Source: Deltaproteobacteria bacterium (GTDB taxonomy: Bacteria; Desulfobacterota; Syntrophia; Syntrophales; Smithellaceae). Taken from it: a stretch of DNA of 62,013 nucleotides. Under the pieces are notes generated by a model. That model did not search any database and had not been told where the DNA came from. It saw only the letters and a program-made list of their open reading frames with translations. Numbering within the stretch: the first letter of the stretch is position 1; the number at the start of each line of letters is the position of its first letter. Position numbers and translations under genes: made by a program. The stretch spans positions 1 through 62,013 of the forward strand of contig JAJFTS010000149.1 of the NCBI GenBank assembly GCA_021372815.1. The letters run 5' to 3'. Below are positions 1 through 62,013 of the stretch, piece by piece.

Positions 1-1079
1 ACCACGGAGCCGAAGGCATTCCAGAGCAGTCCGGCGATCACGCTTGCCGGAAGAAGCGCAATTCCCACAATCGTCGAATGAAGACCGAGCAGGGTTCCTT
101 TCAATTCTTTCGGCGCGATTTCCGAAATAAAGGCGCGTTCCACCCCTGCCGTCATCGCGGTAAATATTCCATAAAGGGCGAAGGCGGCCACGATGATTGC
201 CTTATTCGGAGCCCAGGCAAAGCCGGCATAGGCAATGGCGAAGGTGAAGTATCCGGCAACCAGCAGGCGTTTCCGTCCAATGCGGTCGGATCTTTTTCCG
301 AACGGCACGGCAAAGATTGACGACACGATGTTGTATACAAAGTAGAGAAGCACCACCGATGCGGGATTGAAGCCCACGTTACCGGCCTTAAGCAGCAGAA
401 AGACATTCGATGAGTTTCCGAGTGTAAACAGGAAGACCACCGCCAGATAAAGTTTGAGACGCCCGTCAAGATGCTTAAATCCTTGAATAAGATGAAGCGG
501 TTGGGTGACTTCGCATCGTTCCCCTGTCTCTTTGATAAAGATGAACATGAGCAGCGAAGCAATGGCAGGAATACACGAAAGCAGGAAAAGTTCTGCGTAG
601 GCGTACTCCCCTTTCCAGGCGGTCATAATAAAGAAAGCGATAAGGATTCCGGCGGCGGAACCGGCCATATCCAGCGCTTTGTGAATGCCGAACGAATGCC
701 CCAGTTTATCCGCCTCACAGCTTTCGCTCACGAGCACGTCACGCGGCGCTGTCCGGATGCCCTTGCCGAAACGGTCCACCATCCTTGCGGCAAGAACGCC
801 CGGCCAGGAACCGGCAATAATCAGAATCAGTTTGTACACCAGACCGGCCGCATAACCGATAAAGGCAATGGGTTTTTTCTTCCGGTACTTGTCCGTAATG
901 TAGCCGCTGAATACCCTCAGCAGACTCGCCAGACTTTCCGCAATTCCTTCAATCAGACCGACAAGAGCAGGCGTCGCGCCAAACACCGTCGTCAGATAAA
1001 GCGGAATCAACGGATAAACCATCTCCGTACTTAAATCCGCAAAAAAACTGACCAACCCGATGAAAATTACATTATTCAT
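1..1079 (-). CDS. MFS transporter (C-terminus runs off the window edge)
   Basis: Absent from the ORF track because it is open to position 1. My minus-strand translation from the ATG at 1079 reads MNNVIFIGLVSFFADLSTEMVYPLIPLYL...DRFGKGIRTAPRD...SDRIGRKRLLVAGY, a continuous multi-TM pattern with MFS-type basic loops. Confidence 0.8.
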   Translation of the reverse strand, partial: MNNVIFIGLVSFFADLSTEMVYPLIPLYLTTVFGATPALVGLIEGIAESLASLLRVFSGYITDKYRKKKPIAFIGYAAGLVYKLILIIAGSWPGVLAARMVDRFGKGIRTAPRDVLVSESCEADKLGHSFGIHKALDMAGSAAGILIAFFIMTAWKGEYAYAELFLLSCIPAIASLLMFIFIKETGERCEVTQPLHLIQGFKHLDGRLKLYLAVVFLFTLGNSSNVFLLLKAGNVGFNPASVVLLYFVYNIVSSIFAVPFGKRSDRIGRKRLLVAGYFTFAIAYAGFAWAPNKAIIVAAFALYGIFTAMTAGVERAFISEIAPKELKGTLLGLHSTIVGIALLPASVIAGLLWNAFGSV

Positions 1080-1195
1080 TTTCTTTCAGATCGTGAACGT
1101 TTATCGTTCATAAAGGTCGACGGCTATTAACAAAGCTCTCTCCTGCTTTGCTCGTCGGCCCTACTTTTTTTCACTCACCTGCAGCTCAAAACAAG

Positions 1196-1711
1196 TTAGT
1201 GGCCGTGGCCGCCTCCATGCCCGCCGCCGGGTCCTTCTCTGCGTATTTCCGTACCGATCGTTCCGCGGTCTTTGTTGATCCATTCAACCTGTACCTTATA
1301 TTTGCATTGTTCGTTTTCTTCATCTTTCCAGAGAACGACGATGTACTCTACCGGTATGGAAACAAATCCATAGGTCTTACCGTCTTCTTTTATTTCATAA
1401 TTGGTGAAATAGCGATAGGAGTTCTTTTCCATCGTTGTCAGATCATCGAGACTTTTGATGATCTCTTCACGCGGATAATCCGTGCAGACGCTCGCCCCTT
1501 TTTTAATAAAAACCAGCCCTGCAAATGTTTTATCCGGAAAACTCTCGGGATTGTTTAATTTGATAATTCGCTCGTACTTGCCGTCCGGCACTTCCTTTAT
1601 TTCCGGCATCTTGACGACAGTGCTGTAGCCGCCGCAGCCCATTACGGACAATGCACCCAGCCCCAGCGCCATGTTTATTATGGCGCTTTTAATATTGTCT
1701 TTCTTCATCAT
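1196..1711 (-). CDS. Hypothetical lipoprotein with Gly/His-rich C-terminal tail
   Basis: Start re-picked at the ATGATG behind AAGGAGG. Lipobox LSVMGC. C-terminus is GPGGGHGGGHGH. No family recognised. Confidence 0.6.
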   Translation of the reverse strand: MMKKDNIKSAIINMALGLGALSVMGCGGYSTVVKMPEIKEVPDGKYERIIKLNNPESFPDKTFAGLVFIKKGASVCTDYPREEIIKSLDDLTTMEKNSYRYFTNYEIKEDGKTYGFVSIPVEYIVVLWKDEENEQCKYKVQVEWINKDRGTIGTEIRREGPGGGHGGGHGH

Positions 1712-1806
1712 CGCGCCTCCTTGAACAAGCATCGATTTTATTTAATTGGTTTACGCTTTCTTAAAGCAGGGCAATCTTCTCCCCCTTACATCCATTATCT
1801 TTCTTT

Positions 1807-2364
1807 TTATTTTTTACGAATCCCGGGAATAATGATGGGCGTCTTTTCTTTGTACGCCGTATAAACTTTGCCGAAGCGCTTCTCCAGTTCCGGTTCTTCA
1901 ATACATTTAAATTCGAGAATGCTCATCAAAACAAACAACGGCGTCATGACGAAGGTGAGTGTTATCGATCCGGAGAAAATGCCGATCCCGGCCATCACCA
2001 GGAAAAGGCCCGTCATCATCGGATTTCTTGAATAAGCGTAGGGACCGTCGGTAACCAATTTCGGCGGAGGATTTATCGGAACGGGAGTCCCTTTTGTTTT
2101 AAAGAATTTCCCCGCAGACCACAACCAGAGGAGCGTCCCCCCAATGATAAAGGGGAGGGAAAGCGCAATGCTCAAGGGTTGGGCGATAAATTCCGGCAAT
2201 CCGAGGAAACGATCAAGATAAAAAGATGCCACAATCAACAGCAATACAATGCAGAAGAAAATAAAGCCGACCAGCGGGGTAAGAATCATGCGCATTCTTT
2301 TGGTGCCCGTTGCCGTCTTATAGATAAGGTTTATGATCGATTCCCGAAACGATTTCATGTGCAC
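1807..2364 (-). CDS. Isoprenylcysteine carboxyl / phospholipid methyltransferase family membrane protein
   Basis: Multi-TM protein with GPYAYSRNPMMTG, the RNPMY-type motif of the ICMT/PEMT family. Confidence 0.7.
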   Translation of the reverse strand: MHMKSFRESIINLIYKTATGTKRMRMILTPLVGFIFFCIVLLLIVASFYLDRFLGLPEFIAQPLSIALSLPFIIGGTLLWLWSAGKFFKTKGTPVPINPPPKLVTDGPYAYSRNPMMTGLFLVMAGIGIFSGSITLTFVMTPLFVLMSILEFKCIEEPELEKRFGKVYTAYKEKTPIIIPGIRKK

Positions 2365-2398
2365 ATTACCTGTGTTGAAAAGTATAGCACATTCCGGA

Positions 2399-2440
2399 GA
2401 AAAATAAAGAGCCGCCCGTGCATCGAACGGACGGCTCTTT
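2399..2440 (-). terminator. Rho-independent terminator after hup
   Basis: Stem AAAGAGCCG (2406-2414) pairs with CGGCTCTTT (2432-2440). On the minus strand it is followed by TATTTTT. Confidence 0.6.
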
Positions 2441-2462
2441 AAACATTCCTTGCTTGATCGAT

Positions 2463-2732
2463 TTACTTGACGGCGTCTTTCAAACCTTTCCCGGCTTTGA
2501 ATACGGGAACTTTCTTAGCAGCTATTTTAATAGCTTTGCCTGTCTGGGGGTTTCTGCCTGTGCGGGCTTTTCTCTTCTTAACATCAAATGTTCCGAAGCC
2601 CACCAGTGTCACGGAATCTCCCTTTTTCAGAGCTTTCTGAATTGCCGCCAATGTTGCGTCAACGGCCGCTACCGCTTCCTTCTTGCTGCATGTCACTTTT
2701 GCTACTTCTTCGATCAAATCAGCCTTGTTCAT
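2463..2732 (-). CDS. hup: HU family DNA-binding protein
   Basis: 89 aa. [11 protein letters not shown]...[26 protein letters not shown] is the canonical HU/IHF arm. Confidence 0.95.
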
Positions 2733-2772
2733 TTAGTGCCTCCTCTTTATTATTGGAACCGATTTTTTTTGC

Positions 2773-2801
2773 ATCATACATTTTTATTTACTGCAAATCA
2801 A
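2773..2801 (-). promoter_or_regulatory. Sigma70-type promoter for hup
   Basis: Minus strand reads TTGATT, 17 nt, TATGAT, about 40 nt upstream of the hup RBS AGGAGG. Confidence 0.5.
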
Positions 2802-2895
2802 TCCAAATCACGCTGACAGCGGAAAATATCCAGATGACGCATCATGCGGTAATCGGCAGCCACCATGACAAAAAAGGCGATTGTCGTTTTGCAGT

Positions 2896-3417
2896 CTATT
2901 GTTTAACGATGGTGTCCAATTGACTGATCGCTTCCTCCAGTGTCGCGGTATTCAATATGTAGGCGTCGGCCAGGGCAATGGGAATAGCTGCTCCGTAACC
3001 GATTTCGCGCCGGTCCCGATCGTCGAAGGCCTGGGGAGAATCGTCTTCCCGGCCTCTGGCACAAATGCGCTCCAGCCTCATTTGCCTGGGCGCCAGAAAG
3101 GCAACCACTTCGCAATCGGCTTTTTCCCGAATAAGTTCGATTTCCGGCCAGGACCGCATGCCTTCCAGGAAACCCACGGCCGCACCGGATTTCAGAACCT
3201 CCTCCAACGCAAGTCTGGTCACGCCCATGCCGTCTTCACCGCGCAGTTCATCGGATATGGCGGCGGTTTCGACCGGATCCGCTTCCACGCCGCGCCTTCT
3301 GACTTCCGCCCGCACGATGTCGCCGGTGGCATAATAAATAAAATCATTGGATTCGGCATAAATCCGCGCGATATTTTTCCCTGAAGCGGGCATGCCCACA
3401 ATAACGAATATTTTCAT
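2896..3417 (-). CDS. P-loop nucleotide kinase, UPF0200 / dephospho-CoA-kinase-like (archaeal-type)
   Basis: N-terminal P-loop GMPASGK. C-terminal RDRREIGYGAAIPIALADAYILNTATLEE resembles the archaeal UPF0200 family. Confidence 0.55.
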   Translation of the reverse strand: MKIFVIVGMPASGKNIARIYAESNDFIYYATGDIVRAEVRRRGVEADPVETAAISDELRGEDGMGVTRLALEEVLKSGAAVGFLEGMRSWPEIELIREKADCEVVAFLAPRQMRLERICARGREDDSPQAFDDRDRREIGYGAAIPIALADAYILNTATLEEAISQLDTIVKQ

Positions 3418-3501
3418 CTATTCCTCCTCCTGCCGGATTGCCGGAAAAATGGTCTTGCAGATATCATTGCCGTTTTAAAAGCAACCAGGCGTCATATTAC
3501 T

Positions 3502-4704
3502 CTATTTTCTTGCTTTCACTTTTGTGCCGTCGCTGATGGTATCGTCGGGATAGGCTAAGACCTTTTCGTTTTCTTTCAATCCCGAAAGGATTTGTGCCGC
3601 CAGCCCGTTTCTCTGACCGACTTCCACAACCCGCCGGCGCGCTTTTCCCTTCTCGTCCACAAACACAGCCCACTTATCACCCCAACGGAAAAGGGCGCTT
3701 GCCGGAACCTGAAGGATGTTTTCTCCCTTCCAGATAATGAAATGCGCCTCCATCCGATAAGCATCGCCGAGCACCCGCCATTTTTCCGGCGGCGACGTAA
3801 TATCCACAATGACCAGAACTCTTTGCTCTTCCACGCCCAGGCTCGATATTTTCGTAAACCCCGCCGGCTCCACCAGCCGCACGACGCCCGTCAGGGGTTC
3901 GTCATTGCCCCAGCGCTTGAACAAAACTTCCGTCCCTTTTTTTATTTTGACCGCGTCCGAAGAAAGCACTTCCGCGCGGACTTCCAGATCCCGGACATCG
4001 CCGATATCTATCAACGGCTCGCCGATATTCACCGCGCCCTCGCTTTCACGGTAAACTCTGAACACGCCGCCGCTTAAAGGTGACGTTACATAAACAGTAT
4101 CATGTTTGCCGCCTCTCTTAACAGAGGTAAAATCCCGCAAGGCTATTTGCGCCCGCTCCCGTTCGGATTTGGCCACGTTCACTTCCGCCGAAGCAGAACG
4201 CTGAAGCGCTTTCGCTTTTTGTGCTTCGGAATCTATCTGATCGAATTGATCTCTGGAAATAGAGCCTTTGGCGTAGAGGGCTTTTAAACGTTCCCGTCTT
4301 TGTTCGAGATAACCGGCGTCCGCCGCGGTCACTTTTTCTCTTTCCAGTGCGGCCTTGAGCGCGGCTTCGGCGGAAGAGACGGCGGCTTGAGCAGTCGCGC
4401 GGCTGCGGGGATCGAGAGACTGCGACTGCAGCGGCTCCAGAACGGCCATGATCTGCCCTTTCTTCACGGGGTCTCCGACCTTGGCCTGAATGCGCTGCAT
4501 ATATCCGGCTGTGGGAGCGGAGATGGTAAAACGTTCTTTGAGGCGGGTGCGTCCTTCTTCTTCAATCGCAATCTGAAGCGGCCCCCGCTTGACGGCGGTG
4601 ATATCCACTTCCTTTGTTTTCGGCAAAAAACCGTAAATCAGCAAAAAAACAACGATCAGCACAACACTGACGACCAGTACTTTTCTGCGCAACACCTGAT
4701 TCAT
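3502..4704 (-). CDS. HlyD-family periplasmic adaptor (MacA-like)
   Basis: N-terminal TM segment, long coiled-coil (AQAAVSSAEAALKAALE...), and beta-barrel/lipoyl-like ends. Sits downstream of the ABC permease. Confidence 0.85.
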   Translation of the reverse strand: MNQVLRRKVLVVSVVLIVVFLLIYGFLPKTKEVDITAVKRGPLQIAIEEEGRTRLKERFTISAPTAGYMQRIQAKVGDPVKKGQIMAVLEPLQSQSLDPRSRATAQAAVSSAEAALKAALEREKVTAADAGYLEQRRERLKALYAKGSISRDQFDQIDSEAQKAKALQRSASAEVNVAKSERERAQIALRDFTSVKRGGKHDTVYVTSPLSGGVFRVYRESEGAVNIGEPLIDIGDVRDLEVRAEVLSSDAVKIKKGTEVLFKRWGNDEPLTGVVRLVEPAGFTKISSLGVEEQRVLVIVDITSPPEKWRVLGDAYRMEAHFIIWKGENILQVPASALFRWGDKWAVFVDEKGKARRRVVEVGQRNGLAAQILSGLKENEKVLAYPDDTISDGTKVKARK

Positions 4705-4739
4705 TTAATTCGTCTCCAGCGGTTCCCTTGTTTTCCGTT

Positions 4740-7103
4740 TTACTCCCGTGTTTTGAGCACCTCAACCAGGTCAAGATGATTCAGCTTGTAACGCACAATC
4801 AGGCCGGATACCAGCGCCGAAAAAATAACCACCGCCGCCGCCTGGGCGTAAGTGCTCATCTCGATAATCATCGGCACCCGGAAAAGATCGGATGCCAGCG
4901 AGTTGGCAATATAGGCGCAGAGCCAGTATCCGACAACAAATCCCAGCGGAATGGCGATCAGCGTAATCAGCGCCAGTTCCCCCAGCAGGATGTAAGCGAT
5001 TTCACCCCGCGTATATCCTAAAACCCGCAGAGAAGAGAGCTCACGGCTTCTTTCGGATAAAGATATTCTCGCGCTGTTGTACACAACGCCGAACGCAATG
5101 GAACACGCCATTATTGTAGCAATAAAAGTAAAAAAAAGCATTCCTTTTGCCATTACGTCGTAAACATTTCTGATTTCATTTTTCCGGATGACTATTTCCG
5201 AAACGCGCGGCATCTCCACAAAAGACCGGAAGAGCTTTTCGCGGTATTTTTCATCCGTAACCAGATAAGCGCCGGAGATGGCTTCGCCCTCATTCATCAG
5301 ACGGTTGAGCGCTTTTAAATCCATATAGCCCATGACGCCCAGATACTGTTTGGCCAGTGCGACCACGGGAACCTGCCGGACAGCCTTGGAGCCTTCCAGT
5401 GCTTCGACCGTCAGCATGTCGCCGGCCTTGACGCCGAGAATCTTGCCCAGATAATCGGTCAGCAAAATCCCCGACGAAGGCACGGGAATGGTTTTAAGAT
5501 TTTTGTCGAGCAGCAGACTGAGACGGCTGTCCGGTTCTATCCCGTTAATGACGGTTTTATAACTGCGGTGACCGAAATTAAGTTTCACCGGAACAACCCG
5601 GAAACTCTCTCCGTCGTTGATGCCCTGTGTTTGTTTCAGCTCATAGATCGCCCGGTAGGAAGTCGGTTCGATAAAAGTCAGCGTCATATCTTCTTTCTGA
5701 GAAAGAATAAAATGAATATCCACCATGTAATCAATGGAATCTTTAAAAAATCCGCTGGAGATCATTGTCGCGCAGGCGGTGGCAATGCCGATAATCGAAA
5801 GAAAAGTCCGGACGGGCTTTCTCTCCACGTTGCGGATGATTATCCGCGTGGGCTGCGAAAGCCAGCGGCCGATGCCCGTTTTTTCGATAAATGAAATCCG
5901 GTATTTGGCCGGAGCTTCCGGCCGCATGGCCTCGGCGGGAGGCTGTTGGGAAGCCTTCCAGAAAGAATGCACGGTTCCAGCCAGCGCGGAGGCCACGCTG
6001 ATCAAAACGGCCGAGATAACAACTCCCGGATGCAGTTTATAAATGAAAAACGGAAAACGATAGGTTTCCATATAAATGCCGCCCAGCAAATTCCCCAGCC
6101 AGATGCCGGCGGCGATTCCGCACAAAACGCCGACAGCGATCATCAGGACAACCATATTCGCGTAATGGAAGGCAACATCAATATTTCTATAGCCGAAAGC
6201 TTTGAGCGTCGCGATTTGTTCGCGCTGCGTACTGATCGTTCTGCTCATGATTACATTCAGCAGAAAGGCCGCCACACAGATGAATATCGTGGGAAATATT
6301 TTCGAACTGGTTTTCAGCTGGCGGAACTCTTCGCTCAAAAGACGGTGGGACATCTGATCCTTGCGGCCGTAAGCGCCGAAGCCGCCGTATTTCCCCAAAA
6401 TATTGTCAAGGTCGCGCACTACATCGCTTAATTTGGCGCCGGGATAAAGAGTCAGGACGACATCGTTAAACGCGCCGTCCATATCGTAGGCTTTGCTGAT
6501 GGCTTCGCGGGTCATCCACAAGGCGCCGTAGCGTTTAAAATCGGGACTCATGGCTCCGGCTTTCATCAATAGAACAAACTCCGGGGAAAGCGCGATGCCG
6601 GTAATCGTCAGTTTTTTCCATTTGCCGTTGATGACTGCCGCGAACTGATCCGACGGTTTCAGGCCGTGCGCCTGGGCAAAGGTTTCGTTGATGACCACTT
6701 CATCGTCCCGGGAGGGATCGGGCAGTCGGCCTTTTCGGATATAAAGGCGGTTCAGTAGCGGACTACCCTCATCGGGTATGGAAATGATCTTACCGGTAAC
6801 CGATTCGTTAAAACCTTTGATATCCAGCTTGGCCTGGGCGCAGACCCGGGTTTCCAGCTGATTGACGCCGTTGATTTTTTTTAATCTGTCTTTGAGGCTT
6901 TCCGGCGCGCGCTTTAAATTGACAAAGACATCGGCAAAATTATAGTCGCGATAAAACTTGCTGCGGGTGAAATCCAGGGAATGCATGACGCTGATAAACA
7001 TAATGAACGTCGCCACGCCGCTGAGCACCACCAGCGTGATGGCAAAGACCTGGCCTTTCATCTGCCACAGTTCCCGCCAGAGTTTTCGATGCAACGCCTT
7101 CAT
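4740..7103 (-). CDS. ABC transporter permease, double FtsX-domain (MacB/DevC-like)
   Basis: 787 aa with two FtsX-type 4-TM modules, each preceded by a large periplasmic domain. Confidence 0.85.
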   Translation of the reverse strand: MKALHRKLWRELWQMKGQVFAITLVVLSGVATFIMFISVMHSLDFTRSKFYRDYNFADVFVNLKRAPESLKDRLKKINGVNQLETRVCAQAKLDIKGFNESVTGKIISIPDEGSPLLNRLYIRKGRLPDPSRDDEVVINETFAQAHGLKPSDQFAAVINGKWKKLTITGIALSPEFVLLMKAGAMSPDFKRYGALWMTREAISKAYDMDGAFNDVVLTLYPGAKLSDVVRDLDNILGKYGGFGAYGRKDQMSHRLLSEEFRQLKTSSKIFPTIFICVAAFLLNVIMSRTISTQREQIATLKAFGYRNIDVAFHYANMVVLMIAVGVLCGIAAGIWLGNLLGGIYMETYRFPFFIYKLHPGVVISAVLISVASALAGTVHSFWKASQQPPAEAMRPEAPAKYRISFIEKTGIGRWLSQPTRIIIRNVERKPVRTFLSIIGIATACATMISSGFFKDSIDYMVDIHFILSQKEDMTLTFIEPTSYRAIYELKQTQGINDGESFRVVPVKLNFGHRSYKTVINGIEPDSRLSLLLDKNLKTIPVPSSGILLTDYLGKILGVKAGDMLTVEALEGSKAVRQVPVVALAKQYLGVMGYMDLKALNRLMNEGEAISGAYLVTDEKYREKLFRSFVEMPRVSEIVIRKNEIRNVYDVMAKGMLFFTFIATIMACSIAFGVVYNSARISLSERSRELSSLRVLGYTRGEIAYILLGELALITLIAIPLGFVVGYWLCAYIANSLASDLFRVPMIIEMSTYAQAAAVVIFSALVSGLIVRYKLNHLDLVEVLKTRE

Positions 7104-7109
7104 AATTTT

Positions 7110-7206
7110 AAGTTCAACGTTCTATGTTCTATGTTCTAAGTTTCTGTACTTTGTACTCTGTACTAATAACTTTTTCCCCTTGCTACTTGACCCTTTGCTA
7201 CTATTG
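7110..7206 (+). repeat. Left boundary of cassette: 13-nt inverted repeat, 7-nt periodic array and short direct repeats
   Basis: AAGTTCAACGTTC (7110-7122). Heptads GTTCAAC GTTCTAT GTTCTAT GTTCTAA GTTTCTG, then GTACTTT GTACTCT GTACTAA (to 7166). CCTTGCTACTTGACCCT at 7178-7194. TTGCTACT occurs twice (7180, 7195). Confidence 0.8.
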
Positions 7207-8088
7207 TCACGGCAATGAAATTCTTTTATCCTTATGTTTCGCCCACCAGGTTTTGTATTCAGTCAGTTTATTTTGGATGGAGGCGATGTCGTTGTTTTGT
7301 TTATAACCAGCTAGTGCTTTAATATCTGCATCAGTGGCAATGTTATAATATTTCTGACGGTAATTTAAAAAGACGTTCATGCTGCGAACAAGATTATAGA
7401 TTAGGTCTGACTGCTTCACACTGCCTGTCTGCGATTGTGCATTCCATTTGTCGCACAGCCATAAACGGCGGTCCATTTCGTCCTTGATCCATTTAGATTG
7501 ATTGTCCTTTGTTCTTAAATCGGCAGATGTTACTGCTGGCAATGTCGAAGGAAACTTCACTAGGTACGCGTTCACAACTTCCACAGGTTCTGGCTTGGTC
7601 ATTTGCCCATCTTCATACTCTATGGAAATGACCTTGTTATTACTAATCCATCTATACACCCACCCTGCTGAACCAAATGTCATAATGTTATTACCATTTA
7701 CAACACGCATGATATACTGGTCACCAGGAATGCCTAAAGAAGTTCTAAAAGCTTTATCCAACTCATGCAGCAGCCATCTGTCCGAATCACCGCCCGTGTG
7801 CTGGGTGACTTGGACGTCCGGAGATACATTGCCGCTATTACTTAGGTACATTACACCGTATGTTACATCGTTATGATCTTGGAAATGGCCTGTGGCACTT
7901 AAAATATTTTTCTTTACAAGATGGGGTCCACCTGTTGCTGGTTCACCGGGCAAATCTTTTTCTGGTTTATCTAATTTGTAATTTCCAATATCTTGAAGTA
8001 TTAAATAGTCAGAAATATTTTGTGTAAAAGCTATAATTGGAAACAATAACAATCCAATCAATATTACAGCAAATTTTATTTTCCTCAC
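7207..8088 (-). CDS. Hypothetical secreted protein (passenger gene inside the ABC operon)
   Basis: GTG start behind GGAGGG. Signal peptide MRKIKFAVILIGLLLFPIIAFTQ. Visibly AT-richer than the flanking genes. No family recognised. Confidence 0.6.
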   Translation of the reverse strand: MRKIKFAVILIGLLLFPIIAFTQNISDYLILQDIGNYKLDKPEKDLPGEPATGGPHLVKKNILSATGHFQDHNDVTYGVMYLSNSGNVSPDVQVTQHTGGDSDRWLLHELDKAFRTSLGIPGDQYIMRVVNGNNIMTFGSAGWVYRWISNNKVISIEYEDGQMTKPEPVEVVNAYLVKFPSTLPAVTSADLRTKDNQSKWIKDEMDRRLWLCDKWNAQSQTGSVKQSDLIYNLVRSMNVFLNYRQKYYNIATDADIKALAGYKQNNDIASIQNKLTEYKTWWAKHKDKRISLP

Positions 8089-8118
8089 TTAGCCCTCCAG
8101 GTAATGAATTTATCCCAT

Positions 8119-8194
8119 GCTGGTTCAATCATTTTGATTGAACCGTCTATTTGCTCTACAATTTTCTGATTCAATCTACAAGATTGAACCAGCT
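8119..8194. repeat. Cluster of GGTTCAATC / GATTGAACC inverted repeats (alternative hairpins)
   Basis: GGTTCAATC (8122-8130) pairs with GATTGAACC (8136-8144). TCAATCT-aca-AGATTGA at 8171-8187. GCTGGTTCAATC (8119) can alternatively pair with GATTGAACCAGC (8183-8194). Confidence 0.7.
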
Positions 8195-8206
8195 TAAGAA
8201 ATAATT

Positions 8207-8491
8207 GTCATTCCCGCGCAGGCGGGAATCCAGTTTTTTGTCCTGGATGCCGTTCTTCAACGGCATGACAGAGGACATATTATTTATTTGTCATTACCCA
8301 ACGCATGCCCGGCGCATGCCTGAGTGATTGGGCAATCCAGTTTTCTTTTTTCCTGGATGCCGTTCTTCAACGGCATGACAGAGGACATATTATTTATTTG
8401 TCATTGCCCAACTCATGCCCGGCGCATGCCTGGGTGATTGGGCAATCCAGTTTGTTTTTATTTCCTGGATACCGGCCTGCGCGGGAATGAT
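8207..8491. repeat. REP/MITE-like composite: two 110-bp tandem units flanked by inverted copies of a GTCATTCCCGCGCAGGCGGGAATCCAG-type hairpin
   Basis: Unit TCCTGGATGCCGTTCTTCAACGGCATGACAGAGGACATATTATTTATTTGTCATT.CCCAAC.CATGCCCGGCGCATGCCTG.GTGATTGGGCAATCCAG starts at 8241 and 8351 (period 110, few mismatches). End hairpins at 8207-8233 and 8464-8491 are near reverse complements (24/26). Confidence 0.85.
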
Positions 8492-8496
8492 AACTT

Positions 8497-8562
8497 CCTT
8501 GCTGCTTGCCCTCCGTCACCTCGAACTTCAACTTTGAACCTTGAACCTGGAACGTTGAACTT
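8497..8562 (-). repeat. Right boundary of cassette: direct repeat plus inverted heptad array and 13-nt inverted repeat
   Basis: CCTTGCTGCTTGCCCT at 8497-8512. GAAC recurs every 7 nt (8523, 8536, 8543, 8550, 8557). GAACGTTGAACTT (8550-8562) is the exact reverse complement of 7110-7122. Confidence 0.8.
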
Positions 8563-8569
8563 TGTTTTT

Positions 8570-9295
8570 TTACCACACCAGATCGCTCGCGGATTTCTTC
8601 ACCTTGTTGATTGTCACTTCCGCGATTTTGCCGTTGCTTAGATGAATAACGCGGTCGGCCATGCCGGCAATGTCCACGTTATGGGTGATGATGGCCGTCG
8701 CCGTGCCCAATTCGCGGTTGATGCGCTCCAGAGCCTCCAGAACCACTATGCCGGTTTTGGAATCGAGTGCGCCGGTCGGTTCGTCGCAGAGGAGCACTGC
8801 CGGTTTCTTGGAAATAGCGCGCGCGATGGCCACGCGCTGCTGTTCGCCGCCGGAAAGCTGGGCGGGGAAATGATTCAACCGGTCGCTTAATCCGACAAGC
8901 TCCAGAGCCGCCTCCGGAGCCATGGGTTTTTCGGCAATTTCCGTCACGACCGAAACATTTTCCCGGGCGGTCAAACTGGAAATCAGATTGTAGAATTGAA
9001 AAACAAATCCGACATAGAAACGGCGGTAATCCGTCAGTTCTTTTTCCGTGGCTCTGGTCAAGTCTTTGCCCCGGTAGGAGACAAATCCGCCGGTTGCCGT
9101 GTCCAGACCGCCCATGATATTCAGCAGCGTGGATTTGCCGCTTCCCGAAGGCCCAAGCAGAACAACCAGTTCCCCGGCGTAGAGTTCCATGTTGACGCCG
9201 CGCAGGGCGTGAACCTCAACTTCTCCCATCTTATAAATTTTCGTGAGATCACAAACCTGAAAAAAATTTTCTTTCTGCTGATTCATCGGCTTCAC
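8570..9295 (-). CDS. ABC transporter ATP-binding protein (MacB/LolD-type)
   Basis: Walker [10 protein letters not shown], signature LSGGEQQR, Walker [12 protein letters not shown]. Confidence 0.92.
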
Positions 9296-9349
9296 CGTCT
9301 GTCTTTATCCGGTGCGGGTCAAGTTATAAAATGAGGTTCTGTATATTAA

Positions 9350-10153
9350 TCAATAGGTGTAGCTAATGGCGGCGCCGGCGGAAAATCTGTCCGCATATTG
9401 CCCTTCAATATTCAGACGGAATCCTTTGGCAAGAGGAATATCCGCTCCCGCGAATCCTCCGGCAGTCGATTTGTTTTCGACGGAAACATTTCCGGCCGCG
9501 TATTCCAGACCGGGAACAGCCGCAGACAAAGACATCTTCGCTTCCGAATAATAGAGATAGGGACCGGCATACAGTCTCATGCCGCAGGACAGTGTGGCCT
9601 GCAGGCCAACACCGAAATTCACATCCCAGAGATTTTTCACTTTCAGATCGGCGACAAAAGGAACGCCGCCACTGATTCCGGAGACATTGTCCGTGAAATT
9701 GCTGAAATAATAAGTCCCCTGCACAAAAGCGCCCATGCCGAATGTTTCATTGAACGGATAAAATATCTTGGCGCCCAGGGTACCGGAAAATTTCCAGTTT
9801 TCTTCAAAATCATCTTTGCCGGTCGCGGTGGAGGGGTCTGCGGAGCTGAAAACGTCGAATATTTTCAAGTCCGATACGCCGAGACGCGCGTATATTTCCC
9901 AGATGTTTCCGGCGCCGTAGGCCGCCTGAGAATAAATCATGTTTTGTCTGATTTTATGATCCGCGCCGTTTTGGCAGGTATCTTCATGATACCAGTAACC
10001 GACGGCGGTGTTGATTCCACCCGCTTCCTTCGAAACGGTTTGCGGCGCACCGAACAGCCCCGCCGCCGCGACTATCCGCGGACAAACGGCAAAAATCAAC
10101 AAAAGCACCAGCGTGATAAGCAGAAAATTTTTTGCGAAAATTTCTTTCTTCAT
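9350..10153 (-). CDS. Outer-membrane beta-barrel protein (porin-family/OmpW-like size)
   Basis: Signal peptide, alternating amphipathic beta-strand pattern, aromatic C-terminus (ISYTY). Its start abuts the mlaA stop (10153/10154). Confidence 0.6.
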   Translation of the reverse strand: MKKEIFAKNFLLITLVLLLIFAVCPRIVAAAGLFGAPQTVSKEAGGINTAVGYWYHEDTCQNGADHKIRQNMIYSQAAYGAGNIWEIYARLGVSDLKIFDVFSSADPSTATGKDDFEENWKFSGTLGAKIFYPFNETFGMGAFVQGTYYFSNFTDNVSGISGGVPFVADLKVKNLWDVNFGVGLQATLSCGMRLYAGPYLYYSEAKMSLSAAVPGLEYAAGNVSVENKSTAGGFAGADIPLAKGFRLNIEGQYADRFSAGAAISYTY

Positions 10154-11203
10154 TTAATTTTCCTTCTTCGGCACGGCCGGCTCACGCTCCGGTGATTGCG
10201 CTTCCTCGGATGCGGACTTCATCATCTTCGCTTTTCTTGCCTTCACCGCCTTCAGACGGTATTGAATGTAGGCGTCGCGAAAAGCCACGTAGGGATCAAC
10301 AGCCGCGTTTTTCAGGGACTCATAATCGCCGATTCTCAACGATGTGGCATTAACTTCCTGCCAAACCCTCACACCCAGCCAGTCGTACCACGGATCAATG
10401 TACGAGACGGGATACAGAAAATAATCTCCGGCAATGCTGACAGAGTCGCGCGGACTGGAAGGCCCCAGCACCGGCCAGACAATATAAAAGCCCTGCCCGA
10501 TGCCCCAGACGCCCAGGGTCTGCCCCAGATCGGTATCCTGCATTTGCAGATCCAGCTCCTTGCCGGAAGAAGGATCCAGCAGTCCCCCGATGCCCCAGAC
10601 GGTATTGACCGTAAAACGTCCGGCTTCCGTGGCCGCGCCGCTGAAATCGGCCTGCAGCAGGCAACTGAGGAAACGGGCGGGAAATCCCAGGTTGGAAAAG
10701 AAATTTTTTACGCTGATCCGGGCGGGTTCGGGAACGACTGCTTTGTAGCCCTGGGCGACAGGTTTGAGCGCCCAGAAATAAAGCTTGTCGTTGAACTGAT
10801 GCATGGCCCGGTTTACGGGTTCCAGAGGGTCGGCAATTTCCGCTTTCTCTTCCCCAACAGCCTTGCCGGTATCATTGTCCGAAACTTCATCTTCCTTGTA
10901 TTCTTCTTCCAGGGGATTTGCCGCGTCGGCTGCGGTTTGTACCGGAACATGAGCGGATGACGAAGCAAGTTCAACCGGCCCGGACGAAGACGCGGACAGA
11001 GCACCACCGGTGACGCCGGCGCTATGCGCGTACCCCGCCGTCAGAAAGATAAACAACACAATCACGGGTATGGACCCCAAAGCTTGCTTTGGGGTATTAT
11101 ACCCTCCGCTGTGCGGGATTGTTCGACTTACAAATTTCAATGCACGTCGTTTTTGAAATTTGAGTCTCACAATAATTTTAATGTAAAATTTCATATAGCC
11201 CAA
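10154..11203 (-). CDS. mlaA: MlaA/VacJ family lipid-transport outer-membrane protein (start codon uncertain)
   Basis: DPLEPVNRAMHQFNDKLYFWALKPVAQGYKAVVPEPARISVKNFFSNLGFP...TVWGIGGLLDP is a typical MlaA core. The first ~35 codons of the tracked ORF are made of a dispersed hairpin repeat. Alternative in-frame starts: ATG 11194, GTG 11170, TTG near 11087. Confidence 0.8.
   Translation of the reverse strand: MGYMKFYIKIIVRLKFQKRRALKFVSRTIPHSGGYNTPKQALGSIPVIVLFIFLTAGYAHSAGVTGGALSASSSGPVELASSSAHVPVQTAADAANPLEEEYKEDEVSDNDTGKAVGEEKAEIADPLEPVNRAMHQFNDKLYFWALKPVAQGYKAVVPEPARISVKNFFSNLGFPARFLSCLLQADFSGAATEAGRFTVNTVWGIGGLLDPSSGKELDLQMQDTDLGQTLGVWGIGQGFYIVWPVLGPSSPRDSVSIAGDYFLYPVSYIDPWYDWLGVRVWQEVNATSLRIGDYESLKNAAVDPYVAFRDAYIQYRLKAVKARKAKMMKSASEEAQSPEREPAVPKKEN
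11075..11094. repeat. 20-nt palindrome CCCCAAAGCTTGCTTTGGGG
   Basis: Two 9-nt arms are exact reverse complements around a central TT. Lies inside the mlaA 5-prime region. Confidence 0.7.
11115..11170 (-). repeat. Dispersed hairpin element E, copy A
   Basis: Minus strand reads GTGAGACTCAAATTTCAA-aaacgacgtgca-TTGAAATTTGTAAGTCGAACAATCCC, with a 10-bp perfect stem. Related copies at 19730, 19848 and 44077. Confidence 0.8.
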
Positions 11204-11235
11204 AATAGATTTCTCAAGCCCATCGCTCGCGGTGC

Positions 11236-11244
11236 ATTATACCA
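11236..11244 (-). promoter_or_regulatory. Extended -10 box TGGTATAAT in the mlaC-mlaA spacer
   Basis: Minus strand reads GTGGTATAAT, a perfect TGnTATAAT. No clear -35. Confidence 0.4.
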
Positions 11245-11281
11245 CTTTTGAGTAAGCGAAAAATATGAAATAATGTTTACG

Positions 11282-11875
11282 TTATTGCGCCTTAACCTTT
11301 TTTCGCAGGATCTCCAGCAACTGATCGGGAGTATTCTTGGCCAGGATGTCGCTGAACTGCGTGCGGTAATTCTGAACCAGACTCACATTTTCCACGACAA
11401 CATCATATACTTTCCATTTGCCGTCTTTTAAAATCATCCGGTAAAAAATGGGAATTTCTTTGGAAGAGGTGATGATTTTCGACTGAATTTCCGCCTGATT
11501 GCCGGAAAGCATGTTTTCTTGATAGAAATTAACTTTTTCGTTGGAATAGTCCAGAATTTTATCGATGTATGCCTTTTCCAGAATCTGCTCAAAAAGCTTC
11601 ACAAATTCCGCTCGCTGAGCGGGATTGAAATTGTTCCAGTTGCGCGCCAGGGTGCGTTTGGAAAATTCCACTTCATCGAACATGTCCTTATAGATAACCC
11701 GGAGCTTTTCTTTCTTGATCTCCTTGGCTGCCGGACTTTTCAGCTTGGGATCCTTCAGCACGTCCAATACTCTCCTGACGGAAGCCTCCGCCGTGGTCAT
11801 CGGCACTCCGGCATAGGCCGGAACGGATAATATAAAAATGATCAATAGGCCCCATAATACAATTTGTTTTTTCAT
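11282..11875 (-). CDS. mlaC: MlaC/Ttg2D family phospholipid-binding periplasmic protein
   Basis: Signal peptide, about 200 aa. FSKRTLARNWNNFNPAQRAEFVKLFEQILEKAYIDKI is the typical Tgt2/MlaC motif region. Confidence 0.8.
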   Translation of the reverse strand: MKKQIVLWGLLIIFILSVPAYAGVPMTTAEASVRRVLDVLKDPKLKSPAAKEIKKEKLRVIYKDMFDEVEFSKRTLARNWNNFNPAQRAEFVKLFEQILEKAYIDKILDYSNEKVNFYQENMLSGNQAEIQSKIITSSKEIPIFYRMILKDGKWKVYDVVVENVSLVQNYRTQFSDILAKNTPDQLLEILRKKVKAQ

Positions 11876-11897
11876 TCCTTAAACCTCCAACCTGTTC

Positions 11898-12389
11898 CTA
11901 TTCTTTTACCTTTTCTGTTCCTGTATTTTTTCCCTCGTCTTTTTTCACTTCGCCGAAGGCATATTTGCTGATGATCTGCTCGATATCCACCGCCGCCTGC
12001 GTATCGGTGATCACTCCTTTATTGGCCAGCAGGTTGCCGCCGCCGCCCGGATCGATACTGAGATATTTATCGCCGATCAGTCCTTCCGTTTTAATGGAGG
12101 CGATGGCGTCATCATAGATTTTAATACCGTTGTTGATTTTCATTTCCACAACCGCTTTCAGGTTGTCCTGGTCTATGGCAATTTTTTCCACGCGTCCGAC
12201 CTCAATACCTAATATATTCACCGGACTGCCGATTCTCAAGCCGGCAACGGTCGTAAAATTTGCAATGAGCGTATAGGATTTATCCCCCAGAAAATCAACC
12301 TTGCCCAGTTTCACAGTCATATATCCGACGCAGATCAGACCCAGAATGACAAAGATACCGACGATTGTCTCCATGTTGTATTTTTTCAT
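11898..12389 (-). CDS. mlaD: MlaD (MCE-domain) protein
   Basis: N-terminal TM segment followed by an MCE domain (GLRIGSPVNILGIEVGRVEKI). Confidence 0.85.
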   Translation of the reverse strand: MKKYNMETIVGIFVILGLICVGYMTVKLGKVDFLGDKSYTLIANFTTVAGLRIGSPVNILGIEVGRVEKIAIDQDNLKAVVEMKINNGIKIYDDAIASIKTEGLIGDKYLSIDPGGGGNLLANKGVITDTQAAVDIEQIISKYAFGEVKKDEGKNTGTEKVKE

Positions 12390-13634
12390 TTATTCACTCC
12401 CCGCGGCACAACTTAGCCGCCCGATTTCTTTTTGTTGAGATTTGGCTAAAGTGACAACAGAATCTATATCGGTTGTTGACCGACCCTGGGCAATGCCGGC
12501 CATAATCATCAATTCGACCGGCCCCCCCGGGGACAATTTGCAGGCGCTCTCCTGGATGCTCTGCAGAATCTGTTTTTGAAAATCATGAACAAAATTTTTC
12601 ATGATGCTTTCCGTTTCGGATAAATTTGAATAGGGAAGCATCGTAATAATCTCATTGGTATTCCGGCGGGTGGAAAAGCCGCCGATGGCGCCGAAATGTT
12701 TATCAATATATAATCCCATGCCCCGAATAGCCTCCTGCGCCGCATCATGTCCGACACTGCTGGCAATTCCGTTGAGTCCCTGCAGGCTGAAAACCACCAG
12801 GCAGTAAGATTCCTCCTCCGGTCTCCTTTTCATTTGAAGGTGATTGAGCATTTCGAACTGGCGTTTGGAATAAAGGCCGGTCAGTTCTTTTTGCAGCACT
12901 TCTAAACTGTGGATGACTTCCTCTTTGAACGGATGATCGAAATTCTCCATTTCTTCCGGCGTTCCCTGAAATACAATCTGATGATTATAAAGAGAAAGAA
13001 TCCGGTTGGAGATAAAATAGACATCCGGGATTTCATGGCTGACGAGGATGGCTGTAAAGTTAAATTTTTTCTGATACTGGGCTATCATGCTTAAAATAGC
13101 ATTTTTCCGTACGGGATCCTGACCGGTTGTCGGTTCGTCAAACAAAACGATCTTGGGATCGGTAATCAGGGCGCGCGCCAGCGCGGCTCTTTTCTGCATG
13201 CCTCCGGAAAGTTCCGAAGGGTACCGGTGTGCCGACTCGGTCAGTTCCGTCTGCTCGATTCTGGCCATCACCCGGCGATCAATTTCCGCTTTCTTCAAAT
13301 TGGTGGATTCCCGGAGCGGCAGCGCGATATTTTCGTAAACGGTCATGGAATCAAACAAAGCATTCCCCTGAAACATGTAGCTTATCTGAGCGAAAGCCGC
13401 GGTAATTTCGGACTTGGTCATGGAAGAAATCGGTTTGCCGCGAAACAGAATAGCCCCTTCGTCGGGCTTCATCAATCCGATGATATGTTTGAGCATGACG
13501 CTTTTACCCGAACCGGAAAGGCCGATAATTGTGGTAACTTCTCCTTCGTAGATCTGCAAATTAACACGGTCCAGCACGGTTCGTCGGCCGAAGCGCTTGG
13601 TAACATCTTTGAATTCAATAAGTGGCGTTTCCAT
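12390..13634 (-). CDS. mlaF: MlaF-type ABC ATPase fused to a C-terminal degenerate GGDEF-like domain
   Basis: N-terminal 250 aa carry Walker A GLSGSGKS, signature LSGGMQKR and Walker B VLFDEPTTGQD. The C-terminal ~165 aa align to GGDEF landmarks: LTGLYSKRQF; VVFSLQGLNGIASSVGHDAAQEAIRGM; RRNTNEIITMLP in place of R.GGDEF. Confidence 0.8.
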   Translation of the reverse strand: METPLIEFKDVTKRFGRRTVLDRVNLQIYEGEVTTIIGLSGSGKSVMLKHIIGLMKPDEGAILFRGKPISSMTKSEITAAFAQISYMFQGNALFDSMTVYENIALPLRESTNLKKAEIDRRVMARIEQTELTESAHRYPSELSGGMQKRAALARALITDPKIVLFDEPTTGQDPVRKNAILSMIAQYQKKFNFTAILVSHEIPDVYFISNRILSLYNHQIVFQGTPEEMENFDHPFKEEVIHSLEVLQKELTGLYSKRQFEMLNHLQMKRRPEEESYCLVVFSLQGLNGIASSVGHDAAQEAIRGMGLYIDKHFGAIGGFSTRRNTNEIITMLPYSNLSETESIMKNFVHDFQKQILQSIQESACKLSPGGPVELMIMAGIAQGRSTTDIDSVVTLAKSQQKEIGRLSCAAGSE

Positions 13635-13642
13635 GAATTTCT

Positions 13643-14491
13643 CTACATTAGCAGTGAAGTTACGACATAATCCGAAACCAGGATCAGCACGCAGGACGTC
13701 ACCACAGCCGACGTCGTGGCCAGGCCGACAGCCTGGGCGCCGTGACTATCCCTGCGCATGTGCGCAAAATAACCCTGGTAACAACAAACAGTGGAAACAA
13801 TCACCGCAAAAACAATCGCTTTCACAATGCCATTGGTGATATCGCTCATGACGACATAGGCCTGAACGCTGTGCGAATAGACGCCGGGATTCAAACCCAA
13901 CAGCAGAACTCCCGAAATATAGCCGCCCGCAATGCCGATCAGGTCAAACATCGCCGTTAACAAAGGAAAACTGATGATGGCGGCGGTAATTTTGGGGCTC
14001 ACCAGGTATCGCAGCGGATTGATCTGCATGGTATGCAACGCGTCGATCTGTTCGCTGATGCGTTGAATACCGATTTCCGCCGTTATGGCCGAACCGGCCC
14101 GCGCCGTAATCATGATGGCGGTGAGCACCGGGCCCAGTTCCATGATCAGCGAAAGAGACACCAGCGAACCCACCGCGCCCTGCGCCCCGAATTGAACCAG
14201 AGCGTGATAGGATTGCAGACCAAGCACCATGCCGGTAAACAAGCTCACCAGCATGATAATGGTCATCGACCTTGCTCCGATATAATAAACCTGCTTCACA
14301 ACCTTGGAGAACTGTTTGGCCCGTAAGGCATTCCCCAGCGCCATGATCAGGAAAATCGTTGCCTTTCCTAAAACATTCACCCAACGGACAACCGTTTCCC
14401 CGACAAAGGCGAAAGGCCTGGTCAGGAGCGTACCCGAACCGGATTCATCGTCGGCTTGCGAACCGTGTTGATTGTTTTCGTTCTGAGCCAT
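13643..14491 (-). CDS. mlaE: MlaE ABC permease
   Basis: Multi-TM protein of MlaE/Ttg2B type (RSMTIIMLVSLFTGMVLGLQS...LHTMQINPLRYLVSPK). Confidence 0.9.
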   Translation of the reverse strand: MAQNENNQHGSQADDESGSGTLLTRPFAFVGETVVRWVNVLGKATIFLIMALGNALRAKQFSKVVKQVYYIGARSMTIIMLVSLFTGMVLGLQSYHALVQFGAQGAVGSLVSLSLIMELGPVLTAIMITARAGSAITAEIGIQRISEQIDALHTMQINPLRYLVSPKITAAIISFPLLTAMFDLIGIAGGYISGVLLLGLNPGVYSHSVQAYVVMSDITNGIVKAIVFAVIVSTVCCYQGYFAHMRRDSHGAQAVGLATTSAVVTSCVLILVSDYVVTSLLM

Positions 14492-14573
14492 GAACAGACT
14501 GCCCCTTGTTGATTGTTCTTAGAATACTTCGATGGGAAAGTTTACATATTTATTGAATTTCGTCAATTATTTC

Positions 14574-15458
14574 CTAAAAGACTTCCGCTAAAAATTCTTT
14601 TATGATTTCAGCTATTTCTTTCGGTTTCTGCATGGGAATCAGGTGTCCGGCATCCGGAACCGACCTGTATCTGCCGTCGGCCAGTAAAGAAACCGCTTTT
14701 TTTAAATCGATAAATTCTTTATTGGAACTTTTTTCCCCTTCCAGAATAAGAACCGGACAGGTTAATTTTTTAAGCAGAGGCCAGGGATTGGTGCTGTTGC
14801 CGCCCATAAACAACGCGGCTTCATTCCGCGGAGAACAGGTAAGCTTCAAATCGCCTGTCTGTTGTTTTTCCATCCCGTATTTGAGGTAAAACTCCAGCAT
14901 TTGCTCATCCCACCCGGCAAACAGCGATTTCGACTTCAGATACTCCAGGGCGGATTTTTCATCCTTCCATCTGTCTTTTCTTTTGATCGACTGCGAAGCC
15001 AGGGGATGATCTTTGAGCTTCATATCGATGGAATAAATTTCTTCCGGCAGAAAAATGGGCTCGATCAGAATCATGGCGCGCGGCTGCATGCCGAACAGGG
15101 CCGAGGCAATCGTCAGCACCGTAGCGCCCATGGAATGCCCGACGGCCAGATGATCGGTGATGTTTTGTGAAACACTGAGGCTGATGATATCTCTGGCGAT
15201 CACATCCCAGCCGAGACCGCTTTCCGGATCGCAATCGCGGTAATTGCAGATATACGGCACCCAGGCTTCGTGATGCGGCGCCAGATTTTCTATGATCGGA
15301 TGCCACAGCCAGGGCAGAAAACCGGTGGCATGAACGAACAGAATCTGCGGAGGTTCGCCTTCATAATAAAGATAAGGCAATTCCGCGCCGCCGACATCCT
15401 GAATTTTCAGCGGTGGAATTTCTCTTGTACCGGCATCCTGGCTGACTTTTCGCGACAT
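14574..15458 (-). CDS. Alpha/beta hydrolase
   Basis: HATGF oxyanion region, nucleophile elbow GHSMGA, C-terminal AGHLIP histidine motif. Confidence 0.8.
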   Translation of the reverse strand: MSRKVSQDAGTREIPPLKIQDVGGAELPYLYYEGEPPQILFVHATGFLPWLWHPIIENLAPHHEAWVPYICNYRDCDPESGLGWDVIARDIISLSVSQNITDHLAVGHSMGATVLTIASALFGMQPRAMILIEPIFLPEEIYSIDMKLKDHPLASQSIKRKDRWKDEKSALEYLKSKSLFAGWDEQMLEFYLKYGMEKQQTGDLKLTCSPRNEAALFMGGNSTNPWPLLKKLTCPVLILEGEKSSNKEFIDLKKAVSLLADGRYRSVPDAGHLIPMQKPKEIAEIIKEFLAEVF

Positions 15459-15470
15459 AAGGTAAAAGTA

Positions 15471-15502
15471 ATATCCGGCAGTACATTTTGCCTGCCGGAT
15501 AT
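15471..15502 (-). terminator. Hairpin terminator after pdaD
   Basis: ATATCCGGCAG (15471-15481) pairs with CTGCCGGATAT (15492-15502). The minus strand continues TACTTTT. Confidence 0.5.
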
Positions 15503-15537
15503 TTGATATCTATTATCTTTTAAGGCAAAAAATTCTT

Positions 15538-16086
15538 TTAAAAAATAAACACCGCCACGGCAATGACCGTGGTGAATTTATTATCTTTGCAAATGGTGGA
15601 TTGGGTAACGTTAAGCGTCCGGACTATCTTACCGCTGATTTTAAAAATTTCTTTTTTCTCATCCCAGCTCTCATCGACATCGAAATCAATGCCCAGAGTG
15701 GAGGCCAGCATGGCCGCGGCCAGATCTTCCGCGTAATCGCCGGCCTGTTTCTCGTTCTGGCCGTAGGCGTGATGTTCGCTGATGTAACCGTATGAAGATT
15801 TATCGGCGGGAATGGCGCAGCCGACGGAGGCCGCCATGAGTCTTTTGGGTTCGTTGGTGCAGCAGCGGCTCATAACACAGTAGGTAATGGCACCGGGCGT
15901 CAACTGTTTCAGGCCCTGTGTTTTGGAAATCATTTTGCAGCGCGGCGGAAATATGCTGGAAACCTGCACCAGATTGCATTTCTCTATTCCGGCATCACGT
16001 AAGGCACGCTCAAAGGAATGCAATTCATCTTTGTGCGTGCCCACTCCTTTTGTAAAAAAAATCTTCTTGGGCACAAAACTTTCCAT
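15538..16086 (-). CDS. pdaD: Pyruvoyl-dependent arginine decarboxylase
   Basis: [44 protein letters not shown] includes the self-cleavage Ser-Ser site typical of PdaD. Confidence 0.85.
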
Positions 16087-16298
16087 TTTTTAACTCCTTA
16101 ATTACTTCCCGTGAAAGGAACTATATTTTGATCAGCTTTTCGCTCTCAGGCGGAAAACAATTTTGCTGCTTATATCAGGGTTCAATTCCATATTCCACAA
16201 AATTATTTATCAATATCCGGAAAATATCCGGCCGTTTGATCTTGCTCAAAACTGAAAAAAAGACTATAGAAATCCGTAACAATAAATCAAGGCATTTT

Positions 16299-17720
16299 AT
16301 GAAGATAAAATTTTCTTATTTCATTGTATTATTACTTTTCATTTCCTGTTGTCCGAATACGCCGGAACTGATCAAGGACGAAGCCGAATTGCCTCAGAAT
16401 CACACCTCCTACGTAACCGAGGTCGTGAAAGAAGATTTCATTCTTGCCCGGGAAGATCAGGCAAGAATGAATGAAGACTACAATAAAACTTACTTTTCCG
16501 TTTGGCATAATCTCCAGCCGGTTCATTCCTCACCCGAAAAATTATCCTGGATTTTTAATAAATTCACACTGAGCCCCGGTTACGGTGAAAACAAGAAAAA
16601 ACATACCGCGGCCTGGTTAAAAAAACTTCAGCAAAGCGCTTCCGTGGAAAATTACCCCAATACGCTGAAGCCCGCGATTACAACCAGAAGCACCAATCTG
16701 CGGATGCTGCCCACAAACAGTCCCCATTTCTACAGTCGCGAGGGAAATGCCTCCGGCTGGCCTTTTGACAATCTGCAAATATCCTCCGTAGCCGCCAACA
16801 CACCCATTCTCATCTGTCACCTCAGCGCCGATAAATCATGGGCACTGGTGGAAACCAGTTTCGCCTTTGGCTGGCTGCCGGTGGAAGATTACGCGCTTGT
16901 TGATGAAGATTTCATCAAAACGTGGGAATCGGGCCGTTATGCGGTTATCGTCAAGGATAAAACTTCTATTTTTGATGTTGAAGGAAATTTCAGTCTGCGA
17001 ACATCGATCGGACAGATTTTTCCTTTAATCGGTGCGGAGGCGGACAAAAGGGAAATCCTCATCGCCTCGGCCGATAAAAACAACCGGGCGATCATCAAAC
17101 ATGGTTTCGTCTCACCTCAAATTATCGTTTCCCAGCCGCTGACCTTTACCTACGCCAATGCGGTAAAAATCGCCAATGAACTGATCGACGAACCGTACGG
17201 CTGGGGCGGTCTTTACGGCAATCGCGATTGTTCCGCGATGACCCGGGATTTTTTTGCTCCTTTCGGTATCTGGCTGCCCCGACATTCCGAAGATCAGGCC
17301 AAAAAAGTCGGAACCTATATCGATCTGGAAAATCTGGAACCGGAACAAAAAGAAAAAATCATTCTGGAGCAGGGAATCCCTTACTTAAGTTTGCTCTGGC
17401 GCAAAGGCCATGTCATGCTCTACATCGGCGCCAAAGACAATAAAGCGCTTATTTTTCATAATGTCTGGGGTTTGAAAACAGTGGACCTGTGCGGCCGGGA
17501 AGAAAGAAAAATCATCGGCAAGGCTGTGATCACGACTTTATGCCCCGGCGCCGAATTACCCTGTCTTGACCCGGAAGGATCGCTGCTGAAAAATATTTCG
17601 GCGATGACTATTCTTGGACCGGTCAAACAAAACCGACAAATACAGCCCGATGGCGCAATCTCGCAAGCCGTGCCCGAAAATAGCGGTCTCAGAAACAGAT
17701 CAGTATACCTTTATAATTAA
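16299..17720 (+). CDS. NlpC/P60 family peptidoglycan hydrolase with N-terminal and SH3-like domains (lipoprotein)
   Basis: Start re-picked at MKIKFSYFIVLLLFISCC (lipobox). Catalytic region YGWGGLYGNRDCSAMTRDFFAPFGIWLPRHSEDQ. Confidence 0.8.
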   Translation: MKIKFSYFIVLLLFISCCPNTPELIKDEAELPQNHTSYVTEVVKEDFILAREDQARMNEDYNKTYFSVWHNLQPVHSSPEKLSWIFNKFTLSPGYGENKKKHTAAWLKKLQQSASVENYPNTLKPAITTRSTNLRMLPTNSPHFYSREGNASGWPFDNLQISSVAANTPILICHLSADKSWALVETSFAFGWLPVEDYALVDEDFIKTWESGRYAVIVKDKTSIFDVEGNFSLRTSIGQIFPLIGAEADKREILIASADKNNRAIIKHGFVSPQIIVSQPLTFTYANAVKIANELIDEPYGWGGLYGNRDCSAMTRDFFAPFGIWLPRHSEDQAKKVGTYIDLENLEPEQKEKIILEQGIPYLSLLWRKGHVMLYIGAKDNKALIFHNVWGLKTVDLCGREERKIIGKAVITTLCPGAELPCLDPEGSLLKNISAMTILGPVKQNRQIQPDGAISQAVPENSGLRNRSVYLYN

Positions 17721-17721
17721 T

Positions 17722-18498
17722 ATGTATAAATATAAAATCTATTTAGAGTACGACGGAACCAATTACCACGGCTGGCAAACGCAAAAAAACGCCCGCAGCG
17801 TTCAGGATACTTTAATCAAAGCGGCTGAGAATTTTACGGGAGCGTCCGTTAAAGTTCAGGGCGCCGGAAGAACCGACGCCGGAGTACACGCGCTGGAGCA
17901 GGTAGCCCATCTGGAATCTCCCAAAAAAGTCCACCCGGAAACTCTGCGCATGGGAATTAATGATAATCTGCCGGCCAGCATCAATGTCCTGAAGGTGGAA
18001 AATGCGCCCGCACTCTTCCATGCCCGCCATCACGCCCTCAGCCGCAGCTATCTTTATCTGATTTCCCGCAGACGCACGGCTTTCGGCAAGCGTCATGTCT
18101 GGTGGGTCAAAGACAAACTCGATTGCGGCAAAATGAAACAGGCGCTGGATGTTTTTCAGGGATTCCACGATTTTGCCTCGTTTGCCGACAAAAGAATGGA
18201 TAAGGATGCCTCCACACAAGTCGACATCGAAGGAATATGGCTCAAAGAGTTTGACCATCTCATCGCCGTGCGGATTTCAGGTTCTCATTTCCTGTGGAAA
18301 ATGGTCAGGCGCATTGTCGGAGTGACTGTTGAGGTCGGCCGCGGCAATTTCACCAGACATGATGTGGAAAAAATGCTCAACTCTTATTCGGAAATACCGG
18401 CCAGATTCACCGCTCCGCCTTCCGGTCTTTTTCTGGAAAAAGTGCTATATGAACGCGACAAACTGCCGCCCATCAAAACGCCGATTTGCTTGTTTTGA
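17722..18498 (+). CDS. truA: tRNA pseudouridine(38-40) synthase TruA
   Basis: Start re-picked at MYKYKIYLEYDGTNYHGWQTQ. Catalytic GAGRTDAGVHA. Begins 2 nt after the upstream stop. Confidence 0.9.
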   Translation: MYKYKIYLEYDGTNYHGWQTQKNARSVQDTLIKAAENFTGASVKVQGAGRTDAGVHALEQVAHLESPKKVHPETLRMGINDNLPASINVLKVENAPALFHARHHALSRSYLYLISRRRTAFGKRHVWWVKDKLDCGKMKQALDVFQGFHDFASFADKRMDKDASTQVDIEGIWLKEFDHLIAVRISGSHFLWKMVRRIVGVTVEVGRGNFTRHDVEKMLNSYSEIPARFTAPPSGLFLEKVLYERDKLPPIKTPICLF

Positions 18499-18656
18499 TT
18501 CTGAAACCGGCTTCCCGCCTGCGCAGGCTGTGTCGTAATTAGGATGGATATCATTATCCGGAAAGATTTCTCCCGCTGGTCGAAATAACATTGAAAAGCA
18601 TTGTGACATAATCTCTGTGCGGAAATGACAACGAGGATGTAATTGCAATAAAAAAA

Positions 18657-19625
18657 TTAAACGTGATGATGTGAAATCTGCTCTTTTTTCTCTCCGGGCA
18701 GCAGGCAGCCGGCTTCGCAGATATCCGTACATTCGCCGTCGCAGGGTTCGGTGTGAATGGTAATGGTGGATTCGGGAAATTTGTCTCTGATACTTTTCTT
18801 CAATGTTTTGGTAATGTTATGGGAATCATGCACGGTCATTTGCGGAGCGACTTTAATATGAAATTCTATAAAACGGATATGACCGGCTTTGCGCGTGCGC
18901 AACTGATGAAAACCGTAAATCGCAGGCTCACGGCTGATAATATCGCGGATATAATTCTGCTCTTCCGGCGGGAGTTGAGCATCCATTAAATCGCGGATGG
19001 AATTGACCGTCAACTCGTAAGCAGCGTGCAAAATAAGAATGGCAACAAAAATCGCGGCAACGGGGTCAATCCAATGAATGTTGGGATCGGTAAAAAATTT
19101 ATGTCCCAGCCAGATAATGCTCAGAGCCAACATAACACCGGCAGACGTGTAGACATCGGTACGCAGATGCCAGGCGTCGGCCTGCAACGCGATAGAGTCG
19201 GCTTCTTTGCCCACCCGAAAAAGTTGTTGCGAAACAATAAAATTCATCACGGAAGAAAACAGCATGACGCCGACACCCCAGCTGGCATTTTCCATGACCT
19301 GAGGAGCGTTTAATTTTTTCAGCGCCTCCAAAATAATCCAGAATGCCGCTAAAAAGATAAGCAAAGCTTCAACAAAACCGGATATGTTTTCAATTTTGCC
19401 GTGGCCGAAAGGATGACGGTCATCGGCGGGGACACTGGATGTTTTCACGGAAAACATGGCGATAACCGCCGCCAGTAAATCCACGCCGGAATGAATCGCC
19501 TCCGATATGATCGAAACCGACCCGATGGCCATGCCGATCATCACTTTGAACAAAACGAGAAAGGAATTGGATGCCACCGATAGCATTGCCACTCTTTCTT
19601 TTTTCTGCTGTATGCTGGTCATCAA
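18657..19625 (-). CDS. Cation diffusion facilitator (CDF) family metal efflux transporter
   Basis: Six-TM CDF pattern (SEAIHSGVDLLA...HLRTDVYTS) with a cytoplasmic domain. Cys/His-rich tail EPCDGECTDICEAGC...SHHHV. Confidence 0.9.
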   Translation of the reverse strand: MMTSIQQKKERVAMLSVASNSFLVLFKVMIGMAIGSVSIISEAIHSGVDLLAAVIAMFSVKTSSVPADDRHPFGHGKIENISGFVEALLIFLAAFWIILEALKKLNAPQVMENASWGVGVMLFSSVMNFIVSQQLFRVGKEADSIALQADAWHLRTDVYTSAGVMLALSIIWLGHKFFTDPNIHWIDPVAAIFVAILILHAAYELTVNSIRDLMDAQLPPEEQNYIRDIISREPAIYGFHQLRTRKAGHIRFIEFHIKVAPQMTVHDSHNITKTLKKSIRDKFPESTITIHTEPCDGECTDICEAGCLLPGEKKEQISHHHV

Positions 19626-19729
19626 TAGTTACCGAATCTTTTAATCAATTGAACATTCTTTTGTCTTCTTTCTTAACTTTCTTTGATTCGCTTTGCAAGC
19701 CTCTAATTTTATGATACGAAAAACACCCC

Positions 19730-19799
19730 ATGAGACCCAAACTTTAGAAGCAAATAACCTAAGGGTCATTATAGGCGCACTGAAGTTTACAGGTCGTAG
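19730..19799 (+). repeat. Dispersed hairpin element E, copy B2 (large-loop variant)
   Basis: ATGAGACCCAAACTTTAG-(32-nt loop)-CTGAAGTTTACAGGTCGTAG. The stem keeps pairing through a T-to-C / A-to-G compensatory pair and one G-U wobble. Confidence 0.7.
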
Positions 19800-19847
19800 T
19801 GGGACTCTCTGAAAACGAGCTTTGCGAAGTTTGAAGAGCAAGGTGTA

Positions 19848-19902
19848 ATGAGACTCAAATTTCATAAGCGCAGCATAATGAAATTTGTAAGTCGAATTAT
19901 CC
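19848..19902 (+). repeat. Dispersed hairpin element E, copy B1
   Basis: ATGAGACTCAAATTTCAT-aagcgcagcata-ATGAAATTTGTAAGTCGAATTATCC, with a 10-bp perfect stem. Confidence 0.8.
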
Positions 19903-19924
19903 AATCCCGATGCATCGGGATTGG
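19901..19924. repeat. 24-nt perfect palindrome CCAATCCCGATGCATCGGGATTGG
   Basis: Exact reverse-complement symmetry. Appears inserted between two copies of GGATAATTC. Confidence 0.8.
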
Positions 19925-19950
19925 GAATTATCCCCGAAGCGGAGTGGGAC

Positions 19951-21039
19951 TTGGATAAAAAATTTCTTCTTTCTTATTTTAACGCATCGTCAAAAGATTG
20001 GCGGGACTGGCGCTGGCAATTCAAAAACCGCGTTACCAGGCCGGAACTTCTTGAAAGTCTTCTTGGAAAAACCGGCTTGAATGCGGAGAAGTTAAAAGCC
20101 GTGACATCCGTTTACCCTATGGCGGCAACGCCTTACTATCTTTCCCTGATGCAAACCCCTAAAATAAACGATCCTGTGCTTGTTCAGTGTGCACCCGATC
20201 CACGGGAAATTTCCAGTTCGGACAGGGCCGAAGACGACCCTCTGCAGGAAGATTGCCATATGCCGGTGCCCAAACTGGTGCACCGCTATCCCGACCGCTG
20301 TCTGGCCATCGTTACCGAACTTTGCGCCGTTTACTGCCGGCACTGCAACCGCAAACGTTTCTGGTCCCGCCCGAATCAGCCGGGATTAAAAACCCGTTTT
20401 CAGAAAATGATCGACTATCTTGCCGCCTCGCCGCAAATCAGAGAAGTCATTATTTCCGGCGGCGACCCGCTGATTTATGATGACCCTATTTTGGAAGGGC
20501 TGCTGGCCTCGCTGCGCGATATTCCGCACATTGAGGTTCTGCGCATCGGCAGCCGCGTTCCCGTCGTGATGCCTATGCGCGTCACCAAAGACCTCTGCCG
20601 GATGCTCAAAAAATACCGTCCCCTGTGGTTCAACACGCAGTTCAATCATCCGGCGGAAATTACACGTGACTCCGCAAGGGCCTGCCATATGCTGCAGGAA
20701 GCGGGAATCCCCGTTTCCAACCAGTCGGTCTTATTAAATGGCGTGAACAATTCCCCGGAGGTTATGAAAAAACTGCTTTACAATTTGCAGACAATATCCG
20801 TCCGTCCTTATTATCTTTTTCACTGCGATCCGGCCAGAGGCTGCACGCACTTTCGTACCAACCCGCAGGAAGGCGTGGCCCTGATGGAAAAAATATGGAG
20901 TCAATGCTCCGGTCTTTGCCTGCCGCAATACGTTTTGGACGTACCCGGAAGCGCCGGCAAAATACCTTTAAATGCGATGTCCAAAGCTATAAAAAACGAT
21001 TTAAAAAAACATAAACATTTTTTTGACAAGTTCCAATAA
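19951..21039 (+). CDS. epmB: KamA-family radical SAM lysine 2,3-aminomutase, EF-P beta-lysylation type (EpmB)
   Basis: CAVYCRHCNRK is the CxxxCxxC radical SAM motif, in a KamA-like core. Adjacent to efp and epmA. Start moved to TTG 19951 (GGAG 6 nt upstream), because the tracked TTG at 19921 lies inside a repeat palindrome. Confidence 0.8.
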   Translation: MDKKFLLSYFNASSKDWRDWRWQFKNRVTRPELLESLLGKTGLNAEKLKAVTSVYPMAATPYYLSLMQTPKINDPVLVQCAPDPREISSSDRAEDDPLQEDCHMPVPKLVHRYPDRCLAIVTELCAVYCRHCNRKRFWSRPNQPGLKTRFQKMIDYLAASPQIREVIISGGDPLIYDDPILEGLLASLRDIPHIEVLRIGSRVPVVMPMRVTKDLCRMLKKYRPLWFNTQFNHPAEITRDSARACHMLQEAGIPVSNQSVLLNGVNNSPEVMKKLLYNLQTISVRPYYLFHCDPARGCTHFRTNPQEGVALMEKIWSQCSGLCLPQYVLDVPGSAGKIPLNAMSKAIKNDLKKHKHFFDKFQ

Positions 21040-21104
21040 ATAGATTAGAGAAGCGCCAAGAGCAAAATAGCAATTTTGTTACATTAAGTAAGGAGAAAAA
21101 TTTT

Positions 21105-21668
21105 ATGTACACTGCCAGTGATTTAAGAAAGGGACTGCGGTTGAAAATCGATGGCGAACCTTATGTGATAACCGAATTTAATTTCGTCAAACCGGGCAAG
21201 GGGCAGGCATTGTACCGCACCAAACTCAAAAATATGATCAACGGAAATCAGTATGAACGCTCTTTCCGTTCCGTTGACACCTTTGAACCGGCGGATTTAC
21301 GGGAAAAGACCATGCAGTACCTTTACAAGGAAGGCGACAAATACTGTTTCATGGATAACGAAAACTATGAGCAGGTTTATCTGACGGAAGATCAGGTCGG
21401 TGACGCCGTGAATTTCATGACGGATAACATTGAAGTGGAAATTTTACTGTTCGAAGACCGGCCCATCGGCATCAGCCTGCCCAATTTTGTCGAACTGGTC
21501 GTGACGGAAGCCGAACCCTGGGCCAAGGGCGATACCGCCGCCGGTTCCACCAAACCGGTCAAGGTTCAGACCGGATATACTATTCAGGTGCCAACCTTCG
21601 TTACAGAAGGCGAAAAAATCAGGATAGATACGCGCACGGGAGAATACCTGACCAGAGTCAAGGGGTAG
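21105..21668 (+). CDS. efp: Elongation factor P
   Basis: MYTASDLRKGLRLKIDGEPYVITEFNFVKPGKGQALYRTKLKN. Carries the Lys of the KPGKGQA loop. AAGGAG RBS. Confidence 0.96.
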   Translation: MYTASDLRKGLRLKIDGEPYVITEFNFVKPGKGQALYRTKLKNMINGNQYERSFRSVDTFEPADLREKTMQYLYKEGDKYCFMDNENYEQVYLTEDQVGDAVNFMTDNIEVEILLFEDRPIGISLPNFVELVVTEAEPWAKGDTAAGSTKPVKVQTGYTIQVPTFVTEGEKIRIDTRTGEYLTRVKG

Positions 21669-21748
21669 AACAGCTTTCCAGAATACTCTCCTCGCCACCC
21701 GCTCTTTGCGCACCTCGCCTCTGAAATATTTTGTAAAGCTTCATAAAC

Positions 21749-22684
21749 ATGAATAAATTGCATCAAGACGATCATTTTCTTCTGGCGCGCAAGTCGCAAG
21801 TCCTGCAGACACGCGCCAAATTAATTCAAAGCATTCGTTTTTTCTTCATCAATAACGGATTTCTGGAGGTAGAAACTCCTTTAAGAATTCCCTCGCCGGC
21901 GCCGGAGGAAAATATTGACGCCCTGACGGCGGGAAACTGGTTTTTGCAGACATCGCCGGAACTTTGCATGAAGCGTCTGGTGGCGGCAGGCTATCCGCGG
22001 ATCTTTCAAATCAGCAAATGCTTTCGCGCCGGAGAAAGGGGCGACAGACATCTGCCGGAATACACCATGCTGGAATGGTACGTCGCCGGATTTAATTATC
22101 AACAGTTGATGGATCAGTGCGAAGCATTGATCCTGTCTGTGGCCGGGGATTTGGGCATTGCAGAAGTAATGCGGCAAAACCGGAAAATTAATTTGACGGC
22201 GCCGTGGGAAAGAATCTCTGTCGCGGAAGCGTTTTCAAAATACGCGCCGCTTACTTCTGAAGACGCTCTGGTGCGCGATTTTTTTGACGAAACTCTGGTT
22301 GATCACGTCGAACCTAACTTGGGCATGAACAAACCGGCTTTTATTTACGATTATCCGGCCAGGCTCGCATCGCTGGCCAAGTTAAAGGTGGAAAATCCCG
22401 CCGTCGGCGAACGCTTTGAACTTTATATCGGTGGGATGGAAATAGCCAACGGCTTTTCGGAACTGACTGATGCCGGCGAACAAAGGCAGCGTTTTGAAGA
22501 AGCGTTGAAAACACGCGCTGCTAAAAACTGGGCGCGCTACGAAATGCCGGAAAAATTTCTCCGGTCGCTGGATTCATTGCCGCCCTGCGCCGGAATCGCG
22601 CTGGGGATTGACCGGCTGGTGATGTTGATGACCGGCGCGGCAACCATTGATGATGTAGTCGCGTTCACACCGGAAAATCTTTGA
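21749..22684 (+). CDS. epmA: EF-P--(R)-beta-lysine ligase EpmA (GenX/PoxA, LysRS-class-II paralog)
   Basis: FLEVETP..., LQTSPELCMKRLVAAGYPRIFQISKCFRAGERGDRHLPEYTMLEWY, GIALGIDRLVML. Confidence 0.88.
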   Translation: MNKLHQDDHFLLARKSQVLQTRAKLIQSIRFFFINNGFLEVETPLRIPSPAPEENIDALTAGNWFLQTSPELCMKRLVAAGYPRIFQISKCFRAGERGDRHLPEYTMLEWYVAGFNYQQLMDQCEALILSVAGDLGIAEVMRQNRKINLTAPWERISVAEAFSKYAPLTSEDALVRDFFDETLVDHVEPNLGMNKPAFIYDYPARLASLAKLKVENPAVGERFELYIGGMEIANGFSELTDAGEQRQRFEEALKTRAAKNWARYEMPEKFLRSLDSLPPCAGIALGIDRLVMLMTGAATIDDVVAFTPENL

Positions 22685-22704
22685 TGAATTGCTTTTTTAG
22701 TTTC

Positions 22705-22740
22705 AAGGCCGTCTCTAACCGGAGACGGCCTTTAATTTTT
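22705..22740 (+). terminator. Rho-independent terminator after epmA
   Basis: AAGGCCGTCTC-taaccg-GAGACGGCCTT followed by TAATTTTT. Confidence 0.7.
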
Positions 22741-22757
22741 AACGTCTACTAACCTGA

Positions 22758-23852
22758 TTACGGCACATCCGTAAATATGGTCAGCGCATAACAATCCGTG
22801 TAGGGGGTTAGCGTAGACACCATAAACGTGTTGTCGTCCGATAACTGTCCGTGAAGAGCCATCGTATCACTTGTGACAACACCCGAACCGGATAAGGCAA
22901 CGTCTGCTGAATCCGGCACTACAAAGATGGCCAGCGGTTGACTGAACTCCCAGTTGCTGAAACTGATTGTTCCGCTGTTGTCCGCCGTCGCGGTAAAATA
23001 GAGCCAGAAAGGCGCGTACGAAGAAGAACCGACCACCAGGCCATGGGCATTCCAGTCGCCTGCCGGCATCGCGCCGTAAGTTTGACCGGTAATCTGGATA
23101 ACCATTAATTGATCATCACCGTTTTTGTCGGTAAAGGTTCCCACGATGGTTTTCTTATCATCGGACAGGAATCCCCGGTAATCGGTAAAACCTGTCAGCG
23201 TAACAATCCCGTCTGTGCCAACCGACATTGTTCCGAAGTTGGGCGGAGTTGTTGAACCTGCCGGATCGGTTTCGCTGCTGATGGTAACAGCGCCGACGTC
23301 ACTGGTGGCTCCTGCGCCGTACACCCATTTCTTTTCATTTCCGACAATCAACGAATGATAAACAAACGTTTTGTTCCGGACATCGGATTCGGAATAAGTT
23401 ATTTCTTCCGTTATTCTTTGTGTCACAAGGAATTCCTTGCTATCATCTGCCGCCGCACCTGTGCCGGCAATTAGTTTAAAGTTCGATGTCATCGTCATGT
23501 GGACATCGCTTCCGGCATTGTCTCCGCTGGCGGTGATTGCACCGTTCGCCACCGTCCACTGCAAATCAAAAGAGGCCGGACAGACATTCGCTCCCGTACT
23601 GTCTTCATAAGATACGCACGAAACAACACCGCTTTCATTCACTGTGAATGTTGCCCGCGTCCATCGGGGATCGTTGGCCAGTTTATGAATCCGCCAGGTA
23701 CCGGCCAGATCGGCCTGCGTATAGGCGGCGTCATCGTTTGTATTCGGAGACGTTGCCTCTTCTTCACCGCCGCCGGCGCAACCGGAAATTATTAAAAACG
23801 TCATCAGTACAAAAAATATTAGAACCTGAAATGAAAATCTTTGTCTGTTCAC
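22758..23852 (-). CDS. Hypothetical lipoprotein with internally repeated modules
   Basis: Lipobox LIISGC. Three similar segments (GTWRIHKL / FVYHSLIVG / WNAHGLVVG contexts). No family recognised. Confidence 0.55.
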   Translation of the reverse strand: MNRQRFSFQVLIFFVLMTFLIISGCAGGGEEEATSPNTNDDAAYTQADLAGTWRIHKLANDPRWTRATFTVNESGVVSCVSYEDSTGANVCPASFDLQWTVANGAITASGDNAGSDVHMTMTSNFKLIAGTGAAADDSKEFLVTQRITEEITYSESDVRNKTFVYHSLIVGNEKKWVYGAGATSDVGAVTISSETDPAGSTTPPNFGTMSVGTDGIVTLTGFTDYRGFLSDDKKTIVGTFTDKNGDDQLMVIQITGQTYGAMPAGDWNAHGLVVGSSSYAPFWLYFTATADNSGTISFSNWEFSQPLAIFVVPDSADVALSGSGVVTSDTMALHGQLSDDNTFMVSTLTPYTDCYALTIFTDVP

Positions 23853-23988
23853 TTATACTCCCCTTCAAAAACGGCTGCCGAAACAACAGCGCGTCATTTA
23901 ATATATTTTAAAATTCGATAACACCGTTTCGTTTTTCATTATACTTCAACAACGGATAAAATCAACAATGTTTCGGCTAAAAGATGTA

Positions 23989-24017
23989 TTGACAAGGCCG
24001 CCTTTTTCCTTTAGTTT
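23989..24017 (+). promoter_or_regulatory. Candidate sigma70 promoter for the tol-pal cluster
   Basis: TTGACA (23989-23994), 17 nt, TAGTTT (24012-24017), about 25 nt before the tolQ ATG. Confidence 0.45.
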
Positions 24018-24039
24018 ACGCTACAAATTTATCCTATTA

Positions 24040-24777
24040 ATGGAGAATAAAAAAGTGAATAACATTGGCTCCTTGGATTTAAGCGGTAATTTTCACGGCA
24101 GTCTGTTAAGCATGGTCCTGGACGCCGGGCTCATGGTACAGTTTGTTTTACTGCTTTTATTTATTTTTTCCGTGATTTCGTGGGCAATCATTTTCGTCAA
24201 ATACCGGTCTTACCGGAGGATTAAGAAGGAAAATGAAGAATTCAACGAGGATTATCTGAAAAGCTCCAAGCTTGCCGATATTATGCCGGCTGCAAAAAAA
24301 TATTCTTTTTCCACGGTGGCGGAAGTTTTTCGCGTCGGCTATACCGAATTGACGAAAACCGACAAACTGGCCGGTGATGCATCGCCGCAAAACGAGGAAG
24401 TAAGGCTTTCTTCTCTGGATAATCTGGAACGTTCCATGAACAAGGCCTGCAATACGGAAATGACCAAGCTGGAAAGCGCTCTCGGTTTTCTGGCAACAAC
24501 AGGGTCGGCCAGCCCCTTTATCGGCTTGTTCGGCACGGTGTGGGGCATTATGGATACCTTTAAGGGCATCGGCGCGCGCGGAACGGCGACGCTTGCCGTT
24601 GTCGCTCCCGGTATTTCCGAAGCGCTGATTGCCACCGCTGCCGGTCTTGCCGCGGCTATTCCGGCTGTCATTTTTTATAATTACTTTTTAAACCAGTCTA
24701 AAAACATGGTTCAGGAAATGGAAAATTTCGCCGCCGAATTTTTAAACATTGTAGAACGTTATCTGGTCCGTAAGTAA
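24040..24777 (+). CDS. tolQ: TolQ (MotA/TolQ/ExbB proton channel)
   Basis: Start re-picked at MENKKV. LATTGSASPFIGLFGTVWGIM and ATLAVVAPGISEALIATAAGL motifs. Confidence 0.88.
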   Translation: MENKKVNNIGSLDLSGNFHGSLLSMVLDAGLMVQFVLLLLFIFSVISWAIIFVKYRSYRRIKKENEEFNEDYLKSSKLADIMPAAKKYSFSTVAEVFRVGYTELTKTDKLAGDASPQNEEVRLSSLDNLERSMNKACNTEMTKLESALGFLATTGSASPFIGLFGTVWGIMDTFKGIGARGTATLAVVAPGISEALIATAAGLAAAIPAVIFYNYFLNQSKNMVQEMENFAAEFLNIVERYLVRK

Positions 24778-24798
24778 CAACGGGAGTATTCAACGATC

Positions 24799-25224
24799 AT
24801 GCGCAGCGCTCGCAAAAAAAATAATAATTCCAGCAAACCCATGGCGGAAATCAACGTCACGCCGCTGGTCGACGTCATGCTGGTGCTGTTGATTATCTTC
24901 ATGGTGACGGCGCCCATGCTTTCCATGGGCATTGATGTCAATCTGCCCCGTGTTAAATCCAACAGCGTTGATGTCGCCGAGGAAAAGCTCGTCCTGACCA
25001 TCAGCGAATCCAAGGAAATATACCTGAATAAAACCAGGATGCCATTGGGAGAATTAAGTTCCAAGCTGGAGGCGATATTTGCCAACAGAATAGATCGAGA
25101 AATTTTTCTGCGTGCCGACAAAAACGTCCCTTACGGATTTGTTGTTGAGGTGATGGCAGAGGTGCGCAAAGCCGGCGTGGATAAACTCGGAATGATTACG
25201 GAACCGCCCGAGGAAACAAAATGA
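24799..25224 (+). CDS. tolR: TolR (ExbD/TolR family)
   Basis: MAEINVTPLVDVMLVLLIIFMV, with the ExbD-type single TM segment and conserved Asp. Confidence 0.88.
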   Translation: MRSARKKNNNSSKPMAEINVTPLVDVMLVLLIIFMVTAPMLSMGIDVNLPRVKSNSVDVAEEKLVLTISESKEIYLNKTRMPLGELSSKLEAIFANRIDREIFLRADKNVPYGFVVEVMAEVRKAGVDKLGMITEPPEETK

Positions 25225-25937
25225 TTTCCCGCTCGCCTGGTAAAAGCTACCGCGGCATAAACGGCAACTTCCATAAAATGATTTTCCTCTCCCTGTTCCT
25301 CCATGTGACTTTTATTGCCGTTATTTTTATTTCCATTCCAACGACCTCCCGGCATTTAACTTTCGGGACGGCTTACTCTGTCCAGCTTGTCGGCTCCGAA
25401 GCTGTCCTCCCGGCCAATGAATCCTCCCTGCTGAAAGACATCCTGCAGTCCAAAGAAAAGACTGATGCCATCATAATAAAACATAAAATAAACAGCATTT
25501 ATTCCCCTGCCGTAAAAACGCAGGAAACGAATAAGCTCAATATTGAAAAAGCCCTCCAGGCTCTCCGGCAAAAAAGACAATCCGGTTCGGCAATCAGCGA
25601 GAAAGCAACCTCCGCCAATTCGCCAATATCGGACACCGAAATAAACGCGCAAACCGACGAATATATCGGAGCGGTCTGGTCAAAGGTCAAACAAAACTGG
25701 ACCATTCCGCAATCCCTGCTGCCGGACAAGAATATCACCACCATTATTGATGTCAGAATTTTGCGCAACGGCGCAATTGAATACGCCGGTTTTGAAAAAC
25801 GTTCCGGCAACCGTTATTTCGATGATTCCGCCCTTCGGGCGGTGAAGAAATCAAGTCCGTTTCCGCCTCTGCCCTACTGGGTCAGGGACAACAGCATTGA
25901 AATAGGCATAAGATTTCATTCCTCGGAACTGCGCTAG
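25221..25937 (+). CDS. tolA: TolA-like / TonB C-terminal domain protein
   Basis: ATGA overlap with tolR. N-terminal TM segment, then a linker. The C-terminal domain YIGAVWSKVKQNWTIP...RYFDDSALRAVKKSSPFPPLP is TonB_C/TolA_III-like. Confidence 0.65.
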   Translation: MISRSPGKSYRGINGNFHKMIFLSLFLHVTFIAVIFISIPTTSRHLTFGTAYSVQLVGSEAVLPANESSLLKDILQSKEKTDAIIIKHKINSIYSPAVKTQETNKLNIEKALQALRQKRQSGSAISEKATSANSPISDTEINAQTDEYIGAVWSKVKQNWTIPQSLLPDKNITTIIDVRILRNGAIEYAGFEKRSGNRYFDDSALRAVKKSSPFPPLPYWVRDNSIEIGIRFHSSELR

Positions 25938-26003
25938 AAACAGGGCGCTGGTTGAAGTAAAATAAAAAATGTGGTTTATCTTAATAGAAAAGGTGGTTTT
26001 GCT

Positions 26004-27317
26004 TTGATAAAAAAATTTTTTTTACTTTCACTTGTGGTTTTATTCTTTTGCAGCAATAACGCCGCCGCGAAAGTCTATGTTGATATAGATTCTCCCGCCT
26101 TCAAACTGATTCCCGTCGCGATCTGCGATTTCAACAATCAATCCATAGACGCGACAAAAAAAGGCGATGCGGGAATTCAAGTTGCCGAAGGCGTCAAAAA
26201 AGATCTTTCCCTGACGGGTATCTTCAATCTTTTAAATAAAAAAAGTTTTTTAGAAGATAAAGATTCCGTCAGCGCCGTTACGGCGGAAAAAATTCGTTTT
26301 TCCGACTGGGCGGCAATAGGCGCCGATTATCTGCTGCGCGGCCAGGTGATTCAAAACGGCTCGGAAATCATCGCAGCCAGTTACTTTTTCGACGTGACCC
26401 GCGGCGAACTTATTTTTAATAAAAAATACCGCGCCCCGGCCGGGGAAATAAAAGACATTGCCCGGGCCATGGCTTCCGATATCATGATGGCGCTGATCAA
26501 TGATGAAGGCGATTTCAAAACCGAAATCGCCTTTGTATCCAAGAACCGCCTGAAATCGGACATCTATTCCGTAAGTTACGACGGTTCCGAGTTGAGAAAG
26601 CTCACCGGTCATCAGTCCATTCTAATGACGCCGCGCTGGTCGCCCGATGGAACCTTTCTGGCTTTCACCTCTTTTAAGCGCGGCCGTCCGGAAATTTATC
26701 TGCGGAATCTGAAAAACGGGGAAGAAAGAAGAATCGCTGCTTTTGAAGGGCTGAATTTGTGCGGAAACTTCTCTCCTGACGGAAAGAAATTATTACTGAC
26801 TCTGAGCAAAGACGGAAACGAAGAAATCTATGTCCTGGAAATCGACTCTTTGAAGCTCCGGCGTCTGACCAGCAATTATTCGATTGATGTTTCTCCTTCC
26901 TGGTCGCCCGATGGAAAGAAAATAGTGTTTGTCTCCAACCGTTCCGGCTCGCCGCAAATTTATATCATGGATGCCGACGGCAACAGCGCCAAAAGAATAA
27001 CCTATGAAGGAAATTACAATACTTCTCCTTCCTGGTCGCCTCGCGGCGATCGTATTGTCTACGAAGGGTTAAAAAACAATAAATATCAAATTTTTTCCAT
27101 TGACGAAGAAGGAAATAATCCCTTGCAATTGACTTCCGACGCCTCCGACAATGAATCGCCTTCGTGGTCGCCTTCCGGACGGCAAATTGTTTATGTTTCT
27201 CAAAAACACTCGAAAAGTAAAATTTTTATTATGAATTCGAATGGTACAAATCCGAGGTTGCTTTATGAACAAAACAATAAAATGGTCATGACGGTCTGGT
27301 CGCCTCGTTTTAAATAG
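26004..27317 (+). CDS. tolB: TolB
   Basis: Repeated WSPDG beta-propeller blades (RWSPDG, FSPDG, SWSPDG, SWSPRG, SWSPSG). TTG 26004 preferred (AGGTGG 7 nt upstream) over the tracked GTG 25971. Confidence 0.9.
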   Translation: MIKKFFLLSLVVLFFCSNNAAAKVYVDIDSPAFKLIPVAICDFNNQSIDATKKGDAGIQVAEGVKKDLSLTGIFNLLNKKSFLEDKDSVSAVTAEKIRFSDWAAIGADYLLRGQVIQNGSEIIAASYFFDVTRGELIFNKKYRAPAGEIKDIARAMASDIMMALINDEGDFKTEIAFVSKNRLKSDIYSVSYDGSELRKLTGHQSILMTPRWSPDGTFLAFTSFKRGRPEIYLRNLKNGEERRIAAFEGLNLCGNFSPDGKKLLLTLSKDGNEEIYVLEIDSLKLRRLTSNYSIDVSPSWSPDGKKIVFVSNRSGSPQIYIMDADGNSAKRITYEGNYNTSPSWSPRGDRIVYEGLKNNKYQIFSIDEEGNNPLQLTSDASDNESPSWSPSGRQIVYVSQKHSKSKIFIMNSNGTNPRLLYEQNNKMVMTVWSPRFK

Positions 27318-27511
27318 TCGAATTTAATTTAGGGTTGTTATTTTTTTCCCTTTGCCGTATAAGACGCATAATATATTTAAACAGAAAAACCCGGAAAAAG
27401 GGGTTTGTTTCTTAAAACCATTGTTTTCCGTTATAATTTTATCGTAGATAATGTTAGTCATTGCAGTTTTCCGATCAACTTAATTTAAAACCAAAAGAAA
27501 GGATCATTAAA

Positions 27512-28090
27512 ATGAAAAATTATATTACTTTGAAAGGGGTTTTTGTCGTCATGATCTTAAGCCTGCTGATTTTTACAGGCTGCGCCGAAAAAAAATCCAT
27601 CGTCACCGGCGACACTGCGCAAAAGCAGGAAACGGTAACCGCCCCGGCAGCCGGAGCCGCCGAACAAAAAGACCTTGCCAAATCCCAGGAATCTGCCGAT
27701 GCACAGGCAGCAGCCAAAGAACAATCGGTTGATCTGGAAAAGATGGCGAAAGCGGCATCGCCGGTCAGTGATATAAATTTTGATTTTGACAGCTTCAGCA
27801 TTCGTCCCGACGCCCGCGACATTCTCAAGGTCAATGCCAATTACTTTATGAAACACAGAGTTTCCTCTATCGTTATCGAAGGACACTGCGATGAAAGAGG
27901 AACCGCCGAATACAACATGGCTCTGGGCGAGAGAAGAGCGCGGGAAACAAAACAGTACCTGATCAATTTAGGCATTAAAGAATCTCTGATCAAAACCGTG
28001 AGTTTCGGCGAGGAACGTCCTCTGGATCCGGCCTCTGATGAAGAGGCCTGGGCAAAAAACAGACGGGCCCATTTTGTCGTCAATGAATAA
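27512..28090 (+). CDS. pal: Peptidoglycan-associated lipoprotein Pal (OmpA-like)
   Basis: Start re-picked at MKNYITL (RBS AAAGAAAGGA). Lipobox IFTGC. FDFDSFSIRPD...IEGHCDERGTAEYNMALGERRA. Confidence 0.92.
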   Translation: MKNYITLKGVFVVMILSLLIFTGCAEKKSIVTGDTAQKQETVTAPAAGAAEQKDLAKSQESADAQAAAKEQSVDLEKMAKAASPVSDINFDFDSFSIRPDARDILKVNANYFMKHRVSSIVIEGHCDERGTAEYNMALGERRARETKQYLINLGIKESLIKTVSFGEERPLDPASDEEAWAKNRRAHFVVNE

Positions 28091-28099
28091 TTCCATGAG

Positions 28100-28924
28100 G
28101 TGAGAATTTTGAAAAAATATTGTTATTTTATTCTTTTTGTTACGATAATTTTTCTGGTCGGGTGCGCAACCTCCAAGGATATAAAAGCACTGCGCTCGGA
28201 ATTAAACCAAAGAATGGATGAAAAGATATCCGTGTTGGATGCCGACCTGAACGACGTAAAGAAAAAGGCGGCGGCGCTGGAATCCATCCGCAGCGGACAG
28301 GCCAACACCGCGGCGGATATTTCCGACCTGAGAGAAAATCTCCAGCAATTGCGCGGACAGGTGGAATCTTTGAAGAAAGATTTGGCGGCCGGCTCCAAAA
28401 AAGACGATCAGCGCCTTGATAATATTCTTCTGAAAATCAATTTCATAGAAAATTTCCTGGAAATCGGCAACAAACACAGTTCGAGTGAAACGCCCGATAA
28501 AAACGGCAAATCAACGGGCGTTTCCTCAGCAAAAGATCCGGCGAAAAAACAAGATAAGGAAAAAGCCTATTCGGAAGCTTATCAATTATTCAAAGAAGGC
28601 AATTACGATAAAGCCCGGACGGAGTTTAAAAACTTCCTCGCAGCTTATCCCGACAGCGAGTATTCGGATAACGCCCAGTTCTGGGTTGGCGAATGTTATT
28701 TCTTTGAACAAAAATACGAAGAGGCCATCCTGGAGTACGAAAAGGTTACCAAAAATTATCCCAACGGCAACAAAGTTCCCTATGCCCTGCTCAAACAGGG
28801 GCTTTCCTTTCTGAAACTGGGAGATAAAACCAGCGCCAAATTACTCCTGCAGGAAGTGATCAAAAATTATCCGAACACCAGCCAGGCACGCATCGCCCGC
28901 TCCAACCTTCAAGAAATCAAATAG
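28100..28924 (+). CDS. cpoB: Tol-Pal system protein CpoB/YbgF (coiled coil plus TPR)
   Basis: C-terminal TPR YSEAYQLFKEGNYDKARTEFKNFLAAYPDSEYSDNAQFWVGECYF. An alternative TTG start at 28109 gives a lipobox LVGC. Confidence 0.82.
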   Translation: MRILKKYCYFILFVTIIFLVGCATSKDIKALRSELNQRMDEKISVLDADLNDVKKKAAALESIRSGQANTAADISDLRENLQQLRGQVESLKKDLAAGSKKDDQRLDNILLKINFIENFLEIGNKHSSSETPDKNGKSTGVSSAKDPAKKQDKEKAYSEAYQLFKEGNYDKARTEFKNFLAAYPDSEYSDNAQFWVGECYFFEQKYEEAILEYEKVTKNYPNGNKVPYALLKQGLSFLKLGDKTSAKLLLQEVIKNYPNTSQARIARSNLQEIK

Positions 28925-28927
28925 TCA

Positions 28928-29740
28928 TTATTCCAGGATTATTGTTTTGACATCGGCAGGCGCCGCCAGATCAAAAACAGATAAATCCGTCGCTTTTTCA
29001 ATGTTAACATCCGAATACCGGACCGTCAGAGAAGTAACCCCATCGGCCATCGTGATGGTAATTTTATCCGGAATAGCGCTGACGTCATCAGCATAAACAT
29101 ATTCTGCCGTGTAAAGCTCTTGTCCGGTTTTATCCCGACGCACCAGCTTGAGCAATTTATTGCTTTTCCCCAGCCAAACGGTTTGCGAAACCCCCGACGG
29201 AGCCGTCATTTCCAGGCGTGGAAGATTATCTTCCCGATATCCGCGATAAGATATATTTTCCTCTTTCAAAGAAGGGTATGCTCCCGTAAAAATCATTAAC
29301 ATCTCTTCAATATCCATGGGCCAGGGAAGAAACTTTTTCAGACGATAACTTGTCGGCCGCCCGCTGTAAAATTCTTTCTTCGAAGGAATGAAAATATTAA
29401 CCTTTTCGGGTGTGAACGTAAGAAAAAAATCGGGAGTTCCGATGACCGGCAGTAGTTCCAGCCGCAAATAGGAAGGCCTTTTGATAATCAGAGCCGCTTT
29501 TAACGGATAATATCCATCCTTTTTAATTAACTCCATTTGAGTGATGGCGCTGAAAATATGATTGTCATCGACAAATCCGATTAACGAAACGGGCATTTCC
29601 CCGACTGACAAATCAGGGGAAACAATAACTTGCCGGTTAAGATTGCAGGAAAACAACGGCAACAAGAACAAGAATATTGCGGCTAATGGAAAAGTTTTTT
29701 TAATGAAGAGATAAAAAAATCTCCGGAAGTGAAATGCCAT
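28928..29740 (-). CDS. LolB-like / DUF4292-type outer-membrane lipoprotein
   Basis: Lipobox LPLFSC. PSYLRLELLPVIGTPDFFLTFTPEKVNIFIPSKKEFYSG matches my memory of the LolA/LolB-fold DUF4292 family. Confidence 0.5.
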   Translation of the reverse strand: MAFHFRRFFYLFIKKTFPLAAIFLFLLPLFSCNLNRQVIVSPDLSVGEMPVSLIGFVDDNHIFSAITQMELIKKDGYYPLKAALIIKRPSYLRLELLPVIGTPDFFLTFTPEKVNIFIPSKKEFYSGRPTSYRLKKFLPWPMDIEEMLMIFTGAYPSLKEENISYRGYREDNLPRLEMTAPSGVSQTVWLGKSNKLLKLVRRDKTGQELYTAEYVYADDVSAIPDKITITMADGVTSLTVRYSDVNIEKATDLSVFDLAAPADVKTIILE

Positions 29741-29747
29741 GGGGTTT

Positions 29748-31493
29748 CTATTGCTTTGGCTTCAGTAAATCTTCAAGTTTTTTTTGTATAGAAACATTTT
29801 TAGAATCAATTTTCAGCGCGCGTTCGTACATTTCCCGGGCATCTTTAATTTTATTGAGTTTTACGTAAACGTCGCCCAGGTGTTCGATGATCTCAATCTC
29901 GTCCGGTAAAAGATCCAGGGCCTGTTTTAAATATTTTTCGGCATTGTTCAATTTATTTTTTTTGAAATTCACCCAGCCCAGGCTGTCCAGTAAATAACCG
30001 TTATCCGGTTTAATTTCCAGGGCCCTTTTGATCAATTTTTCCGCTTCATCAAGATTAATACCCCTGTCCGCATAACTGTAACCTATAAAATTAAGTGTTT
30101 CAGCGTTGTCCGGATCCATTGCTAAAATTTTTTCCATTGTCGTGATACTTTCTGAAAAACGATCCGTCTTTTCATAAAGAACACCCAGGGCATAATAAAG
30201 ATCTGTGTTTTTAGGAGCAATTTTGATCCCTTCCATTAACAGCTTTTCAGAAGCCGGATAGTCGCCGGCCTCCTCATAAAGAGCCGATAAAAAAAGATAA
30301 AGAGGTATCTGATCGTTGTTTTTTTCAATGGCCGCTTTTATTAAATTAACGGCCTGGCTGGTTTTTCCTTCCTTTTTTAAGAGCATACTGGCGTGAATTT
30401 GAGAACTGACATATAATTCGGAAGCAACCGAAATATTCTTATATTCTTCTATGGCCATTTCGTTTTCGCCCTTCTGCTCATAAGTTGTCGCCAGTAAATA
30501 ACGAACCTTGTCATCTGTAATATTTTGCTGGAGAATTGCAGAAAACTCTTTTATGGCTGAATCAAGTTTGCTTGTATCCAAATACAATAACCCCAGCGCC
30601 ACTCTTACATCGCGATTATCCGGATCAATTTTTAAGACTTCCTGAAATTCCTTTTCCGCTTCATCATATTTTTTCTTTTTTATGAAAAGTTCTCCTATTC
30701 TTATCCGCAAACTCAGCCGTGTGGGATTTGCAGCCAGATAATTGCTGTAGACTTCGATCGCCTTATCCAGTTTCTCCTGCTTTTCATAAAGCGCGGCCAA
30801 ATCAAACAACGCCATTTCAAAGGCAGGATTTAAAGACAAGACTTTTTTATACATCTTTTCCGCTTCATCATACTTTTCCGTCTTCTCGAACGTTTTCCCA
30901 TAATAATACATGCCAATAATATTGTCGGGATCTATTTTCAGCATTTTCTTGAATGTTTCTTCCGCCTTATCATATCTTTTTTCTTCAGCAAAAATTATCC
31001 CCAGATAAAGATGAGCAATAAGATTTTTGGGGTCGAGTTCAATGACTTTTTTATGTTCCCGGATCGCTTTCGCGTACTCGCGGATATTCAGATATAAACC
31101 GCCCATAATTAAATGCAATTCCACATTATCGGGATTTTTGGAGAGAGCTTCTTCTCCCTGAGAAATCGCTTCATTGAAATCGCCCTGTTCCGCGTAAAGA
31201 GCAATAAGTTCCGTCGCCAAGTAAGAAGATTCGGGATCCGCGGCTACCGCCTGCTTCAATTCATCGGTGGCTTCCTCCAGTTTTCCTTCCTGACGCAGAA
31301 TAACACTGAGGGAATAGTGGTAAGAGGCGCTTGTCGGTTGGCTTTCCGCAGGGGCAGGAACAATCTGAGCTTTCCGCAGACTGATGCAACCGCATATATT
31401 GACCAAAGCTAACATCAATACAAATATTAAAAGGATTCTGTTCTTTTTCATACCGACTCTTCGCTGGGTTATTAGCTTTTCCTTAATTATCAA
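29748..31493 (-). CDS. Tetratricopeptide-repeat lipoprotein
   Basis: More than 12 tandem TPR units (A..Y..AL..DP.N). The internal start MKKNRILLIFVLMLALVNICGC (31451) would give a lipobox. Confidence 0.85.
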   Translation of the reverse strand: MIIKEKLITQRRVGMKKNRILLIFVLMLALVNICGCISLRKAQIVPAPAESQPTSASYHYSLSVILRQEGKLEEATDELKQAVAADPESSYLATELIALYAEQGDFNEAISQGEEALSKNPDNVELHLIMGGLYLNIREYAKAIREHKKVIELDPKNLIAHLYLGIIFAEEKRYDKAEETFKKMLKIDPDNIIGMYYYGKTFEKTEKYDEAEKMYKKVLSLNPAFEMALFDLAALYEKQEKLDKAIEVYSNYLAANPTRLSLRIRIGELFIKKKKYDEAEKEFQEVLKIDPDNRDVRVALGLLYLDTSKLDSAIKEFSAILQQNITDDKVRYLLATTYEQKGENEMAIEEYKNISVASELYVSSQIHASMLLKKEGKTSQAVNLIKAAIEKNNDQIPLYLFLSALYEEAGDYPASEKLLMEGIKIAPKNTDLYYALGVLYEKTDRFSESITTMEKILAMDPDNAETLNFIGYSYADRGINLDEAEKLIKRALEIKPDNGYLLDSLGWVNFKKNKLNNAEKYLKQALDLLPDEIEIIEHLGDVYVKLNKIKDAREMYERALKIDSKNVSIQKKLEDLLKPKQ

Positions 31494-31506
31494 ACAATGA
31501 CTGCTT

Positions 31507-32382
31507 TCAGGAAATTTTTGTTTTTTTAATTATTTGAGATGCCGGAACAATCGACACCCCTTTTTCACGTAAAACTTCAGCCGCGGCTTTGAGCGCCCGA
31601 ACCGTTTCAGGATAAGGATGGCCTATTATTATTTTCGGAGAAACATCGTCGCTTTGAGCGACATTGATTAAATTATTATAAATTTCTTTGTAATTACGAT
31701 TATTATCAATGAATATTTTTCTTTCTCCAAATTTTATGCCGGTTTTTTGGGCAACGGATAAAGTTCCGGTATCCGCTGACGTTCGCGAATCCACAAAAAA
31801 CAGGCTCCTTTTTTTCAATTCTTTAAAAATCAGAGAAAGCTTTCGTTCATCCATCATGAATTTCGATCCCATGTGGTTATTCACTCCGGAAGCGTAAGGA
31901 ACAGCAGCAATATTTTTTTTGAGCTGCAAGATTACTTCCTCGTCGCTCATGTCCGTAAACAGCGCCCCTTCTCCCGGTTTTTCACGCGGATAAGAAACCG
32001 GCTCCATCGGCAGATGCAGAAGGGTTTCTCTTTTTGCCTTATGAAACATTTGCGCCGCCTCCAGGGAGTGGGCCTGAAAAGGCACGATGGCAAATGTCAG
32101 ATCGGCGTCAATTTTCAATAATTCTTTCGCCAGGTTTAAATCATAACCGATATCATCGATGATAATCGCAACTTCCCTCAAGGGAACTGATTTTGCGGGC
32201 AATGCTTTTGATTTATCGATTTTAGGCACAACGGCTTTTTTTACGATTGGCCTGGTTGCTTTCTTCGTCTCTTTTATTTCAGGTTTCTCTTCCTGAAATT
32301 GCAGCACATAAATAATGCCTGCAACCGAAACGATTATTAAAATTACAACTACCGCCGTAAAAAGTTTTTTCAATAAGTTCAT
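31507..32382 (-). CDS. Divergent polysaccharide deacetylase family protein (YibQ-like)
   Basis: VAIIIDDIGYDLNLAKELLKIDADLTFAIVPFQAHS...LLHLPMEP. Confidence 0.8.
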   Translation of the reverse strand: MNLLKKLFTAVVVILIIVSVAGIIYVLQFQEEKPEIKETKKATRPIVKKAVVPKIDKSKALPAKSVPLREVAIIIDDIGYDLNLAKELLKIDADLTFAIVPFQAHSLEAAQMFHKAKRETLLHLPMEPVSYPREKPGEGALFTDMSDEEVILQLKKNIAAVPYASGVNNHMGSKFMMDERKLSLIFKELKKRSLFFVDSRTSADTGTLSVAQKTGIKFGERKIFIDNNRNYKEIYNNLINVAQSDDVSPKIIIGHPYPETVRALKAAAEVLREKGVSIVPASQIIKKTKIS

Positions 32383-32413
32383 GACCGATGTGGTTGTTTG
32401 CCCGAACCCTGAT

Positions 32414-33745
32414 TTAATTTAAATTCTTTTTCATGATATTCCAGCTTTTCAGAATATCCACCGCTGCTTTCAGCTGATTGTCGTTCTCCACATCAAAAGC
32501 GCCTTTCAGATCTTTGCTCTGACTTTCATCAACTTTCGTGCCGTCTTCCTTTGCCGGTTTTATGTGTCCCGTAAGATCTTTTTCTCTGATCCTTTCTTCT
32601 TTTCCGACAGCGCCTTCCGCTTCTTCCGACGACCGGACAAAAGCAACCTTAATATCAGGCGTGATGCCTTCGGCCTGAATGGAACGACCTTTCGGCGTGT
32701 AATAACGCGCCGTCGTCAACTTGAGGGCGGAGCCTCCTTCGAGGGGAATAACCGTCTGAACGGATGCTTTACCGAAAGTCTGGGCGCCGACAATTAAGGC
32801 TCTGCCGTTGTCCTGCAAGGCACCGGCAACAATCTCCGCAGCACTGGCTGTTCCTTCGTTGACCAAAACGACAATGGGGCAGCTTATTTCATTATTGTCG
32901 TTGACGGCCACTGCTTTCGTATCCATGTTCCTTGCCCGTCCGCGGGTCGAAACGATCACGCCCGATTTCAGGAATATATCGGATACTTCGATGGCCTGCG
33001 TCAACAATCCTCCCGGATCACTGCGTAAATCCAGAACCAATCCCTTCATCGGATTATTTTTTTCATTTACTTCTTTCAAAGCTTTGCGTAAATCATCGGC
33101 CGTTCTCTCCTGAAAAGCCGCTACACGAATGTATCCGATATTATCTTCCAGTTTCTTAAACTTCACGCTTTTTACCTGAATCATGGCGCGTGTTAACGTA
33201 ATGTCTTTCGGCGCAGTCATTTTTTCCCGCATGATCGTAATCGTAACTTTGCTGTCTTTAGGACCGCGTAGTTTTTTGACGGCTTCCATGATCGTTATAT
33301 CTTTTGTGGTCTTGCCGTCGATTTTCAGAATCTGATCACCCGATTTCAGGCCGGCGTTGAACGCAGGAGTATCTTCCAGGGGAGAAACGATGGTTAAAAC
33401 ATCTTTAATAATCATAATTTCTATGCCGATGCCCCCGAACTGTCCCTGTGTTTCCACTTCCAGTTCTTTATATAAATCAGGAGTCATGAAAGAACTGTGG
33501 GGATCAAGCGTCCTGATCATTCCGTTAATCGCCCCTTGCATTAACTTTTCCGTATCTACTTCATCAACGTAATTTTTTCTGACGATTTCCAGAACTTCGT
33601 TGAATGTTTTAATATCTTTATAAAAACTTTTATCCTTTGCTGAAAGATTGTTATCGTTTTGCAGTCCCAAAAGGATGAATGACCCTAAACAAATAACGGC
33701 CAGCAAATAAAATTTCATTGATATTTTTTTCATTATATCCCTCAC
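32414..33745 (-). CDS. ctpA: Carboxy-terminal processing (S41) peptidase
   Basis: PDZ (GLKSGDQILKIDG) plus S41 core (LDLRSDPGGLL, NEGTASAAEIVAGALQD, GAQTFGKASVQ). Confidence 0.92.
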   Translation of the reverse strand: MRDIMKKISMKFYLLAVICLGSFILLGLQNDNNLSAKDKSFYKDIKTFNEVLEIVRKNYVDEVDTEKLMQGAINGMIRTLDPHSSFMTPDLYKELEVETQGQFGGIGIEIMIIKDVLTIVSPLEDTPAFNAGLKSGDQILKIDGKTTKDITIMEAVKKLRGPKDSKVTITIMREKMTAPKDITLTRAMIQVKSVKFKKLEDNIGYIRVAAFQERTADDLRKALKEVNEKNNPMKGLVLDLRSDPGGLLTQAIEVSDIFLKSGVIVSTRGRARNMDTKAVAVNDNNEISCPIVVLVNEGTASAAEIVAGALQDNGRALIVGAQTFGKASVQTVIPLEGGSALKLTTARYYTPKGRSIQAEGITPDIKVAFVRSSEEAEGAVGKEERIREKDLTGHIKPAKEDGTKVDESQSKDLKGAFDVENDNQLKAAVDILKSWNIMKKNLN

Positions 33746-33769
33746 AATATGGAATGTATGATTGTTATA

Positions 33770-33778
33770 CTTATACCA
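33770..33778 (-). promoter_or_regulatory. Extended -10 box TGGTATAAG upstream of ctpA
   Basis: Minus strand reads GTGGTATAAG, about 25 nt upstream of the ORF start. Confidence 0.35.
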
Positions 33779-33857
33779 CTTTCCCTGATATTTTCCATTT
33801 TTTTCGGAGATTATCGGAAAAATATAGAATGCTTGCTCATCAGGATGCCGAATGACT

Positions 33858-35339
33858 TCACTCGATCATCCAGCTGGTGCCGTGGGGGGAATCTTTAAGG
33901 ACAATATGAAGCACGGCCAGCTCTTTTCTTATGGCATCAGCCCTTGCCCAGTCCTTTTCTTTCCTGGCCGATTCTCTTTGCCTGACCAAGCTTTCAATTT
34001 CATCGATATTCAAGCCCCTTTTGCGCAACTCTGTTTCTTTATCGGAAGCAAAAAAATGATCGGCGTCGCTCTGTAAAACTCCCAGGACTGTGCCGAAATG
34101 ATCGAATACCTTCGTTGTTTCAGCCAATATTCTGGTTTTATCGGACGAAGCGATATTTTTCTCGTCAACTATGAAATTATTGGTCAGCCTGATCATATCA
34201 AAAACATGGCCTAAAGCCTGAGCGGTGTTAAAATCGTCATCCATGGCTTCATCGAATTTTTCGATCAGTTTTTCGAATCTGCCTAGATAGTTTTCTACTG
34301 TTTCCGGGTTTTTGGAAGAAGCAGAACTTGAATCAGACTCTAATTTGCCCTTCAGGTCTTTCATCAGCTTCAATGTGGTGTAACACCTGATTAAGGATGT
34401 GCGGGCTTCAGCCAGCGAATCATCCGAGTAATCAACGGGGCTGCGGTAATGGCTCTGCAGCATGAACAAACGCAGAACTTCCGGATGATAGTTTTTCAGG
34501 ATTTCTTTGACGGGAAAGATATTACCCAGAGATTTGGACATTTTTTCGGAATTGATTTTTACAAACCCATTGTGAATCCAGTAATGGGCCAGCGGTTTTC
34601 CCGAAGCCGCCCGTGACTGGGCAATTTCATTTTCGTGATGAGGAAAAATCAAATCCTCGCCGCCGCCGTGAATATCGAAGGTTTCTCCCAGATAACGCCG
34701 GCTCATGGCGGAACATTCAATATGCCAGCCGGGCCGGCCTTTTCCCCAGGGACTTTCCCAGAAGGGCTCGCCTTCCTTGCTGTTTTTCCAGAGCGCGAAA
34801 TCGAGAGGATTTTTTTTCTTGTCGTTAACGTCAACGCGCGCGCCGGCCATCATTTCTTCCAGATTTCGTCCGGATAAACTGCCGTATTGATTGTATTTAC
34901 CTATCTCAAAATACACGTCGCCGTCCACGCAATAAGCGTATCCCTTTTCCTCCAGGTTTTTGACCAGAGCAATCATTTCTGCCATATGTTCGGTCGCCCT
35001 GGGGGTCACCGAGGGAGTAATAACACCCAGCGCCGCCATATCTTCATCGTGCGCTTTTATGTAACGCTCCGATATTTCTTTAAAGCCGACGCCTTCCCTG
35101 TTGGCGCGGTCAATAATCTTGTCATCAATATCGGTGAAATTTTTAACATAAGTAACCGCATATCCCTTGGATCTCAGGTATCTCACGACCACATCAAAAA
35201 CAACCGCCGCGCGGGCATGTCCGATATGACAGACATCATAAGCGGTGATGCCGCAGACATAGATGCCGACAGCGCCTTTCTTAATGGGCTCAAAGATTTC
35301 TTTTTTTCTTGTCGCTGTATTGAATATTTTCTGAAACAT
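33858..35339 (-). CDS. cysS: Cysteine--tRNA ligase
   Basis: CGITAYDVCHIGHAR (HIGH) and KMSKSLGN (KMSKS). Confidence 0.96.
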   Translation of the reverse strand: MFQKIFNTATRKKEIFEPIKKGAVGIYVCGITAYDVCHIGHARAAVVFDVVVRYLRSKGYAVTYVKNFTDIDDKIIDRANREGVGFKEISERYIKAHDEDMAALGVITPSVTPRATEHMAEMIALVKNLEEKGYAYCVDGDVYFEIGKYNQYGSLSGRNLEEMMAGARVDVNDKKKNPLDFALWKNSKEGEPFWESPWGKGRPGWHIECSAMSRRYLGETFDIHGGGEDLIFPHHENEIAQSRAASGKPLAHYWIHNGFVKINSEKMSKSLGNIFPVKEILKNYHPEVLRLFMLQSHYRSPVDYSDDSLAEARTSLIRCYTTLKLMKDLKGKLESDSSSASSKNPETVENYLGRFEKLIEKFDEAMDDDFNTAQALGHVFDMIRLTNNFIVDEKNIASSDKTRILAETTKVFDHFGTVLGVLQSDADHFFASDKETELRKRGLNIDEIESLVRQRESARKEKDWARADAIRKELAVLHIVLKDSPHGTSWMIE

Positions 35340-35356
35340 ATCACCTTCTTAATTTA

Positions 35357-36394
35357 TCAAGGATAAAGCGGCGCGATGGATAAACCGGTGTCTTCCTCAA
35401 AGCCGCAGATAATGTTCATGTTTTGCACGGCCTGCCCCGCGGCACCCTTGATCAGATTATCAATAGCCGCCATGATAATGACCCGTTTGGTGCGCGGATC
35501 GACCGCCACGCCGATGTCGCAGTAATTGGAGCCGCAAACAGAAGAGATATTGGGATAAACGCCCTGAGGACAAATCCGGACAAATTTCTCCGCCGCGTAA
35601 AACGTGCTGTAAAGAGAGTGCAAATCCGCCAAAGAAACATCCTTCTTCAATTTCGCGTAAATCGTACTGAGAATTCCACGCTTCACCGGCAGCAAATGCG
35701 GCGTAAAGGAAATGGCAAATTTTTTGCCGGCCAGAGCGTTCAGTTCCTGCTCGATTTCCGGAAGATGCCTGTGTTTTCCGACTTTGTAGGCTTTAAAACC
35801 GCCTTCAACTTCACAAAACAGAGAACCGGTCAGCGGTTCCCGCCCCGCCCCGCTCACGCCGGAAGCCGAATCGGCAATGATAGTGGACACATCCAGCAGT
35901 TTCTTTTTCAACGCCGGAGCAAGCCCCAGGATGATGCTGGTCGGATAGCAACCGGGATTGGCTATGAATTTCGTTTTCTTGATTTTGGACCGGTATAGTT
36001 CCGGAATGCCATACACAGCTTCCTTGATAAACCTGGCGCTGCTATGTTTTTGATACCAGGTTTCGTATACTTTTAAATCACGCAGGCGGTAGTCGGCACT
36101 CAAATCAATGACCTTCTTTCCCGCCCTGATAAATTCCGGAACAATCTCCATGGAAACGCCATGAGGAAGCGCCAGAAAAACCACATCACAGAGATCGCAT
36201 ATCTGGGCCGGTGCCGCGTTCTGATATTTTAATGAAGTCAAACCATTCAGAGCCGGAAAAACGTCGGATACCGGTTGACCGGCAAACCGCCGGGATGTCA
36301 CCGCAACTAATTTCACTTCGGGATGTCCCGACAAAATTCTGGTCAATTCCTGACCCGTATATCCGCTGGCTCCAAAGATTGCTGCTTTAATCAT
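35357..36394 (-). CDS. argC: N-acetyl-gamma-glutamyl-phosphate reductase
   Basis: GASGYTGQEL NAD-binding motif. Active-site region NPGCYPTS. Confidence 0.95.
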   Translation of the reverse strand: MIKAAIFGASGYTGQELTRILSGHPEVKLVAVTSRRFAGQPVSDVFPALNGLTSLKYQNAAPAQICDLCDVVFLALPHGVSMEIVPEFIRAGKKVIDLSADYRLRDLKVYETWYQKHSSARFIKEAVYGIPELYRSKIKKTKFIANPGCYPTSIILGLAPALKKKLLDVSTIIADSASGVSGAGREPLTGSLFCEVEGGFKAYKVGKHRHLPEIEQELNALAGKKFAISFTPHLLPVKRGILSTIYAKLKKDVSLADLHSLYSTFYAAEKFVRICPQGVYPNISSVCGSNYCDIGVAVDPRTKRVIIMAAIDNLIKGAAGQAVQNMNIICGFEEDTGLSIAPLYP

Positions 36395-36441
36395 AAAAAT
36401 CTCCCAAAAAAAAGGGAGGCCAGAAGCCCCCCTGTCGGAAT

Positions 36442-36834
36442 TTAACGTTTGGAGAATTGGAATCTTTTCCTTGCTCCGGGCTGGCCGTATTTCTTTCGTT
36501 CTTTAACCCGGGCGTCCCTGGTTAAAAAACCGGCCTTTTTAAGTATGGAGCGCAATTCGGCATCATACTCCAGAAGCGCCTTGGAAATTCCGTGCTTTAC
36601 AGCTCCTGCCTGTCCCGCTACTCCGCCGCCGATTACATTGACATAAAAATCGAACTGATCTTTCTTACCTGTAATATCCAGAGGCTGCTTGATGAGCATT
36701 TTCAGACTGGGACGTGTGAAATATTCTTCGTAGCTTCTTTTATTGACTACAATATTACCATTACCCGCTTTCATATAAACACGGGCAATAGCGCTTTTTC
36801 TCTTGCCTGTTGCATAAAACCTTTGTTCCGCCAT
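36442..36834 (-). CDS. rpsI: 30S ribosomal protein S9
   Basis: 130 aa, with C-terminal [25 protein letters not shown]. Confidence 0.97.
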
Positions 36835-36871
36835 GATTTCTCCAATAATGATCTATGTTCTTTTTTTTAAA

Positions 36872-37300
36872 TTAAATGGATAAGTTTTCCGGACACTGAG
36901 CTTCATGAATATGGGCGTTGCCCGAATAAACTTTCAGCTTTTTCAGCATCTTGCGACCGAGATTTGTTTTGGGCAGCATTCCCTGCACCGCGATACGAAT
37001 CAAATCTTCGGGTTTTTCCGCCAGCATTTTGCCCGCAGCTGTTTCTCTTAACCCGCCGGGATAACCCGAATAAGAATAATACTTTTTATCGATCAGCTTT
37101 TTGCCGGTAACGACAATCTTCTCGGCATTAACGACAATAATAAAATCGCCTGTATCAACATGCGGCGTATAAGTAGGCTTGTGCTTTCCTCTTAAACGGT
37201 GCGCTATTTCACTGGCGAATCTTCCCAATACCTTGCCGGAAGCGTCCGCAACATACCATTTCTTATCCGTTGTTTCGGCTTTTGCCATATATGTCTTCAT
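36872..37300 (-). CDS. rplM: 50S ribosomal protein L13
   Basis: [40 protein letters not shown]. Confidence 0.97.
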
Positions 37301-37337
37301 AATAAAATCACCACTTTGTTGAAAAATTTAAAAGCGA

Positions 37338-37366
37338 ACCTTATGCAATCTTAATTTGATTGTCAA
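37338..37366 (-). promoter_or_regulatory. Candidate promoter for rplM-rpsI
   Basis: Minus strand reads TTGACA (plus-strand 37361-37366), 17 nt, TAAGGT. Confidence 0.35.
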
Positions 37367-37426
37367 GAAAAATGTTTGAAATATCAGAAGATCGTCAGAA
37401 TTCATTCTATTGGACAATTTTTCATG

Positions 37427-37576
37427 ATATACCAACTTGGCTTAAGCAGCATATTACCACAAAAAACCAAGTAACAAAAGTTCGATTTGCTTGATATTTA
37501 AGCACTTTTTTCTTTGCATTCTTCACAAAAAGGAGTAACATTGCTCCACAAATCGGAAAAAACCAAGTTGGTATAT
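37427..37576. mobile_element. 150-bp miniature element bounded by a 14-nt perfect inverted repeat (MITE-like)
   Basis: ATATACCAACTTGG (37427-37440) and CCAAGTTGGTATAT (37563-37576). The interior is AT-rich. AAAAAACCAAGT occurs twice. Confidence 0.5.
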
Positions 37577-37732
37577 TAATTGTTGGGCAGCTAGAGAGAG
37601 CGCGCGTGATGTTTGCTCTGGGGTTGACTTTGTGCCACTCCTTAAAGGAGTCGGTGCCTGTAAATATGTCGGTTTGTGAAAGTCAGCGTGAATTAACAAA
37701 TAATGTATCGCCCTTATGTTGGAGTATTTTAA

Positions 37733-38152
37733 ATGGCGTGGACTGACGACATAAAAGCTCAGAAGAAGAACTTATCTAAAATCAAGGCCGACGAAGCGAA
37801 CCGCAACGCTAAAGCCTTCGCTGAGTTTTCGAGCATGATCGCACAGACATTAGATGAGTTGGGTGCTGCGACTTTCGGCCACTCATGGCTATTTCGTATC
37901 CCAAAATACAAGGTGAAAAGATGTGTTTTTGGATTAGGATGGGACTTAATCTCAAAACCCAAAGATTGGGTTGGCGAACCGTATCCCATTTTTTCTGTGA
38001 CCTTTGGGCAAGACGAAAAGACGTCCCGTCAATATCTATATGTAGGGTCTCCAAATCTCCATTTATTTGAAACTGTCATAGTAGAGGCATCGCAAGAACA
38101 GTTAAGAAATGCTATTCGCAAGGTAGCTGTTTATTTAGATGGATTATATTGA
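37733..38152 (+). CDS. Hypothetical protein (139 aa)
   Basis: GGAG RBS 8 nt upstream. No family recognised. A terminator-like hairpin lies 130 nt downstream. Confidence 0.5.
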   Translation: MAWTDDIKAQKKNLSKIKADEANRNAKAFAEFSSMIAQTLDELGAATFGHSWLFRIPKYKVKRCVFGLGWDLISKPKDWVGEPYPIFSVTFGQDEKTSRQYLYVGSPNLHLFETVIVEASQEQLRNAIRKVAVYLDGLY

Positions 38153-38281
38153 CTGCAAAGGCGAGCACCATAAACTGGAATAAAGGAAGAGGGGGAGTGC
38201 CATGAAATTATGCGTTTAGTGTCTTGATTTAATTGTACCCCAGCGTCTTTGTATGCAGGGTGCACGCCCAACCCGGCATTC

Positions 38282-38318
38282 AAGCGGACGCCAAAAAGCC
38301 GGCGCCGCTTAATTTTTA
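38282..38318 (+). terminator. Rho-independent terminator nested in a GCCCAAC/GTTGGGC outer stem
   Basis: AAGCGGACGCC (38282-38292) pairs with GGCGCCGCTT (38301-38310), followed by AATTTTTA. Outer stem GCCCAAC (38264-38270) pairs with GTTGGGC (38319-38325). Confidence 0.55.
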
Positions 38319-38369
38319 GTTGGGCAAACAATTGTAGTAAAAAGCATTGCTTTATGATAGTTTTTTATC

Positions 38370-38558
38370 ATGATTAAGAACGTGGTTCGCAAAAATAATT
38401 TCCGTGATCCCCAATTATCCAGGGCTGATCTTGAGTACTGGTTAAGCCGGCCGGCGGAAGAACGCGTTGCAACCGTTGATTACCTCAGAAATCAATATTA
38501 TGGAAGCTCAACAAGACTTCAAAGAGTTGTTAGGGTTATTCAACGCTCACAAGGTTGA
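38370..38558 (+). CDS. Small hypothetical protein (62 aa), candidate partner of the downstream nucleotidyltransferase-like gene
   Basis: Ends ...ERVATVDYLRNQYYGSSTRLQRVVRVIQRSQG. No clear SD. Overlaps the next gene by 59 nt in another frame. Confidence 0.4.
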   Translation: MIKNVVRKNNFRDPQLSRADLEYWLSRPAEERVATVDYLRNQYYGSSTRLQRVVRVIQRSQG

Positions 38559-38946
38559 ATACATCATCGTCGGAGCGTACGCCCTCGCATATCACGGTGC
38601 GCCGCGTTTTACCGGCGATATTGACATTTTTGTTAAACCTTCTGTTAAAAACGCAAAAAAAATCATGTCAGCTTTGTCAGATTTTGGTTTTGGTTCGTTA
38701 AATCTGACCGTTGAAGACTTTCAAAATCCGGATTCCGTAATCCAGCTCGGTGTTCCCCCCGTCCGCATAGATATTATTACTTCATTAACCGGTGTTACGT
38801 GGAAAGAAGCGGATAAAGGAAAGGTAAACGGTTTATATGGAGATATTCCTGTGCATTTCCTGGGGAAAAAACAATTCATAGCCAATAAAAGCGCAATCGG
38901 CCGGAAAAAAGATTTGGCAGACATTGAATCTCTGGGCGAAGAATAA
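38500..38946 (+). CDS. Nucleotidyltransferase-fold-like protein (DUF-type, about 148 aa)
   Basis: Start re-picked at MEAQQDFKELLGLFNAHKVEYIIVGAYALAYHGAPRFTGDIDIFV...GRKKDLADIESL. The G..A....G.PR.T.D.D pattern recalls minimal-NTase / AbiEii-like families. Confidence 0.55.
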   Translation: MEAQQDFKELLGLFNAHKVEYIIVGAYALAYHGAPRFTGDIDIFVKPSVKNAKKIMSALSDFGFGSLNLTVEDFQNPDSVIQLGVPPVRIDIITSLTGVTWKEADKGKVNGLYGDIPVHFLGKKQFIANKSAIGRKKDLADIESLGEE

Positions 38947-38959
38947 TCTGTAATAATAT

Positions 38960-39172
38960 TTATACCTTCTGCGATTTTTTTCGTCGTGATAGTATTTCCC
39001 AACAACACCCTACAGAAAATCCAATAAATATAATGAAATATCCAGCAATTTTTAGGTTAACACCATTGGTATTAGATATTATTAGGTAACCAATAATAAC
39101 ACCCATAAGAAATGGAATCCAAGACCGTGTTGAAATCACAATGTCAATGAAAGTTAAAATAATATCCAACAT
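38960..39172 (-). CDS. Small membrane protein (70 aa, two hydrophobic segments, basic tail)
   Basis: MLDIILTFIDIVISTRSWIPFLMGVIIGYLII...IAGYFIIFIGFSVGCCWEILSRRKKSQKV. Confidence 0.45.
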   Translation of the reverse strand: MLDIILTFIDIVISTRSWIPFLMGVIIGYLIISNTNGVNLKIAGYFIIFIGFSVGCCWEILSRRKKSQKV

Positions 39173-39284
39173 CGCGATGTCCTGAGCAACTTTTTACAAA
39201 CACTTTAACAAACTTGATATCCAAAGTAGAACGCGGTGGCGAGGAGTCGGCTCCGCAGGCGTATATGGAAATACGTCAAGGAAG

Positions 39285-39317
39285 CCTGCCCCAGCATACG
39301 CCGGGGCAGACTTTTTT
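39285..39317 (+). terminator. Plus-strand terminator-like hairpin pointing into the leader of the small membrane-protein gene
   Basis: CTGCCCC (39285-39291), loop agcatacgcc, GGGGCAG (39303-39309), then ACTTTTTTG. Preceded by hairpins GGAG-tcgg-CTCC (39242-39253) and CGTAT-atggaa-ATACG (39259-39274). Confidence 0.5.
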
Positions 39318-39337
39318 GATAAAATTGAATAAAGGAG

Positions 39338-39346
39338 TTTATACCA
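39338..39346 (-). promoter_or_regulatory. Extended -10 box TGGTATAAA
   Basis: Minus strand reads ATGGTATAAA, about 165 nt upstream of the ORF start at 39172. Confidence 0.35.
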
Positions 39347-39351
39347 TTTCT

Positions 39352-39373
39352 AAATCAAAGATGATATTGAGGC
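39352..39373 (+). repeat. 22-nt dispersed repeat AAATCAAAGATGATATTGAGGC (copy 1)
   Basis: 21/22 identical to 42823-42844. Confidence 0.75.
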
Positions 39374-39465
39374 GGCTAGGCGAAGGCGACGAGACGTATT
39401 TTTACATACGTTGAGGAAGCCGACAACGACGCCAACGAAAATAGCGCTTTGAGTTAGGAATGGTA

Positions 39466-40668
39466 TCACATGTTTTTGGCGGCCTGTTCGATGCCTTTCC
39501 TTATCCCGTCCAGTTTTTCCTGGCTCATCTTCACGGAGATGCCGATCACCAGCGTGCGTCCCAGAATGTCTTCGGCCTGCGGAATGTTTTCCCGCTTGTA
39601 CTCCACCTTGCCTTTATACGTGGGATTCGTGAACGGATATTTTTTCGAGTTGGCCGTGGATTTCGCCAGAAAATGTTCCCAGTTCGGAACATAGTGCCAC
39701 AGATTTCTCTTGTAGCAGACGGTATCCACGCCTTCGGCGCTAAGCAGATTCTGGAATTTCTGCGCCTGATCTTCACTCGGCAGGTTAAACGCCAGGAATG
39801 TGGCGGAGTCGCCTTCGGGATCGGGTTTGACGCGGAATTTCACACCAGGCACATTGGCCAGTACATCCATGATGAACTTCTTGTTTTTCTTCTGCTCGCC
39901 AATCAGATAATCCAGTTTGCGCAGCTGGGCGAGACCCAAAGCCCCCTGCAGTTCGTTCATCCGGAAATTAAACCCGAGAATAGTCCGGCCTTCCAGAGCG
40001 CGGCTGACTTTGGGGTTATGGTCGTGGCCGTGGTCATGATACCATTCCGACCGCAGATAAAATTCCTTGTTATTGGTAATCACCATGCCGCCTTCGCCGG
40101 TGGTGACTGTTTTGACGTAATCGAAGCTGAACGTTCCCATATCGCCGAAGCTGCCCAGCTTTTTGCCTTTGAAACCCGCGCCGCAGCCCTGCGCGTTGTC
40201 TTCCAGAACCAGCAGCTTGTTCTTACGGGCCACTTCCACGATTTTATCGATGTTGGCCGCCGAACCGCACATATGCACGGGAATGACTGCCTTGGTGTAG
40301 GGTGTTTTCTTCTTTTCGATTTCATTCGGATCGAGATTGAGGGTGTCGTCGATATCCACCATGATCGGAATCGCGCCGACTTCCATGACCGCTTCATAAG
40401 TGGCCAAAAATGTAAAAGCCGGAACCAGCACGTCATCGCCGGGCCCGACATCCATAGCCGTCAGTGCAATCTGGAGCGCCGTGGAACCGGAGGTGACGCC
40501 CAGCGCGTAGTCGGTGCCGCAATATTTGGAAAACGCCTGTTCGAACTCTCTTACCTTATAAATACCTTTTCTTTCCTTATCAAAACCGTATCGCATTAGA
40601 ATGCCTGTTTCGAGGACATCCATGACTTCTTTGATTTCTTCTTTTCCGATTAACTCTGCACCTGCCAT
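39466..40668 (-). CDS. DegT/DnrJ/EryC1/StrS family PLP-dependent aminotransferase
   Basis: GVTSGSTALQIAL, VPAFTFLATYEAV, FSFDYVKTVTTGEGGMV (PLP lysine context). Confidence 0.9.
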   Translation of the reverse strand: MAGAELIGKEEIKEVMDVLETGILMRYGFDKERKGIYKVREFEQAFSKYCGTDYALGVTSGSTALQIALTAMDVGPGDDVLVPAFTFLATYEAVMEVGAIPIMVDIDDTLNLDPNEIEKKKTPYTKAVIPVHMCGSAANIDKIVEVARKNKLLVLEDNAQGCGAGFKGKKLGSFGDMGTFSFDYVKTVTTGEGGMVITNNKEFYLRSEWYHDHGHDHNPKVSRALEGRTILGFNFRMNELQGALGLAQLRKLDYLIGEQKKNKKFIMDVLANVPGVKFRVKPDPEGDSATFLAFNLPSEDQAQKFQNLLSAEGVDTVCYKRNLWHYVPNWEHFLAKSTANSKKYPFTNPTYKGKVEYKRENIPQAEDILGRTLVIGISVKMSQEKLDGIRKGIEQAAKNM

Positions 40669-40784
40669 GTTTTTAACCTTCCTTTCTTATCTTATAGCAA
40701 GTTGCTTCCAATATGATTTATTGAAAGCTTACTTTGTATTATGCCATGTCAATCAACTTCATAATATTTGATAGCTGATTGGTA

Positions 40785-41942
40785 TTAAAAAGCCTGCGCG
40801 TAAATCGCGATCATATCGTCCTTGGTTAATTTGCGGGGATTATTTTCCAGGGGTCTGGCCACCGTCACCGCCACGTCGGCCAGTGCCGGAAAATCTTTTT
40901 CCTTCACACCGAACTTAGAAATTGTGTCGTGGATGTCGCAATCTTCAATCAATGCCTCGACAGCCTCCAGCGCCAGATAGGCGGCTTCGCGGACGGGAAG
41001 TCCTTCTACATTTTCACCCATCGCTTCGGCAACGTCCGTAAACTTTTCCAAAGCCGAAGGCAAGTTAAAAGCCATCACCGCCGGCAGCAGCATCGTATTG
41101 GCCAGGCCGTGTCCGACGCCGTATTTCCCGCCCAGCGGATAGGAAAGCGAATGCACCGCCGTCACGCCCGCGTTGGCCAGGCCGATTCCGGCATATAAAC
41201 TTCCCAGAAGCATTCTTTCGCGCGCCACAATGTTTTTGCCGTCATGAACGCAGGTGCGCAGATTTTCGGCAATCAGCGCTATTGCTTCCAGAGAAAACAT
41301 CTCGCTCATCGGAGAGGAATTCACGGACGTATAAGATTCAATGGCATGACACAGAGCATCCAATCCGGTATGCGCCGTCGGAACAGGCGGAAGGCTCAGC
41401 GTCAATTCCGGATCCAGCAACGCCAGTTCCGGATAAAGATAGGGGCTGTTCATCCCTTCCTTCTTCTTCAAGTTTTTGCGCAGGAAAACCGCGGTGAAAG
41501 TCACCTCACTGCCGGTGCCGGCGGTTGTCGGGATCATGATTTTGGGAAGACCCGGTTTGGGAACTTTGTTGAGACCCAGATAATCAGCCGCTGCGCCCTT
41601 GTTCGTCGCAATCACGGCGATGGCTTTGGCCACATCCATCGCGCTGCCGCCGCCGATGCCGATGACGATGTCGCACTTGTCTTTCACAGCAATTTTCGCG
41701 CCCTCGTCGGCCAGTTCAATAGGCGGTTCCGGCACAACCTTGTCATACACCGTAAACTTAATTCCCGCCGGAATCAGGACATTGGCAACTTTTTCCAGCA
41801 AATCCGTTTTGGCCAGATTTTTATCGATAACCACCAGGGGATTTTGGGCGTTATGTTCCTTGACGTGGCTTGCTAATGACAATAATGACCCGTTGCCGAA
41901 AATAATTTTTTTGGCGCCGGTAAATGAAAATGTTTTTCTCAT
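40785..41942 (-). CDS. Iron-containing (group III) alcohol dehydrogenase
   Basis: GIGGGSAMDVAKA, and the His-rich metal site HTGLDALCHAIE...HSLSYPLGG. Confidence 0.9.
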   Translation of the reverse strand: MRKTFSFTGAKKIIFGNGSLLSLASHVKEHNAQNPLVVIDKNLAKTDLLEKVANVLIPAGIKFTVYDKVVPEPPIELADEGAKIAVKDKCDIVIGIGGGSAMDVAKAIAVIATNKGAAADYLGLNKVPKPGLPKIMIPTTAGTGSEVTFTAVFLRKNLKKKEGMNSPYLYPELALLDPELTLSLPPVPTAHTGLDALCHAIESYTSVNSSPMSEMFSLEAIALIAENLRTCVHDGKNIVARERMLLGSLYAGIGLANAGVTAVHSLSYPLGGKYGVGHGLANTMLLPAVMAFNLPSALEKFTDVAEAMGENVEGLPVREAAYLALEAVEALIEDCDIHDTISKFGVKEKDFPALADVAVTVARPLENNPRKLTKDDMIAIYAQAF

Positions 41943-42030
41943 AATCTATAACCTCCAGTAGGTTCAAGTTTAATTATAATCAGGAAGACCTTGCGGTATG
42001 CGCCATCCCTATGGGAACTGCCCCGTAAAG

Positions 42031-42768
42031 TCAAGTTTTTTTGTGGTGCGCATACCACGTCAGCTGTCGGCAGATGCCGCGGACAATTTTCACTTCACGC
42101 GACAAAATTCCGGCGCGTGTAAAGAAACGTCGCAGATGCAGCATCCAGTAATCAGGATTTTCGGGGTTTAAAAATCCGATATCGGCAAGCAATGTTTTAA
42201 TTTGTCCGTACATTCCTTCCAGTTCCTGTGATCGCGCCAGCTTGGGCGTCACCTCTGTTGAAGTTATCGGAGACGACGCTGCAAATATTTCGTAACAGAG
42301 AATCATCACGGCGTGCGAAAGATTGAGAGAAGTGAATTCCCGCGATGTCGGAATCGTCACCACGGAATTACAGAGACGCAACTGATCATTGGCGAGCCCC
42401 GTATCTTCCGGACCGAAAAGAAGGGCCACTTTATTTTTCTGCGAAATATCGGCAATTTCATCAGCGGCCGCCCTGGGAGAAAGGAAAGGTCCGCGGGCTT
42501 TGCCCAGACGGGCAGTCGTGCCGACAATATAATTGAAATCTCCGAGCGCCTCTTCAGCGCAATCAAAATACTGGATTTTATCCAATACATCGGCGGCCAA
42601 ATGCGTGGAACGCTGCCTCATTTCTTCGTCGTCGAAGTCCCGTCTGCCGACAACCACGATATCGCCGATGCCCATGTTTTTTGCGGCACGGGCGACTGCA
42701 CCGACATTCCCTGCGTATTTCGGCTTATATAAAACGATACTGATGTTTTTTGTTTTGGCTTTCAGCAT
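42031..42768 (-). CDS. trmJ: SpoU/TrmH-class RNA 2-prime-O-methyltransferase, TrmJ-like
   Basis: ISIVLYKPKYAGNVGAVARAAKNMG, ALLFGPEDTGL, SLNLSHAVMILCYE. Confidence 0.8.
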   Translation of the reverse strand: MLKAKTKNISIVLYKPKYAGNVGAVARAAKNMGIGDIVVVGRRDFDDEEMRQRSTHLAADVLDKIQYFDCAEEALGDFNYIVGTTARLGKARGPFLSPRAAADEIADISQKNKVALLFGPEDTGLANDQLRLCNSVVTIPTSREFTSLNLSHAVMILCYEIFAASSPITSTEVTPKLARSQELEGMYGQIKTLLADIGFLNPENPDYWMLHLRRFFTRAGILSREVKIVRGICRQLTWYAHHKKT

Positions 42769-42822
42769 AATTTTTCCTTATGAAAAAGGTTACTGGAGCA
42801 AATTATACATAATACCCCCTTT

Positions 42823-42844
42823 AAATCAAAGATGATCTTGAGGC
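42823..42844 (+). repeat. 22-nt dispersed repeat AAATCAAAGATGATCTTGAGGC (copy 2)
   Basis: 21/22 identical to 39352-39373. A TATAAT (minus strand, plus-strand 42802-42807) lies next to it, upstream of trmJ. Confidence 0.75.
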
Positions 42845-43026
42845 ACCCGACTTTCACGTTATATGGATATTGACAAACAAACGCATTTATAACATGATGC
42901 CCGGCACTAAGATGTTAATTTTACCGCCAAAAAATCCGGGGTATAAGAACCGTCTGAAAACATACTTTAATGAAGGGATATAAGCTTTTATTCACCACCT
43001 TCCGAATAAAAAAGCCGCAAATTCAT

Positions 43027-43968
43027 ATGCTGAAATCTAAAATAAACGTCGTAAGCTGTTGTCTTTTTTTCTTTCTGCTGTTGGCTCTGTTTTTACCTTA
43101 TCGTGTTTTTGCCTACGATTCTTCTTCCGGTGATTTTAAAAAATATCTGATTGCTCTGGACGGACAATTTACCGGTTACGGATGGAAAGATCTCCATCCG
43201 GAGAAAATACCGTGGGAATATTACCGGACAACTAAAAACAGGAATCCGCTGATGTTCGCTATTTTCGGCAATAACCCGAAACACTGTACTTTATTTTTAG
43301 GCGGCGTACACGGCGACGAATTGCCCACCGTCTATCTGATGTTCAAGCTTGCCGATTACATAAACGAAAATCCCGCTCTGTTTAAAGATAAATGCATCGT
43401 TATAGCGCCAATTGTGAACCCCGACGGTTTTTTGTCCGCCAAACAAACGCGAATTAACGCCAGCGGCATTGATATCAACAGGAATTTCCCCACCAGAGAC
43501 TGGACGGCTAAAGCTTTTCGCCAATGGACAGCAAAGGGAAAAAACCGGCGCTACTATCCGGGAACAAAACCGGCGTCGGAGCAGGAAACGCTGTTTCAGA
43601 TGGCTTTAATCAAGCGATTCAAACCGCAAAAAATATTGTCGGCGCATTCCCCGCTTAATTTTTTCGATTATGACGGGCCCTCATCGGACTTGAATTCCTT
43701 TGAAAAATGGATGGAACAGATCTGCAAAGAAATAAATCATCCTTTGAAAAAATTCGGTTATTATCCCGGATCGCTGGGCAACTATGCGGGTCATGAACGC
43801 AATATTTTCACTCTGACGCTGGAACTTCCCTCTTCCGATTCGGGACAGGGCAAAAAGTATTTCGAAAAATTTCAACCCTCTATCTTAAAATTCATCAATC
43901 TTCCTGTTGTCGGTTCACCGCCGAACATCAGGATTATCAACAATTATGCATCCACCGGCAATCAATAA
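43027..43968 (+). CDS. M14-family zinc carboxypeptidase / murein peptide amidase A-like
   Basis: Start re-picked at MLKSKINVV (signal peptide). GGVHGDELPT, APIVNPDGF, GIDINRNFPTRDW, ASEQETLFQ...LSAHSP. Confidence 0.75.
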   Translation: MLKSKINVVSCCLFFFLLLALFLPYRVFAYDSSSGDFKKYLIALDGQFTGYGWKDLHPEKIPWEYYRTTKNRNPLMFAIFGNNPKHCTLFLGGVHGDELPTVYLMFKLADYINENPALFKDKCIVIAPIVNPDGFLSAKQTRINASGIDINRNFPTRDWTAKAFRQWTAKGKNRRYYPGTKPASEQETLFQMALIKRFKPQKILSAHSPLNFFDYDGPSSDLNSFEKWMEQICKEINHPLKKFGYYPGSLGNYAGHERNIFTLTLELPSSDSGQGKKYFEKFQPSILKFINLPVVGSPPNIRIINNYASTGNQ

Positions 43969-44076
43969 ATTTGGGCCGGAATGCGTAACCCCGCCGCACG
44001 CAGCGGGGTATCCAAAGGAACTGCGCTCCAAGGGGCGGGGAATTAGACCCACGTTTATCCCGCTCAGCTTCGCCTC

Positions 44077-44133
44077 GGGGATAATTCGACCATCAAATTT
44101 CAGTGCACTTTGTTTCTGAAATTTGGGTCTCAT
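44077..44133 (-). repeat. Dispersed hairpin element E, copy C
   Basis: Minus strand reads ATGAGACCCAAATTTCAG-aaacaaagtgca-CTGAAATTTGATGGTCGAATTATCCCC. Begins at the stop codon of the 44133-44486 gene. REP-like hairpins (CCCCGC..GCGGGG at 43990-44009) follow. Confidence 0.8.
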
Positions 44134-44486
44134 TAAAGTATTTTTCTGAGACAGGATTGCAGTGCATATCTGGTCATAATTTCCAGATAATGAGGCGCGC
44201 GCGCCATCCAGGCGCCGAGAAAAAAAACCACGCAGGACAGAGCGTAGGCCGTCGGACCGCCGATAACAAAAATAAGAGGCTCCCGCCACCATACGGCCAG
44301 AACACTCAGAGCGGCTATCGCCGGCCAGCCCATCACAAAACTCAACACCATCAGAATCAATCCGGCAATCAGCCGCAGGGTAGGACGTTCTTTGAATTCA
44401 CTCAAATCGGCAGGATGGGCCATGACGGTCTGAACGAATTTCTTTCCGGCAAGATATCGGCTAATCTTTTTTCGAATCATAAACAC
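44133..44486 (-). CDS. Hypothetical membrane protein (117 aa)
   Basis: Three hydrophobic segments. No family recognised. Confidence 0.5.
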   Translation of the reverse strand: MFMIRKKISRYLAGKKFVQTVMAHPADLSEFKERPTLRLIAGLILMVLSFVMGWPAIAALSVLAVWWREPLIFVIGGPTAYALSCVVFFLGAWMARAPHYLEIMTRYALQSCLRKIL

Positions 44487-44598
44487 TTTTCCCGGAAAAC
44501 AAGTCTTTTGATCGACTGCTGACGAATGTCAGCGGCACAGGTGTGACATACACGAGACATAATCTTTGTGCAACGGCTTTTCTGCCGCCAGCCATTTC

Positions 44599-44627
44599 TT
44601 GACAGAGTTGCACACTAATATTATAAA
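44599..44627 (+). promoter_or_regulatory. Sigma70-type promoter for the glycosyltransferase-like gene
   Basis: TTGACA (44599-44604), 17 nt, TATAAA (44622-44627). Followed by hairpin CCTCAAT-atgtttg-ATTGAGG. Confidence 0.5.
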
Positions 44628-44655
44628 TGCCTCAATATGTTTGATTGAGGATACC

Positions 44656-45384
44656 GTGTCAAAACAAACCGATGCCTGGAATTTTTTCGATCGTTTATAC
44701 TGCATCTCCCTTCGCGAACGCGAGGATCGTCGCCAATCGGCTCTTCAAGAATTTTCAAAAGTAGGGCTGGCGGACAGAGTCGAGTTCGTGCTTGGCGAAC
44801 GTCATCCGGACAATATGGAAGAGGACGTTTACTATTCCCATATGCTTTGCCTGCAAAAAGGGCTGGAGGCCGGCGCGAATAACATCGTTATATTTGAAGA
44901 CGATGTAGAATTTGACCGTTTTGACCCGGAGCGATTAAGACGCTGCACCGGGTTTTTAAAACAACATCCTTCATGGAAAGTTCTGCTTCTGGGAGCCTTG
45001 ATTCGCTCCAGCAGCAAGACGACCGAACCGTGCGTTCAGAAAGTTCGTTACCAGAGCCTGACCCATGCCTACGTTTTAAACAGACCTTACGCGGAAACTT
45101 TAGCCTATAAACCGTGGCAGGGTATTGTCAACGACACTCTCTTCCGACCGCTGACCGATGACGTTTACGCAATTTATCCCATGTGCGCATTTCAAAAAAA
45201 TTTTACTTCGGATAATGAAAATTATCCCGGTCTTGTAATGATCCGGCGGTTTCTGGGCGGGTTGAAGAGGATTCAAAAGGCCAACGAATTCTATCAGCGG
45301 CACAAATTCGGCGTCATCGCCGCGCACGTCGTCATGGTGTTGCTTCTATTGATCGCTTTCCTGGCCAGATACGGGCGGTTTTGA
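44656..45384 (+). CDS. Glycosyltransferase family 25-like protein with C-terminal TM anchor
   Basis: FDRLYCISLREREDRRQSALQEFSKVGL...NIVIFEDDVEF resembles the GT25 (LPS glycosyltransferase) signature. The GTG start at 44656 is assumed. Confidence 0.45.
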   Translation: MSKQTDAWNFFDRLYCISLREREDRRQSALQEFSKVGLADRVEFVLGERHPDNMEEDVYYSHMLCLQKGLEAGANNIVIFEDDVEFDRFDPERLRRCTGFLKQHPSWKVLLLGALIRSSSKTTEPCVQKVRYQSLTHAYVLNRPYAETLAYKPWQGIVNDTLFRPLTDDVYAIYPMCAFQKNFTSDNENYPGLVMIRRFLGGLKRIQKANEFYQRHKFGVIAAHVVMVLLLLIAFLARYGRF

Positions 45385-45452
45385 TTATTCTCTGAAAAAT
45401 CAAAACCGCTGCAACAAAAGCAGAAGACAAATAATACCGTTACTGAAATGAC

Positions 45453-45815
45453 TTATTTTTTATTGTACTCCAGTTTCCACGAAACGTAATCCCTAAGCTT
45501 TCTGACGGCATCGCCGGGCGTATTAACGAATTGCACGCCCGCCTCATAGGATTCGTCTTCGTAAATAATTTTCACCCATTTTACTTTTCCAATGACGGTT
45601 ATCATCTCTCGCACTGTGTTCAATTTCATCTCCATCATCAGAAGAGTATCAACAGGTAAGTATATATGGGCCTGTATTCGGGCTCCGGAAGCTGAAATAT
45701 CCTTGCTGCGGTTATGGATTACTTTTTCCTCGGGGAGATCGTTTCCTCCGGAAACGACGGTTATGGTCACTTCGTTTTCCTCCTGCAGCCTGGGAGCTCT
45801 CCTTCTTTCATCCAT
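45453..45815 (-). CDS. PilZ domain protein (c-di-GMP receptor type)
   Basis: RRRAPR (RxxxR) and DISASG (D.S..G) motifs at canonical spacing. Confidence 0.75.
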   Translation of the reverse strand: MDERRRAPRLQEENEVTITVVSGGNDLPEEKVIHNRSKDISASGARIQAHIYLPVDTLLMMEMKLNTVREMITVIGKVKWVKIIYEDESYEAGVQFVNTPGDAVRKLRDYVSWKLEYNKK

Positions 45816-45997
45816 AACGATTCCTTCCCCCTCTTATTTTTTATAATGTCCGTTTCTCGATTTTTCCCCGAATTATCCAACCCTTGAATATTTTTAAGGT
45901 TAATTATCTCACCCGCTCACGAAAAACAAGACTTTATTTGCGTAAGCAAATACATGTTGTTCGTGTCAGGACAATATTTCGGAATAAGCCTCCACTA

Positions 45998-46026
45998 TTG
46001 ACAATGAGGGACTATTTTCATATATT
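45998..46026 (+). promoter_or_regulatory. Near-consensus sigma70 promoter
   Basis: TTGACA (45998-46003), 17 nt, TATATT (46021-46026), about 185 nt upstream of the 57-aa ORF. Confidence 0.5.
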
Positions 46027-46210
46027 ATATGCAAAGCATTAATAAAAGCGATTGGTTCTATGTCTTGCTGGTGTCCTTATTACCGCTTTTTTGGAATATA
46101 CATTAACCTCTTTCAGAAAAATTCTATTGCTCAGTACGTCCTCTAAACACAACCTGCAGGGTGTTAACTAACAAACAAATTGGTTTTCACAGACAAAAGG
46201 AGAAAAAACC

Positions 46211-46384
46211 ATGGGAAAACTTAATTTGACACTTGAAGAAGAAGCTAAGGTTCTGGAGATTCTGGAGAGATATCTTCCGGAACTGGAACACGAAACCGTG
46301 CACACGGACAACAAGGAACTCCGCAAGTTTTTTATGGAACGGAAGGAGTTCATGCAAGAACTGATGCGGCGCCTGAAAAGCTGA
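46211..46384 (+). CDS. Small helical hypothetical protein (57 aa; below the ORF-track cutoff)
   Basis: AAAGGAG RBS 7 nt upstream. MGKLNLTLEEEAKVLEILERYLPELEHETVHTDNKELRKFFMERKEFMQELMRRLKS. Confidence 0.45.
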   Translation: MGKLNLTLEEEAKVLEILERYLPELEHETVHTDNKELRKFFMERKEFMQELMRRLKS

Positions 46385-46620
46385 CCGCCTTTTTCTGAAG
46401 ATAAAGAAATATTGACAGAATTATACGGTCAACCTCAGAAAAAAATTTTTATGAGTCATCTGGTGCATCCATCGCACAAAATGGCATGATATATATTTTT
46501 GTGTAAATTTCCGCCTAAAAAATCTTTTTTACTGCTCAAATTACATCGATATTTTCCACGACTTCAGGAGAATCACGGAGATCATATTCTTGAAGAATAC
46601 TACGGAACGGACGTTCTTTA

Positions 46621-46662
46621 TTAAAGAAAAGAGTGGCCGGACGCCCATGCAGGTGCCCGGCC
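46621..46662 (-). terminator. Terminator after the protease gene
   Basis: GGCCGG (46635-46640) pairs with CCGGCC (46657-46662), with extra partial pairing. The minus strand continues ACTCTTTTCTTTAA. Confidence 0.45.
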
Positions 46663-46677
46663 CTTCTTTGCGCTTGT

Positions 46678-48426
46678 TTAATATTTGACAATAATTCTGC
46701 TCGACGATGCCCTGCAATTATTGGACTCGTTGCTTTCACTTATTACGCCATTGTCATCCGCGCAGGCAACAGCATAGTAGGTCGTTCTGGTTATTCCGCT
46801 GGGAACGGTAACCGTTACGGAACCCTTGGACGATTGTCCCGCCGCCAAAGTCGCCACGGACCGCGAACCGCTAAGCAGTACCGAACTGCTTGTTTTTGAG
46901 TTTGTCGTGGACAGATAGTATTTTGTCGTGGAAGCGGCCGCCGAGGCCTTGCCCTGATTTCTTGTTGTATCAGTAATGGAAAAACTTCGTGCGGACGCTG
47001 TAATGGTCTTATAAGAATTGCTCACCGCCGAAATGACAAGATCGGGCGTGCCGGCGATGCTGATGGTTACAGAAGCGCTCCTGGAGGCCGAGACGTTGCC
47101 TGCGGCATCTTTGGCCCAGGCGTAAAGAGTCTTTGTGCCCGCAGTCGTCGAGGAAGCAAAGGCGTAACTGGTCGGCGCGCTGGTTGACCATCCCGATGCC
47201 GAGGCCGTAGGAGCGGTCGATGAACTGGTCACCATGTAGCCGGTTACACCGACGTCATCCGTCGCCGTAAAGGAGTTAATGCTCACGGTGAGAGATGTCG
47301 AAGAAGCGGGAAGGGTGAAGGCCGTGACGGTGGGAGCGGTGGTGTCGCCGGAAGAGCTGCCTCCCTCACCCCATTCCATATTCAAAGTTTGAAAACTAAG
47401 TGCATAGGAGGACATTCGGTAAAATGTGCAGCCGTAATTGACGTACATCTTCATGCGGAAAATGCCGTTGGGTCTGTTGGCCGTTGTTCCCCAGCTGTTG
47501 ACGACAATCCAGTAATGGTTGGCCGTGTTTGCGTCGGAATCATCATATCCGACCAAAGTCACGGCATGACCTCCGCCGCCATAGGAACTCCATACCTGAC
47601 CGCAGTAAGTGTCCGGATTCCAGATGGCGCTTTCCGACTGGTTGTTCCAGAAATTATAGAAATTGTTCCAGGCCGTTGTGGTAGGCAGGTAAAAAGCAAA
47701 CCAGACCGCCTTGCCCTGATTCAGAATATTCTTAATGTTGGAGATGGCTGTCGCCTGTGCAACACCCGTGGAGGTAACTGTAGCCGCTTCTATGGATGCA
47801 ATAGGGTAGTTGGTGGAAGTCGAAATACTGCTGCACGACACGCTGGATACGCTGCCGTAATAACTGCATTCGAAGTTGTCGTCCTGAAACATGGCGTTGG
47901 TATTGGACGCAGGAATGGCCTTCTGTTTACTGTTATAAAAATCCACCACATCGGAAAGCCAGCCGCCGCAACAGGGATTTTCTCCGTAACAGGAATTGAT
48001 AAATTGGACGGAAAGATTGGCCGCCTGGCCTGTCTGAGTATTCAAGTCAACCCCCATGACACGCGTTCCGGCCCAGGCCCAGCAGTCGCCGCAAGATCCC
48101 TGAGAGTCAGCAGGAGAATACGTGAGCAGGTCCAGAAGATTGGCCGACGACACATTGCCCGTTCTCGCCGCTACGACGGGTTTTACACGGTGATGGTATC
48201 TTTCATCAATATGCGCGCGGGGCGCCCTTTCGTATCTGTCCTGCCACCTTCTGATGGTTAAATCATCCGGCTGCATAATGGGGAATGTTTTAGAGGGAGG
48301 ATTCGAATCGAGAACATATTCCTCTCTGTCACGCGAATTGTTTCCCGCCTGGCCGGACACCGGTAAAAAAACAAAAGTTAACATTAAAAAAACAACTGCG
48401 AACCGCCATAGGAATTTTTGTCTCAT
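46678..48426 (-). CDS. Secreted papain-like (C1 family) cysteine peptidase with C-terminal Ig-like and CARDB-like domains
   Basis: Signal peptide. Catalytic Cys in GSCGDCWAWAG, His in GGGHAVTLVGYDD, Asn in WIVVNSWG. C-terminal TATDDVGVTGY Ig-like module and PDLVIS...ESNESNN CARDB-like module. Confidence 0.8.
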   Translation of the reverse strand: MRQKFLWRFAVVFLMLTFVFLPVSGQAGNNSRDREEYVLDSNPPSKTFPIMQPDDLTIRRWQDRYERAPRAHIDERYHHRVKPVVAARTGNVSSANLLDLLTYSPADSQGSCGDCWAWAGTRVMGVDLNTQTGQAANLSVQFINSCYGENPCCGGWLSDVVDFYNSKQKAIPASNTNAMFQDDNFECSYYGSVSSVSCSSISTSTNYPIASIEAATVTSTGVAQATAISNIKNILNQGKAVWFAFYLPTTTAWNNFYNFWNNQSESAIWNPDTYCGQVWSSYGGGGHAVTLVGYDDSDANTANHYWIVVNSWGTTANRPNGIFRMKMYVNYGCTFYRMSSYALSFQTLNMEWGEGGSSSGDTTAPTVTAFTLPASSTSLTVSINSFTATDDVGVTGYMVTSSSTAPTASASGWSTSAPTSYAFASSTTAGTKTLYAWAKDAAGNVSASRSASVTISIAGTPDLVISAVSNSYKTITASARSFSITDTTRNQGKASAAASTTKYYLSTTNSKTSSSVLLSGSRSVATLAAGQSSKGSVTVTVPSGITRTTYYAVACADDNGVISESNESNNCRASSSRIIVKY

Positions 48427-48488
48427 GAATAACCTCCAAAGTCGCCTCTATTTTGCACGCGCTGTCTTCAAAATCAGCGCGATTGCTG

Positions 48489-48938
48489 CTATTTTGCCTT
48501 GCCGGTTTTGATCGTTGGAAAATCAAAGAGAACAGGGGTACAGGTTCCCTTCGTAATTACTTTCAAATAACAGGGTAAATGTTTTCCGGTTTTGATGCCG
48601 TATCGCTTCAAGAAATCTTCCCTGGGATAGGAAGAATCTTTTTGGACAATCGACCATTGTTGGCCTTCGATCCGGACGAATTCCTCCTGAATGGTTTCTT
48701 GCGGATGGAAAGAAAATTTGATTTCGTATTCGCCTGTTCCTCCGGGTCTTGGGGTAACCGAAACAATTTCAGCTTCGCCCTTGTATTGCTTATAGATACA
48801 GGCGCCGCCGACTCGAGGATGGGACGGGGAAGCGGCCGCTAAGCTGTACGGACACAAAGACACGAGCAGTATCAAGGTCATACTGACTTTGAACAGATCA
48901 ATACCCCTCTGCGATACAAACGCCGACAAGCTTTTCAT
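48489..48938 (-). CDS. Hypothetical secreted protein upstream of the protease
   Basis: Start re-picked at MKSLSAF (GAGG 8 nt upstream). Hydrophobic signal LILLVSLCPYSLAAAS. No family recognised. Confidence 0.5.
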   Translation of the reverse strand: MKSLSAFVSQRGIDLFKVSMTLILLVSLCPYSLAAASPSHPRVGGACIYKQYKGEAEIVSVTPRPGGTGEYEIKFSFHPQETIQEEFVRIEGQQWSIVQKDSSYPREDFLKRYGIKTGKHLPCYLKVITKGTCTPVLFDFPTIKTGKAK

Positions 48939-49014
48939 TCTATCTGCCTCTGGCAACCAATCAGAACCGGTCAATATCCCTCTTTTCTTAGTAAACACCG
49001 CCGTTCAGGGCTTC

Positions 49015-49043
49015 ATTGTATATAATTATTTATGATTTTGCAA
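49015..49043 (-). promoter_or_regulatory. Sigma70-type promoter for the secreted-protein/protease pair
   Basis: Minus strand reads TTGCAA (49038-49043), 17 nt, TACAAT (49015-49020). Confidence 0.5.
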
Positions 49044-49124
49044 TTGTTACCCGATGGAATTGTATTGTGCACAGTTTGAAAGGAATGACACCTTGAGAGA
49101 GTATATGATAGCAAAATATTTTCA

Positions 49125-50603
49125 TTATTCCCGGAGATATTTTTCGTCAAAAATATTTCCGATGTTTAAAATGACATTCGGATCAAAAACCAGTTTTACT
49201 TTGGCCATCTGCCTGATAACCGCTTCTCCATACATCATCAGCAAATATTCCCGTTTCATTTTACCGATGCCGTGTTCAGCGGAGACAGTGCCTTTGAGAC
49301 GAACGGCTTCGCAACAGATTTCGGCGTATATTTTTTTCGCCTGGATAAAATCACCCTGATTTTTGGGCAGCATATTCAGATGAATATGGCAGTTGCCGAA
49401 ATGGCCGTACACCACATATTCAATTTTATTTTGTTCAACAAGTTCAGTCATCCATTTGTAAAATGAACGGAACGTCTCAGCAGGAACGGCGACATCGGTC
49501 CCCACTTTTCTTAATCCGCGACGGGCGACAAACTCATTAACCTTCCAGGAAATCGCATGGCGGAAATCCTTAAATTTTTCCTGCTCTTTCTTCTTGACCG
49601 CCAACCACGTGGTTTCGGCGTCGGCATGATGCTTAAGCATCAATTGCAGCCAGGCCGCGGTTAATTCCTCCTCATCGGCTGCCAATTCCTGTTCAAACCA
49701 GACCGAGCATGTATTGTGCGGAATCGCCGGGTAATCCTCGCGAAGAAAGTTCAGTGTCAGCTCGTTAAAGAATTCCAGGCCCCGGGCTGAAATCTTAATT
49801 TTTCCCCCGGAAGAACCGGACCTGGTGATAGCACGGGCTTCTTCAATAAAATTAAAGGCGTCCTCTTCGTGTTTGAAAAACACAACACAAGAAAGAATAT
49901 TTTCGTCGAGTGCAATCAGTTTCAGTTTCAATTCGGTAATAATGCCCAAAGTTCCTTCGCTTCCGATAAACAGATCCATCAGGTCCATATTCGCTCTGCA
50001 ATAATAACCGGAGGCGTTTTTAGTATCCGGCATTTCCATTTGAGGAATCGAAATCTGATATTTTGTTCCCTGATCCGCTGCAAAAGAAAAAGTATATGCG
50101 GACGCAACAATTTTTCCTCGTTCGATAGAAAGCGTATCCCCGGACGGCAAAACAACTCTCATGCCGATGATATAATCACGGGTCGGTCCGTACTTAAAAC
50201 TGCGGGCTCCCGAAGAATTGGTGGCCACAGTGGCGCCGATAAAACAATTCCTCTCCGTCGGGTCGGGCGGGTAGAATAATTTCTTTTCTTCAACATACTC
50301 CTGGATATCCTTCAAAATCATTCCGGGCTGAACGCGTAAGTATTTTTCAACTTCGTTGAGTTCAATGATCTTATTCATTTTTTCCATGGCAATCACGACC
50401 CCGCCCTCGGGCACGCGTGATCCGGTCAGTCCCGTGCCGTTGCCGGAAATTGTCATTCTTGTCTTTGCGGTATTGAATTTTCTGACCAAGGCGATAATAT
50501 CTTCTTCGCTTTCCGGCAAATAAACCGCTGCGGCCGCTCCCTGATAATTAGAGGCATCGGAAAGATAGTTTTGAAATTCGTCCGGATTATTTTTAACAAT
50601 CAT
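49125..50603 (-). CDS. FAD-linked oxidase (GlcD / D-lactate dehydrogenase-like)
   Basis: FAD_binding_4-type N-terminus (ISGNGTGLTGS, NSSGARS) and FAD-oxidase C-terminal domain (SAEHGIG). Confidence 0.85.
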   Translation of the reverse strand: MIVKNNPDEFQNYLSDASNYQGAAAAVYLPESEEDIIALVRKFNTAKTRMTISGNGTGLTGSRVPEGGVVIAMEKMNKIIELNEVEKYLRVQPGMILKDIQEYVEEKKLFYPPDPTERNCFIGATVATNSSGARSFKYGPTRDYIIGMRVVLPSGDTLSIERGKIVASAYTFSFAADQGTKYQISIPQMEMPDTKNASGYYCRANMDLMDLFIGSEGTLGIITELKLKLIALDENILSCVVFFKHEEDAFNFIEEARAITRSGSSGGKIKISARGLEFFNELTLNFLREDYPAIPHNTCSVWFEQELAADEEELTAAWLQLMLKHHADAETTWLAVKKKEQEKFKDFRHAISWKVNEFVARRGLRKVGTDVAVPAETFRSFYKWMTELVEQNKIEYVVYGHFGNCHIHLNMLPKNQGDFIQAKKIYAEICCEAVRLKGTVSAEHGIGKMKREYLLMMYGEAVIRQMAKVKLVFDPNVILNIGNIFDEKYLRE

Positions 50604-50642
50604 GGTCTTGCCCGGCTCATTTTTTATCCATATCGCCTGCGC

Positions 50643-51920
50643 TTAAGCTTTGCGCAGGGTCATCAGCAACGCCGCTGCGGTCAAAAGGCAGACGGCCAGA
50701 AACATTATCCCTCCCGCAAACGATCCGGTGGCATCCCGGATGAAGCCCATGACGTAAGGTCCCACAAAACCGCCCAGATTTCCAACACTGTTAATCATGG
50801 CAATCGCTCCCGCCGCGGCCGTTGCCGTTAAAAAGGAAGAAGGAATGGCCCAGAAGGGGCCGAAAGATCCGTACACTCCCATAACTGCTATCGTATAACA
50901 GGCCATGGACACAAACACGCTAATGTCCGCCAGGAGCGCGCTGCCGGCAAGCCCGATTGCCGTCGTCATCATGCCGGCGACCGTGTGCCAGCGGCGTTCC
51001 CCGGTTTTGTCCGAATGATGTCCTATGCAATACATGGTGATGAAGCCAAAGATATACGGGATCATCACGAGGAATCCCACCATCTGAATGCTGATGGCAG
51101 CCGATAAAGCTTTCACCAGGATCGGCAGGAACATCGTGATGCCGTAAAACCCGCAGACCCACATAAAATATACCGCCGACAGGATAATGACATCCCGGTC
51201 AGCGAAAGCTTGCAGCACGGAATATGTCCTGCGCTCGACTTTGGCCGCTTGTTCGGAGGCCAGTCTATTCACCAGCCAGTTTCTTTCCGCATCGTTGAGC
51301 CATTTGGCTTCCGCCGGATTATTCGTCAGATAAAAGGGCGTTATCAAACCAAGGATCAGCGCCGGAATCGCCTCCAGAATGAACAGCCATTGCCATCCCT
51401 CCAAACCCAGCCAGGTGATCCCCAGCAGATAGGCGGACACCGGCGCGGCCACAATATTGCAGACCGGCAGAGACATCATAAAAATGGCGACAGCTTTGGC
51501 CACGTCCTTTAAACAAAACCAGGTACTCAGATAATAAATAATGCCGGGGAAAAAGCTGGCCTCGGCAACACCAAGAAAGAATCTGACGATATAAAACTGG
51601 GTCGGCGTGGAAACCAGAGCGGTTAAACCGGAGATGATTCCCCAGGTTATCAGAATCCTGGCCATCCACAACCGCGCGCCCACCCTGGCCATGATCAGGT
51701 TGCCGGGTATCTCCATGATAAAATAACCGATAAAAAAAATCCCCGCCCCGAAACCGTAGACGGCATTGCTGAATCCCAGACCCTTGTTCATGGACAAGGC
51801 GGCATAGCCGATATTGACCCGATCCAAAAAAGCGACGACATACAAAAGACATAAAAAAGGCATCAGTCTCCGGAAGACTTTACGAACGGTCGCTTTATCT
51901 TCTGTGGTGGCTTCAATCAT
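50643..51920 (-). CDS. MFS transporter (anion:cation symporter ACS-like)
   Basis: RLMPFLCLLYVVAFLDRVNIGYAAL. Twelve-TM pattern. Confidence 0.85.
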   Translation of the reverse strand: MIEATTEDKATVRKVFRRLMPFLCLLYVVAFLDRVNIGYAALSMNKGLGFSNAVYGFGAGIFFIGYFIMEIPGNLIMARVGARLWMARILITWGIISGLTALVSTPTQFYIVRFFLGVAEASFFPGIIYYLSTWFCLKDVAKAVAIFMMSLPVCNIVAAPVSAYLLGITWLGLEGWQWLFILEAIPALILGLITPFYLTNNPAEAKWLNDAERNWLVNRLASEQAAKVERRTYSVLQAFADRDVIILSAVYFMWVCGFYGITMFLPILVKALSAAISIQMVGFLVMIPYIFGFITMYCIGHHSDKTGERRWHTVAGMMTTAIGLAGSALLADISVFVSMACYTIAVMGVYGSFGPFWAIPSSFLTATAAAGAIAMINSVGNLGGFVGPYVMGFIRDATGSFAGGIMFLAVCLLTAAALLMTLRKA

Positions 51921-52007
51921 CCGTCATTATCCTTGTGTTCCGCCGTTATGAATTTTTGTAAACCGTACGACGAAAACAACTTTGTCTTGTTTCCTTCCGG
52001 AAACTTT

Positions 52008-52907
52008 TTATTGCAAACAGCGCTCAAGAAATAATCCCAGGGCAACCAGCACCGGCGTGCTGATATTGATAATCACGTTTTTCACCATGAAGGGAATAAG
52101 ACCGGGAATATCATCGGCATGGCGCACGACGCCGCGCATCACCGGCACGGCTAAAATGACTGTAGCCATCCCGAGCAGAGCCCCCCAGGGCAGTATTTTC
52201 AACAGACATCCGGCAATAATGGACACATAAGTCAAAACCAGAAAAACATTATATACTACAGCTCCGGATTTGCGCCCGATGCGTATAAGCAGATGATCGC
52301 GGCCAAATTGCCTGTCCGGCTCAACATCGGGAAACTGATTAAGCAGCAACAGATTGTTGACCAGGAAAAAAGGGACCAGGGAAGCCACCGCGGCCGTCAA
52401 GGAATAACGGCCGGTCAGCATAAAATCCGTACCCATGACCATCAACGGTCCGAATCCGAGCCCCGGGGAAATCAGACACAAAAAGGGACTGCGCGTAATG
52501 AGCGGCGTATAGGTGTATATGATGATGATTCCGAGAATGCCGATAGGCAATAACCACGGGCCGCGTTCCATGACAAAATAGATCCCGATACAAGCCATTA
52601 AAAACAGACTGACCAATCCGGTAATCAGCGCCCAGTGAGCTTTGTCAGGATTTTCAGGAAGCGTCTTCGTTCCCCCTGAAAAAGGTGTTGCCTCTGTGAC
52701 CAGATCCAGACCGCTCTTGAAATCATGGTATTCGTTCAGTGCGTTCACACTGGTATGCGCCAAAAGCGCTCCCGCCAGAATAAGAATAATAATGACCGGG
52801 TCAAGAGAGGCTCCCGACCAAAAGGCCGTCGCGATTCCCAGCAGCACACAGGCCGGGGTTAAAACCAGAAAGTTTGGCCGCATGGGACCGATCAAAGCAT
52901 TGCTCAT
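52008..52907 (-). CDS. UbiA-family prenyltransferase (MenA-like)
   Basis: Eight to nine TM segments. NALNEYHDFKSGLD Asp-rich motif. Confidence 0.8.
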   Translation of the reverse strand: MSNALIGPMRPNFLVLTPACVLLGIATAFWSGASLDPVIIILILAGALLAHTSVNALNEYHDFKSGLDLVTEATPFSGGTKTLPENPDKAHWALITGLVSLFLMACIGIYFVMERGPWLLPIGILGIIIIYTYTPLITRSPFLCLISPGLGFGPLMVMGTDFMLTGRYSLTAAVASLVPFFLVNNLLLLNQFPDVEPDRQFGRDHLLIRIGRKSGAVVYNVFLVLTYVSIIAGCLLKILPWGALLGMATVILAVPVMRGVVRHADDIPGLIPFMVKNVIINISTPVLVALGLFLERCLQ

Positions 52908-53010
52908 TGAAAAAACCCTTTAAATTGTACAAGTTTCTTTTCGCGCAGGAAGTATAAGGAGAATGATTCCATGTGTCAATTCCATATTGGCCATAAAACA
53001 GAACATATAG

Positions 53011-53892
53011 TCACATCGTGATCCATCCTGCCGGAAATATATCACCCGTGTACACGGGATGATTATTAAACCAGCGCTCGGGGGCAACTACGATTTTGTC
53101 CTTATCCGGATTGAGCCACGCTCCCCACCAGCTGAAGGAACTGTTGGCGATGATGTGATGCCGGCACAGGCTCATCAGATGCATATCGTTGTAGCTTTCT
53201 TCCCCGCGATTGTGCGCCACAAAGCAGCAGGGATGGCTGATCTTCAGATTAAAGCGAACCCAATCCATGTCATCGGAAAACACAAAAAAATGTGGCGACT
53301 CGACCCGTTTGGCAAGGTAATGGATTGCCTTTTCGTAATAACCCGGCAGACAAACGCCATGTTTGGCTCGTGTTCCCGAATCGCTTACATAATCACCGCG
53401 CCGGATATGCAGGCTTACCGCATTGACCCGGGAAATCTGTTCGGCGATTTCTGCATTATTGTCTGTCAGCGGATGCTTAAAAGTAAAGCGGACGCGCACT
53501 TCGTCGGTGTGTTTTTGAAAATACTTCTCCGATTGCCAATAACCGGCCAGGTAACAATCCGACGGGACATGATTTATTTCCGGCCAGTAATGGAAGTGCG
53601 GCTCAATGACAAGTTCTTTCCGCCGCAGCATCGCCATCCCGCGCCGTGACATAATTCTTCTGACGCGGTGCGGATGCTGCCAGCCCAGAATTCTCCGCAC
53701 ATTCGCCTTGCCGGCAATTTCCGCCGCACAGGAGAAAACCCTGTTCAGCTCAAACCGGCGCTGCATCCTGTCGTCAGCAAAGCAGGAAATGTCCACCCGC
53801 ATAGGAACACCGCGTTCCGCAGAAACGGCCAGACCCGCCGCCAGTTGAAACATCTGATTGCCTAGACCGTCGCTAATTCTGATAATAATCAT
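53011..53892 (-). CDS. Alpha-1,2-fucosyltransferase (GT11)
   Basis: DGLGNQMFQLAAG, SLHIRRGDY, NSSFSWWGAWL. Confidence 0.85.
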   Translation of the reverse strand: MIIIRISDGLGNQMFQLAAGLAVSAERGVPMRVDISCFADDRMQRRFELNRVFSCAAEIAGKANVRRILGWQHPHRVRRIMSRRGMAMLRRKELVIEPHFHYWPEINHVPSDCYLAGYWQSEKYFQKHTDEVRVRFTFKHPLTDNNAEIAEQISRVNAVSLHIRRGDYVSDSGTRAKHGVCLPGYYEKAIHYLAKRVESPHFFVFSDDMDWVRFNLKISHPCCFVAHNRGEESYNDMHLMSLCRHHIIANSSFSWWGAWLNPDKDKIVVAPERWFNNHPVYTGDIFPAGWITM

Positions 53893-53901
53893 ATCGGTTG
53901 A

Positions 53902-53920
53902 TCATCCACATCATCCGCAC
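53902..53920. promoter_or_regulatory. Tandem DnaA-box-like 9-mers at the strand-switch point
   Basis: TCATCCACA (53902-53910; 1 mismatch to TTATCCACA), then TCATCCGCA (53911-53919; 2 mismatches). Confidence 0.35.
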
Positions 53921-54091
53921 AAAGATTAAGGAAATCTTTGTCACTTAATAACAATCATGAGTAGCAAAACTTTTTCCAATATACAAGGTTCTTCCGGGTG
54001 AATCGTTTCATCATTATGCCTGGGATTCAGTCCGCATGGGGGGAAAATTTATAATTTGCGGCGGCTGATATTTTTTGTTATTCCATGCATT

Positions 54092-54748
54092 ATGGATAAA
54101 GATATTCTTGTATTGAGCAGGCAGGCGTTGCAAATGAATATCGAGCTGAGCGATCAACAGCTGGCTCAATTTGATACCTATCAGAACGAGCTTCTGCAAT
54201 GGAATGCCAAAACCAATTTAATTTCGGAAAATTCTTCACAGGAAATTATCACCCGCCATTTTCTGGATTCATTGACGGCCCTGCAATTTATTCAAAAGCC
54301 CGATGCCCTGGTGATTGATATCGGTTGCGGCGCCGGCTTTCCGGGCATTCCCTTAAAAATAGCGCGGCCCTCTTTGGAAATTTATCTGCTGGAAGCCAAT
54401 CGTAAGAAAGTTTCTTTTTTAAAACATATTACCCGTCTCCTGAATTTATCCCCCGTGTCTATTCTTCACGACCGGGTTGAAAATATTATCAAAAACGATT
54501 CTCTGAAGGAAAAATTTGATATTTTAATTTCCCGCGCTACATTCAAATTAGACGAGCTTCTTTTGCTCGGTGATTTTTTTTTAAAGCCAAAAGGTGAAAT
54601 GATCGCTTTAAAAGGCCCTCATGTCGGACAGGAAATTAAGCGGTGTTTAGAAGCCGGAAATCGTTATAAAATATCTCAATTGATTCAACATGATATAAAG
54701 GCTGAATTTCTGGCCGCTCCGCGAAAAATTATTATCGGAAAAAAATAA
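54092..54748 (+). CDS. rsmG: 16S rRNA (guanine527-N7)-methyltransferase RsmG
   Basis: Start re-picked at MDKDIL. WNAKTNLIS...RHFLDSL...DIGCGAGFPGIPLKI. Confidence 0.9.
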   Translation: MDKDILVLSRQALQMNIELSDQQLAQFDTYQNELLQWNAKTNLISENSSQEIITRHFLDSLTALQFIQKPDALVIDIGCGAGFPGIPLKIARPSLEIYLLEANRKKVSFLKHITRLLNLSPVSILHDRVENIIKNDSLKEKFDILISRATFKLDELLLLGDFFLKPKGEMIALKGPHVGQEIKRCLEAGNRYKISQLIQHDIKAEFLAAPRKIIIGKK

Positions 54749-54833
54749 AAAAATCTTCTAAAAAGCTTTTTTTTGTGCTAGTGCTATCGCTGGTTCTTGC
54801 AAAAGAATTTATTTTTTTACGCTCAATAAAATA

Positions 54834-55601
54834 ATGAATAAAATTATATGTATAGCAAACCAAAAAGGTGGTGTAGGTAAAACCACCACGGCGATAAATT
54901 TATCTGCTTCCCTGGCGGCGGCAGAAAAAAAAACTTTGCTCATTGACGGCGATTCTCAGGGCAATTCTACAAGCGGTATTGGAACGGACAGAAACGCTTT
55001 TCAGGCGGCTAATTTATACCACGCCATGATCGGCCATGTGCCTCTTAAAGATGTGATTATTCACACGGCCATACCCCATCTGGACGTCGTGCCGTCCAAT
55101 CAGGATCTTATAGGAATTGAGTTTGAGTTTATCGGTCTGGAAGAAAAAGAAAAGCGGCTGAAGAATTTGCTGACTTCTCTGGACAGTCATTATGATTTCA
55201 TCATCATTGATTGCCCTCCGTCGCTGGGCATGATGACCGTCAATGCGCTTGCCGCTTCCGACTATTTGATTGTTCCCTTGCAGTGCGAATATTTCGCGAT
55301 GGAGGGATTGGGATATTTGCTCAACACCGTCAAGCTGGTGAAAGCGCAATTAAATCCCAACCTGGCTTTAGGCGGCATTTTACTGACGATGTTCGATCAG
55401 CGCAATTTATTATCTCATCGCGTATCGGATGATGTGCGCAAACATTTCGGCGATAAGGTTTTTAAAACGGTTATTCCGCGCAACGTGCGACTTTCGGAAT
55501 GTCCCAGTCACGGGTTGCCCATTATTCTTTACGATATTAAATCGCGCGGAGCTTTGGCTTATATGGAAATGGCCAGGGAAATCATTCAAGGGGGATTGTA
55601 A
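54834..55601 (+). CDS. parA: Chromosome partitioning ATPase ParA/Soj
   Basis: Deviant Walker A NQKGGVGKTTT. IIIDCPPSLG. Confidence 0.93.
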   Translation: MNKIICIANQKGGVGKTTTAINLSASLAAAEKKTLLIDGDSQGNSTSGIGTDRNAFQAANLYHAMIGHVPLKDVIIHTAIPHLDVVPSNQDLIGIEFEFIGLEEKEKRLKNLLTSLDSHYDFIIIDCPPSLGMMTVNALAASDYLIVPLQCEYFAMEGLGYLLNTVKLVKAQLNPNLALGGILLTMFDQRNLLSHRVSDDVRKHFGDKVFKTVIPRNVRLSECPSHGLPIILYDIKSRGALAYMEMAREIIQGGL

Positions 55602-56456
55602 ATGGCACAAAAAAATGTGCTGGGAAAGGGACTCGGTGCAATATTTCCGGATTTACTAAACGAATCAGACAAGAAAAAACAATTTTCCTGCGGAATTGAA
55701 GAGCTTCGTCCCAATCGCTATCAGCCCCGGAAAAATTTTAACGACGACCGGCAAAAGGATTTGATCGCTTCCGTAAAAAGCAGCGGCATTATCCAGCCGA
55801 TCATTGTCCGCAAGGCGGAAGATGGTTATGAAATTATCGCCGGCGAACGACGATGGCGGGCAGCTCAGGCTGCGGGTCTGAAAGATGTGCCCATCGTCAT
55901 CCGCGAAGCGACCGACATGGAAGCCGCGGAAATTTCTCTTATTGAAAATATTCAACGGGAAGAACTCAATCCGCTGGAAGAAGCGGATGCCTATGTAACG
56001 CTCGCGGAAAAATTTCAACTTTCCCAGGAAGAAATTTCTCAACGCGTGGGAAAGGATCGCTCCACGATAGCCAATACCATCCGTCTTTTAAAACTGCCGG
56101 CTCAGGTCAAAACCGCGCTGACGGAAAAGGTCATTTCTGCAGGCCATGCCCGTTGTTTACTGGCTTGTTCGTCACTTGAAGATCAAATCGCGGCGCTTCA
56201 TTTAATTTTAAAAAAAGATCTAAATGTTCGGGAAACAGAACGCTTCATTCAAAAAACTAAAAATCAGCCGGCAGAAAAAAAACCCGTCGCCAAGAAAGAC
56301 CGGTTTCTGAATGATTTGGAAAAGGCCCTGTCAGCCAAATTGCTGGCGAAGGTGCAAATTAACGGTTCGGATAAAAAAGGCTTGATTGAAATCAGATATA
56401 CATCTATGGATGAACTGAACCGATTATCGGGTTTTATCCTGGATGAATTATCATAA
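55602..56456 (+). CDS. parB: Chromosome partitioning protein ParB/Spo0J
   Basis: IQPIIVRK...YEIIAGERRWRAA (ParB box), HTH region STIANTIRLLKLP. Confidence 0.93.
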   Translation: MAQKNVLGKGLGAIFPDLLNESDKKKQFSCGIEELRPNRYQPRKNFNDDRQKDLIASVKSSGIIQPIIVRKAEDGYEIIAGERRWRAAQAAGLKDVPIVIREATDMEAAEISLIENIQREELNPLEEADAYVTLAEKFQLSQEEISQRVGKDRSTIANTIRLLKLPAQVKTALTEKVISAGHARCLLACSSLEDQIAALHLILKKDLNVRETERFIQKTKNQPAEKKPVAKKDRFLNDLEKALSAKLLAKVQINGSDKKGLIEIRYTSMDELNRLSGFILDELS

Positions 56457-56468
56457 ATTAATGTTTCC

Positions 56469-56496
56469 AAGCTTATCCACAGATGTGGATAAGCTT
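56469..56496. promoter_or_regulatory. Inverted pair of perfect DnaA boxes in a 28-nt palindrome
   Basis: AAGCTTATCCACAGATGTGGATAAGCTT. TTATCCACA at 56473-56481 and TGTGGATAA at 56484-56492, 24 nt before the dnaA ATG. Confidence 0.8.
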
Positions 56497-56515
56497 GTTT
56501 ATAAAGGTTGTTATA

Positions 56516-57865
56516 ATGGACGCGTTTTGGGACAAAACCAGTAAAATTATTCAGGAAAAAATTAGTAAGCAAAATTTTGACACGTGGATAAAACCGATCA
56601 AAATTGTTGCCATGGAAGACCAGCGTGTGCAGCTGGCAGTGCCCAATAAATTTTTCAAAGACTGGCTTTTGGATAACTATTGCTCAACCATTAAACAATC
56701 ACTGAAAGATGCGGCAGGGCTGGAGGTGGATATTGATTTTGTTTTATCTAAAAATCAAGAAAAACAATCGGAACCGGCTACCAAGCAAAATGCTCACTCT
56801 AAAAGTGCCTCAGCCCCCATGCACTCCAAAAGTAAAAGTTTTTCTTTCCTGAATGAAAACTATAATTTTGACCGGTTCGTTGTCGGTTCGTGTAATCAGT
56901 TTGCCCATGCCGCTTCCATTGCCGTTGCCAAACAACCGGCCAAAAATTACAATCCTCTTTTTATATATGGCGGATCCGGACTGGGTAAAACTCATCTGCT
57001 TAATGCCATCGGACTGCTGGCCTCTTCCATGCATCCGACATTGAACATCATGTATGTTTCCGCGGAAGAATTCATGAATGAAATGATCAATTCCATTCGT
57101 TACGACCGGATGCCCAAGTTTAGGGAAAAATATCGCAATATCAGTTGTCTGTTAATTGACGATATTCATTTTCTGGCGGGAAAAGACAGGACTCAGGAAG
57201 AATTTTTCCACACTTTCAACACCCTGCACGACTCCGGAAAACAGATTGTTGTCACCAGTGACAAATTTCCAAAAGATATCCCGAATTTGGAGAGCAGGCT
57301 GCGTTCCCGTTTTGAATGGGGGCTGATTGCCGATATTCAACCACCGGAAATAGAGACAAAAATTGCCATTATTGAAAAAAAGATACAGGAAAATAAAATA
57401 GAATTACCCAATAATGTCATTCATTACATCGCCTCACACGTTGAATCCAATATCCGTGAGCTGGAAGGATTTTTGGTCAGAATAGGCGCTTATTCATCTT
57501 TAACAGGAAGGGAAATAGACCTGGATTTGGTAAAGGAAGTATTACGGAGTCTGGTGAAATATAATAAAAAAGGTGAAATCAGTATTGAAGAAATCATGAA
57601 GGTTATTTCGGGAAAATTAAATATAAAAATATCGGATATTAAAGCTCATAATAAGAATAAAAATATTGTCTTTGCACGCCAGTTGGTGATGTATTTATCA
57701 AGAAAGCATACCAACTATTCTTTCCCGGATATAGGACAAAAAGTAGGTGGACGTGATCACTCCACAGTGATTTATGCTTATAATAAAGTATTAAACAACA
57801 TTAAAACGGATGTGAAGTTAAAAAACTTAATTCAGGAAATTGAGGATATTTTAATCAACAAATAA
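56516..57865 (+). CDS. dnaA: Chromosomal replication initiator DnaA
   Basis: Start re-picked at MDAFWDKTSKIIQEK. GGSGLGKTHLL, LLIDDIHFLAGK. C-terminal DNA-binding VFARQLVMYLSRKHTNYSFPDIGQKVGGRDHSTVIYA. Confidence 0.97.
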   Translation: MDAFWDKTSKIIQEKISKQNFDTWIKPIKIVAMEDQRVQLAVPNKFFKDWLLDNYCSTIKQSLKDAAGLEVDIDFVLSKNQEKQSEPATKQNAHSKSASAPMHSKSKSFSFLNENYNFDRFVVGSCNQFAHAASIAVAKQPAKNYNPLFIYGGSGLGKTHLLNAIGLLASSMHPTLNIMYVSAEEFMNEMINSIRYDRMPKFREKYRNISCLLIDDIHFLAGKDRTQEEFFHTFNTLHDSGKQIVVTSDKFPKDIPNLESRLRSRFEWGLIADIQPPEIETKIAIIEKKIQENKIELPNNVIHYIASHVESNIRELEGFLVRIGAYSSLTGREIDLDLVKEVLRSLVKYNKKGEISIEEIMKVISGKLNIKISDIKAHNKNKNIVFARQLVMYLSRKHTNYSFPDIGQKVGGRDHSTVIYAYNKVLNNIKTDVKLKNLIQEIEDILINK

Positions 57866-58028
57866 TTAACTTTTTGTGTCAAATTTATAAACAGGCAAAG
57901 ATTGATTTAAGGTTTTAATTTTTTTTAAGAAATATTATTAATCAACATATCAACAGGGATTACTATTAATACTATTTTTTTATATAAGGAAAAAATCAAA
58001 AGAAGAATAATAAAGACAAGGAGGAAGT
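57866..58028. promoter_or_regulatory. Very AT-rich dnaA-dnaN spacer (candidate DNA-unwinding element / oriC part)
   Basis: About 80% A+T by eye. Degenerate DnaA-box-like 9-mers TTATAAACA (57885-57893) and ATATCAACA (57947-57955). Confidence 0.45.
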
Positions 58029-59138
58029 ATGGAATTTAAAATCAATAGAGAAACCTTTCTTGACGGTATTCAAAAAACATTAGGTATTGTTGAGAAAAAA
58101 ACGACAATACCTATTTTGAATAATATTCTTATCAAAGCCGATGCCAATAAAATTAAAATTATAGCTACCGACAGAGAGATAATTTTAATTTCCGATTATG
58201 AGGCGGAAGTATTGGAAAAAGGTGAAATTACGATTTCAGCTAAAAAAATGTATGAGATGATCCGGGAAATACAAGGAGAAGTAATAAATTTTATTCAAAA
58301 AAACAATATTGTCAAAATATCAGCCCAAAGAGCTTTTTATAAAATACCCGGATTGCCGGCAGATGATTTTCCCAGTATTGCCGATGATCAGGATATCCAA
58401 CTTTTTAAGGTTCAGGGAAGTGTCATGAAGGATTTGATCAGTAAGACGTCATTTGCCATGGCGACTGATGAAACAAGAAAAAACTTGAACGGCGTTTTAT
58501 TGGAAGCGGGTATGGATGGGGCTAATCATTTATTAAGAATGGTTGCCACAGATGGACATCGTCTGGCCATGGCTAAAGGTTTCACATCCGAAGCCACTTT
58601 CAAGACGGGAAAAGGAATTATCATTCCCCGTAAAGGATTAATGGAAATCAAAAAGGTTATTGATGAGAATGAAGAAGTTAAAATTGGTTTAAATAAGAAT
58701 ATGTTTGTCGTGAAAACGGAGAATACTCTTTTGAAAGTCAGCCTGGTGGATGCAGATTACCCTGACTATAAAAAAGTTATTCCAACCGAAAAAGGAATAA
58801 CTGTTACGCTGGAGAAGGAATATTTTCTGCATGCGTTAAGAAGAATGAGTGTTGTTTCTTCGGAAAGATACGGTGGTGTGATTCTTTCATTTTCCGAAGG
58901 TAAATTAACATTGAATTCTACCAATCTTGATGTTGGTGAAGCAACAGAAGAAATAGATATTATTTACAGTGGAGAGGTTATCGATAGCGGCTTTAATGTC
59001 AATTATTTAATTGATGCGATCTCCGGGGCTAATAAAGACCAGATTGTATTTGAAGTCGGTATGGGATTAAAACCTTCCGTGATTAAACAGGCGGATGATG
59101 ACAATTATTTGTGCATTATTATGCCTTTAAAAATATAG
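58029..59138 (+). CDS. dnaN: DNA polymerase III beta sliding clamp
   Basis: 369 aa. ILNNILIKA...ATDGHRLA...DYPDYKKVIP. Confidence 0.95.
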   Translation: MEFKINRETFLDGIQKTLGIVEKKTTIPILNNILIKADANKIKIIATDREIILISDYEAEVLEKGEITISAKKMYEMIREIQGEVINFIQKNNIVKISAQRAFYKIPGLPADDFPSIADDQDIQLFKVQGSVMKDLISKTSFAMATDETRKNLNGVLLEAGMDGANHLLRMVATDGHRLAMAKGFTSEATFKTGKGIIIPRKGLMEIKKVIDENEEVKIGLNKNMFVVKTENTLLKVSLVDADYPDYKKVIPTEKGITVTLEKEYFLHALRRMSVVSSERYGGVILSFSEGKLTLNSTNLDVGEATEEIDIIYSGEVIDSGFNVNYLIDAISGANKDQIVFEVGMGLKPSVIKQADDDNYLCIIMPLKI

Positions 59139-59156
59139 CAGCAGAGAGGAAGTTGA

Positions 59157-61571
<2,415 letters not shown>

Positions 61572-61573
61572 TT

Positions 61574-61620
61574 AGCAAGTTAGAATTTGTTTCTTTAGAA
61601 AACAAATTCGTAAACTTGCT
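61574..61620. repeat. 47-nt interrupted hairpin after gyrB
   Basis: AGCAAGTT..AATTTGTT (61574-61591) pairs with AACAAATT....AACTTGCT (61601-61620): two 8-bp stems with an internal loop. Confidence 0.65.
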
Positions 61621-61621
61621 T

Positions 61622-61669
61622 ATCCCGCATTGCGGGATGCGTACATTAAAAAACATCCCGCAATGCGGG
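61622..61669. repeat. Two copies of palindrome ATCCCGCA(T/A)TGCGGG(A/G)
   Basis: ATCCCGCATTGCGGGAT at 61622-61638 and ATCCCGCAATGCGGGG at 61655-61670. The copies are inverted relative to each other. Confidence 0.7.
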
Positions 61670-61701
61670 GCTAATTAGAAATTATTTTGAATATTAATTG
61701 C

Positions 61702-61724
61702 ACCGGCATGACTTGCCGGTTTTC
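61702..61724 (+). terminator. Terminator/attenuator-like hairpin just upstream of gyrA
   Basis: ACCGGCA-tgact-TGCCGGT followed by TTTC. The gyrA RBS lies about 15 nt downstream. Confidence 0.4.
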
Positions 61725-61747
61725 ATACCAAGAGAGGAAGGGAAAAA

Positions 61748-62013
61748 ATGGAACGTGATATCCACCATAAGCAAACCCTGGTGAATATAGAAGATGAAAT
61801 GAAAAAATCCTACATGGATTACTCCATGAGCGTCATCATCGGCCGGGCTATTCCCGATGTGCGCGACGGCCTCAAACCGGTGCACCGACGCATTCTGTAT
61901 TCCATGTATGAAACAGGCTACCGCCACAATAAACCCTACAAGAAATGCGCCCGTATCGTCGGCGATATCATGGGTAAATACCATCCGCACGGCGACGCGG
62001 CGATTTATGACAC
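61748..62013 (+). CDS. gyrA: DNA gyrase subunit A (N-terminal fragment, runs off window)
   Basis: Not in the ORF track (open at the edge). My translation reads [53 protein letters not shown]...[13 protein letters not shown]. Confidence 0.95.

Follow-up and report, generated by a model that had tools for sequence, protein, structure and literature searches.

In enterobacteria, clusters of REP/BIME sequences lie between the cistrons of operons, for instance at malE-malF and hisJ-hisQ, and are said to have been described by Higgins and co-workers in the 1980s. They are small palindromes in ABC-transporter operons, and the hairpins that they form in the mRNA adjust how strongly the flanking cistrons are expressed relative to one another. 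In REPIN/RAYT systems, short hairpin-forming repeats are arranged as inverted doublets, and the gene for a Y1 HUH transposase is flanked by the repeats. REPINs and RAYT were reportedly treated by Nunvar in 2010, by Bertels and Rainey in 2011 and by Ton-Hoang in 2012.

Geobacter metallireducens belongs to a deltaproteobacterial group related to the one considered here. Its genome has sites made up of 3-5 tandem repeats of 7-8 nt, which form inverted pairs a variable distance apart, some of them inside an operon, for instance between proB and proA; the units are GTTGCTYN, TCTCCGTS(Y) and MTYCTGA (PMC2700814). The authors divided these "global regulator binding sites" into classes 1-3 and proposed that they bind IHF or HU, a putative function (PMC2700814). 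Heptameric simple-sequence repeats (SSRs) are over-represented in bacteria and occur as inverted pairs; examples are (GGGANTN)n in Xanthomonas, GGGGA(C/T)T in Nostoc and STRR in Calothrix (PMC4692102). Repeats of TAACTGA are found in Beggiatoaceae, Cyanobacteria and Bacteroidetes (PMC4679880).

The locus discussed here lies in a 62,013-nt stretch of DNA from a deltaproteobacterium (Syntrophales, Smithellaceae), which was analysed at its full length and is called the window below. Related loci are given L numbers. The window contains a gene cluster with the order MlaEFDCA-orf267-ATPase-permease-HlyD. The ATPase has NCBIfam DevA and LolD matches at ~1e-60 and is 86-91% identical to its orthologues in L167-L170. 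Between ATPase and permease lies the region 7104-8569, with a further gene, orf293 (Table 1). A sequence-only reading took this region for a single passenger cassette bounded by a perfect inverted repeat. We think it probable that it is no single element but a composite intergenic spacer, which would have accumulated in a Smithella-like (Syntrophales) clade, and whose arrays would pair in the RNA. The starting state would have been a 4-nt junction between ATPase and permease, and the spacer would have three parts. The first is a couple of oppositely oriented, degenerate GTTCNNN arrays that are prone to slippage. The second consists of REP-like palindromic units with small hairpins, and is nested between the arrays. 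The third is a segment of ~980 nt with an orphan, mosaic orf293, a gene whose family is at home directly downstream of a phosphodiesterase gene, often with a Y1 (RAYT-like) gene adjacent.

Table 1. Features of the interrupted ATPase-permease junction (window positions)
Feature	Position	Strand	Remarks
Permease, two FtsX domains	4740-7103	-	downstream flank; Pfam FtsX 6.6e-31
Permease-side heptad array	7110-7146	-	inverted relative to ATPase-side array; ends 6 nt before permease ATG
Segment absent from L169	7135-8114	-	~980 nt: leader with GGAGGG, orf293, 3' flank; alignment
GTAC heptad sub-array	7146-7166	-	GTACAGA GTACAAA GTACAGA; downstream of orf293 stop
Same-orientation repeat, left copies CCTTGCTAC	7176-7202	.	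minus strand AGTAGCAAAGGGTCAAGTAGCAAGGGG; orf293 3' flank
orf293, secreted protein, unnamed family	7207-8088	-	293 aa; signal peptide
Two GGTTCAATC...GATTGAACC hairpins	8119-8193	.	repeat search
REP-like palindromic block	8205-8493	.	inverted arms GTCATTCCCGCGCAGGCGGGAATCCAG at 8205-8233 and 8465-8493
Same-orientation repeat, right copy CCTTGCTGCTTGCCCT	8497-8512	.	minus strand AGGGCAAGCAGCAAGG, degenerate heptad-like motif
ATPase-side heptad array	8523-8562	-	~6 units; starts 7 nt past ATPase stop
Right arm of perfect 13-nt inverted repeat, GAACGTTGAACTT	8550-8562	.	repeat search
ABC ATPase, LolD/DevA/MacB type	8570-9295	-	upstream flank; Pfam ABC_tran 3.9e-34

Read on the minus (coding) strand, the ATPase-side array is AAGTTCAAC GTTCCAG GTTCAAG GTTCAAA GTTGAAG TTCG. 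The pattern GTTCNNNGTTCNNNGTTC, with at most one mismatch, is matched six times in the window, always at the two array sites, against 0.22 matches expected. Tandem Repeats Finder places period-7 repeats at 7119-7142, 7143-7164 and 8518-8564, and the arrays are therefore far beyond chance. The 62-kb window holds no GTTCNNN arrays besides these two. The sequence-only reading had called the arrays strictly periodic. They are real, but the strictness fails: the GTTC and GTAC sub-arrays are separated by a step of 6 nt (7140-7146), a second such step occurs at 8523/8529, and CAAC, not GAAC, is the unit at 8529. The perfect 13-nt inverted repeat that it described is present at the positions that it gave. 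AAGTTCAACGTTC at 7110-7122 has its exact reverse complement at 8550-8562, and the repeat extends to 33 nt with 85% complementarity (7110-7142 vs 8530-8562). The left arm begins 6 nt from the permease ATG (7103), and the right arm stops 7 nt from the ATPase stop (8570-8572).

Heptameric SSRs are defined by at least three head-to-tail 7-nt units with a common core, and the window arrays have this structure. They also vary in unit number between close relatives. For instance, the window and L120 are 99.65% identical over an alignment of 8,051 nt, and its sole gap is one 7-nt unit of the left array, which L120 lacks; unit numbers differ in L167 and L169 as well. Likewise, period 7 outnumbers the other periods within the same genomes. 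The orf293 loci have 38 period-7 runs, compared with 0-4 for periods 5, 6 and 8-11, and the window has two, compared with 0-1 for other periods. The window arrays are heptanucleotide SSRs, in which slippage adds or removes whole units.

The history of the junction can be followed in 73 orthologous operons from species representatives. The spacer from ATPase stop to permease start is at most 15 nt long in 57 of the 73 and exactly 4 nt in 32, while no spacer exceeds 400 nt, and the permease start ATGAAGGCG is kept in all orthologues (80 orthologous loci). The orf293 gene is found in none of the 73, the two closest relatives included. Since the spacers are so short and none holds the gene, ATPase and permease were ancestrally adjacent, as had been proposed, and a lineage-specific insertion between them is supported. 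An intrinsic member of the operon should be conserved at its position, and orf293 is not. The case named beforehand as fatal to an insertion, in which orthologous operons all carry the gene with matching composition, does not hold (0/73; GC3 of 38% vs 56-65%).

Homologues of orf293 occupy the same junction in the window, L150, L267 and L297 only. The other parts of the spacer come and go separately, and its make-up is lineage-specific and stepwise. In L167 and L169, the nearest relatives compared, there are arrays without the gene. The spacer of L167 (142 nt) consists of the ATPase-side array, a small hairpin and a degenerate inverted array. That of L169 (393 nt) has the ATPase-side array, a REP-like unit and the GGTTCAATC hairpins, then the permease-side array; its shared parts are roughly 90-95% identical to the window in nucleotide sequence, as judged by eye from the alignment. 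Conversely, L150, L267 and L297 have the gene and a different upstream element, without the ATPase-side array. Inverted arrays orthologous to the permease-side array precede the permease in L169, L150 and L267. A single cassette bounded by the inverted repeat is contradicted by these arrangements.

L169 reads CCAGCATGG directly followed by ACATAGAAC, and the window reads CCAGCATGG, then GATAAATTC...ACTTAGA, then ACATAGAAC. The boundary between presence and absence of the gene, at ~7135-8114 and uncertain by ~7 nt because of the repeats, thus lies inside the arrays and not at the repeat ends. No target-site duplication is found at the repeat ends or at the 7135/8114 boundary. Neighbour-joining trees of the flanking genes were tried for polarising gain and loss, and failed. 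The trees have a star-like shape with the insertion states scattered over them, so that loss of the gene in L167/L169 is indistinguishable from gain in the window.

Between gene and ATPase-side array lies the REP-like block, in which a 110-nt unit is repeated 2.2 times (8236-8474; period 110, score 420). The units form GTCAT-stem-loop-stem-TCCAG in both orientations over 8205-8493, and their copies in the 62-kb window are confined to this cluster; related units are found in L169, L152, L157, L267, L297 and L122. The GGTTCAATC hairpins are ~95% identical in L169, where they directly adjoin the permease-side array. The same-orientation repeat inside the arrays, which the sequence-only reading had also pointed out, is real (7178-7192 vs 8497-8511, 87% identity). 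Strings related to CCTTGCTGCTTGCCCT occur in L169 and in the 3' flanks of the orf293 homologues of L121, L128 and L267, and strings similar to CCTTGCTAC follow the homologues in the same three loci. The observation that the insert has no transposase or integrase can be widened: ORF annotation and profile searches find no transposase, integrase or recombinase within the region or ~8 kb around it. An Rfam search of 6900-8800 gives no match at any family's gathering score and three weak sRNA matches (E-values 0.08-1). A scan for sigma-70 promoters and terminators finds nothing significant on the coding strand, and no minus-strand promoter.

The operon transcript would run through the whole spacer. 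When the 1,495-nt minus-strand transcript is folded to its minimum free energy, 8530-8562 pairs with 7110-7142 over 26 bp, a thermodynamic prediction across 1.4 kb that ignores translation and co-transcriptional folding. The energy of the array duplex is -34.1 kcal/mol, compared with -13.0 +/- 3.4 for shuffled arms. By pairing in the RNA, the arrays would close the 1.39-kb insert into a loop and bring the ATPase stop and the permease start, which is without a Shine-Dalgarno sequence, to within ~13 nt of each other. Some of the coupling formerly given by the 4-nt junction would be kept in this way. Most orthologous spacers longer than ~85 nt are also predicted to fold as one hairpin domain, with z-scores that are approximate because they come from mononucleotide shuffles. 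The predicted closing stem lies at most 8 nt from the stop and at most 33 nt from the start in L169, L193, L194, L195, L196, L198, L219 and L235. The pairing model does not apply to L150, L267 and L297, because they have no ATPase-side array.

For the gene inside the spacer, the sequence-only reading had described an AT-richer signal-peptide ORF without a known family, and this is borne out. Its GC content is 39.5% and its GC3 38%, while the operon genes have a GC3 of 56-65%, and orf293 is compositionally foreign to the operon. Pfam and NCBIfam searches give no family for it, and its more than 545 homologues are all unnamed or "hypothetical protein". The family alignment has an invariant H..H.G.D.D..L.HE motif, and the protein consists of a beta-rich N-terminal and a helical C-terminal domain. 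Structure prediction, suggested earlier for the 293-aa protein, yields an AlphaFold2 model with pLDDT 84 and pTM 0.78; a Foldseek search with it against the PDB gives no match at E <= 0.001, and the best E-value is 0.026.

In most of 129 loci, a PF01663 type-I phosphodiesterase gene stands immediately upstream of the orf293 homologue. The family is multi-copy within genomes and has no habitual association with ABC exporters. Paralogues within one genome are 46-74% identical, so an old, diversifying family would fit. The window's orf293 is an AT-rich, segmentally mosaic, orphan copy from a family at home downstream of the phosphodiesterase gene.

One alternative is that orf293 has been co-opted as an accessory or cargo protein of the exporter and the Mla lipid-trafficking cluster, selection keeping it at the junction. 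Its homologues sit at exactly the same junction in four lineages, the window's copy in the cluster of Mla and exporter genes given above. The gene encodes a signal peptide and has a strong ribosome-binding site (GGAGGG), and with no minus-strand promoter found, operon read-through is likely. Structurally, the model comes closest, though weakly, to periplasmic domains that bind ligands or lipids (PknH sensor, TiME, RseB, LpqN; E-value >=0.026). However, these matches are not significant, all 73 sampled orthologous operons are without the gene, and the family's regular partner is the phosphodiesterase, not an ABC system. The embedded copies are 48-68% identical to one another, compared with 76-90% identity to the window for the flanking genes. 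Co-option is an unlikely account.

Another alternative starts from the mosaic sequence of orf293. Over residues 126-195, the window's copy shares 90% identity with the phosphodiesterase-linked copies L122/L247 and 46-50% with the other embedded copies. For residues 196-293 the closest copy is that embedded in L267 (76%), to which a 36-nt stretch over the ribosome-binding site and first codons is also 94% identical. Such a chimeric copy, like the divergence of paralogues within genomes, would suit a junction that is a recombination hot spot, at which different orf293 alleles are time and again inserted or exchanged by gene conversion from phosphodiesterase-linked paralogues and not via the inverted repeat. 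The segment pattern partly follows family-wide conservation, however, the motif region being kept in every copy. No near-identical DNA donor was found, the best nucleotide identity being 78.6%, and the embedded examples number only four. We hold the hot spot to be distinctly unlikely. In this reading the exchange would be cassette-like, but its driver would be the homology shared by members of the gene family and their repeat-rich flanks.

The third alternative involves a transposase. Y1_Tnp genes are present in 26 of the 129 orf293 loci, compared with 1/80 and 0/119 in two control sets. They usually lie 50-400 nt past the orf293 stop, between inverted repeats of 20-25 nt that begin with GGGG(T/A)C. 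Their best NCBIfam match is the model for REP-associated tyrosine transposases (RAYT), with 76.9 bits against a cutoff of 80. A solo repeat of the GGGG(T/A)C type follows the embedded orf293 of L267, and a degenerate GGGTCAAGT follows the copy in the window. A Y1 (HUH, RAYT or IS200-like) transposase that acts on hairpins might have carried orf293, with some of its 3' flank, out of a phosphodiesterase-orf293-Y1 locus and into the hairpin-rich junction. Insertion without a target duplication and without terminal inverted repeats of its own presumably fits Y1 chemistry. Against this, the 62-kb window has no Y1 gene, no pair of left-end and right-end hairpins bounds 7135-8114, and the remnant in the window is just 9 nt long. 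Moreover, the association may merely reflect a preference of RAYT/REP for the 3' flank of orf293. Relocation by a Y1 enzyme is very unlikely.

Arrays with a GTTC core are not peculiar to this locus. The pattern AAGTTCAACGTTCNNNGTTCNNNGTTC has 21 specified bases, and by our own estimate ~0.3 chance matches are expected in the 596 Gb scanned; it is found at no fewer than 119 loci in many phyla. The 281 arrays at the matched loci have mostly 4-5 units, and 36 of 48 adjacent convergent pairs are spaced by at most 150 nt. GTTC arrays are a widespread, uncharacterised intergenic class, usually in the form of convergent, hairpin-forming pairs. A literature search found no bacterial paper on tandem GTTCAAN strings; the unit, as we see it, resembles the tRNA T-loop (GTTCRAN). 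Gene-sized interiors were considered as a common feature of convergent arrays, and this was rejected, with 8 long convergent pairs elsewhere compared with 18 divergent and 21 same-orientation ones. A fixed orientation relative to genes, as in an RNA element, is likewise unsupported for solo arrays (74 against 76, no bias). This absent bias argues against a general RNA-level function.

The sequence-only reading had allowed that the heptads might be a generic intergenic motif, and this is so across many phyla, but in the window's lineage they are rare, with two in the 62-kb window and six in 265 kb of related loci. They are also 6-7x enriched just past the stop codons of the orf293 family (17/135 vs 10/539 control ORFs). 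GTAC/GTTC arrays follow the stop of the homologues in L121, L146, L150 and L152. Because they are rare in the lineage and enriched after these stops, the arrays may have come in together with the gene and not have preceded it. A bolder extension would make GTTCAAN arrays pan-bacterial, unnamed, self-expanding palindromic modules that are kept or spread by a common factor. Together with RAYT-like Y1 genes and their repeats, they would form a machinery that moves and reshuffles members of the diversifying orf293 family in Syntrophales and Nitrospirota, with the junction hairpin as its docking site and the long-range stem keeping the coupling. This we consider highly doubtful.

The generic nature of the arrays bears on the inverted repeat. 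When arrays from other genomes that are unrelated to each other are aligned in register, they have a mean of 23.3 of 33 nt in common; ~10% of the pairs reach 28/33, and 8% have an exact run of at least 13 nt. The window's 28/33 match with its 13-nt run lies at about the 90th percentile. Since both sites are GTTC arrays, and ~10% of unrelated arrays match as well, the perfect 13-mer is unremarkable. It is probably a by-product of facing arrays rather than a transposon end.

The last alternative, that the whole region is one MITE-like non-autonomous transposon with a passenger gene, the heptad arrays being its terminal inverted repeats and the transposase lying elsewhere, is extremely improbable and already largely refuted: the 33-nt repeat with its perfect outer core is placed exactly at both gene boundaries, the interior is AT-rich and GTTC arrays are spread over many phyla, yet arrays and gene are independent in relatives, the presence/absence boundary is not at the repeat ends, the flanks show no target duplication (AATTTT on one side, TGTTTTT on the other; outer flanks CATAATTTT and TGTTTTTTTA), the 62 kb hold no second copy, the complementarity is what one in ten unrelated GTTC arrays would give and long convergent pairs are not enriched. 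Target-site duplication, polymorphism bounded by the repeat ends and, within the 62 kb, multiple copies, by which a MITE is recognised, are missing, and the inverted repeat is present as it would be between any two facing GTTC arrays.

What looked like a cassette with terminal repeats is better seen as probable ordinary intergenic accretion of SSRs, REP-like units and a stray gene. Once the repeat class has been recognised, there is little to be learned from a perfect inverted repeat, and this calls for caution in scans for inverted repeats. Three by-products are perhaps worth more than the original finding. One is the class of GTTC-core heptad arrays, found mostly as convergent hairpin pairs in many phyla. 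Another is the orf293 family (more than 545 homologues), with its tight phosphodiesterase and Y1 linkage and its segment shuffling. The third is that insertions at the formerly 4-nt coupled junction are predicted in many lineages to be palindromic domains whose closing stem abuts stop and start. The pattern points to a rule, open to testing, by which operons would tolerate insertions between cistrons.

Among the known systems, MITEs and integron cassettes share with the window a short, promoter-less, single-gene insert that has no recombinase of its own and lies beside hairpin-forming sequence. The window differs in that target duplications, multi-copy units and attC-type sites are absent, as is an integrase within 8 kb, and its presence/absence boundaries lie off the ends of the inverted repeat. 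For integron cassettes, the absence of attC with a nearby intI/attI is judged from the ORFs within ~8 kb and from Rfam. The likeness to RAYT systems is found in other genomes, where Y1 genes with flanking inverted repeats stand beside orf293 homologues. The window itself has no Y1 gene, its heptad arrays are tandem rather than single REP palindromes, and a Y1-GTTC link is putative.

REP/BIME clusters are resembled by the GTCAT-stem-loop-stem-TCCAG units, which lie in alternating orientation between ABC-transporter genes. Unlike the enterobacterial elements, to which they are unrelated in sequence, these units have a protein-coding gene among them, and any effect that they have on mRNA stability or coupling is putative. 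The Geobacter sites are alike in architecture, though not in sequence family, as the window arrays are also intergenic tandem 7-8-nt sites on opposite strands. The Geobacter sites have other consensus units, come from one genome and were reported with no gene inside the pair, whereas the window pair holds one.

From the heptameric SSRs the window arrays differ in their core, GTTC, with units that are for the most part GTTCAAN and include GTAC variants; it is not G-rich, so that no quadruplex is expected, and the window pair encloses 1.39 kb rather than tens of nucleotides. In both, a conserved core is combined with variable positions in intergenic arrays of mostly 4-5 units. Both also sometimes occur as inverted pairs with the potential to form stem-loops, vary in unit number between close relatives and are distributed patchily across phyla.

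The sequence-only reading held that the ABC exporter operon is interrupted between its ATPase and double-FtsX permease genes. The interruption is real and is limited to this lineage. A query with the permease retrieves 80 orthologous loci in species-representative genomes, at 50-86% identity, spanning Syntrophales, Nitrospirota, Gammaproteobacteria, Acidobacteriota and other groups. Both genes are visible in 73 of these loci. The spacer between them is at most 15 nt in 57 operons (exactly 4 nt in 32 of them), 32-35 nt in two, 78-390 nt in 14 and longer than 400 nt in none. orf293, the 293-aa secreted-protein gene inside the window's spacer, is absent from all 73. Since the spacers are mostly 15 nt or less and without orf293, the ancestral state is a tightly coupled junction. 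The best permease matches to the window are in operons L167 (86%), L169 (85%) and L168 (83%). Judged by sequence, the source organism is Smithella-like.

The minus-strand cluster reads MlaE, MlaF, MlaD, MlaC, MlaA, orf267, ATPase, insert, double-FtsX permease, HlyD, AAA-domain protein, PEMT. The ABC ATPase at the MlaF position carries a C-terminal GGDEF (diguanylate cyclase) domain, an unusual fusion (Pfam matches ABC_tran, 4.9e-35, and GGDEF, 2.6e-06). orf267, which sits between MlaA and the ATPase, is without a Pfam or NCBIfam match. It is kept at the same position, with 58-71% identity, in the Smithella-like operons L150, L167-L170, L186, L191, L267 and L297. Elsewhere in the window, a 47-nt direct repeat is found in three diverged copies with spacings of 204 and 102 nt; it probably reflects internal repetition within a coding sequence.

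Coordinates of features in the window and in comparison loci
Feature	Locus	Position
Perfect inverted repeat, AAGTTCAACGTTC	window	7110-7122
Perfect inverted repeat, exact complement	window	8550-8562
Phase slip, permease-side array	window	7140-7146
Phase slip, ATPase-side array	window	8523/8529
One-unit gap, permease-side array	window	7133-7139
One-unit gap, permease-side array	L120	4510-4541
orf267	window	9350-10153 (-)
MlaF-position ATPase with GGDEF domain	window	12390-13634 (-)
47-nt direct repeat	window	30634-30986
MITE-like element	L150	5795-5985
MITE-like element	L267	3775-3990
MITE-like element	L297	3166-3300
Phosphodiesterase-orf293 pair	L248	791-3480
Phosphodiesterase-orf293 pair	L128	4361-7470
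Phosphodiesterase-orf293 pair	L249	2886-4520
Palindromic junction spacer	L194	4825-5000
Palindromic junction spacer	L198	4913-5000
Palindromic junction spacer	L196	4864-5000
Palindromic junction spacer	L187, L190, L193, L195	

The coordinates of the sequence-only reading are all correct on re-checking, and so is its perfect inverted repeat. Its left arm begins 6 nt away from the permease ATG (7103), its right arm stops 7 nt short of the ATPase stop codon (8570-8572), and the repeat is prolonged to 33 nt at 85% complementarity. Period-7 GTTCNNN units occur in the 62-kb window at these two sites only, with 6 pattern matches against 0.22 expected. Tandem Repeats Finder confirms the period of 7, but the heptads, described as strictly periodic, contain two one-base phase slips. 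With the array class known, the perfect 13-mer carries no further information, because unrelated arrays can match as well. In an in-register comparison, unrelated GTTC arrays have on average 23.3 of 33 nt in common; about 10% score at least as high as the window (28 of 33), and 8% of pairs have a 13-nt run in common. There is no target duplication beside the inverted repeat or beside the 7135/8114 boundary of the segment that carries orf293.

The window arrays act like heptanucleotide simple-sequence repeats. Aligned with the window over 8,051 nt, the public contig L120 (GCA_039680285.1) shows 99.65% identity, and the sole gap between them is exactly one 7-nt unit, which is direct evidence of unit slippage. 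The heptads also prove to be a generic motif. The pattern AAGTTCAACGTTCNNNGTTCNNNGTTC matches at least 119 loci, against a chance expectation estimated here at about 0.3 in 596 Gb, and these belong to Nitrospirota, Verrucomicrobiota, Bacteroidota, Acidobacteriota, Desulfobacterota, Chloroflexota, Bacillota, Patescibacteria and others. The 119 listed loci contain 281 arrays, mostly of 4-5 units and at most of 25. Their variable triplet is mostly AAN, giving units that are mostly GTTCAAN. Adjacent convergent pairs are hairpin modules, because they mostly lie at most 150 nt apart (36/48); convergent pairs with long interiors show no enrichment among the arrays of these loci. Solo arrays are found at gene ends more often than at gene starts, with no strand preference. 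Such GTTC-core arrays (L001-L119) occur in MAGs of many phyla, often as convergent pairs with loops of ~35 nt. In L092, L112, L015 and L037 they occupy almost every intergenic region. The GTTCAAN-type unit looks similar to GTTCRAN of the tRNA T-loop. Among the papers searched, none contains tandem GTTCAAN strings. The cross-phylum arrays merit separate attention.

Between the window's arrays lie several distinct parts. The 15-nt same-orientation repeat is present as described. In a REP-like block, inverted GTCATTCCCGCGCAGGCGGGAATCCAG arms enclose a 110-nt unit repeated 2.2 times, and there are two GGTTCAATC hairpins. The ORF has 293 codons, a signal peptide and a GGAGGG ribosome-binding site; its GC3 is 38%, compared with 56-65% for the operon genes. 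No transposase or integrase was found in the insert, as first noted, nor within ~8 kb.

In relatives these parts occur in other combinations. The 142-nt spacer of L167 combines the window's ATPase-side array with a small hairpin and a degenerate inverted array. The 393-nt spacer of L169 shares with the window the ATPase-side array, the REP-like unit and the two hairpins, at ~90-95% nucleotide identity (by eye, from the alignment). After the hairpins it reads CCAGCATGG followed directly by ACATAGAACGTAGAAC...ATG. It is thus the counterpart of window 8115-8569 plus 7104-7134, without 7135-8114, which comprises the leader, orf293 and its 3' flank. A genome (L150) and two metagenome contigs (L267, L297) contain the same operon, with MlaA-orf267-ATPase upstream, a permease 76-82% identical to the window's and an orf293 homologue at the same ATPase/permease junction. 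All three are without the ATPase-side GTTC array. Where the window has its array, REP-like units and hairpins, these loci have, between ATPase and embedded orf293, a MITE-like element whose inverted ends are long (GTTTTGCGCCAAAATCATTTTCG...CGAAAATAGATATTTTGGCGCAAAAC). In L150, a compact forward-plus-inverted GTTC/GTAC hairpin separates the stop of the homologue from the permease ATG. Because the two groups of loci hold different subsets, arrays, REP-like units and orf293 vary independently. The make-up of these five spacers rules out a single cassette delimited by the inverted repeat. Of the proposed insertion, the lineage-specific arrival of a foreign gene stands, but the bounded cassette does not, and the arrays are generic simple-sequence repeats.

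orf293 has no family assignment in Pfam or NCBIfam. Its homologues number more than 545 and none has a functional name; where a source label is given, it is "hypothetical protein", and those bearing an organism name are from Nitrospirota and Smithella. Invariant residues include H68, H97, G99, D101, D103, H108 and E109. The confident AlphaFold2 model (pLDDT 84, pTM 0.78) pairs a beta-rich N-terminal domain with a helical C-terminal one. It has no significant structural neighbour in the PDB; the best matches (E-values of 0.026 at the lowest, not significant) come from periplasmic domains of sensor or lipid-binding type.

A PF01663 type-I phosphodiesterase gene lies directly upstream of the orf293 homologue in most of the 129 loci L121-L166 and L247-L329; its product ends ...C.GNWK..D..K.I...QY. 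The homologues often form tandem pairs, with several copies per genome. Since copies within one genome are 46-74% identical, the orf293 family consists of long-standing paralogues and is not a unit that has transposed recently. Y1_Tnp genes, for RAYT-like transposases, are strikingly associated with the family, occurring at 26/129 orf293 loci, compared with 1/80 permease loci and 0/119 GTTC-pattern loci. Most often they lie just downstream, between inverted repeats of 20-25 nt that begin GGGG(T/A)C. In NCBIfam they score best against the REP-associated tyrosine transposase model (76.9 bits, below the cutoff of 80). The window's copy is an orphan, neither a phosphodiesterase nor a Y1 gene being found nearby. 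It is also a mosaic. Over residues 126-195 it has 90% identity to L122 and L247, which are phosphodiesterase-linked copies from Smithella; over residues 196-293 it comes closest to the embedded copy of L267 (76%), and over residues 26-90 to a third type (62%). L267 also matches it at 94% in a 36-nt stretch over the ribosome-binding site and first codons. Most simply read, a single old insertion took place at the junction in this clade and segment exchange with paralogues followed. Alternatively, the embedded copies may be independent arrivals. The phosphodiesterase-orf293-Y1 association, with its mosaic evolution, merits separate attention.

Heptad arrays are rare in this lineage: the window has 2, and related operon loci totalling 265 kb have 6. 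Period-7 runs are common around orf293-family genes (38 in 387 kb). Arrays follow within 150 nt of 17/135 orf293-family stops versus 10/539 control ORFs, a 6-7 times enrichment. Because they are rare in the lineage and enriched after these stops, the arrays may have come along with orf293, and L167 and L169 may have arisen by deletion. Neighbour-joining trees built from flanking genes have a star-like shape that does not decide the order of events.

Because a scan of the insert region detected no coding-strand promoter or terminator, read-through from the ATPase gene is the default. The window's permease start has lost the Shine-Dalgarno-like GGTG that is embedded in the ATPase 3' end at 4-nt junctions. 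In the predicted fold of a 1,495-nt coding-strand transcript, 8530-8562 pairs with 7110-7142 via 26 bp, closing the whole insert. The arm duplex energy is -34.1 kcal/mol, compared with -13.0 +/- 3.4 for shuffled arms, and no stable local alternative fold is predicted for either arm. This geometry is seen again where the junction has grown in other operons. The spacers of L169, L193, L194, L195, L196, L198, L219 and L235 each form one predicted hairpin domain, with a closing stem that begins at most 8 nt from the stop and ends at most 33 nt from the start. The heptad arms of such grown junctions have widely different cores, among them GCGGATT, GATTGTN and AGTCAGG.

In other lineages, palindromic spacers at this junction have arms made of tandem repeats of unrelated cores (GCGGATT, GATTGTN, AGTCAGG, GGNTCAA and the 10-nt CACGAATTTN). 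Each closes only a few nucleotides away from the stop and the start codon. In several of these genomes, comparable modules also stand between permease and HlyD.

Closing stems of this kind would hold the ATPase stop and permease start near each other. On terminating at the end of the ATPase gene, a ribosome would unwind the stem at its base and expose the permease start. REP elements buffer mRNA in enterobacterial ABC operons, and by analogy the intercistronic hairpin may do so as well. The closing-stem mechanism cannot be general, because L150, L267 and L297 have no ATPase-side arm. The apparent closing-stem rule at a formerly coupled junction merits separate attention.

The locus combines known kinds of element, heptameric repeat hairpin modules and REP-like units, and a stray gene is nested among them. 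In bacterial genomes, heptameric repeats are over-represented; examples are the heterogeneous (GGGANTN)n arrays of Xanthomonas, inverted pairs included, and the TAACTGA repeats of Beggiatoaceae, Cyanobacteria and Bacteroidetes (PMC4692102, PMC4679880). For Geobacter metallireducens, the genome publication reports sites of 3-5 tandem 7-8-nt repeats that come in pairs, one site on each strand, with a varying distance between the two. One such pair separates proB from proA, and some of the sites have insertion sequences at a fixed distance (PMC2700814).

Follow-up and report, generated by a model that had tools for sequence, protein, structure and literature searches.

We found that the MlaF-type ATPase encoded in the window, by which we mean the whole stretch of 62,013 nucleotides that was analysed, carries a C-terminal domain of predicted GGDEF fold in which the catalytic residues have been replaced. 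The domain stands where the MlaF protein of E. coli has a short C-terminal extension, it evolves under purifying selection, and it is a candidate for a built-in assembly and regulatory domain of the Mla transporter.

A complete Mla operon encodes an extended MlaF protein

The fusion gene is located on the reverse strand in a compact operon that encodes the components listed below in gene order, with the segments of the fusion protein given under its gene.

13643..14491 (-), mlaE, permease of 282 aa (Pfam MlaE, 254.9 bits; NCBIfam TIGR00056, 237 bits, over the cutoff)
12390..13634 (-), mlaF fusion gene, 414 aa, ABC ATPase core plus C-terminal degenerate domain of predicted GGDEF fold
12915..13625 (-), MlaF-type ABC nucleotide-binding core, residues 4-240 (phmmer, BLASTP, NCBIfam, motifs)
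12879..12926 (-), predicted amphipathic linker or 'stalk' helix, residues 237-252 (both AlphaFold models, hydrophobic pattern)
12405..12887 (-), degenerate domain of predicted GGDEF fold, residues ~250-410 (Pfam, AlphaFold, Foldseek, dN/dS)
11898..12389 (-), mlaD, short E. coli-type MCE protein of 163 aa (TIGR04430, 147.5 bits, cutoff 135; Pfam MlaD)
11282..11875 (-), mlaC, periplasmic lipid carrier of 197 aa (Pfam MlaC, 155 bits)
10154..11203 (-), mlaA homologue, ORF of 349 aa with uncertain start position (Pfam MlaA, 228.9 bits)
9350..10153 (-), last gene of the operon, secreted protein of 267 aa, probable outer-membrane beta-barrel (signal peptide, terminal Tyr)

A preliminary description of this DNA had listed these genes and a 414-aa MlaF at 12390-13634, and the open reading frame, its coordinates and the gene list were all borne out by the reading of the frames and by Pfam and NCBIfam, as were the assignments of the mlaE, mlaD, mlaC and mlaA neighbours. 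The stop codon of mlaE is located 8 nt ahead of the mlaF start, while the distances between mlaF and mlaD and between mlaA and the last gene are 0 nt. The order mlaE, fused mlaF, mlaD, mlaC, mlaA and the gene for the 267-aa protein is compact and fixed across the Syntrophales: of 87 loci, 85 had mlaE upstream of the fusion gene, and mlaD, mlaC and mlaA were present in 87, 84 and 74, respectively. The first four genes were constant also in distant carriers, where they were followed by mlaA (Desulfocurvibacter africanus), by a pair of genes for TamB-like and Omp85 proteins, or by an unrelated gene.

The last gene, which directly follows mlaA in 68 of the 87 loci, had been described as an outer-membrane barrel. 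Barrel-like features were indeed present, in that the protein has a signal peptide and that all 43 orthologues end with a tyrosine, and one orthologue matched OMP_b-brl (E = 3e-4), but the copy in the window gave no match to Pfam or NCBIfam families and only noise against the PDB sequences.

The N-terminal part of the fusion protein contains an ABC_tran domain (residues 21-170, 121.6 bits in Pfam) in which we could read the Walker A (GLSGSGKS), signature (LSGGMQKR) and Walker B (IVLFDEPT) motifs, a GQDP D-loop and H200. The top matches of this half in the PDB, both by sequence and by fold, were the MlaF proteins of Acinetobacter baumannii and E. coli; in the phmmer search, residues 12-248 of A. 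baumannii MlaF paired with residues 4-240 of the window protein (E = 7e-54), and BLASTP aligned residues 5-235 with residues 8-238 of MlaF from E. coli K-12 without gaps over 231 aa at 37% identity. The top NCBIfam model for the ABC half was likewise MlaF (PRK11831), which was trained on gammaproteobacterial MlaF. The score of the fusion protein was 195.8 bits and the cutoff for the MlaF equivalog is 441 bits, so we consider the protein to be a divergent MlaF orthologue rather than an equivalog-level match. Taken by its sequence and gene context, the product of the fusion gene is the predicted ATPase of a complete Mla phospholipid-transport operon.

The C-terminal domain is predicted to have a GGDEF fold

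The claim that the last part of the protein resembles GGDEF domains held up in two of the checks that the preliminary description had proposed, a search with Pfam models and a structural model followed by a fold search. In the search with the full protein, which also recovered ABC_tran, PF00990 (GGDEF) was found at residues 250-370 with 27.7 bits (gathering cutoff 23.8, E = 2.6e-6), and the score was 30.2 bits when the C-terminal 183 aa were searched alone. All of the 24 family members tested matched PF00990 and there were no competing families. An AlphaFold model of residues 232-414, built from an alignment of 24 family sequences, had a mean pLDDT of 89.2 and a pTM of 0.84. With this model as query, all of the top 50 Foldseek matches in the PDB were GGDEF domains (probability 1.0, TM 0.55-0.67, identity 14-21%), with no unrelated fold among these 50. 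The best match was 6ttr, a construct of DgcB that contains a coiled coil plus the GGDEF domain, to which 179 columns were aligned, the N-terminal helix included. Finally, a family profile searched against 1.84 billion representative proteins reached canonical multidomain GGDEF proteins at E ~1e-12, which argues that the homology is real and not a chance resemblance of motifs. The GGDEF fold of the C-terminal domain is hence confirmed at the level of a predicted structure.

Of four motif correspondences that had been pointed out from the sequence, three were reproduced in the HMMER alignment to PleD, namely LTGLYSKRQF with LTGLHNRRYM, FSLQGLNGIASSVGHDAAQEAI with IDIDFFKKINDTFGHDIGDEVL, and RRNTNEI with RYGGEEF. 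The fourth, ELMIMAGIAQG, is located beyond the HMMER and Pfam alignments, although the segment was modelled as a beta-strand (residues 373-385) in which G380 is near-invariant.

In the full-length AlphaFold model, the ABC core and the junction were of low confidence (pLDDT <50 at residues 161-236), probably as an effect of a shallow alignment, and no inter-domain geometry was taken from it. A fold search with the full-length model retrieved ABC ATPases only, among them MetN chains that aligned over ~365 columns.

Catalytic, guanine-binding and I-site residues are replaced

To locate the residues of diguanylate cyclases in the fused domain, we mapped the reference residues of PleD (Asp327, Lys332, Asn335, Asp344, Glu/Asp370, Lys442 and Arg446; PMC6629876) onto the window protein through the HMMER alignment and counted the residues at the corresponding positions in 279 full-length members pooled from three sequence searches. 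In the reference list, D327 and E370 are metal ligands, K332 is catalytic and N335 and D344 recognize the guanine (PMC6629876). The window protein has S283, N288, A291, Q300 and N327 in place of D327, K332, N335, D344 and E370, and it reads NTNEI where PleD has GGEEF, and GAIG where the RxxD motif of the I-site is expected.

These replacements were general in the family. The GG(D/E)EF motif was present in none of the 279 members. The position of D327 was never occupied by Asp but by Thr or Ser in 231 members, that of K332 mostly by Asp, Glu or Asn, and that of D344 by Gln in 252, while the position of N335 was variable. At the position of E370 we counted Asn in 167 members and acidic residues in a minority (Asp in 52 and Glu in 11). 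The I-site arginine (position of R359) was present in only 9 members, the site reading GxxG, and an RxxD motif in register was found in none of the 279, the sole RxxD strings being ~8 residues out of register. The more divergent members were equally degenerate, with no intermediate that retained an intact GGDEF motif among them. With the motif, the metal-binding acids, the guanine contacts and the I-site all absent from the 279 members, the domain is predicted to be catalytically dead, as had been proposed, and not to synthesize c-di-GMP; nor is it likely to read GTP or c-di-GMP through a canonical A-site or I-site.

The conserved residues of the domain were Q300 (90%), R323, G380, A397 and C409, and its best-conserved part was the region of the old active site, with R323 and the new, uncharged residues Q300 and N327/E328. 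The arginine that precedes the motif in PleD (R366), equivalent to R323, was kept in 278 of the 279 members (100%), and the position of G339 in PleD was kept in 271. Cys409, present in 96%, is specific to the family and has no canonical counterpart, and the equivalents of K442 and R446 were basic in about 65-70% of the members. Among 42 non-redundant representatives, only R323, G295, G380, A397, C409 and some fold residues were conserved in more than 80%.

Several of the members are labelled 'diguanylate cyclase' in the NCBI records. The inconsistency of this naming can be attributed to the NCBIfam GGDEF model, against which the window protein scored 24.6 bits, just short of the cutoff of 37.4 bits. 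Since the catalytic residues are missing throughout the family, we consider the label to be wrong, and the records that name MlaF fusions diguanylate cyclases to represent a systematic annotation error.

The domain is placed at the site of the E. coli MlaF extension

The end of the ABC core is joined to the GGDEF-like domain by the stalk segment, which was a helix in both AlphaFold models. In the 279 members, positions 236, 240, 241, 244, 247, 251 and 254 were hydrophobic in 72-100%, and the spacing of 3-4 residues is of the kind typical of a paired stalk. In E. coli, each MlaF ends in a C-terminal extension of ~25 aa that embraces the partner MlaF and reaches in between MlaF and MlaB at their interface, and MlaB together with this 'handshake' extension is needed for a stable and active MlaF on MlaE (PMC7367683). 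The authors of that study compared the arrangement of the extension and MlaB with the dimeric regulatory domains of MetNI (PMC7367683). In the gap-free alignment, the start of the E. coli extension maps to about residue 242 of the window protein, where the helix at residues 237-252 enters the GGDEF-like domain, and the alignment thus places this domain at the site occupied by the C-terminal extension in the MlaF of E. coli.

Taxonomic spread and selective constraints

When one genome was scanned for each GTDB species, at least 282 species were found to encode relatives of the domain. Of these 282 species, the best 80 were almost all from the Syntrophales (Smithella, Smithellaceae and Syntrophaceae), and within the domain the window protein was closest to Smithella, with 97% identity to the L001 locus and 88% to L002. 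A profile of divergent members retrieved ABC_tran plus GGDEF proteins of 403-433 aa from Thermodesulfobacteria, Thermodesulfatator, Desulfobacterales and the cultured Desulfocurvibacter africanus. The fusion is thereby present in at least three classes of the Thermodesulfobacteriota, with members of Syntrophia, Desulfovibrionia and Thermodesulfobacteria included.

An intact gene encoding 395-440 aa was found in 83 of the 86 related loci. In 552 pairwise comparisons, the C-terminal domain had a median dN/dS value of 0.248, compared with 0.076 in the ABC core, and the mean pairwise identities were 36% and 68%, respectively. Indels in the domain were rare, with a median of 1 gap per 161 columns. 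The dN/dS value of about 0.25, the near-absence of indels and the intact genes indicate that the domain is a functional part of the protein that has been maintained by purifying selection.

Lack of MlaB in the operon and its surroundings

The operon had been described as lacking mlaB, and we indeed found no STAS gene in the operon, nor did any of 10 small ORFs examined in the window encode a STAS protein. The compact operon was likewise free of STAS genes at the 87 loci, and so were six carrier neighbourhoods annotated with Pfam, out to a distance of 8-10 kb. A tblastn search with E. coli MlaB against the window and the 86 other loci gave no match, which is a weak test since MlaB sequences from different genera share less than 20% identity (PMC7367683). 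The C-terminal domain itself matched no STAS fold or family but the GGDEF fold, and it can therefore at most be a functional analogue of MlaB and not a member of its family.

The absence of MlaB had been taken as a special feature of this operon, an argument that is weakened by a survey of 1083 genomes in which MlaA, MlaB and MlaC occurred sparsely and for the most part in Proteobacteria, the ancestral core being MlaEFD (PMC10665443). The lack of MlaB is by this survey the rule outside Proteobacteria rather than an anomaly. As most diderm lineages have MlaEFD without MlaB and without an extra domain (PMC10665443), the need for a substitute is not obvious. What is unusual here is that the 'proteobacterial' parts, namely a short MlaD, MlaC and MlaA, are present without MlaB. 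That the fused domain replaces MlaB is a plausible hypothesis.

Putative role of the fused domain

We give about an even chance to the explanation that the C-terminal domain is a dimeric assembly and regulatory domain that takes on the tasks which in E. coli fall to MlaB and the handshake extension. The short C-terminal tail of MlaF would have been swapped for a dead GGDEF-fold domain by way of a short amphipathic helix. Since an ABC transporter of this type contains two MlaF subunits and GGDEF domains pair through stalk helices, the two C-terminal domains may pair beneath the nucleotide-binding domains (NBDs) through their stalk helices, as in cyclases, and form a dimeric module at this site. 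Such a module would keep the two MlaF subunits joined on MlaE and may also set their ATPase activity, as a built-in clasp and regulator. The equivalent function is divided in E. coli between MlaB, a STAS protein, and the handshake extension of MlaF, and in other ABC importers it belongs to C-terminal regulatory domains, such as the C2 domain of MetN and the regulatory domain of MalK.

The conservation of the old active site is compatible with a ligand-binding pocket as well as with a structural clasp. We think it unlikely that the domain is gated by a ligand or by redox conditions, such that the ATPase activity of MlaF is adjusted when the remodelled pocket or Cys409 responds to the redox state, an alarmone, a metabolite or a nucleotide other than a guanine nucleotide, akin to the trans-inhibition through MetN C2; a parallel is provided by the Opu ATPases, on whose CBS domains c-di-AMP acts. 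The clustering of the top-conserved positions at the old active site with its new residues, the mostly basic K442 and R446 equivalents and the presence of Cys409 all speak for such a gate, but the metal-binding acids and the base-recognition residues have both been lost, several of the positions conserved in more than 80% of the 42 representatives are fold determinants of every GGDEF domain, and no result of the analysis suggested a ligand. An extension of this idea, that the GGDEF fold was repurposed phylum-wide as a regulatory subunit of Mla which replaces the handshake tail and MlaB and gates the ATPase on a cytoplasmic signal through a metal-free pocket (Q300/R323/N327-E328 and the basic residues) or Cys409, is likewise unlikely in our judgement. 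If true, it would represent a direct cytoplasmic input into the homeostasis of outer-membrane lipids, and the GGDEF fold would gain a new class of output. A receptor for c-di-GMP or GTP that couples lipid asymmetry to the state of the second messenger, which was the role originally suggested, seems improbable to us because all of the canonical contacts are missing. The degenerate GGDEF domains of PelD and PopA do serve as c-di-GMP receptors, there is a weak NCBIfam similarity to the GGDEF region of the LapD receptor, and the organism encodes a PilZ protein at 45453-45815, in agreement with the preliminary description, that scored 41 bits and has intact RxxxR and DxSxxG motifs. However, degenerate GGDEF domains of the receptor type use the RxxD I-site, which here reads GxxG and is in register in none of the 279 members, and the guanine contacts N335 and D344 as well as the metal ligands have all been replaced.

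The remaining explanations are a vestigial domain and an active cyclase. The loss of all catalytic residues and the evolutionary rate of the domain, which is about 3-fold higher than that of the ABC core (dN/dS 0.25 versus 0.076, identity 36% versus 68%), could be taken to mean that a former cyclase domain persists as a passive appendage. We rejected such a vestigial domain, which we regard as very improbable, on the dN/dS evidence: a value of 0.25 represents clear purifying selection, and furthermore the length has been kept with almost no indels across a class-level divergence and at least 282 species, and the family-specific residues Q300 and C409 are conserved at 90% or more. As for an active diguanylate cyclase fused to MlaF, the database names of several members and the Pfam GGDEF score above the cutoff would favour it, but neither the GG(D/E)EF motif nor the D327 ligand was present in any of the 279 members, the position of E370 is acidic only in the minority counted above, and the NCBIfam model remained below its cutoff; the residues effectively refute this explanation at the sequence level, and its probability is close to nil.

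Comparison with known systems

Full-text literature searches for an architecture combining MlaF or ABC ATPases with a GGDEF domain, degenerate or not, retrieved no description or discussion of it but incidental co-mentions only, while the combination of ABC_tran and GGDEF can be read from automatic protein names and from Pfam annotations computed beforehand. The cytoplasmic regulation of Mla transporters is understood for the proteobacterial MlaF-MlaB pair only, and a large phylum of anaerobes, with sulfate reducers and syntrophs and including the cultured D. africanus, has a fused domain where the tail that docks on MlaB would be located. The fusion thereby offers a natural experiment on the purpose of the extension and MlaB module, that is, stabilization of the dimer versus input of a signal, and it extends to an ABC ATPase the range of proteins in which selection maintains a dead GGDEF domain. 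The interest would be greater if lipid transport were shown to be gated by the domain in response to a signal.

The MlaF proteins of E. coli and A. baumannii, which act with MlaB in the MlaFEDB complex (PDB 6xbd, 6xgy and 7d06), resemble the window protein in the gap-free ABC core (36-38% identity), the Mla-type LSGGM signature, the GQDP D-loop and the partners MlaE, short MlaD, MlaC and MlaA. In contrast to the E. coli system, the operon in the window has no MlaB or other STAS gene and its ATPase has a GGDEF-fold domain of ~165 aa instead of the handshake extension of ~25 aa; the gene orders also differ, being E-F-D-C-A-barrel in the window and F-E-D-C-B in E. coli.

In broader terms, the fusion joins two themes known from other proteins, the regulatory domain at the C-terminus of an ABC ATPase and the degenerate GGDEF domain retained in a non-catalytic role. 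With MetN C2, the regulatory domain of MalK, and ModC, CysA and GlcV it shares an extra globular domain fused right after the NBD. In these ATPases the extra domain dimerizes below the NBDs and controls their closure, whereas for the MlaF fusion we infer a dimerization, and its domain has the GGDEF fold rather than being an ACT/NIL or TOBE domain. The second theme is represented by PelD, PopA, LapD, FimX and CsrD, in which the GGDEF fold has been kept and the catalytic motif lost, and which are retained as non-enzymatic receptors or scaffolds. These are similar to the MlaF fusion in the kept fold, the lost motif and the selection that acts on the domain, but none of them is an ABC ATPase, and PelD and PopA bind c-di-GMP through the RxxD motif of the I-site, which the MlaF fusion domain does not have. 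The best structural matches, DgcB, WspR, PleD, DosC and SiaD, share with the fusion an N-terminal helix that leads into the LTGL start of the domain, although the identities are only 14-21% and the catalytic, guanine-binding and I-site residues have all been replaced. In these stalk-regulated cyclases a sensor domain is located upstream of the helix, whereas in the MlaF fusion this place is taken by the ABC NBD.

The C-terminal domain of the fusion protein and its annotation

Several members of the fusion family, in which an MlaF ATPase core is followed by a degenerate GGDEF-fold domain, are recorded at NCBI under the name "diguanylate cyclase" (P0002, P0011, P0051, P0448 and P0549). This naming is a systematic over-annotation, since the catalytic motif, the metal ligands and the guanine ligands are absent from every member of the family. 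The domain has a conserved residue of its own, located as follows.

12405-12410 (-), Cys409, on the final beta-strand of the GGDEF-like domain

Cys409 is without counterpart in canonical GGDEF domains and is conserved in 267 of the 279 full-length members and in 95% of the non-redundant representatives; it may serve as a redox, metal or inter-subunit contact. Only one protein with a closely similar C-terminal domain was found whose N-terminus did not align as an ABC ATPase, namely the 356-aa hypothetical protein MDB4444272.1 (P0342), which contains the segments GHEAAQ..., GRETINEV and ILAGIGQG. This could represent either a different domain context or an artefact of the assembly or gene call.

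Other genes in the window

Three further features, outside the Mla operon, are listed here.

1807-2364 (-), membrane protein of 185 aa with a phospholipid methyltransferase (PEMT) domain (49 bits)
45453-45815 (-), stand-alone PilZ protein of 120 aa with RxxxR and DxSxxG motifs
about 54000-61600 (+), run of ParA-, ParB-, DnaA-, DnaN- and GyrB-like genes, recognized from N-terminal sequences

The PilZ protein named in the preliminary description was borne out, with both c-di-GMP-binding motifs present as RRAPR and DISASG. The PEMT-domain gene is a further lipid-related gene, situated about 7 kb away from the Mla operon on its downstream (3') side. From the run of ParA- to GyrB-like genes, judged by sequence motifs only, such as KGGVGKTT in the ParA-like gene, the window probably covers the region around the chromosomal origin of replication.

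The distal part of the Mla operon

In one divergent carrier (L085:7180-17245), the genes mlaE, fused mlaF, mlaD and mlaC are followed directly not by mlaA but by genes for a TamB/AsmA-like protein of 1578 aa and an Omp85/POTRA protein, such that two kinds of lipid-transport machinery are joined in one cluster. The window has two genes at this end of the operon.

10154-11203 (-), MlaA homologue, a long ORF (349 aa) when read from a TTG codon, which may not be the true start
9350-10153 (-), 267-aa protein, directly after mlaA with zero gap

The MlaA homologue has an Ala/Ser/Glu-rich segment N-terminal of the MlaA domain and a signal-like hydrophobic stretch. Because no cysteine follows this stretch, the protein may not be a lipoprotein, unlike MlaA of E. 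coli, which is one.

The gene for the 267-aa protein is kept in the same place in 68 of 87 related loci. The protein carries a signal peptide; its C-terminus reads ...S.G.A.TY.Y, and the terminal Tyr is present in 43 of 43 orthologues. Searches of Pfam, NCBIfam and PDB gave no sequence match for it, and OMP_b-brl matched one orthologue weakly. It probably represents an undescribed family of outer-membrane barrels that partners MlaA, a role like that of OmpC/F, the partners of MlaA in E. coli.

Follow-up and report, generated by a model that had tools for sequence, protein, structure and literature searches.

The hairpin element that occurs four times in the window (the whole 62,013-nt stretch of Deltaproteobacteria bacterium DNA that was analysed, GCA_021372815.1 JAJFTS010000149.1:1-62013) is one module, here designated M1, of an undescribed modular, nested, and non-coding family of hairpin repeats. 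The arrays in which these modules are joined are mobile DNA: orthologous sites gain and lose them, and the insertions are precise, with no target duplication. The repeats fill intergenic DNA of Smithella-like bacteria and some Bacteroidales, and are not an RNA dedicated to regulation at the epmB locus. With good confidence, we interpret them as mobile, non-autonomous hairpin DNA of the same kind as REP, BIME, BOX, and MITE elements, which an enzyme acting in trans probably recognises as a folded single strand.

The M1 hairpin

A sequence-only reading of the window had described four copies of one hairpin element, at 11115-11170 (minus strand), 19730-19799 (plus), 19848-19902 (plus), and 44077-44133 (minus), and all four were found as described when the sequence was read. 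A repeat finder paired the four M1 copies independently, and a covariance model (R1) built from 121 distinct M1 copies, all from other genomes, gave exactly four matches in the 62-kb window with the filters off:

11122-11169, minus strand: M1 of copy A, R1 score about 72 bits, E about 1e-18
19849-19896, plus strand: M1 of copy B1, the canonical 48 nt, 71.7 bits, E = 8.7e-19
44085-44132, minus strand: M1 of copy C, about 72 bits, E about 1e-18
19735-19794, plus strand: M1 of copy B2, 23.9 bits, with a 21-nt insertion

A chance origin of the four copies is excluded by these matches. The hairpin itself stands as first described, but the core unit, taken to be about 55 nt, is 48 nt long (TGAGAC...GTCGAA), and the boundaries of copy B2 are corrected to 19731-19799. 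Alignment showed that the sequence common to the copies beyond the hairpin is GTCGAA followed by TTATCC or CAATCC on the 3′ side, and TAA or TTG on the 5′ side. As had been claimed, the innermost base pair varies and yet always pairs (A-T in copy A, T-A in B1, and G-C in C), an internal T-A pair is changed to C-G in B2, and the helix is extended by GAC before the stem and GTC after it. Other details needed revision: the T·G wobble in B2 is present, but an additional C·A mismatch at the base of its stem had been overlooked; the extra length of its loop, described as an expansion to 32 nt, is an inserted 20-nt mini-element, M5 (19755-19774); and the pyrimidine after TGAGAC pairs with the third base of what was described as a 3-nt linker (T-A or C-G), leaving a 2-nt bulge.

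Selection acts for folding of the strand that reads TGAGAC...GTCGAA as a single strand. This was evaluated with an alignment (A2) of 121 M1 sequences, in which 15 pairs of the following structure were tested:

...(((((((((((.(((..((....))...))))))))))..))))....

It was found that 98.6% of the cells were paired, with double-sided changes in 12 of the 15 pairs and a total of 264 compensatory cells, and so the claim of a hairpin kept by compensatory change is upheld. The observed covariation was reached by 0 of 500 shuffles, and slid controls gave only 23-42% pairing. In the long helix, nine of the ten pairs have changed at both positions with pairing kept, the base of the helix is GAC/GTC in 102 copies and AAC/GTT in 19 copies, and the pair between columns 7 and 44 also covaries (T-A or C-G). 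The patterns used to collect copies fixed TGAGAC, CAAA/TTTG, and GTCGAA, or demanded seven base pairs, and this ascertainment bias spares only the inner three pairs of the long helix and the 2-bp helix at the apex; these were 93-100% paired. The strand-specific wobble noticed earlier is likewise seen in the alignment, with 37 G·T wobbles compared to 5 A·C mismatches on this strand, and 33 compared to 4 in the pairs unconstrained by the collection criteria. The G·T asymmetry and the hairpin covariation are equally compatible with RNA-level selection.

Outside the helix, M1 is closed by T1-A48 over tandem G·A (TGA...GAA), and its invariant frame motifs are T1 G2 A3 A5 C6 ... G T. G A A. The 3-4 bases flanking M1 also covary (TAA/TTA, ATTG/CAAT, TAG/CTA, CAG/CTG, and CAA/TTG). 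The apical 12 nt form a 2-bp mini-helix over a triloop, usually C-GNA-G (counts were 22 for ACGAAGT, 9 for ACGTAGT, 8 for ACGCAGT, and 7 for GCGAAGC), and the apical loops across the modules are overwhelmingly C-(G/A)NA-G triloops. DNA mini-hairpins with the d(GCGAAGC) or GNA loop motif are unusually stable, whereas GNRA or UNCG tetraloops are favoured in selected RNA hairpins.

Modules and arrays

Inspection of the flanks of all matches showed that M1 is embedded in head-to-tail arrays of other short hairpins. A frame, T-GA-NAC...GTN-GA-A, is common to M1, a variant designated M1′, and M2, and consists of a T-A closing pair, tandem G·A, and then the covarying helix; smaller modules are nested inside the loops of larger modules. 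The types found besides M1 were:

M1′: a TGAAAC...GTTGAA variant, often with a CCAATT stem
M2: TGACACTCGCT...AAGTGG(T)AA
M3: CCAATAGCCAAAGGCTATTGG or CCAATCCCGATnnATCGGGATTGG, 21/24 nt
M4: TTATCCC...GCGAAGC...GGGAy
Terminal unit: CAATCCCG-nn-triloop-nn-CGGAGGGTAT...ATACCCGTGA
M5: the 20-nt mini-element TAACCTAAAGGTCACTATAG

The terminal units fall into size classes of about 85, 111, and 135-140 nt, which differ by zero, one, or two hairpins nested in the GGGTAT/ATACCC stem. M5, of which there are 44 related copies in the loci examined, lies mostly 3′ of G-Y-G-N-A inside the loop of M1, M4, or another M5. With a GC fraction of about 0.3, M1 is AT-rich, and the sequence after it is TTATCC, CAATCC, or another module. 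GTAA or GTAG is present only at some module junctions.

The stretch 19730-19950 in the CDF/epmB spacer of the window is a head-to-tail array of M1(+M5), M2, M1, M3, and M4, each unit of which folds as its own hairpin, and the other window copies are parts of composites:

19731-19799, plus strand: B2, M1 hairpin TGAGACC...GGTCGTAG with the apical loop interrupted by M5; R1 match
19755-19774, plus strand: M5, TAACCTAAGGGTCATTATAG, inserted 3′ of GCAAA in the B2 loop; recurs elsewhere
19800-19848, plus strand: M2, TGGGACTCTCTGAAAACGAGC...AGAGCAAGGTGTAA, a different hairpin in the same head/tail frame; has relatives
19849-19896, plus strand: B1, canonical 48-nt M1; R1 match
19897-19927, plus strand: M3, consisting of frame TTAT, the palindrome CCAATCCCGATGCATCGGGATTGG (19901-19924), and GAA; constant frame
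19928-19950, plus strand: M4-like TTATCCCCGAAGCGGAGTGGGAC, last unit of the array, with GGAG at 19941-19944
11062-11172, minus strand: copy A, a complete "type 1" composite between mlaC and mlaA
About 43985-44137, minus strand: copy C, a "type 2" composite with a tail that recurs elsewhere

Relatives of the window M2 with 88-92% identity were found in three of the loci collected from other genomes (L036, L070, and L006), and the identical 24-mer palindrome of the window M3 occurs in two (L061 and L102). Copy A is composed of a TTG head, M1, a CAATCCCGCacaGCGGAGGG hairpin, a GGGTAT...ATACCC stem that encloses one nested hairpin, and a CCCGTGA end. Copy C is composed of a TTTAA head, which overlaps the stop codon of a small membrane ORF (ORF 44133-44486), followed by M1 (44085-44132), M4 (44055-44084), and a repeated tail that extends to about 43985 and recurs in L037, L039, L043, and L097.

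The 24-nt palindrome had been seen to lie between two copies of GGATAATTC, as if inserted with a target duplication. The flanking pair is present, but the frame is constant at every occurrence, and the M3 palindrome is never solitary, a yTAT...rAA-yTATCC frame being present in all 62 strand-wise matches. Because the palindrome is framed alike in all matches, the GGATAATTC pair is the module frame and not a demonstrable target duplication. Its interpretation as a target-site duplication (TSD) was rejected, as it is the module frame everywhere and often differs between the two sides. The TTG at 19921, previously taken as the start of epmB, is probably not the start codon; judged from the ortholog in locus L012, TTG 19951 fits better and is probably the start, with GGAG (19941-19944, part of M4) located 6 nt upstream.

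Distribution, orientation, and mobility

An exact-pattern scan of one genome per species, in which the inner stem and loop were left free (TGAGACNCAAAN{20,30}TTTGNNNGTCGAA), found more than 116 loci, compared to about 12 expected by chance in 596 Gb according to our own arithmetic. Among the loci listed, about 88 are from metagenome-assembled genomes (MAGs) labelled Smithella, Smithellaceae, Syntrophaceae, or "delta proteobacterium", and 24 are from Bacteroidota MAGs, with one each from Omnitrophota, Planctomycetales, Dehalococcoidales, and "archaeon" contigs; the Dehalococcoidales and "archaeon" singles are short contigs that may be mis-binned. All data came from MAGs, as 8-kb segments around the matches, and R1 gave 179 matches in 707 kb of collected loci, compared to the 4 copies in the 62 kb of the window. 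The Bacteroidota assignment is genuine, as shown by type IX secretion system (T9SS) genes, with PorM/GldM in one locus and a T9SS sorting domain in a second, and a closely related subfamily is present in some Bacteroidales. The composite tails of Bacteroidales and Smithella differ at about 3 of 72 positions, and therefore transfer between phyla is implied. The sole match in a scan of viral contigs was one IMG/VR phage contig that has an M1+M4-like pair between tail genes.

The strand that folds had been described as the sense strand of the adjacent transcription unit in all loci. This is true at the three window loci, where, with genes named by Pfam, copy A is between mlaC and mlaA, copy B is upstream of epmB, and copy C is directly after the stop codon of the small membrane ORF, but it does not hold in general. 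About 77 arrays had an ORF on either side; of these, 23 were in sense, 28 in antisense, 17 in convergent, and 9 in divergent arrangement, with the ORF calling for this count being crude. Orientation is about random, and no association with a gene class was found, the neighbouring genes being unrelated. Many copies are located directly after a terminator-like hairpin and T-run, and others are antisense just upstream of Shine-Dalgarno sites, 6-22 nt from the start codon. Evaluated by local GC skew, which is a noisy proxy, orientation showed no significant bias: the top strand was on the G-rich strand in 65 arrays, compared to 49 arrays in which it was on the C-rich strand (p = 0.16).

Pairs of orthologous loci were found by all-against-all BLAST of the loci. 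The window, which comes from a Smithella-like genome, is syntenic with Smithella sp. Yes70-30 (L012) over 17041-22148, with 72-85% nucleotide identity. The organism is represented in metagenomes such as SRR15035646, where there is a 100% identical contig. The CDF/epmB spacer of L012 is about 45 nt long and contains no element, whereas the window spacer is about 240 nt longer, and the epmB-efp spacer contains a type-1 composite in L012 and none in the window. The sequence inserted in the L012 epmB-efp spacer is precisely TTGTGAGAC...CCCGTGA; it is flanked by ...ATTTTG on one side and CTCT... on the other, and no bases are duplicated. Similarly, two genes separated by 7 nt in the window have a 250-nt array between them in L102, the approximately 90% identical genomes of L068 and L089 each have a composite that is absent from the other, and L081 has a 300-nt array absent from L048 (also approximately 90% identical genomes).

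The ends were compatible with 5′-TTG...GTGA-3′ or with a TTTTTAA-TGAGACC head in all filled/empty cases. The 5′ flanks of the insertions are T-rich (TTTA, TTTTG, TTTCA) with no single motif, the boundaries being ambiguous by 1-3 nt, and many copies are preceded by TTTAA or TTTAT. There was no TSD and no terminal inverted repeat (TIR) at the insertions in four filled/empty comparisons, and TTGTGAGAC... at one end bears no inverted-repeat relationship to ...CCCGTGA at the other.

The head-to-tail distances were always 83-237 nt, and therefore the elements are non-autonomous; among 57 such distances there was no long or autonomous version, and there were no orphan ends. Clustering of 719 ORFs all-against-all in about 810 kb around the arrays yielded only housekeeping families and no recurrent protein family beside the arrays, and in the same 810 kb neither a Y1 transposase, nor an autonomous copy, nor another mobilising enzyme was identified near the elements. 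An inverted pair in L036 flanks an ArsR-type regulator and not a transposase.

Known repeats and possible explanations

The repeat family is undescribed, although the kind to which it belongs (REP/BIME, BOX, SDR, PATE) is already known. There were no Rfam matches at the gathering score in the window, and a search of all three window loci in E-value mode gave nothing real; the best sub-threshold match was sR58, at 23.9 bits relative to a threshold of 55. It was confirmed that the element does not belong to the attC sites, the CRISPR repeats, or the classical IS ends. The sequence-only reading had allowed that it could be the terminal repeat of a known IS or MITE family; it is indeed a module of a dispersed MITE/REP-like family, but not of a described one, and literature searches for Smithella/Syntrophus repeats found nothing. 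New relative to the known kinds are the frame, the head-to-tail modular arrays, the loop nesting at a defined pentanucleotide, and the cross-phylum spread. Candidates that were rejected include a classical DDE-derived MITE (no TIR and no TSD), an intrinsic terminator (M1 is AT-rich with no T-run next to it, and a terminator scan of the array found none), and a CRISPR array (different modules abut directly, with no spacers), as well as, by inspection, a hammerhead (no CUGA before TGAG), a K-turn (no 3-nt bulge beside the G·A pairs), and group II intron ends (ruled out by the very small size of the element).

The repeats resemble REP/BIME elements in being short extragenic imperfect palindromes of high copy number in clustered mosaic arrays, in having a conserved unpaired tag beside a variable covarying stem with frequent G·T pairs, in the variation of copy number between related genomes, and in the absence of coding capacity. 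REP/BIME elements have an unpaired GTAG or CGTC tag at one palindrome end and form predominantly inverted (head-to-head or tail-to-tail) dimers (PMC3733652). In contrast, there is no GTAG/CGTC tag here, the heads being TGAGAC/TGAAAC and the tails GTCGAA/GTTGAA, and the arrays run head to tail on the same strand and are not the inverted dimers of REP/REPIN. The unit is 48 nt, with a 14-bp interrupted helix and an apical mini-hairpin, compared to 20-40 nt for REP/BIME; no RAYT was found near the arrays in about 810 kb; and the hosts are Desulfobacterota (Syntrophia) and Bacteroidota, whereas REP/BIME elements are those of Proteobacteria.

The BOX elements of Streptococcus pneumoniae (boxA-boxB(n)-boxC) are modular intergenic repeats with a head, variable internal modules, and a tail. 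The modular intergenic build, the predicted stable hairpins, and the absence of coding capacity are similar here, but the sequence is unrelated, and the repeats have many more module types, loop nesting, and a cross-phylum distribution. The cyanobacterial SDR reported by Elhai et al. in 2008 are said to be mobile palindromes of about 20-27 nt that are nested in each other or in larger repeats, and the 20-nt M5 and 21/24-nt M3 likewise behave as tiny nested mobile units. However, the sequences and host phyla are unrelated, and the mini-elements here target G-Y-G-N-A in triloop hairpins and coexist with 48-nt modules of a common frame.

In our preferred reading, that of non-autonomous mobile hairpin DNA, the folded single strand, most likely ssDNA, would be the substrate recognised for mobilisation, and a hairpin-specific enzyme acting in trans would bind it. 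Propagation would be limited to copies in which the hairpin and the conserved frame are intact, and the stem covariation may be due to this recognition of the folded strand. We favour ssDNA because orientation is independent of transcription, copies are located behind terminators, and the loops are C-(G/A)NA-G triloops. An HUH/Y1-type enzyme, as in IS200/IS605 and REP/RAYT, would be the best available analogy. Membership in IS200/IS605 or REP/RAYT is not established, given that the tag and the inverted dimers are missing, that no significant replichore bias was detected, and that no transposase was found.

A more specific proposal, which we advance tentatively, is that self-nesting mobile hairpins of 20-50 nt build the arrays by accretion and have crossed between Desulfobacterota and Bacteroidota, possibly via phage. 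A hairpin-specific enzyme would drive them. Integration would be into apical loops or junctions, at G-Y-G-N-A or the T-GA...GA-A frame. Since the signatures expected of RAYT-type and IS200-type enzymes are lacking, this enzyme may represent a new type.

It is rather doubtful that the repeats are an IS200/IS605-derived MITE (PATE), or a REP-like partner of a RAYT, moved by TnpA-type "peel and paste" of one strand. Such an origin would agree with the absence of TSD and TIR, the asymmetric ends with hairpins at or near both, the strand-specific folding, and the location of insertions 3′ of short sequences that are specific or T-rich (TTTA, TTTTG, TTTCA at the insertions, and TTTAA/TTTAT before many copies). 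The location of M5 mostly 3′ of the pentanucleotide G-Y-G-N-A matches the rule that the left end of IS200/IS605 inserts 3′ of a specific tetra- or pentanucleotide (PMC5027513). However, IS200/IS605 elements have a lagging-strand bias (PMC5027513), whereas no significant replication-strand bias in orientation was detected here with local GC skew as a noisy proxy. Furthermore, the left-end and right-end hairpins are dissimilar and unrelated in sequence, the construction is modular and nested, and there is no autonomous relative: ends shared with an autonomous tnpA/tnpB element were found in none of the 57 head-to-tail distances, and no autonomous copy or Y1 transposase in about 810 kb. A RAYT partnership is also at odds with the lack of a GTAG/CGTC tag and with arrays that are head to tail instead of inverted pairs.

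We consider it improbable that the arrays are structured cis-acting RNA (a leader, an mRNA stabiliser or attenuator, or an sRNA) that is selected at the RNA level and acts on the adjacent unit. The excess of G·T over A·C (37 to 5) on the given strand, the sense orientation at all three window loci, and an RNA fold z-score of -5.0 are what such an RNA would give; the B array would lie in the epmB leader, with GGAG 6 nt before the likely start; and similar grounds have been used to argue that REP elements act as RNA (PMC3733652). Nevertheless, the opposite strand folds equally well under DNA parameters, the loops are triloops and not GNRA/UNCG tetraloops, no gene class is associated, and the modules are common to two phyla and a phage. 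Many copies lie behind terminator hairpins with T-runs, or antisense upstream of Shine-Dalgarno sites. A cis-regulatory leader or riboswitch-like RNA was rejected in view of the 23 sense compared to 28 antisense arrays, the unrelated neighbours, and the empty orthologous sites. Similarly, the earlier proposal of a discrete structured RNA tied to the sense strand is not compatible with the random orientation, the gain and loss of copies, and the empty CDF/epmB spacer of L012. Arrays inside transcription units would be co-transcribed and would incidentally fold as RNA hairpins, which may apply to the epmB leader, the mlaC-mlaA spacer, and the 3′ end of ORF 44133-44486, and at epmB the array would supply the GGAG upstream of the likely start codon. 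Such RNA-level effects are plausible where arrays are transcribed, but look incidental.

It is very unlikely that the repeats are a double-stranded DNA site for a host protein (nucleoid structuring, gyrase/IHF, or an operator) that was multiplied by recombination and not by transposition, in spite of the invariant frame motifs, the intergenic location, and the known binding of gyrase and IHF by BIMEs (PMC3733652). A duplex site would conserve sequence and not pairing, whereas in the long helix 9 of 10 pairs have double-sided changes and remain paired. The G·T/A·C asymmetry would not be expected for duplex recognition, and precise insertions at unrelated sites need a mobility mechanism.

The R′ consensus of attC sites is GTTRRRY, which the variant tail GTTGAAY fits, but an integron-like attC recombination site can be dismissed in spite of the bulged hairpin and head-to-tail arrays, as the 5′ arm TGAAAC misfits RYYYAAC and pairs with the tail only through tandem G·A, and the copies are scattered across the chromosome, without cassettes and without intI close by.

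Taken as mobile hairpin DNA, the repeats have practical consequences for the genomes that contain them. They break MAG assemblies, with many copies located at contig ends; they create spurious ORFs and false starts, such as a 349-aa ORF across copy A and the TTG 19921 for epmB; and they can be mistaken for structured RNAs. They also provide clean material for studying the movement of very small hairpin repeats, with a sharp frame and abundant stem covariation, filled and empty sites between genomes that are about 90% identical, near-identical copies in two phyla, and a 20-nt element that targets hairpin loops. Finding the responsible enzyme could reveal a new hairpin-specific DNA-processing activity.

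Gene starts and the replication origin

The start codon of epmB is probably TTG 19951 rather than TTG 19921 (region 19921-19953), because of the N-terminal alignment with the ortholog in L012, the syntenic locus of Smithella sp. Yes70-30; the ten additional codons of the TTG 19921 start would come from the repeat modules M3 (the 24-nt-palindrome module) and M4 (a further hairpin module of the same mobile family). Likewise, a 349-aa ORF (10154-11203) passes through copy A, the multi-module repeat unit in the mlaC/mlaA spacer, and therefore mlaA must actually begin further downstream, at ~11080 or later. The gene order parA/parB, dnaA (56483-57865), dnaN, gyrB was found at 54834-61571, and the cumulative GC-skew minimum lies at ~54-58 kb; therefore, the chromosomal replication origin is inside the window.

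Other repeats in the window

A repeat family other than the M1-type (48-nt hairpin) modules occupies 7110-8562, chiefly 8205-8493, and the entire block has a 33-nt inverted repeat on both sides. The ORF inside this block had no Pfam match. The features of this and the other repeats are as follows.

7207-8088, minus strand: ORF inside the 7110-8562 block
8236-8345 and 8346-8455: two tandem 110-nt units, with inverted GTCATTCCCGCGCAGGCGGGAATCCAG arms as borders
18504-18527: an arm related to those of the 110-nt units
39240-39290 and 39360-39430: repeated hairpins based on GGCGTAT...ATACGTC and GACGTAT...ATACGTTGAGGAAGCC
39341-39373 and 42812-42844: 33-nt direct repeat ATACCnnnTTTAAATCAAAGATGATnTTGAGGC, 85% identical
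45869-45897: CGAATTATCCAACCC, which stands alone and is part of GTCGAATTATCC, the frame at module junctions

The GGCGTAT/GACGTAT hairpin repeats are common to at least eight of the loci fetched from other genomes, and in three of these (L016, L056 and L103) the 20-nt mini-element M5 is found after GCGTA within a hairpin repeat of this type. Each copy of the ATACCnnnTTTAAATCAAAGATGATnTTGAGGC direct repeat, which was also found in several fetched loci, is immediately 5′ of a plus-strand gene (two genes), and it may be a common promoter or leader, or a further repeat. The CGAATTATCCAACCC fragment may be the remnant of a decayed array.

Arrays and modules in other genomes

At L004:7000-7400, the Shine-Dalgarno-ATG and first codons of the downstream gene are present on both sides of the array (GGAGGAATcacATGtcTTACTTTTtCAAT and GGAGGAATactATGgcATACTTTTcCAAT), in what looks like an insertion-associated duplication of ~30 nt of the 5′ end of the gene; such a duplication was not observed at the remaining filled sites (orthologous positions with an array in one genome and empty in another). 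The Bacteroidales MAG locus L047 contains (1500-2100) a tandem array with a unit length of ~125 nt, every unit containing an M1-derived hairpin and CAATCCCGATAGCGnAGCGTATCGGGAT, which is a minisatellite-like amplification of a composite.

One M1 and an M4-like hairpin were also found in an IMG/VR phage contig (L118:10547-10640), in the interval that separates two tail-region genes, in antisense orientation and immediately 5′ of the Shine-Dalgarno site of a 474-aa gene. Phage may be a carrier for the spread of modules between hosts.
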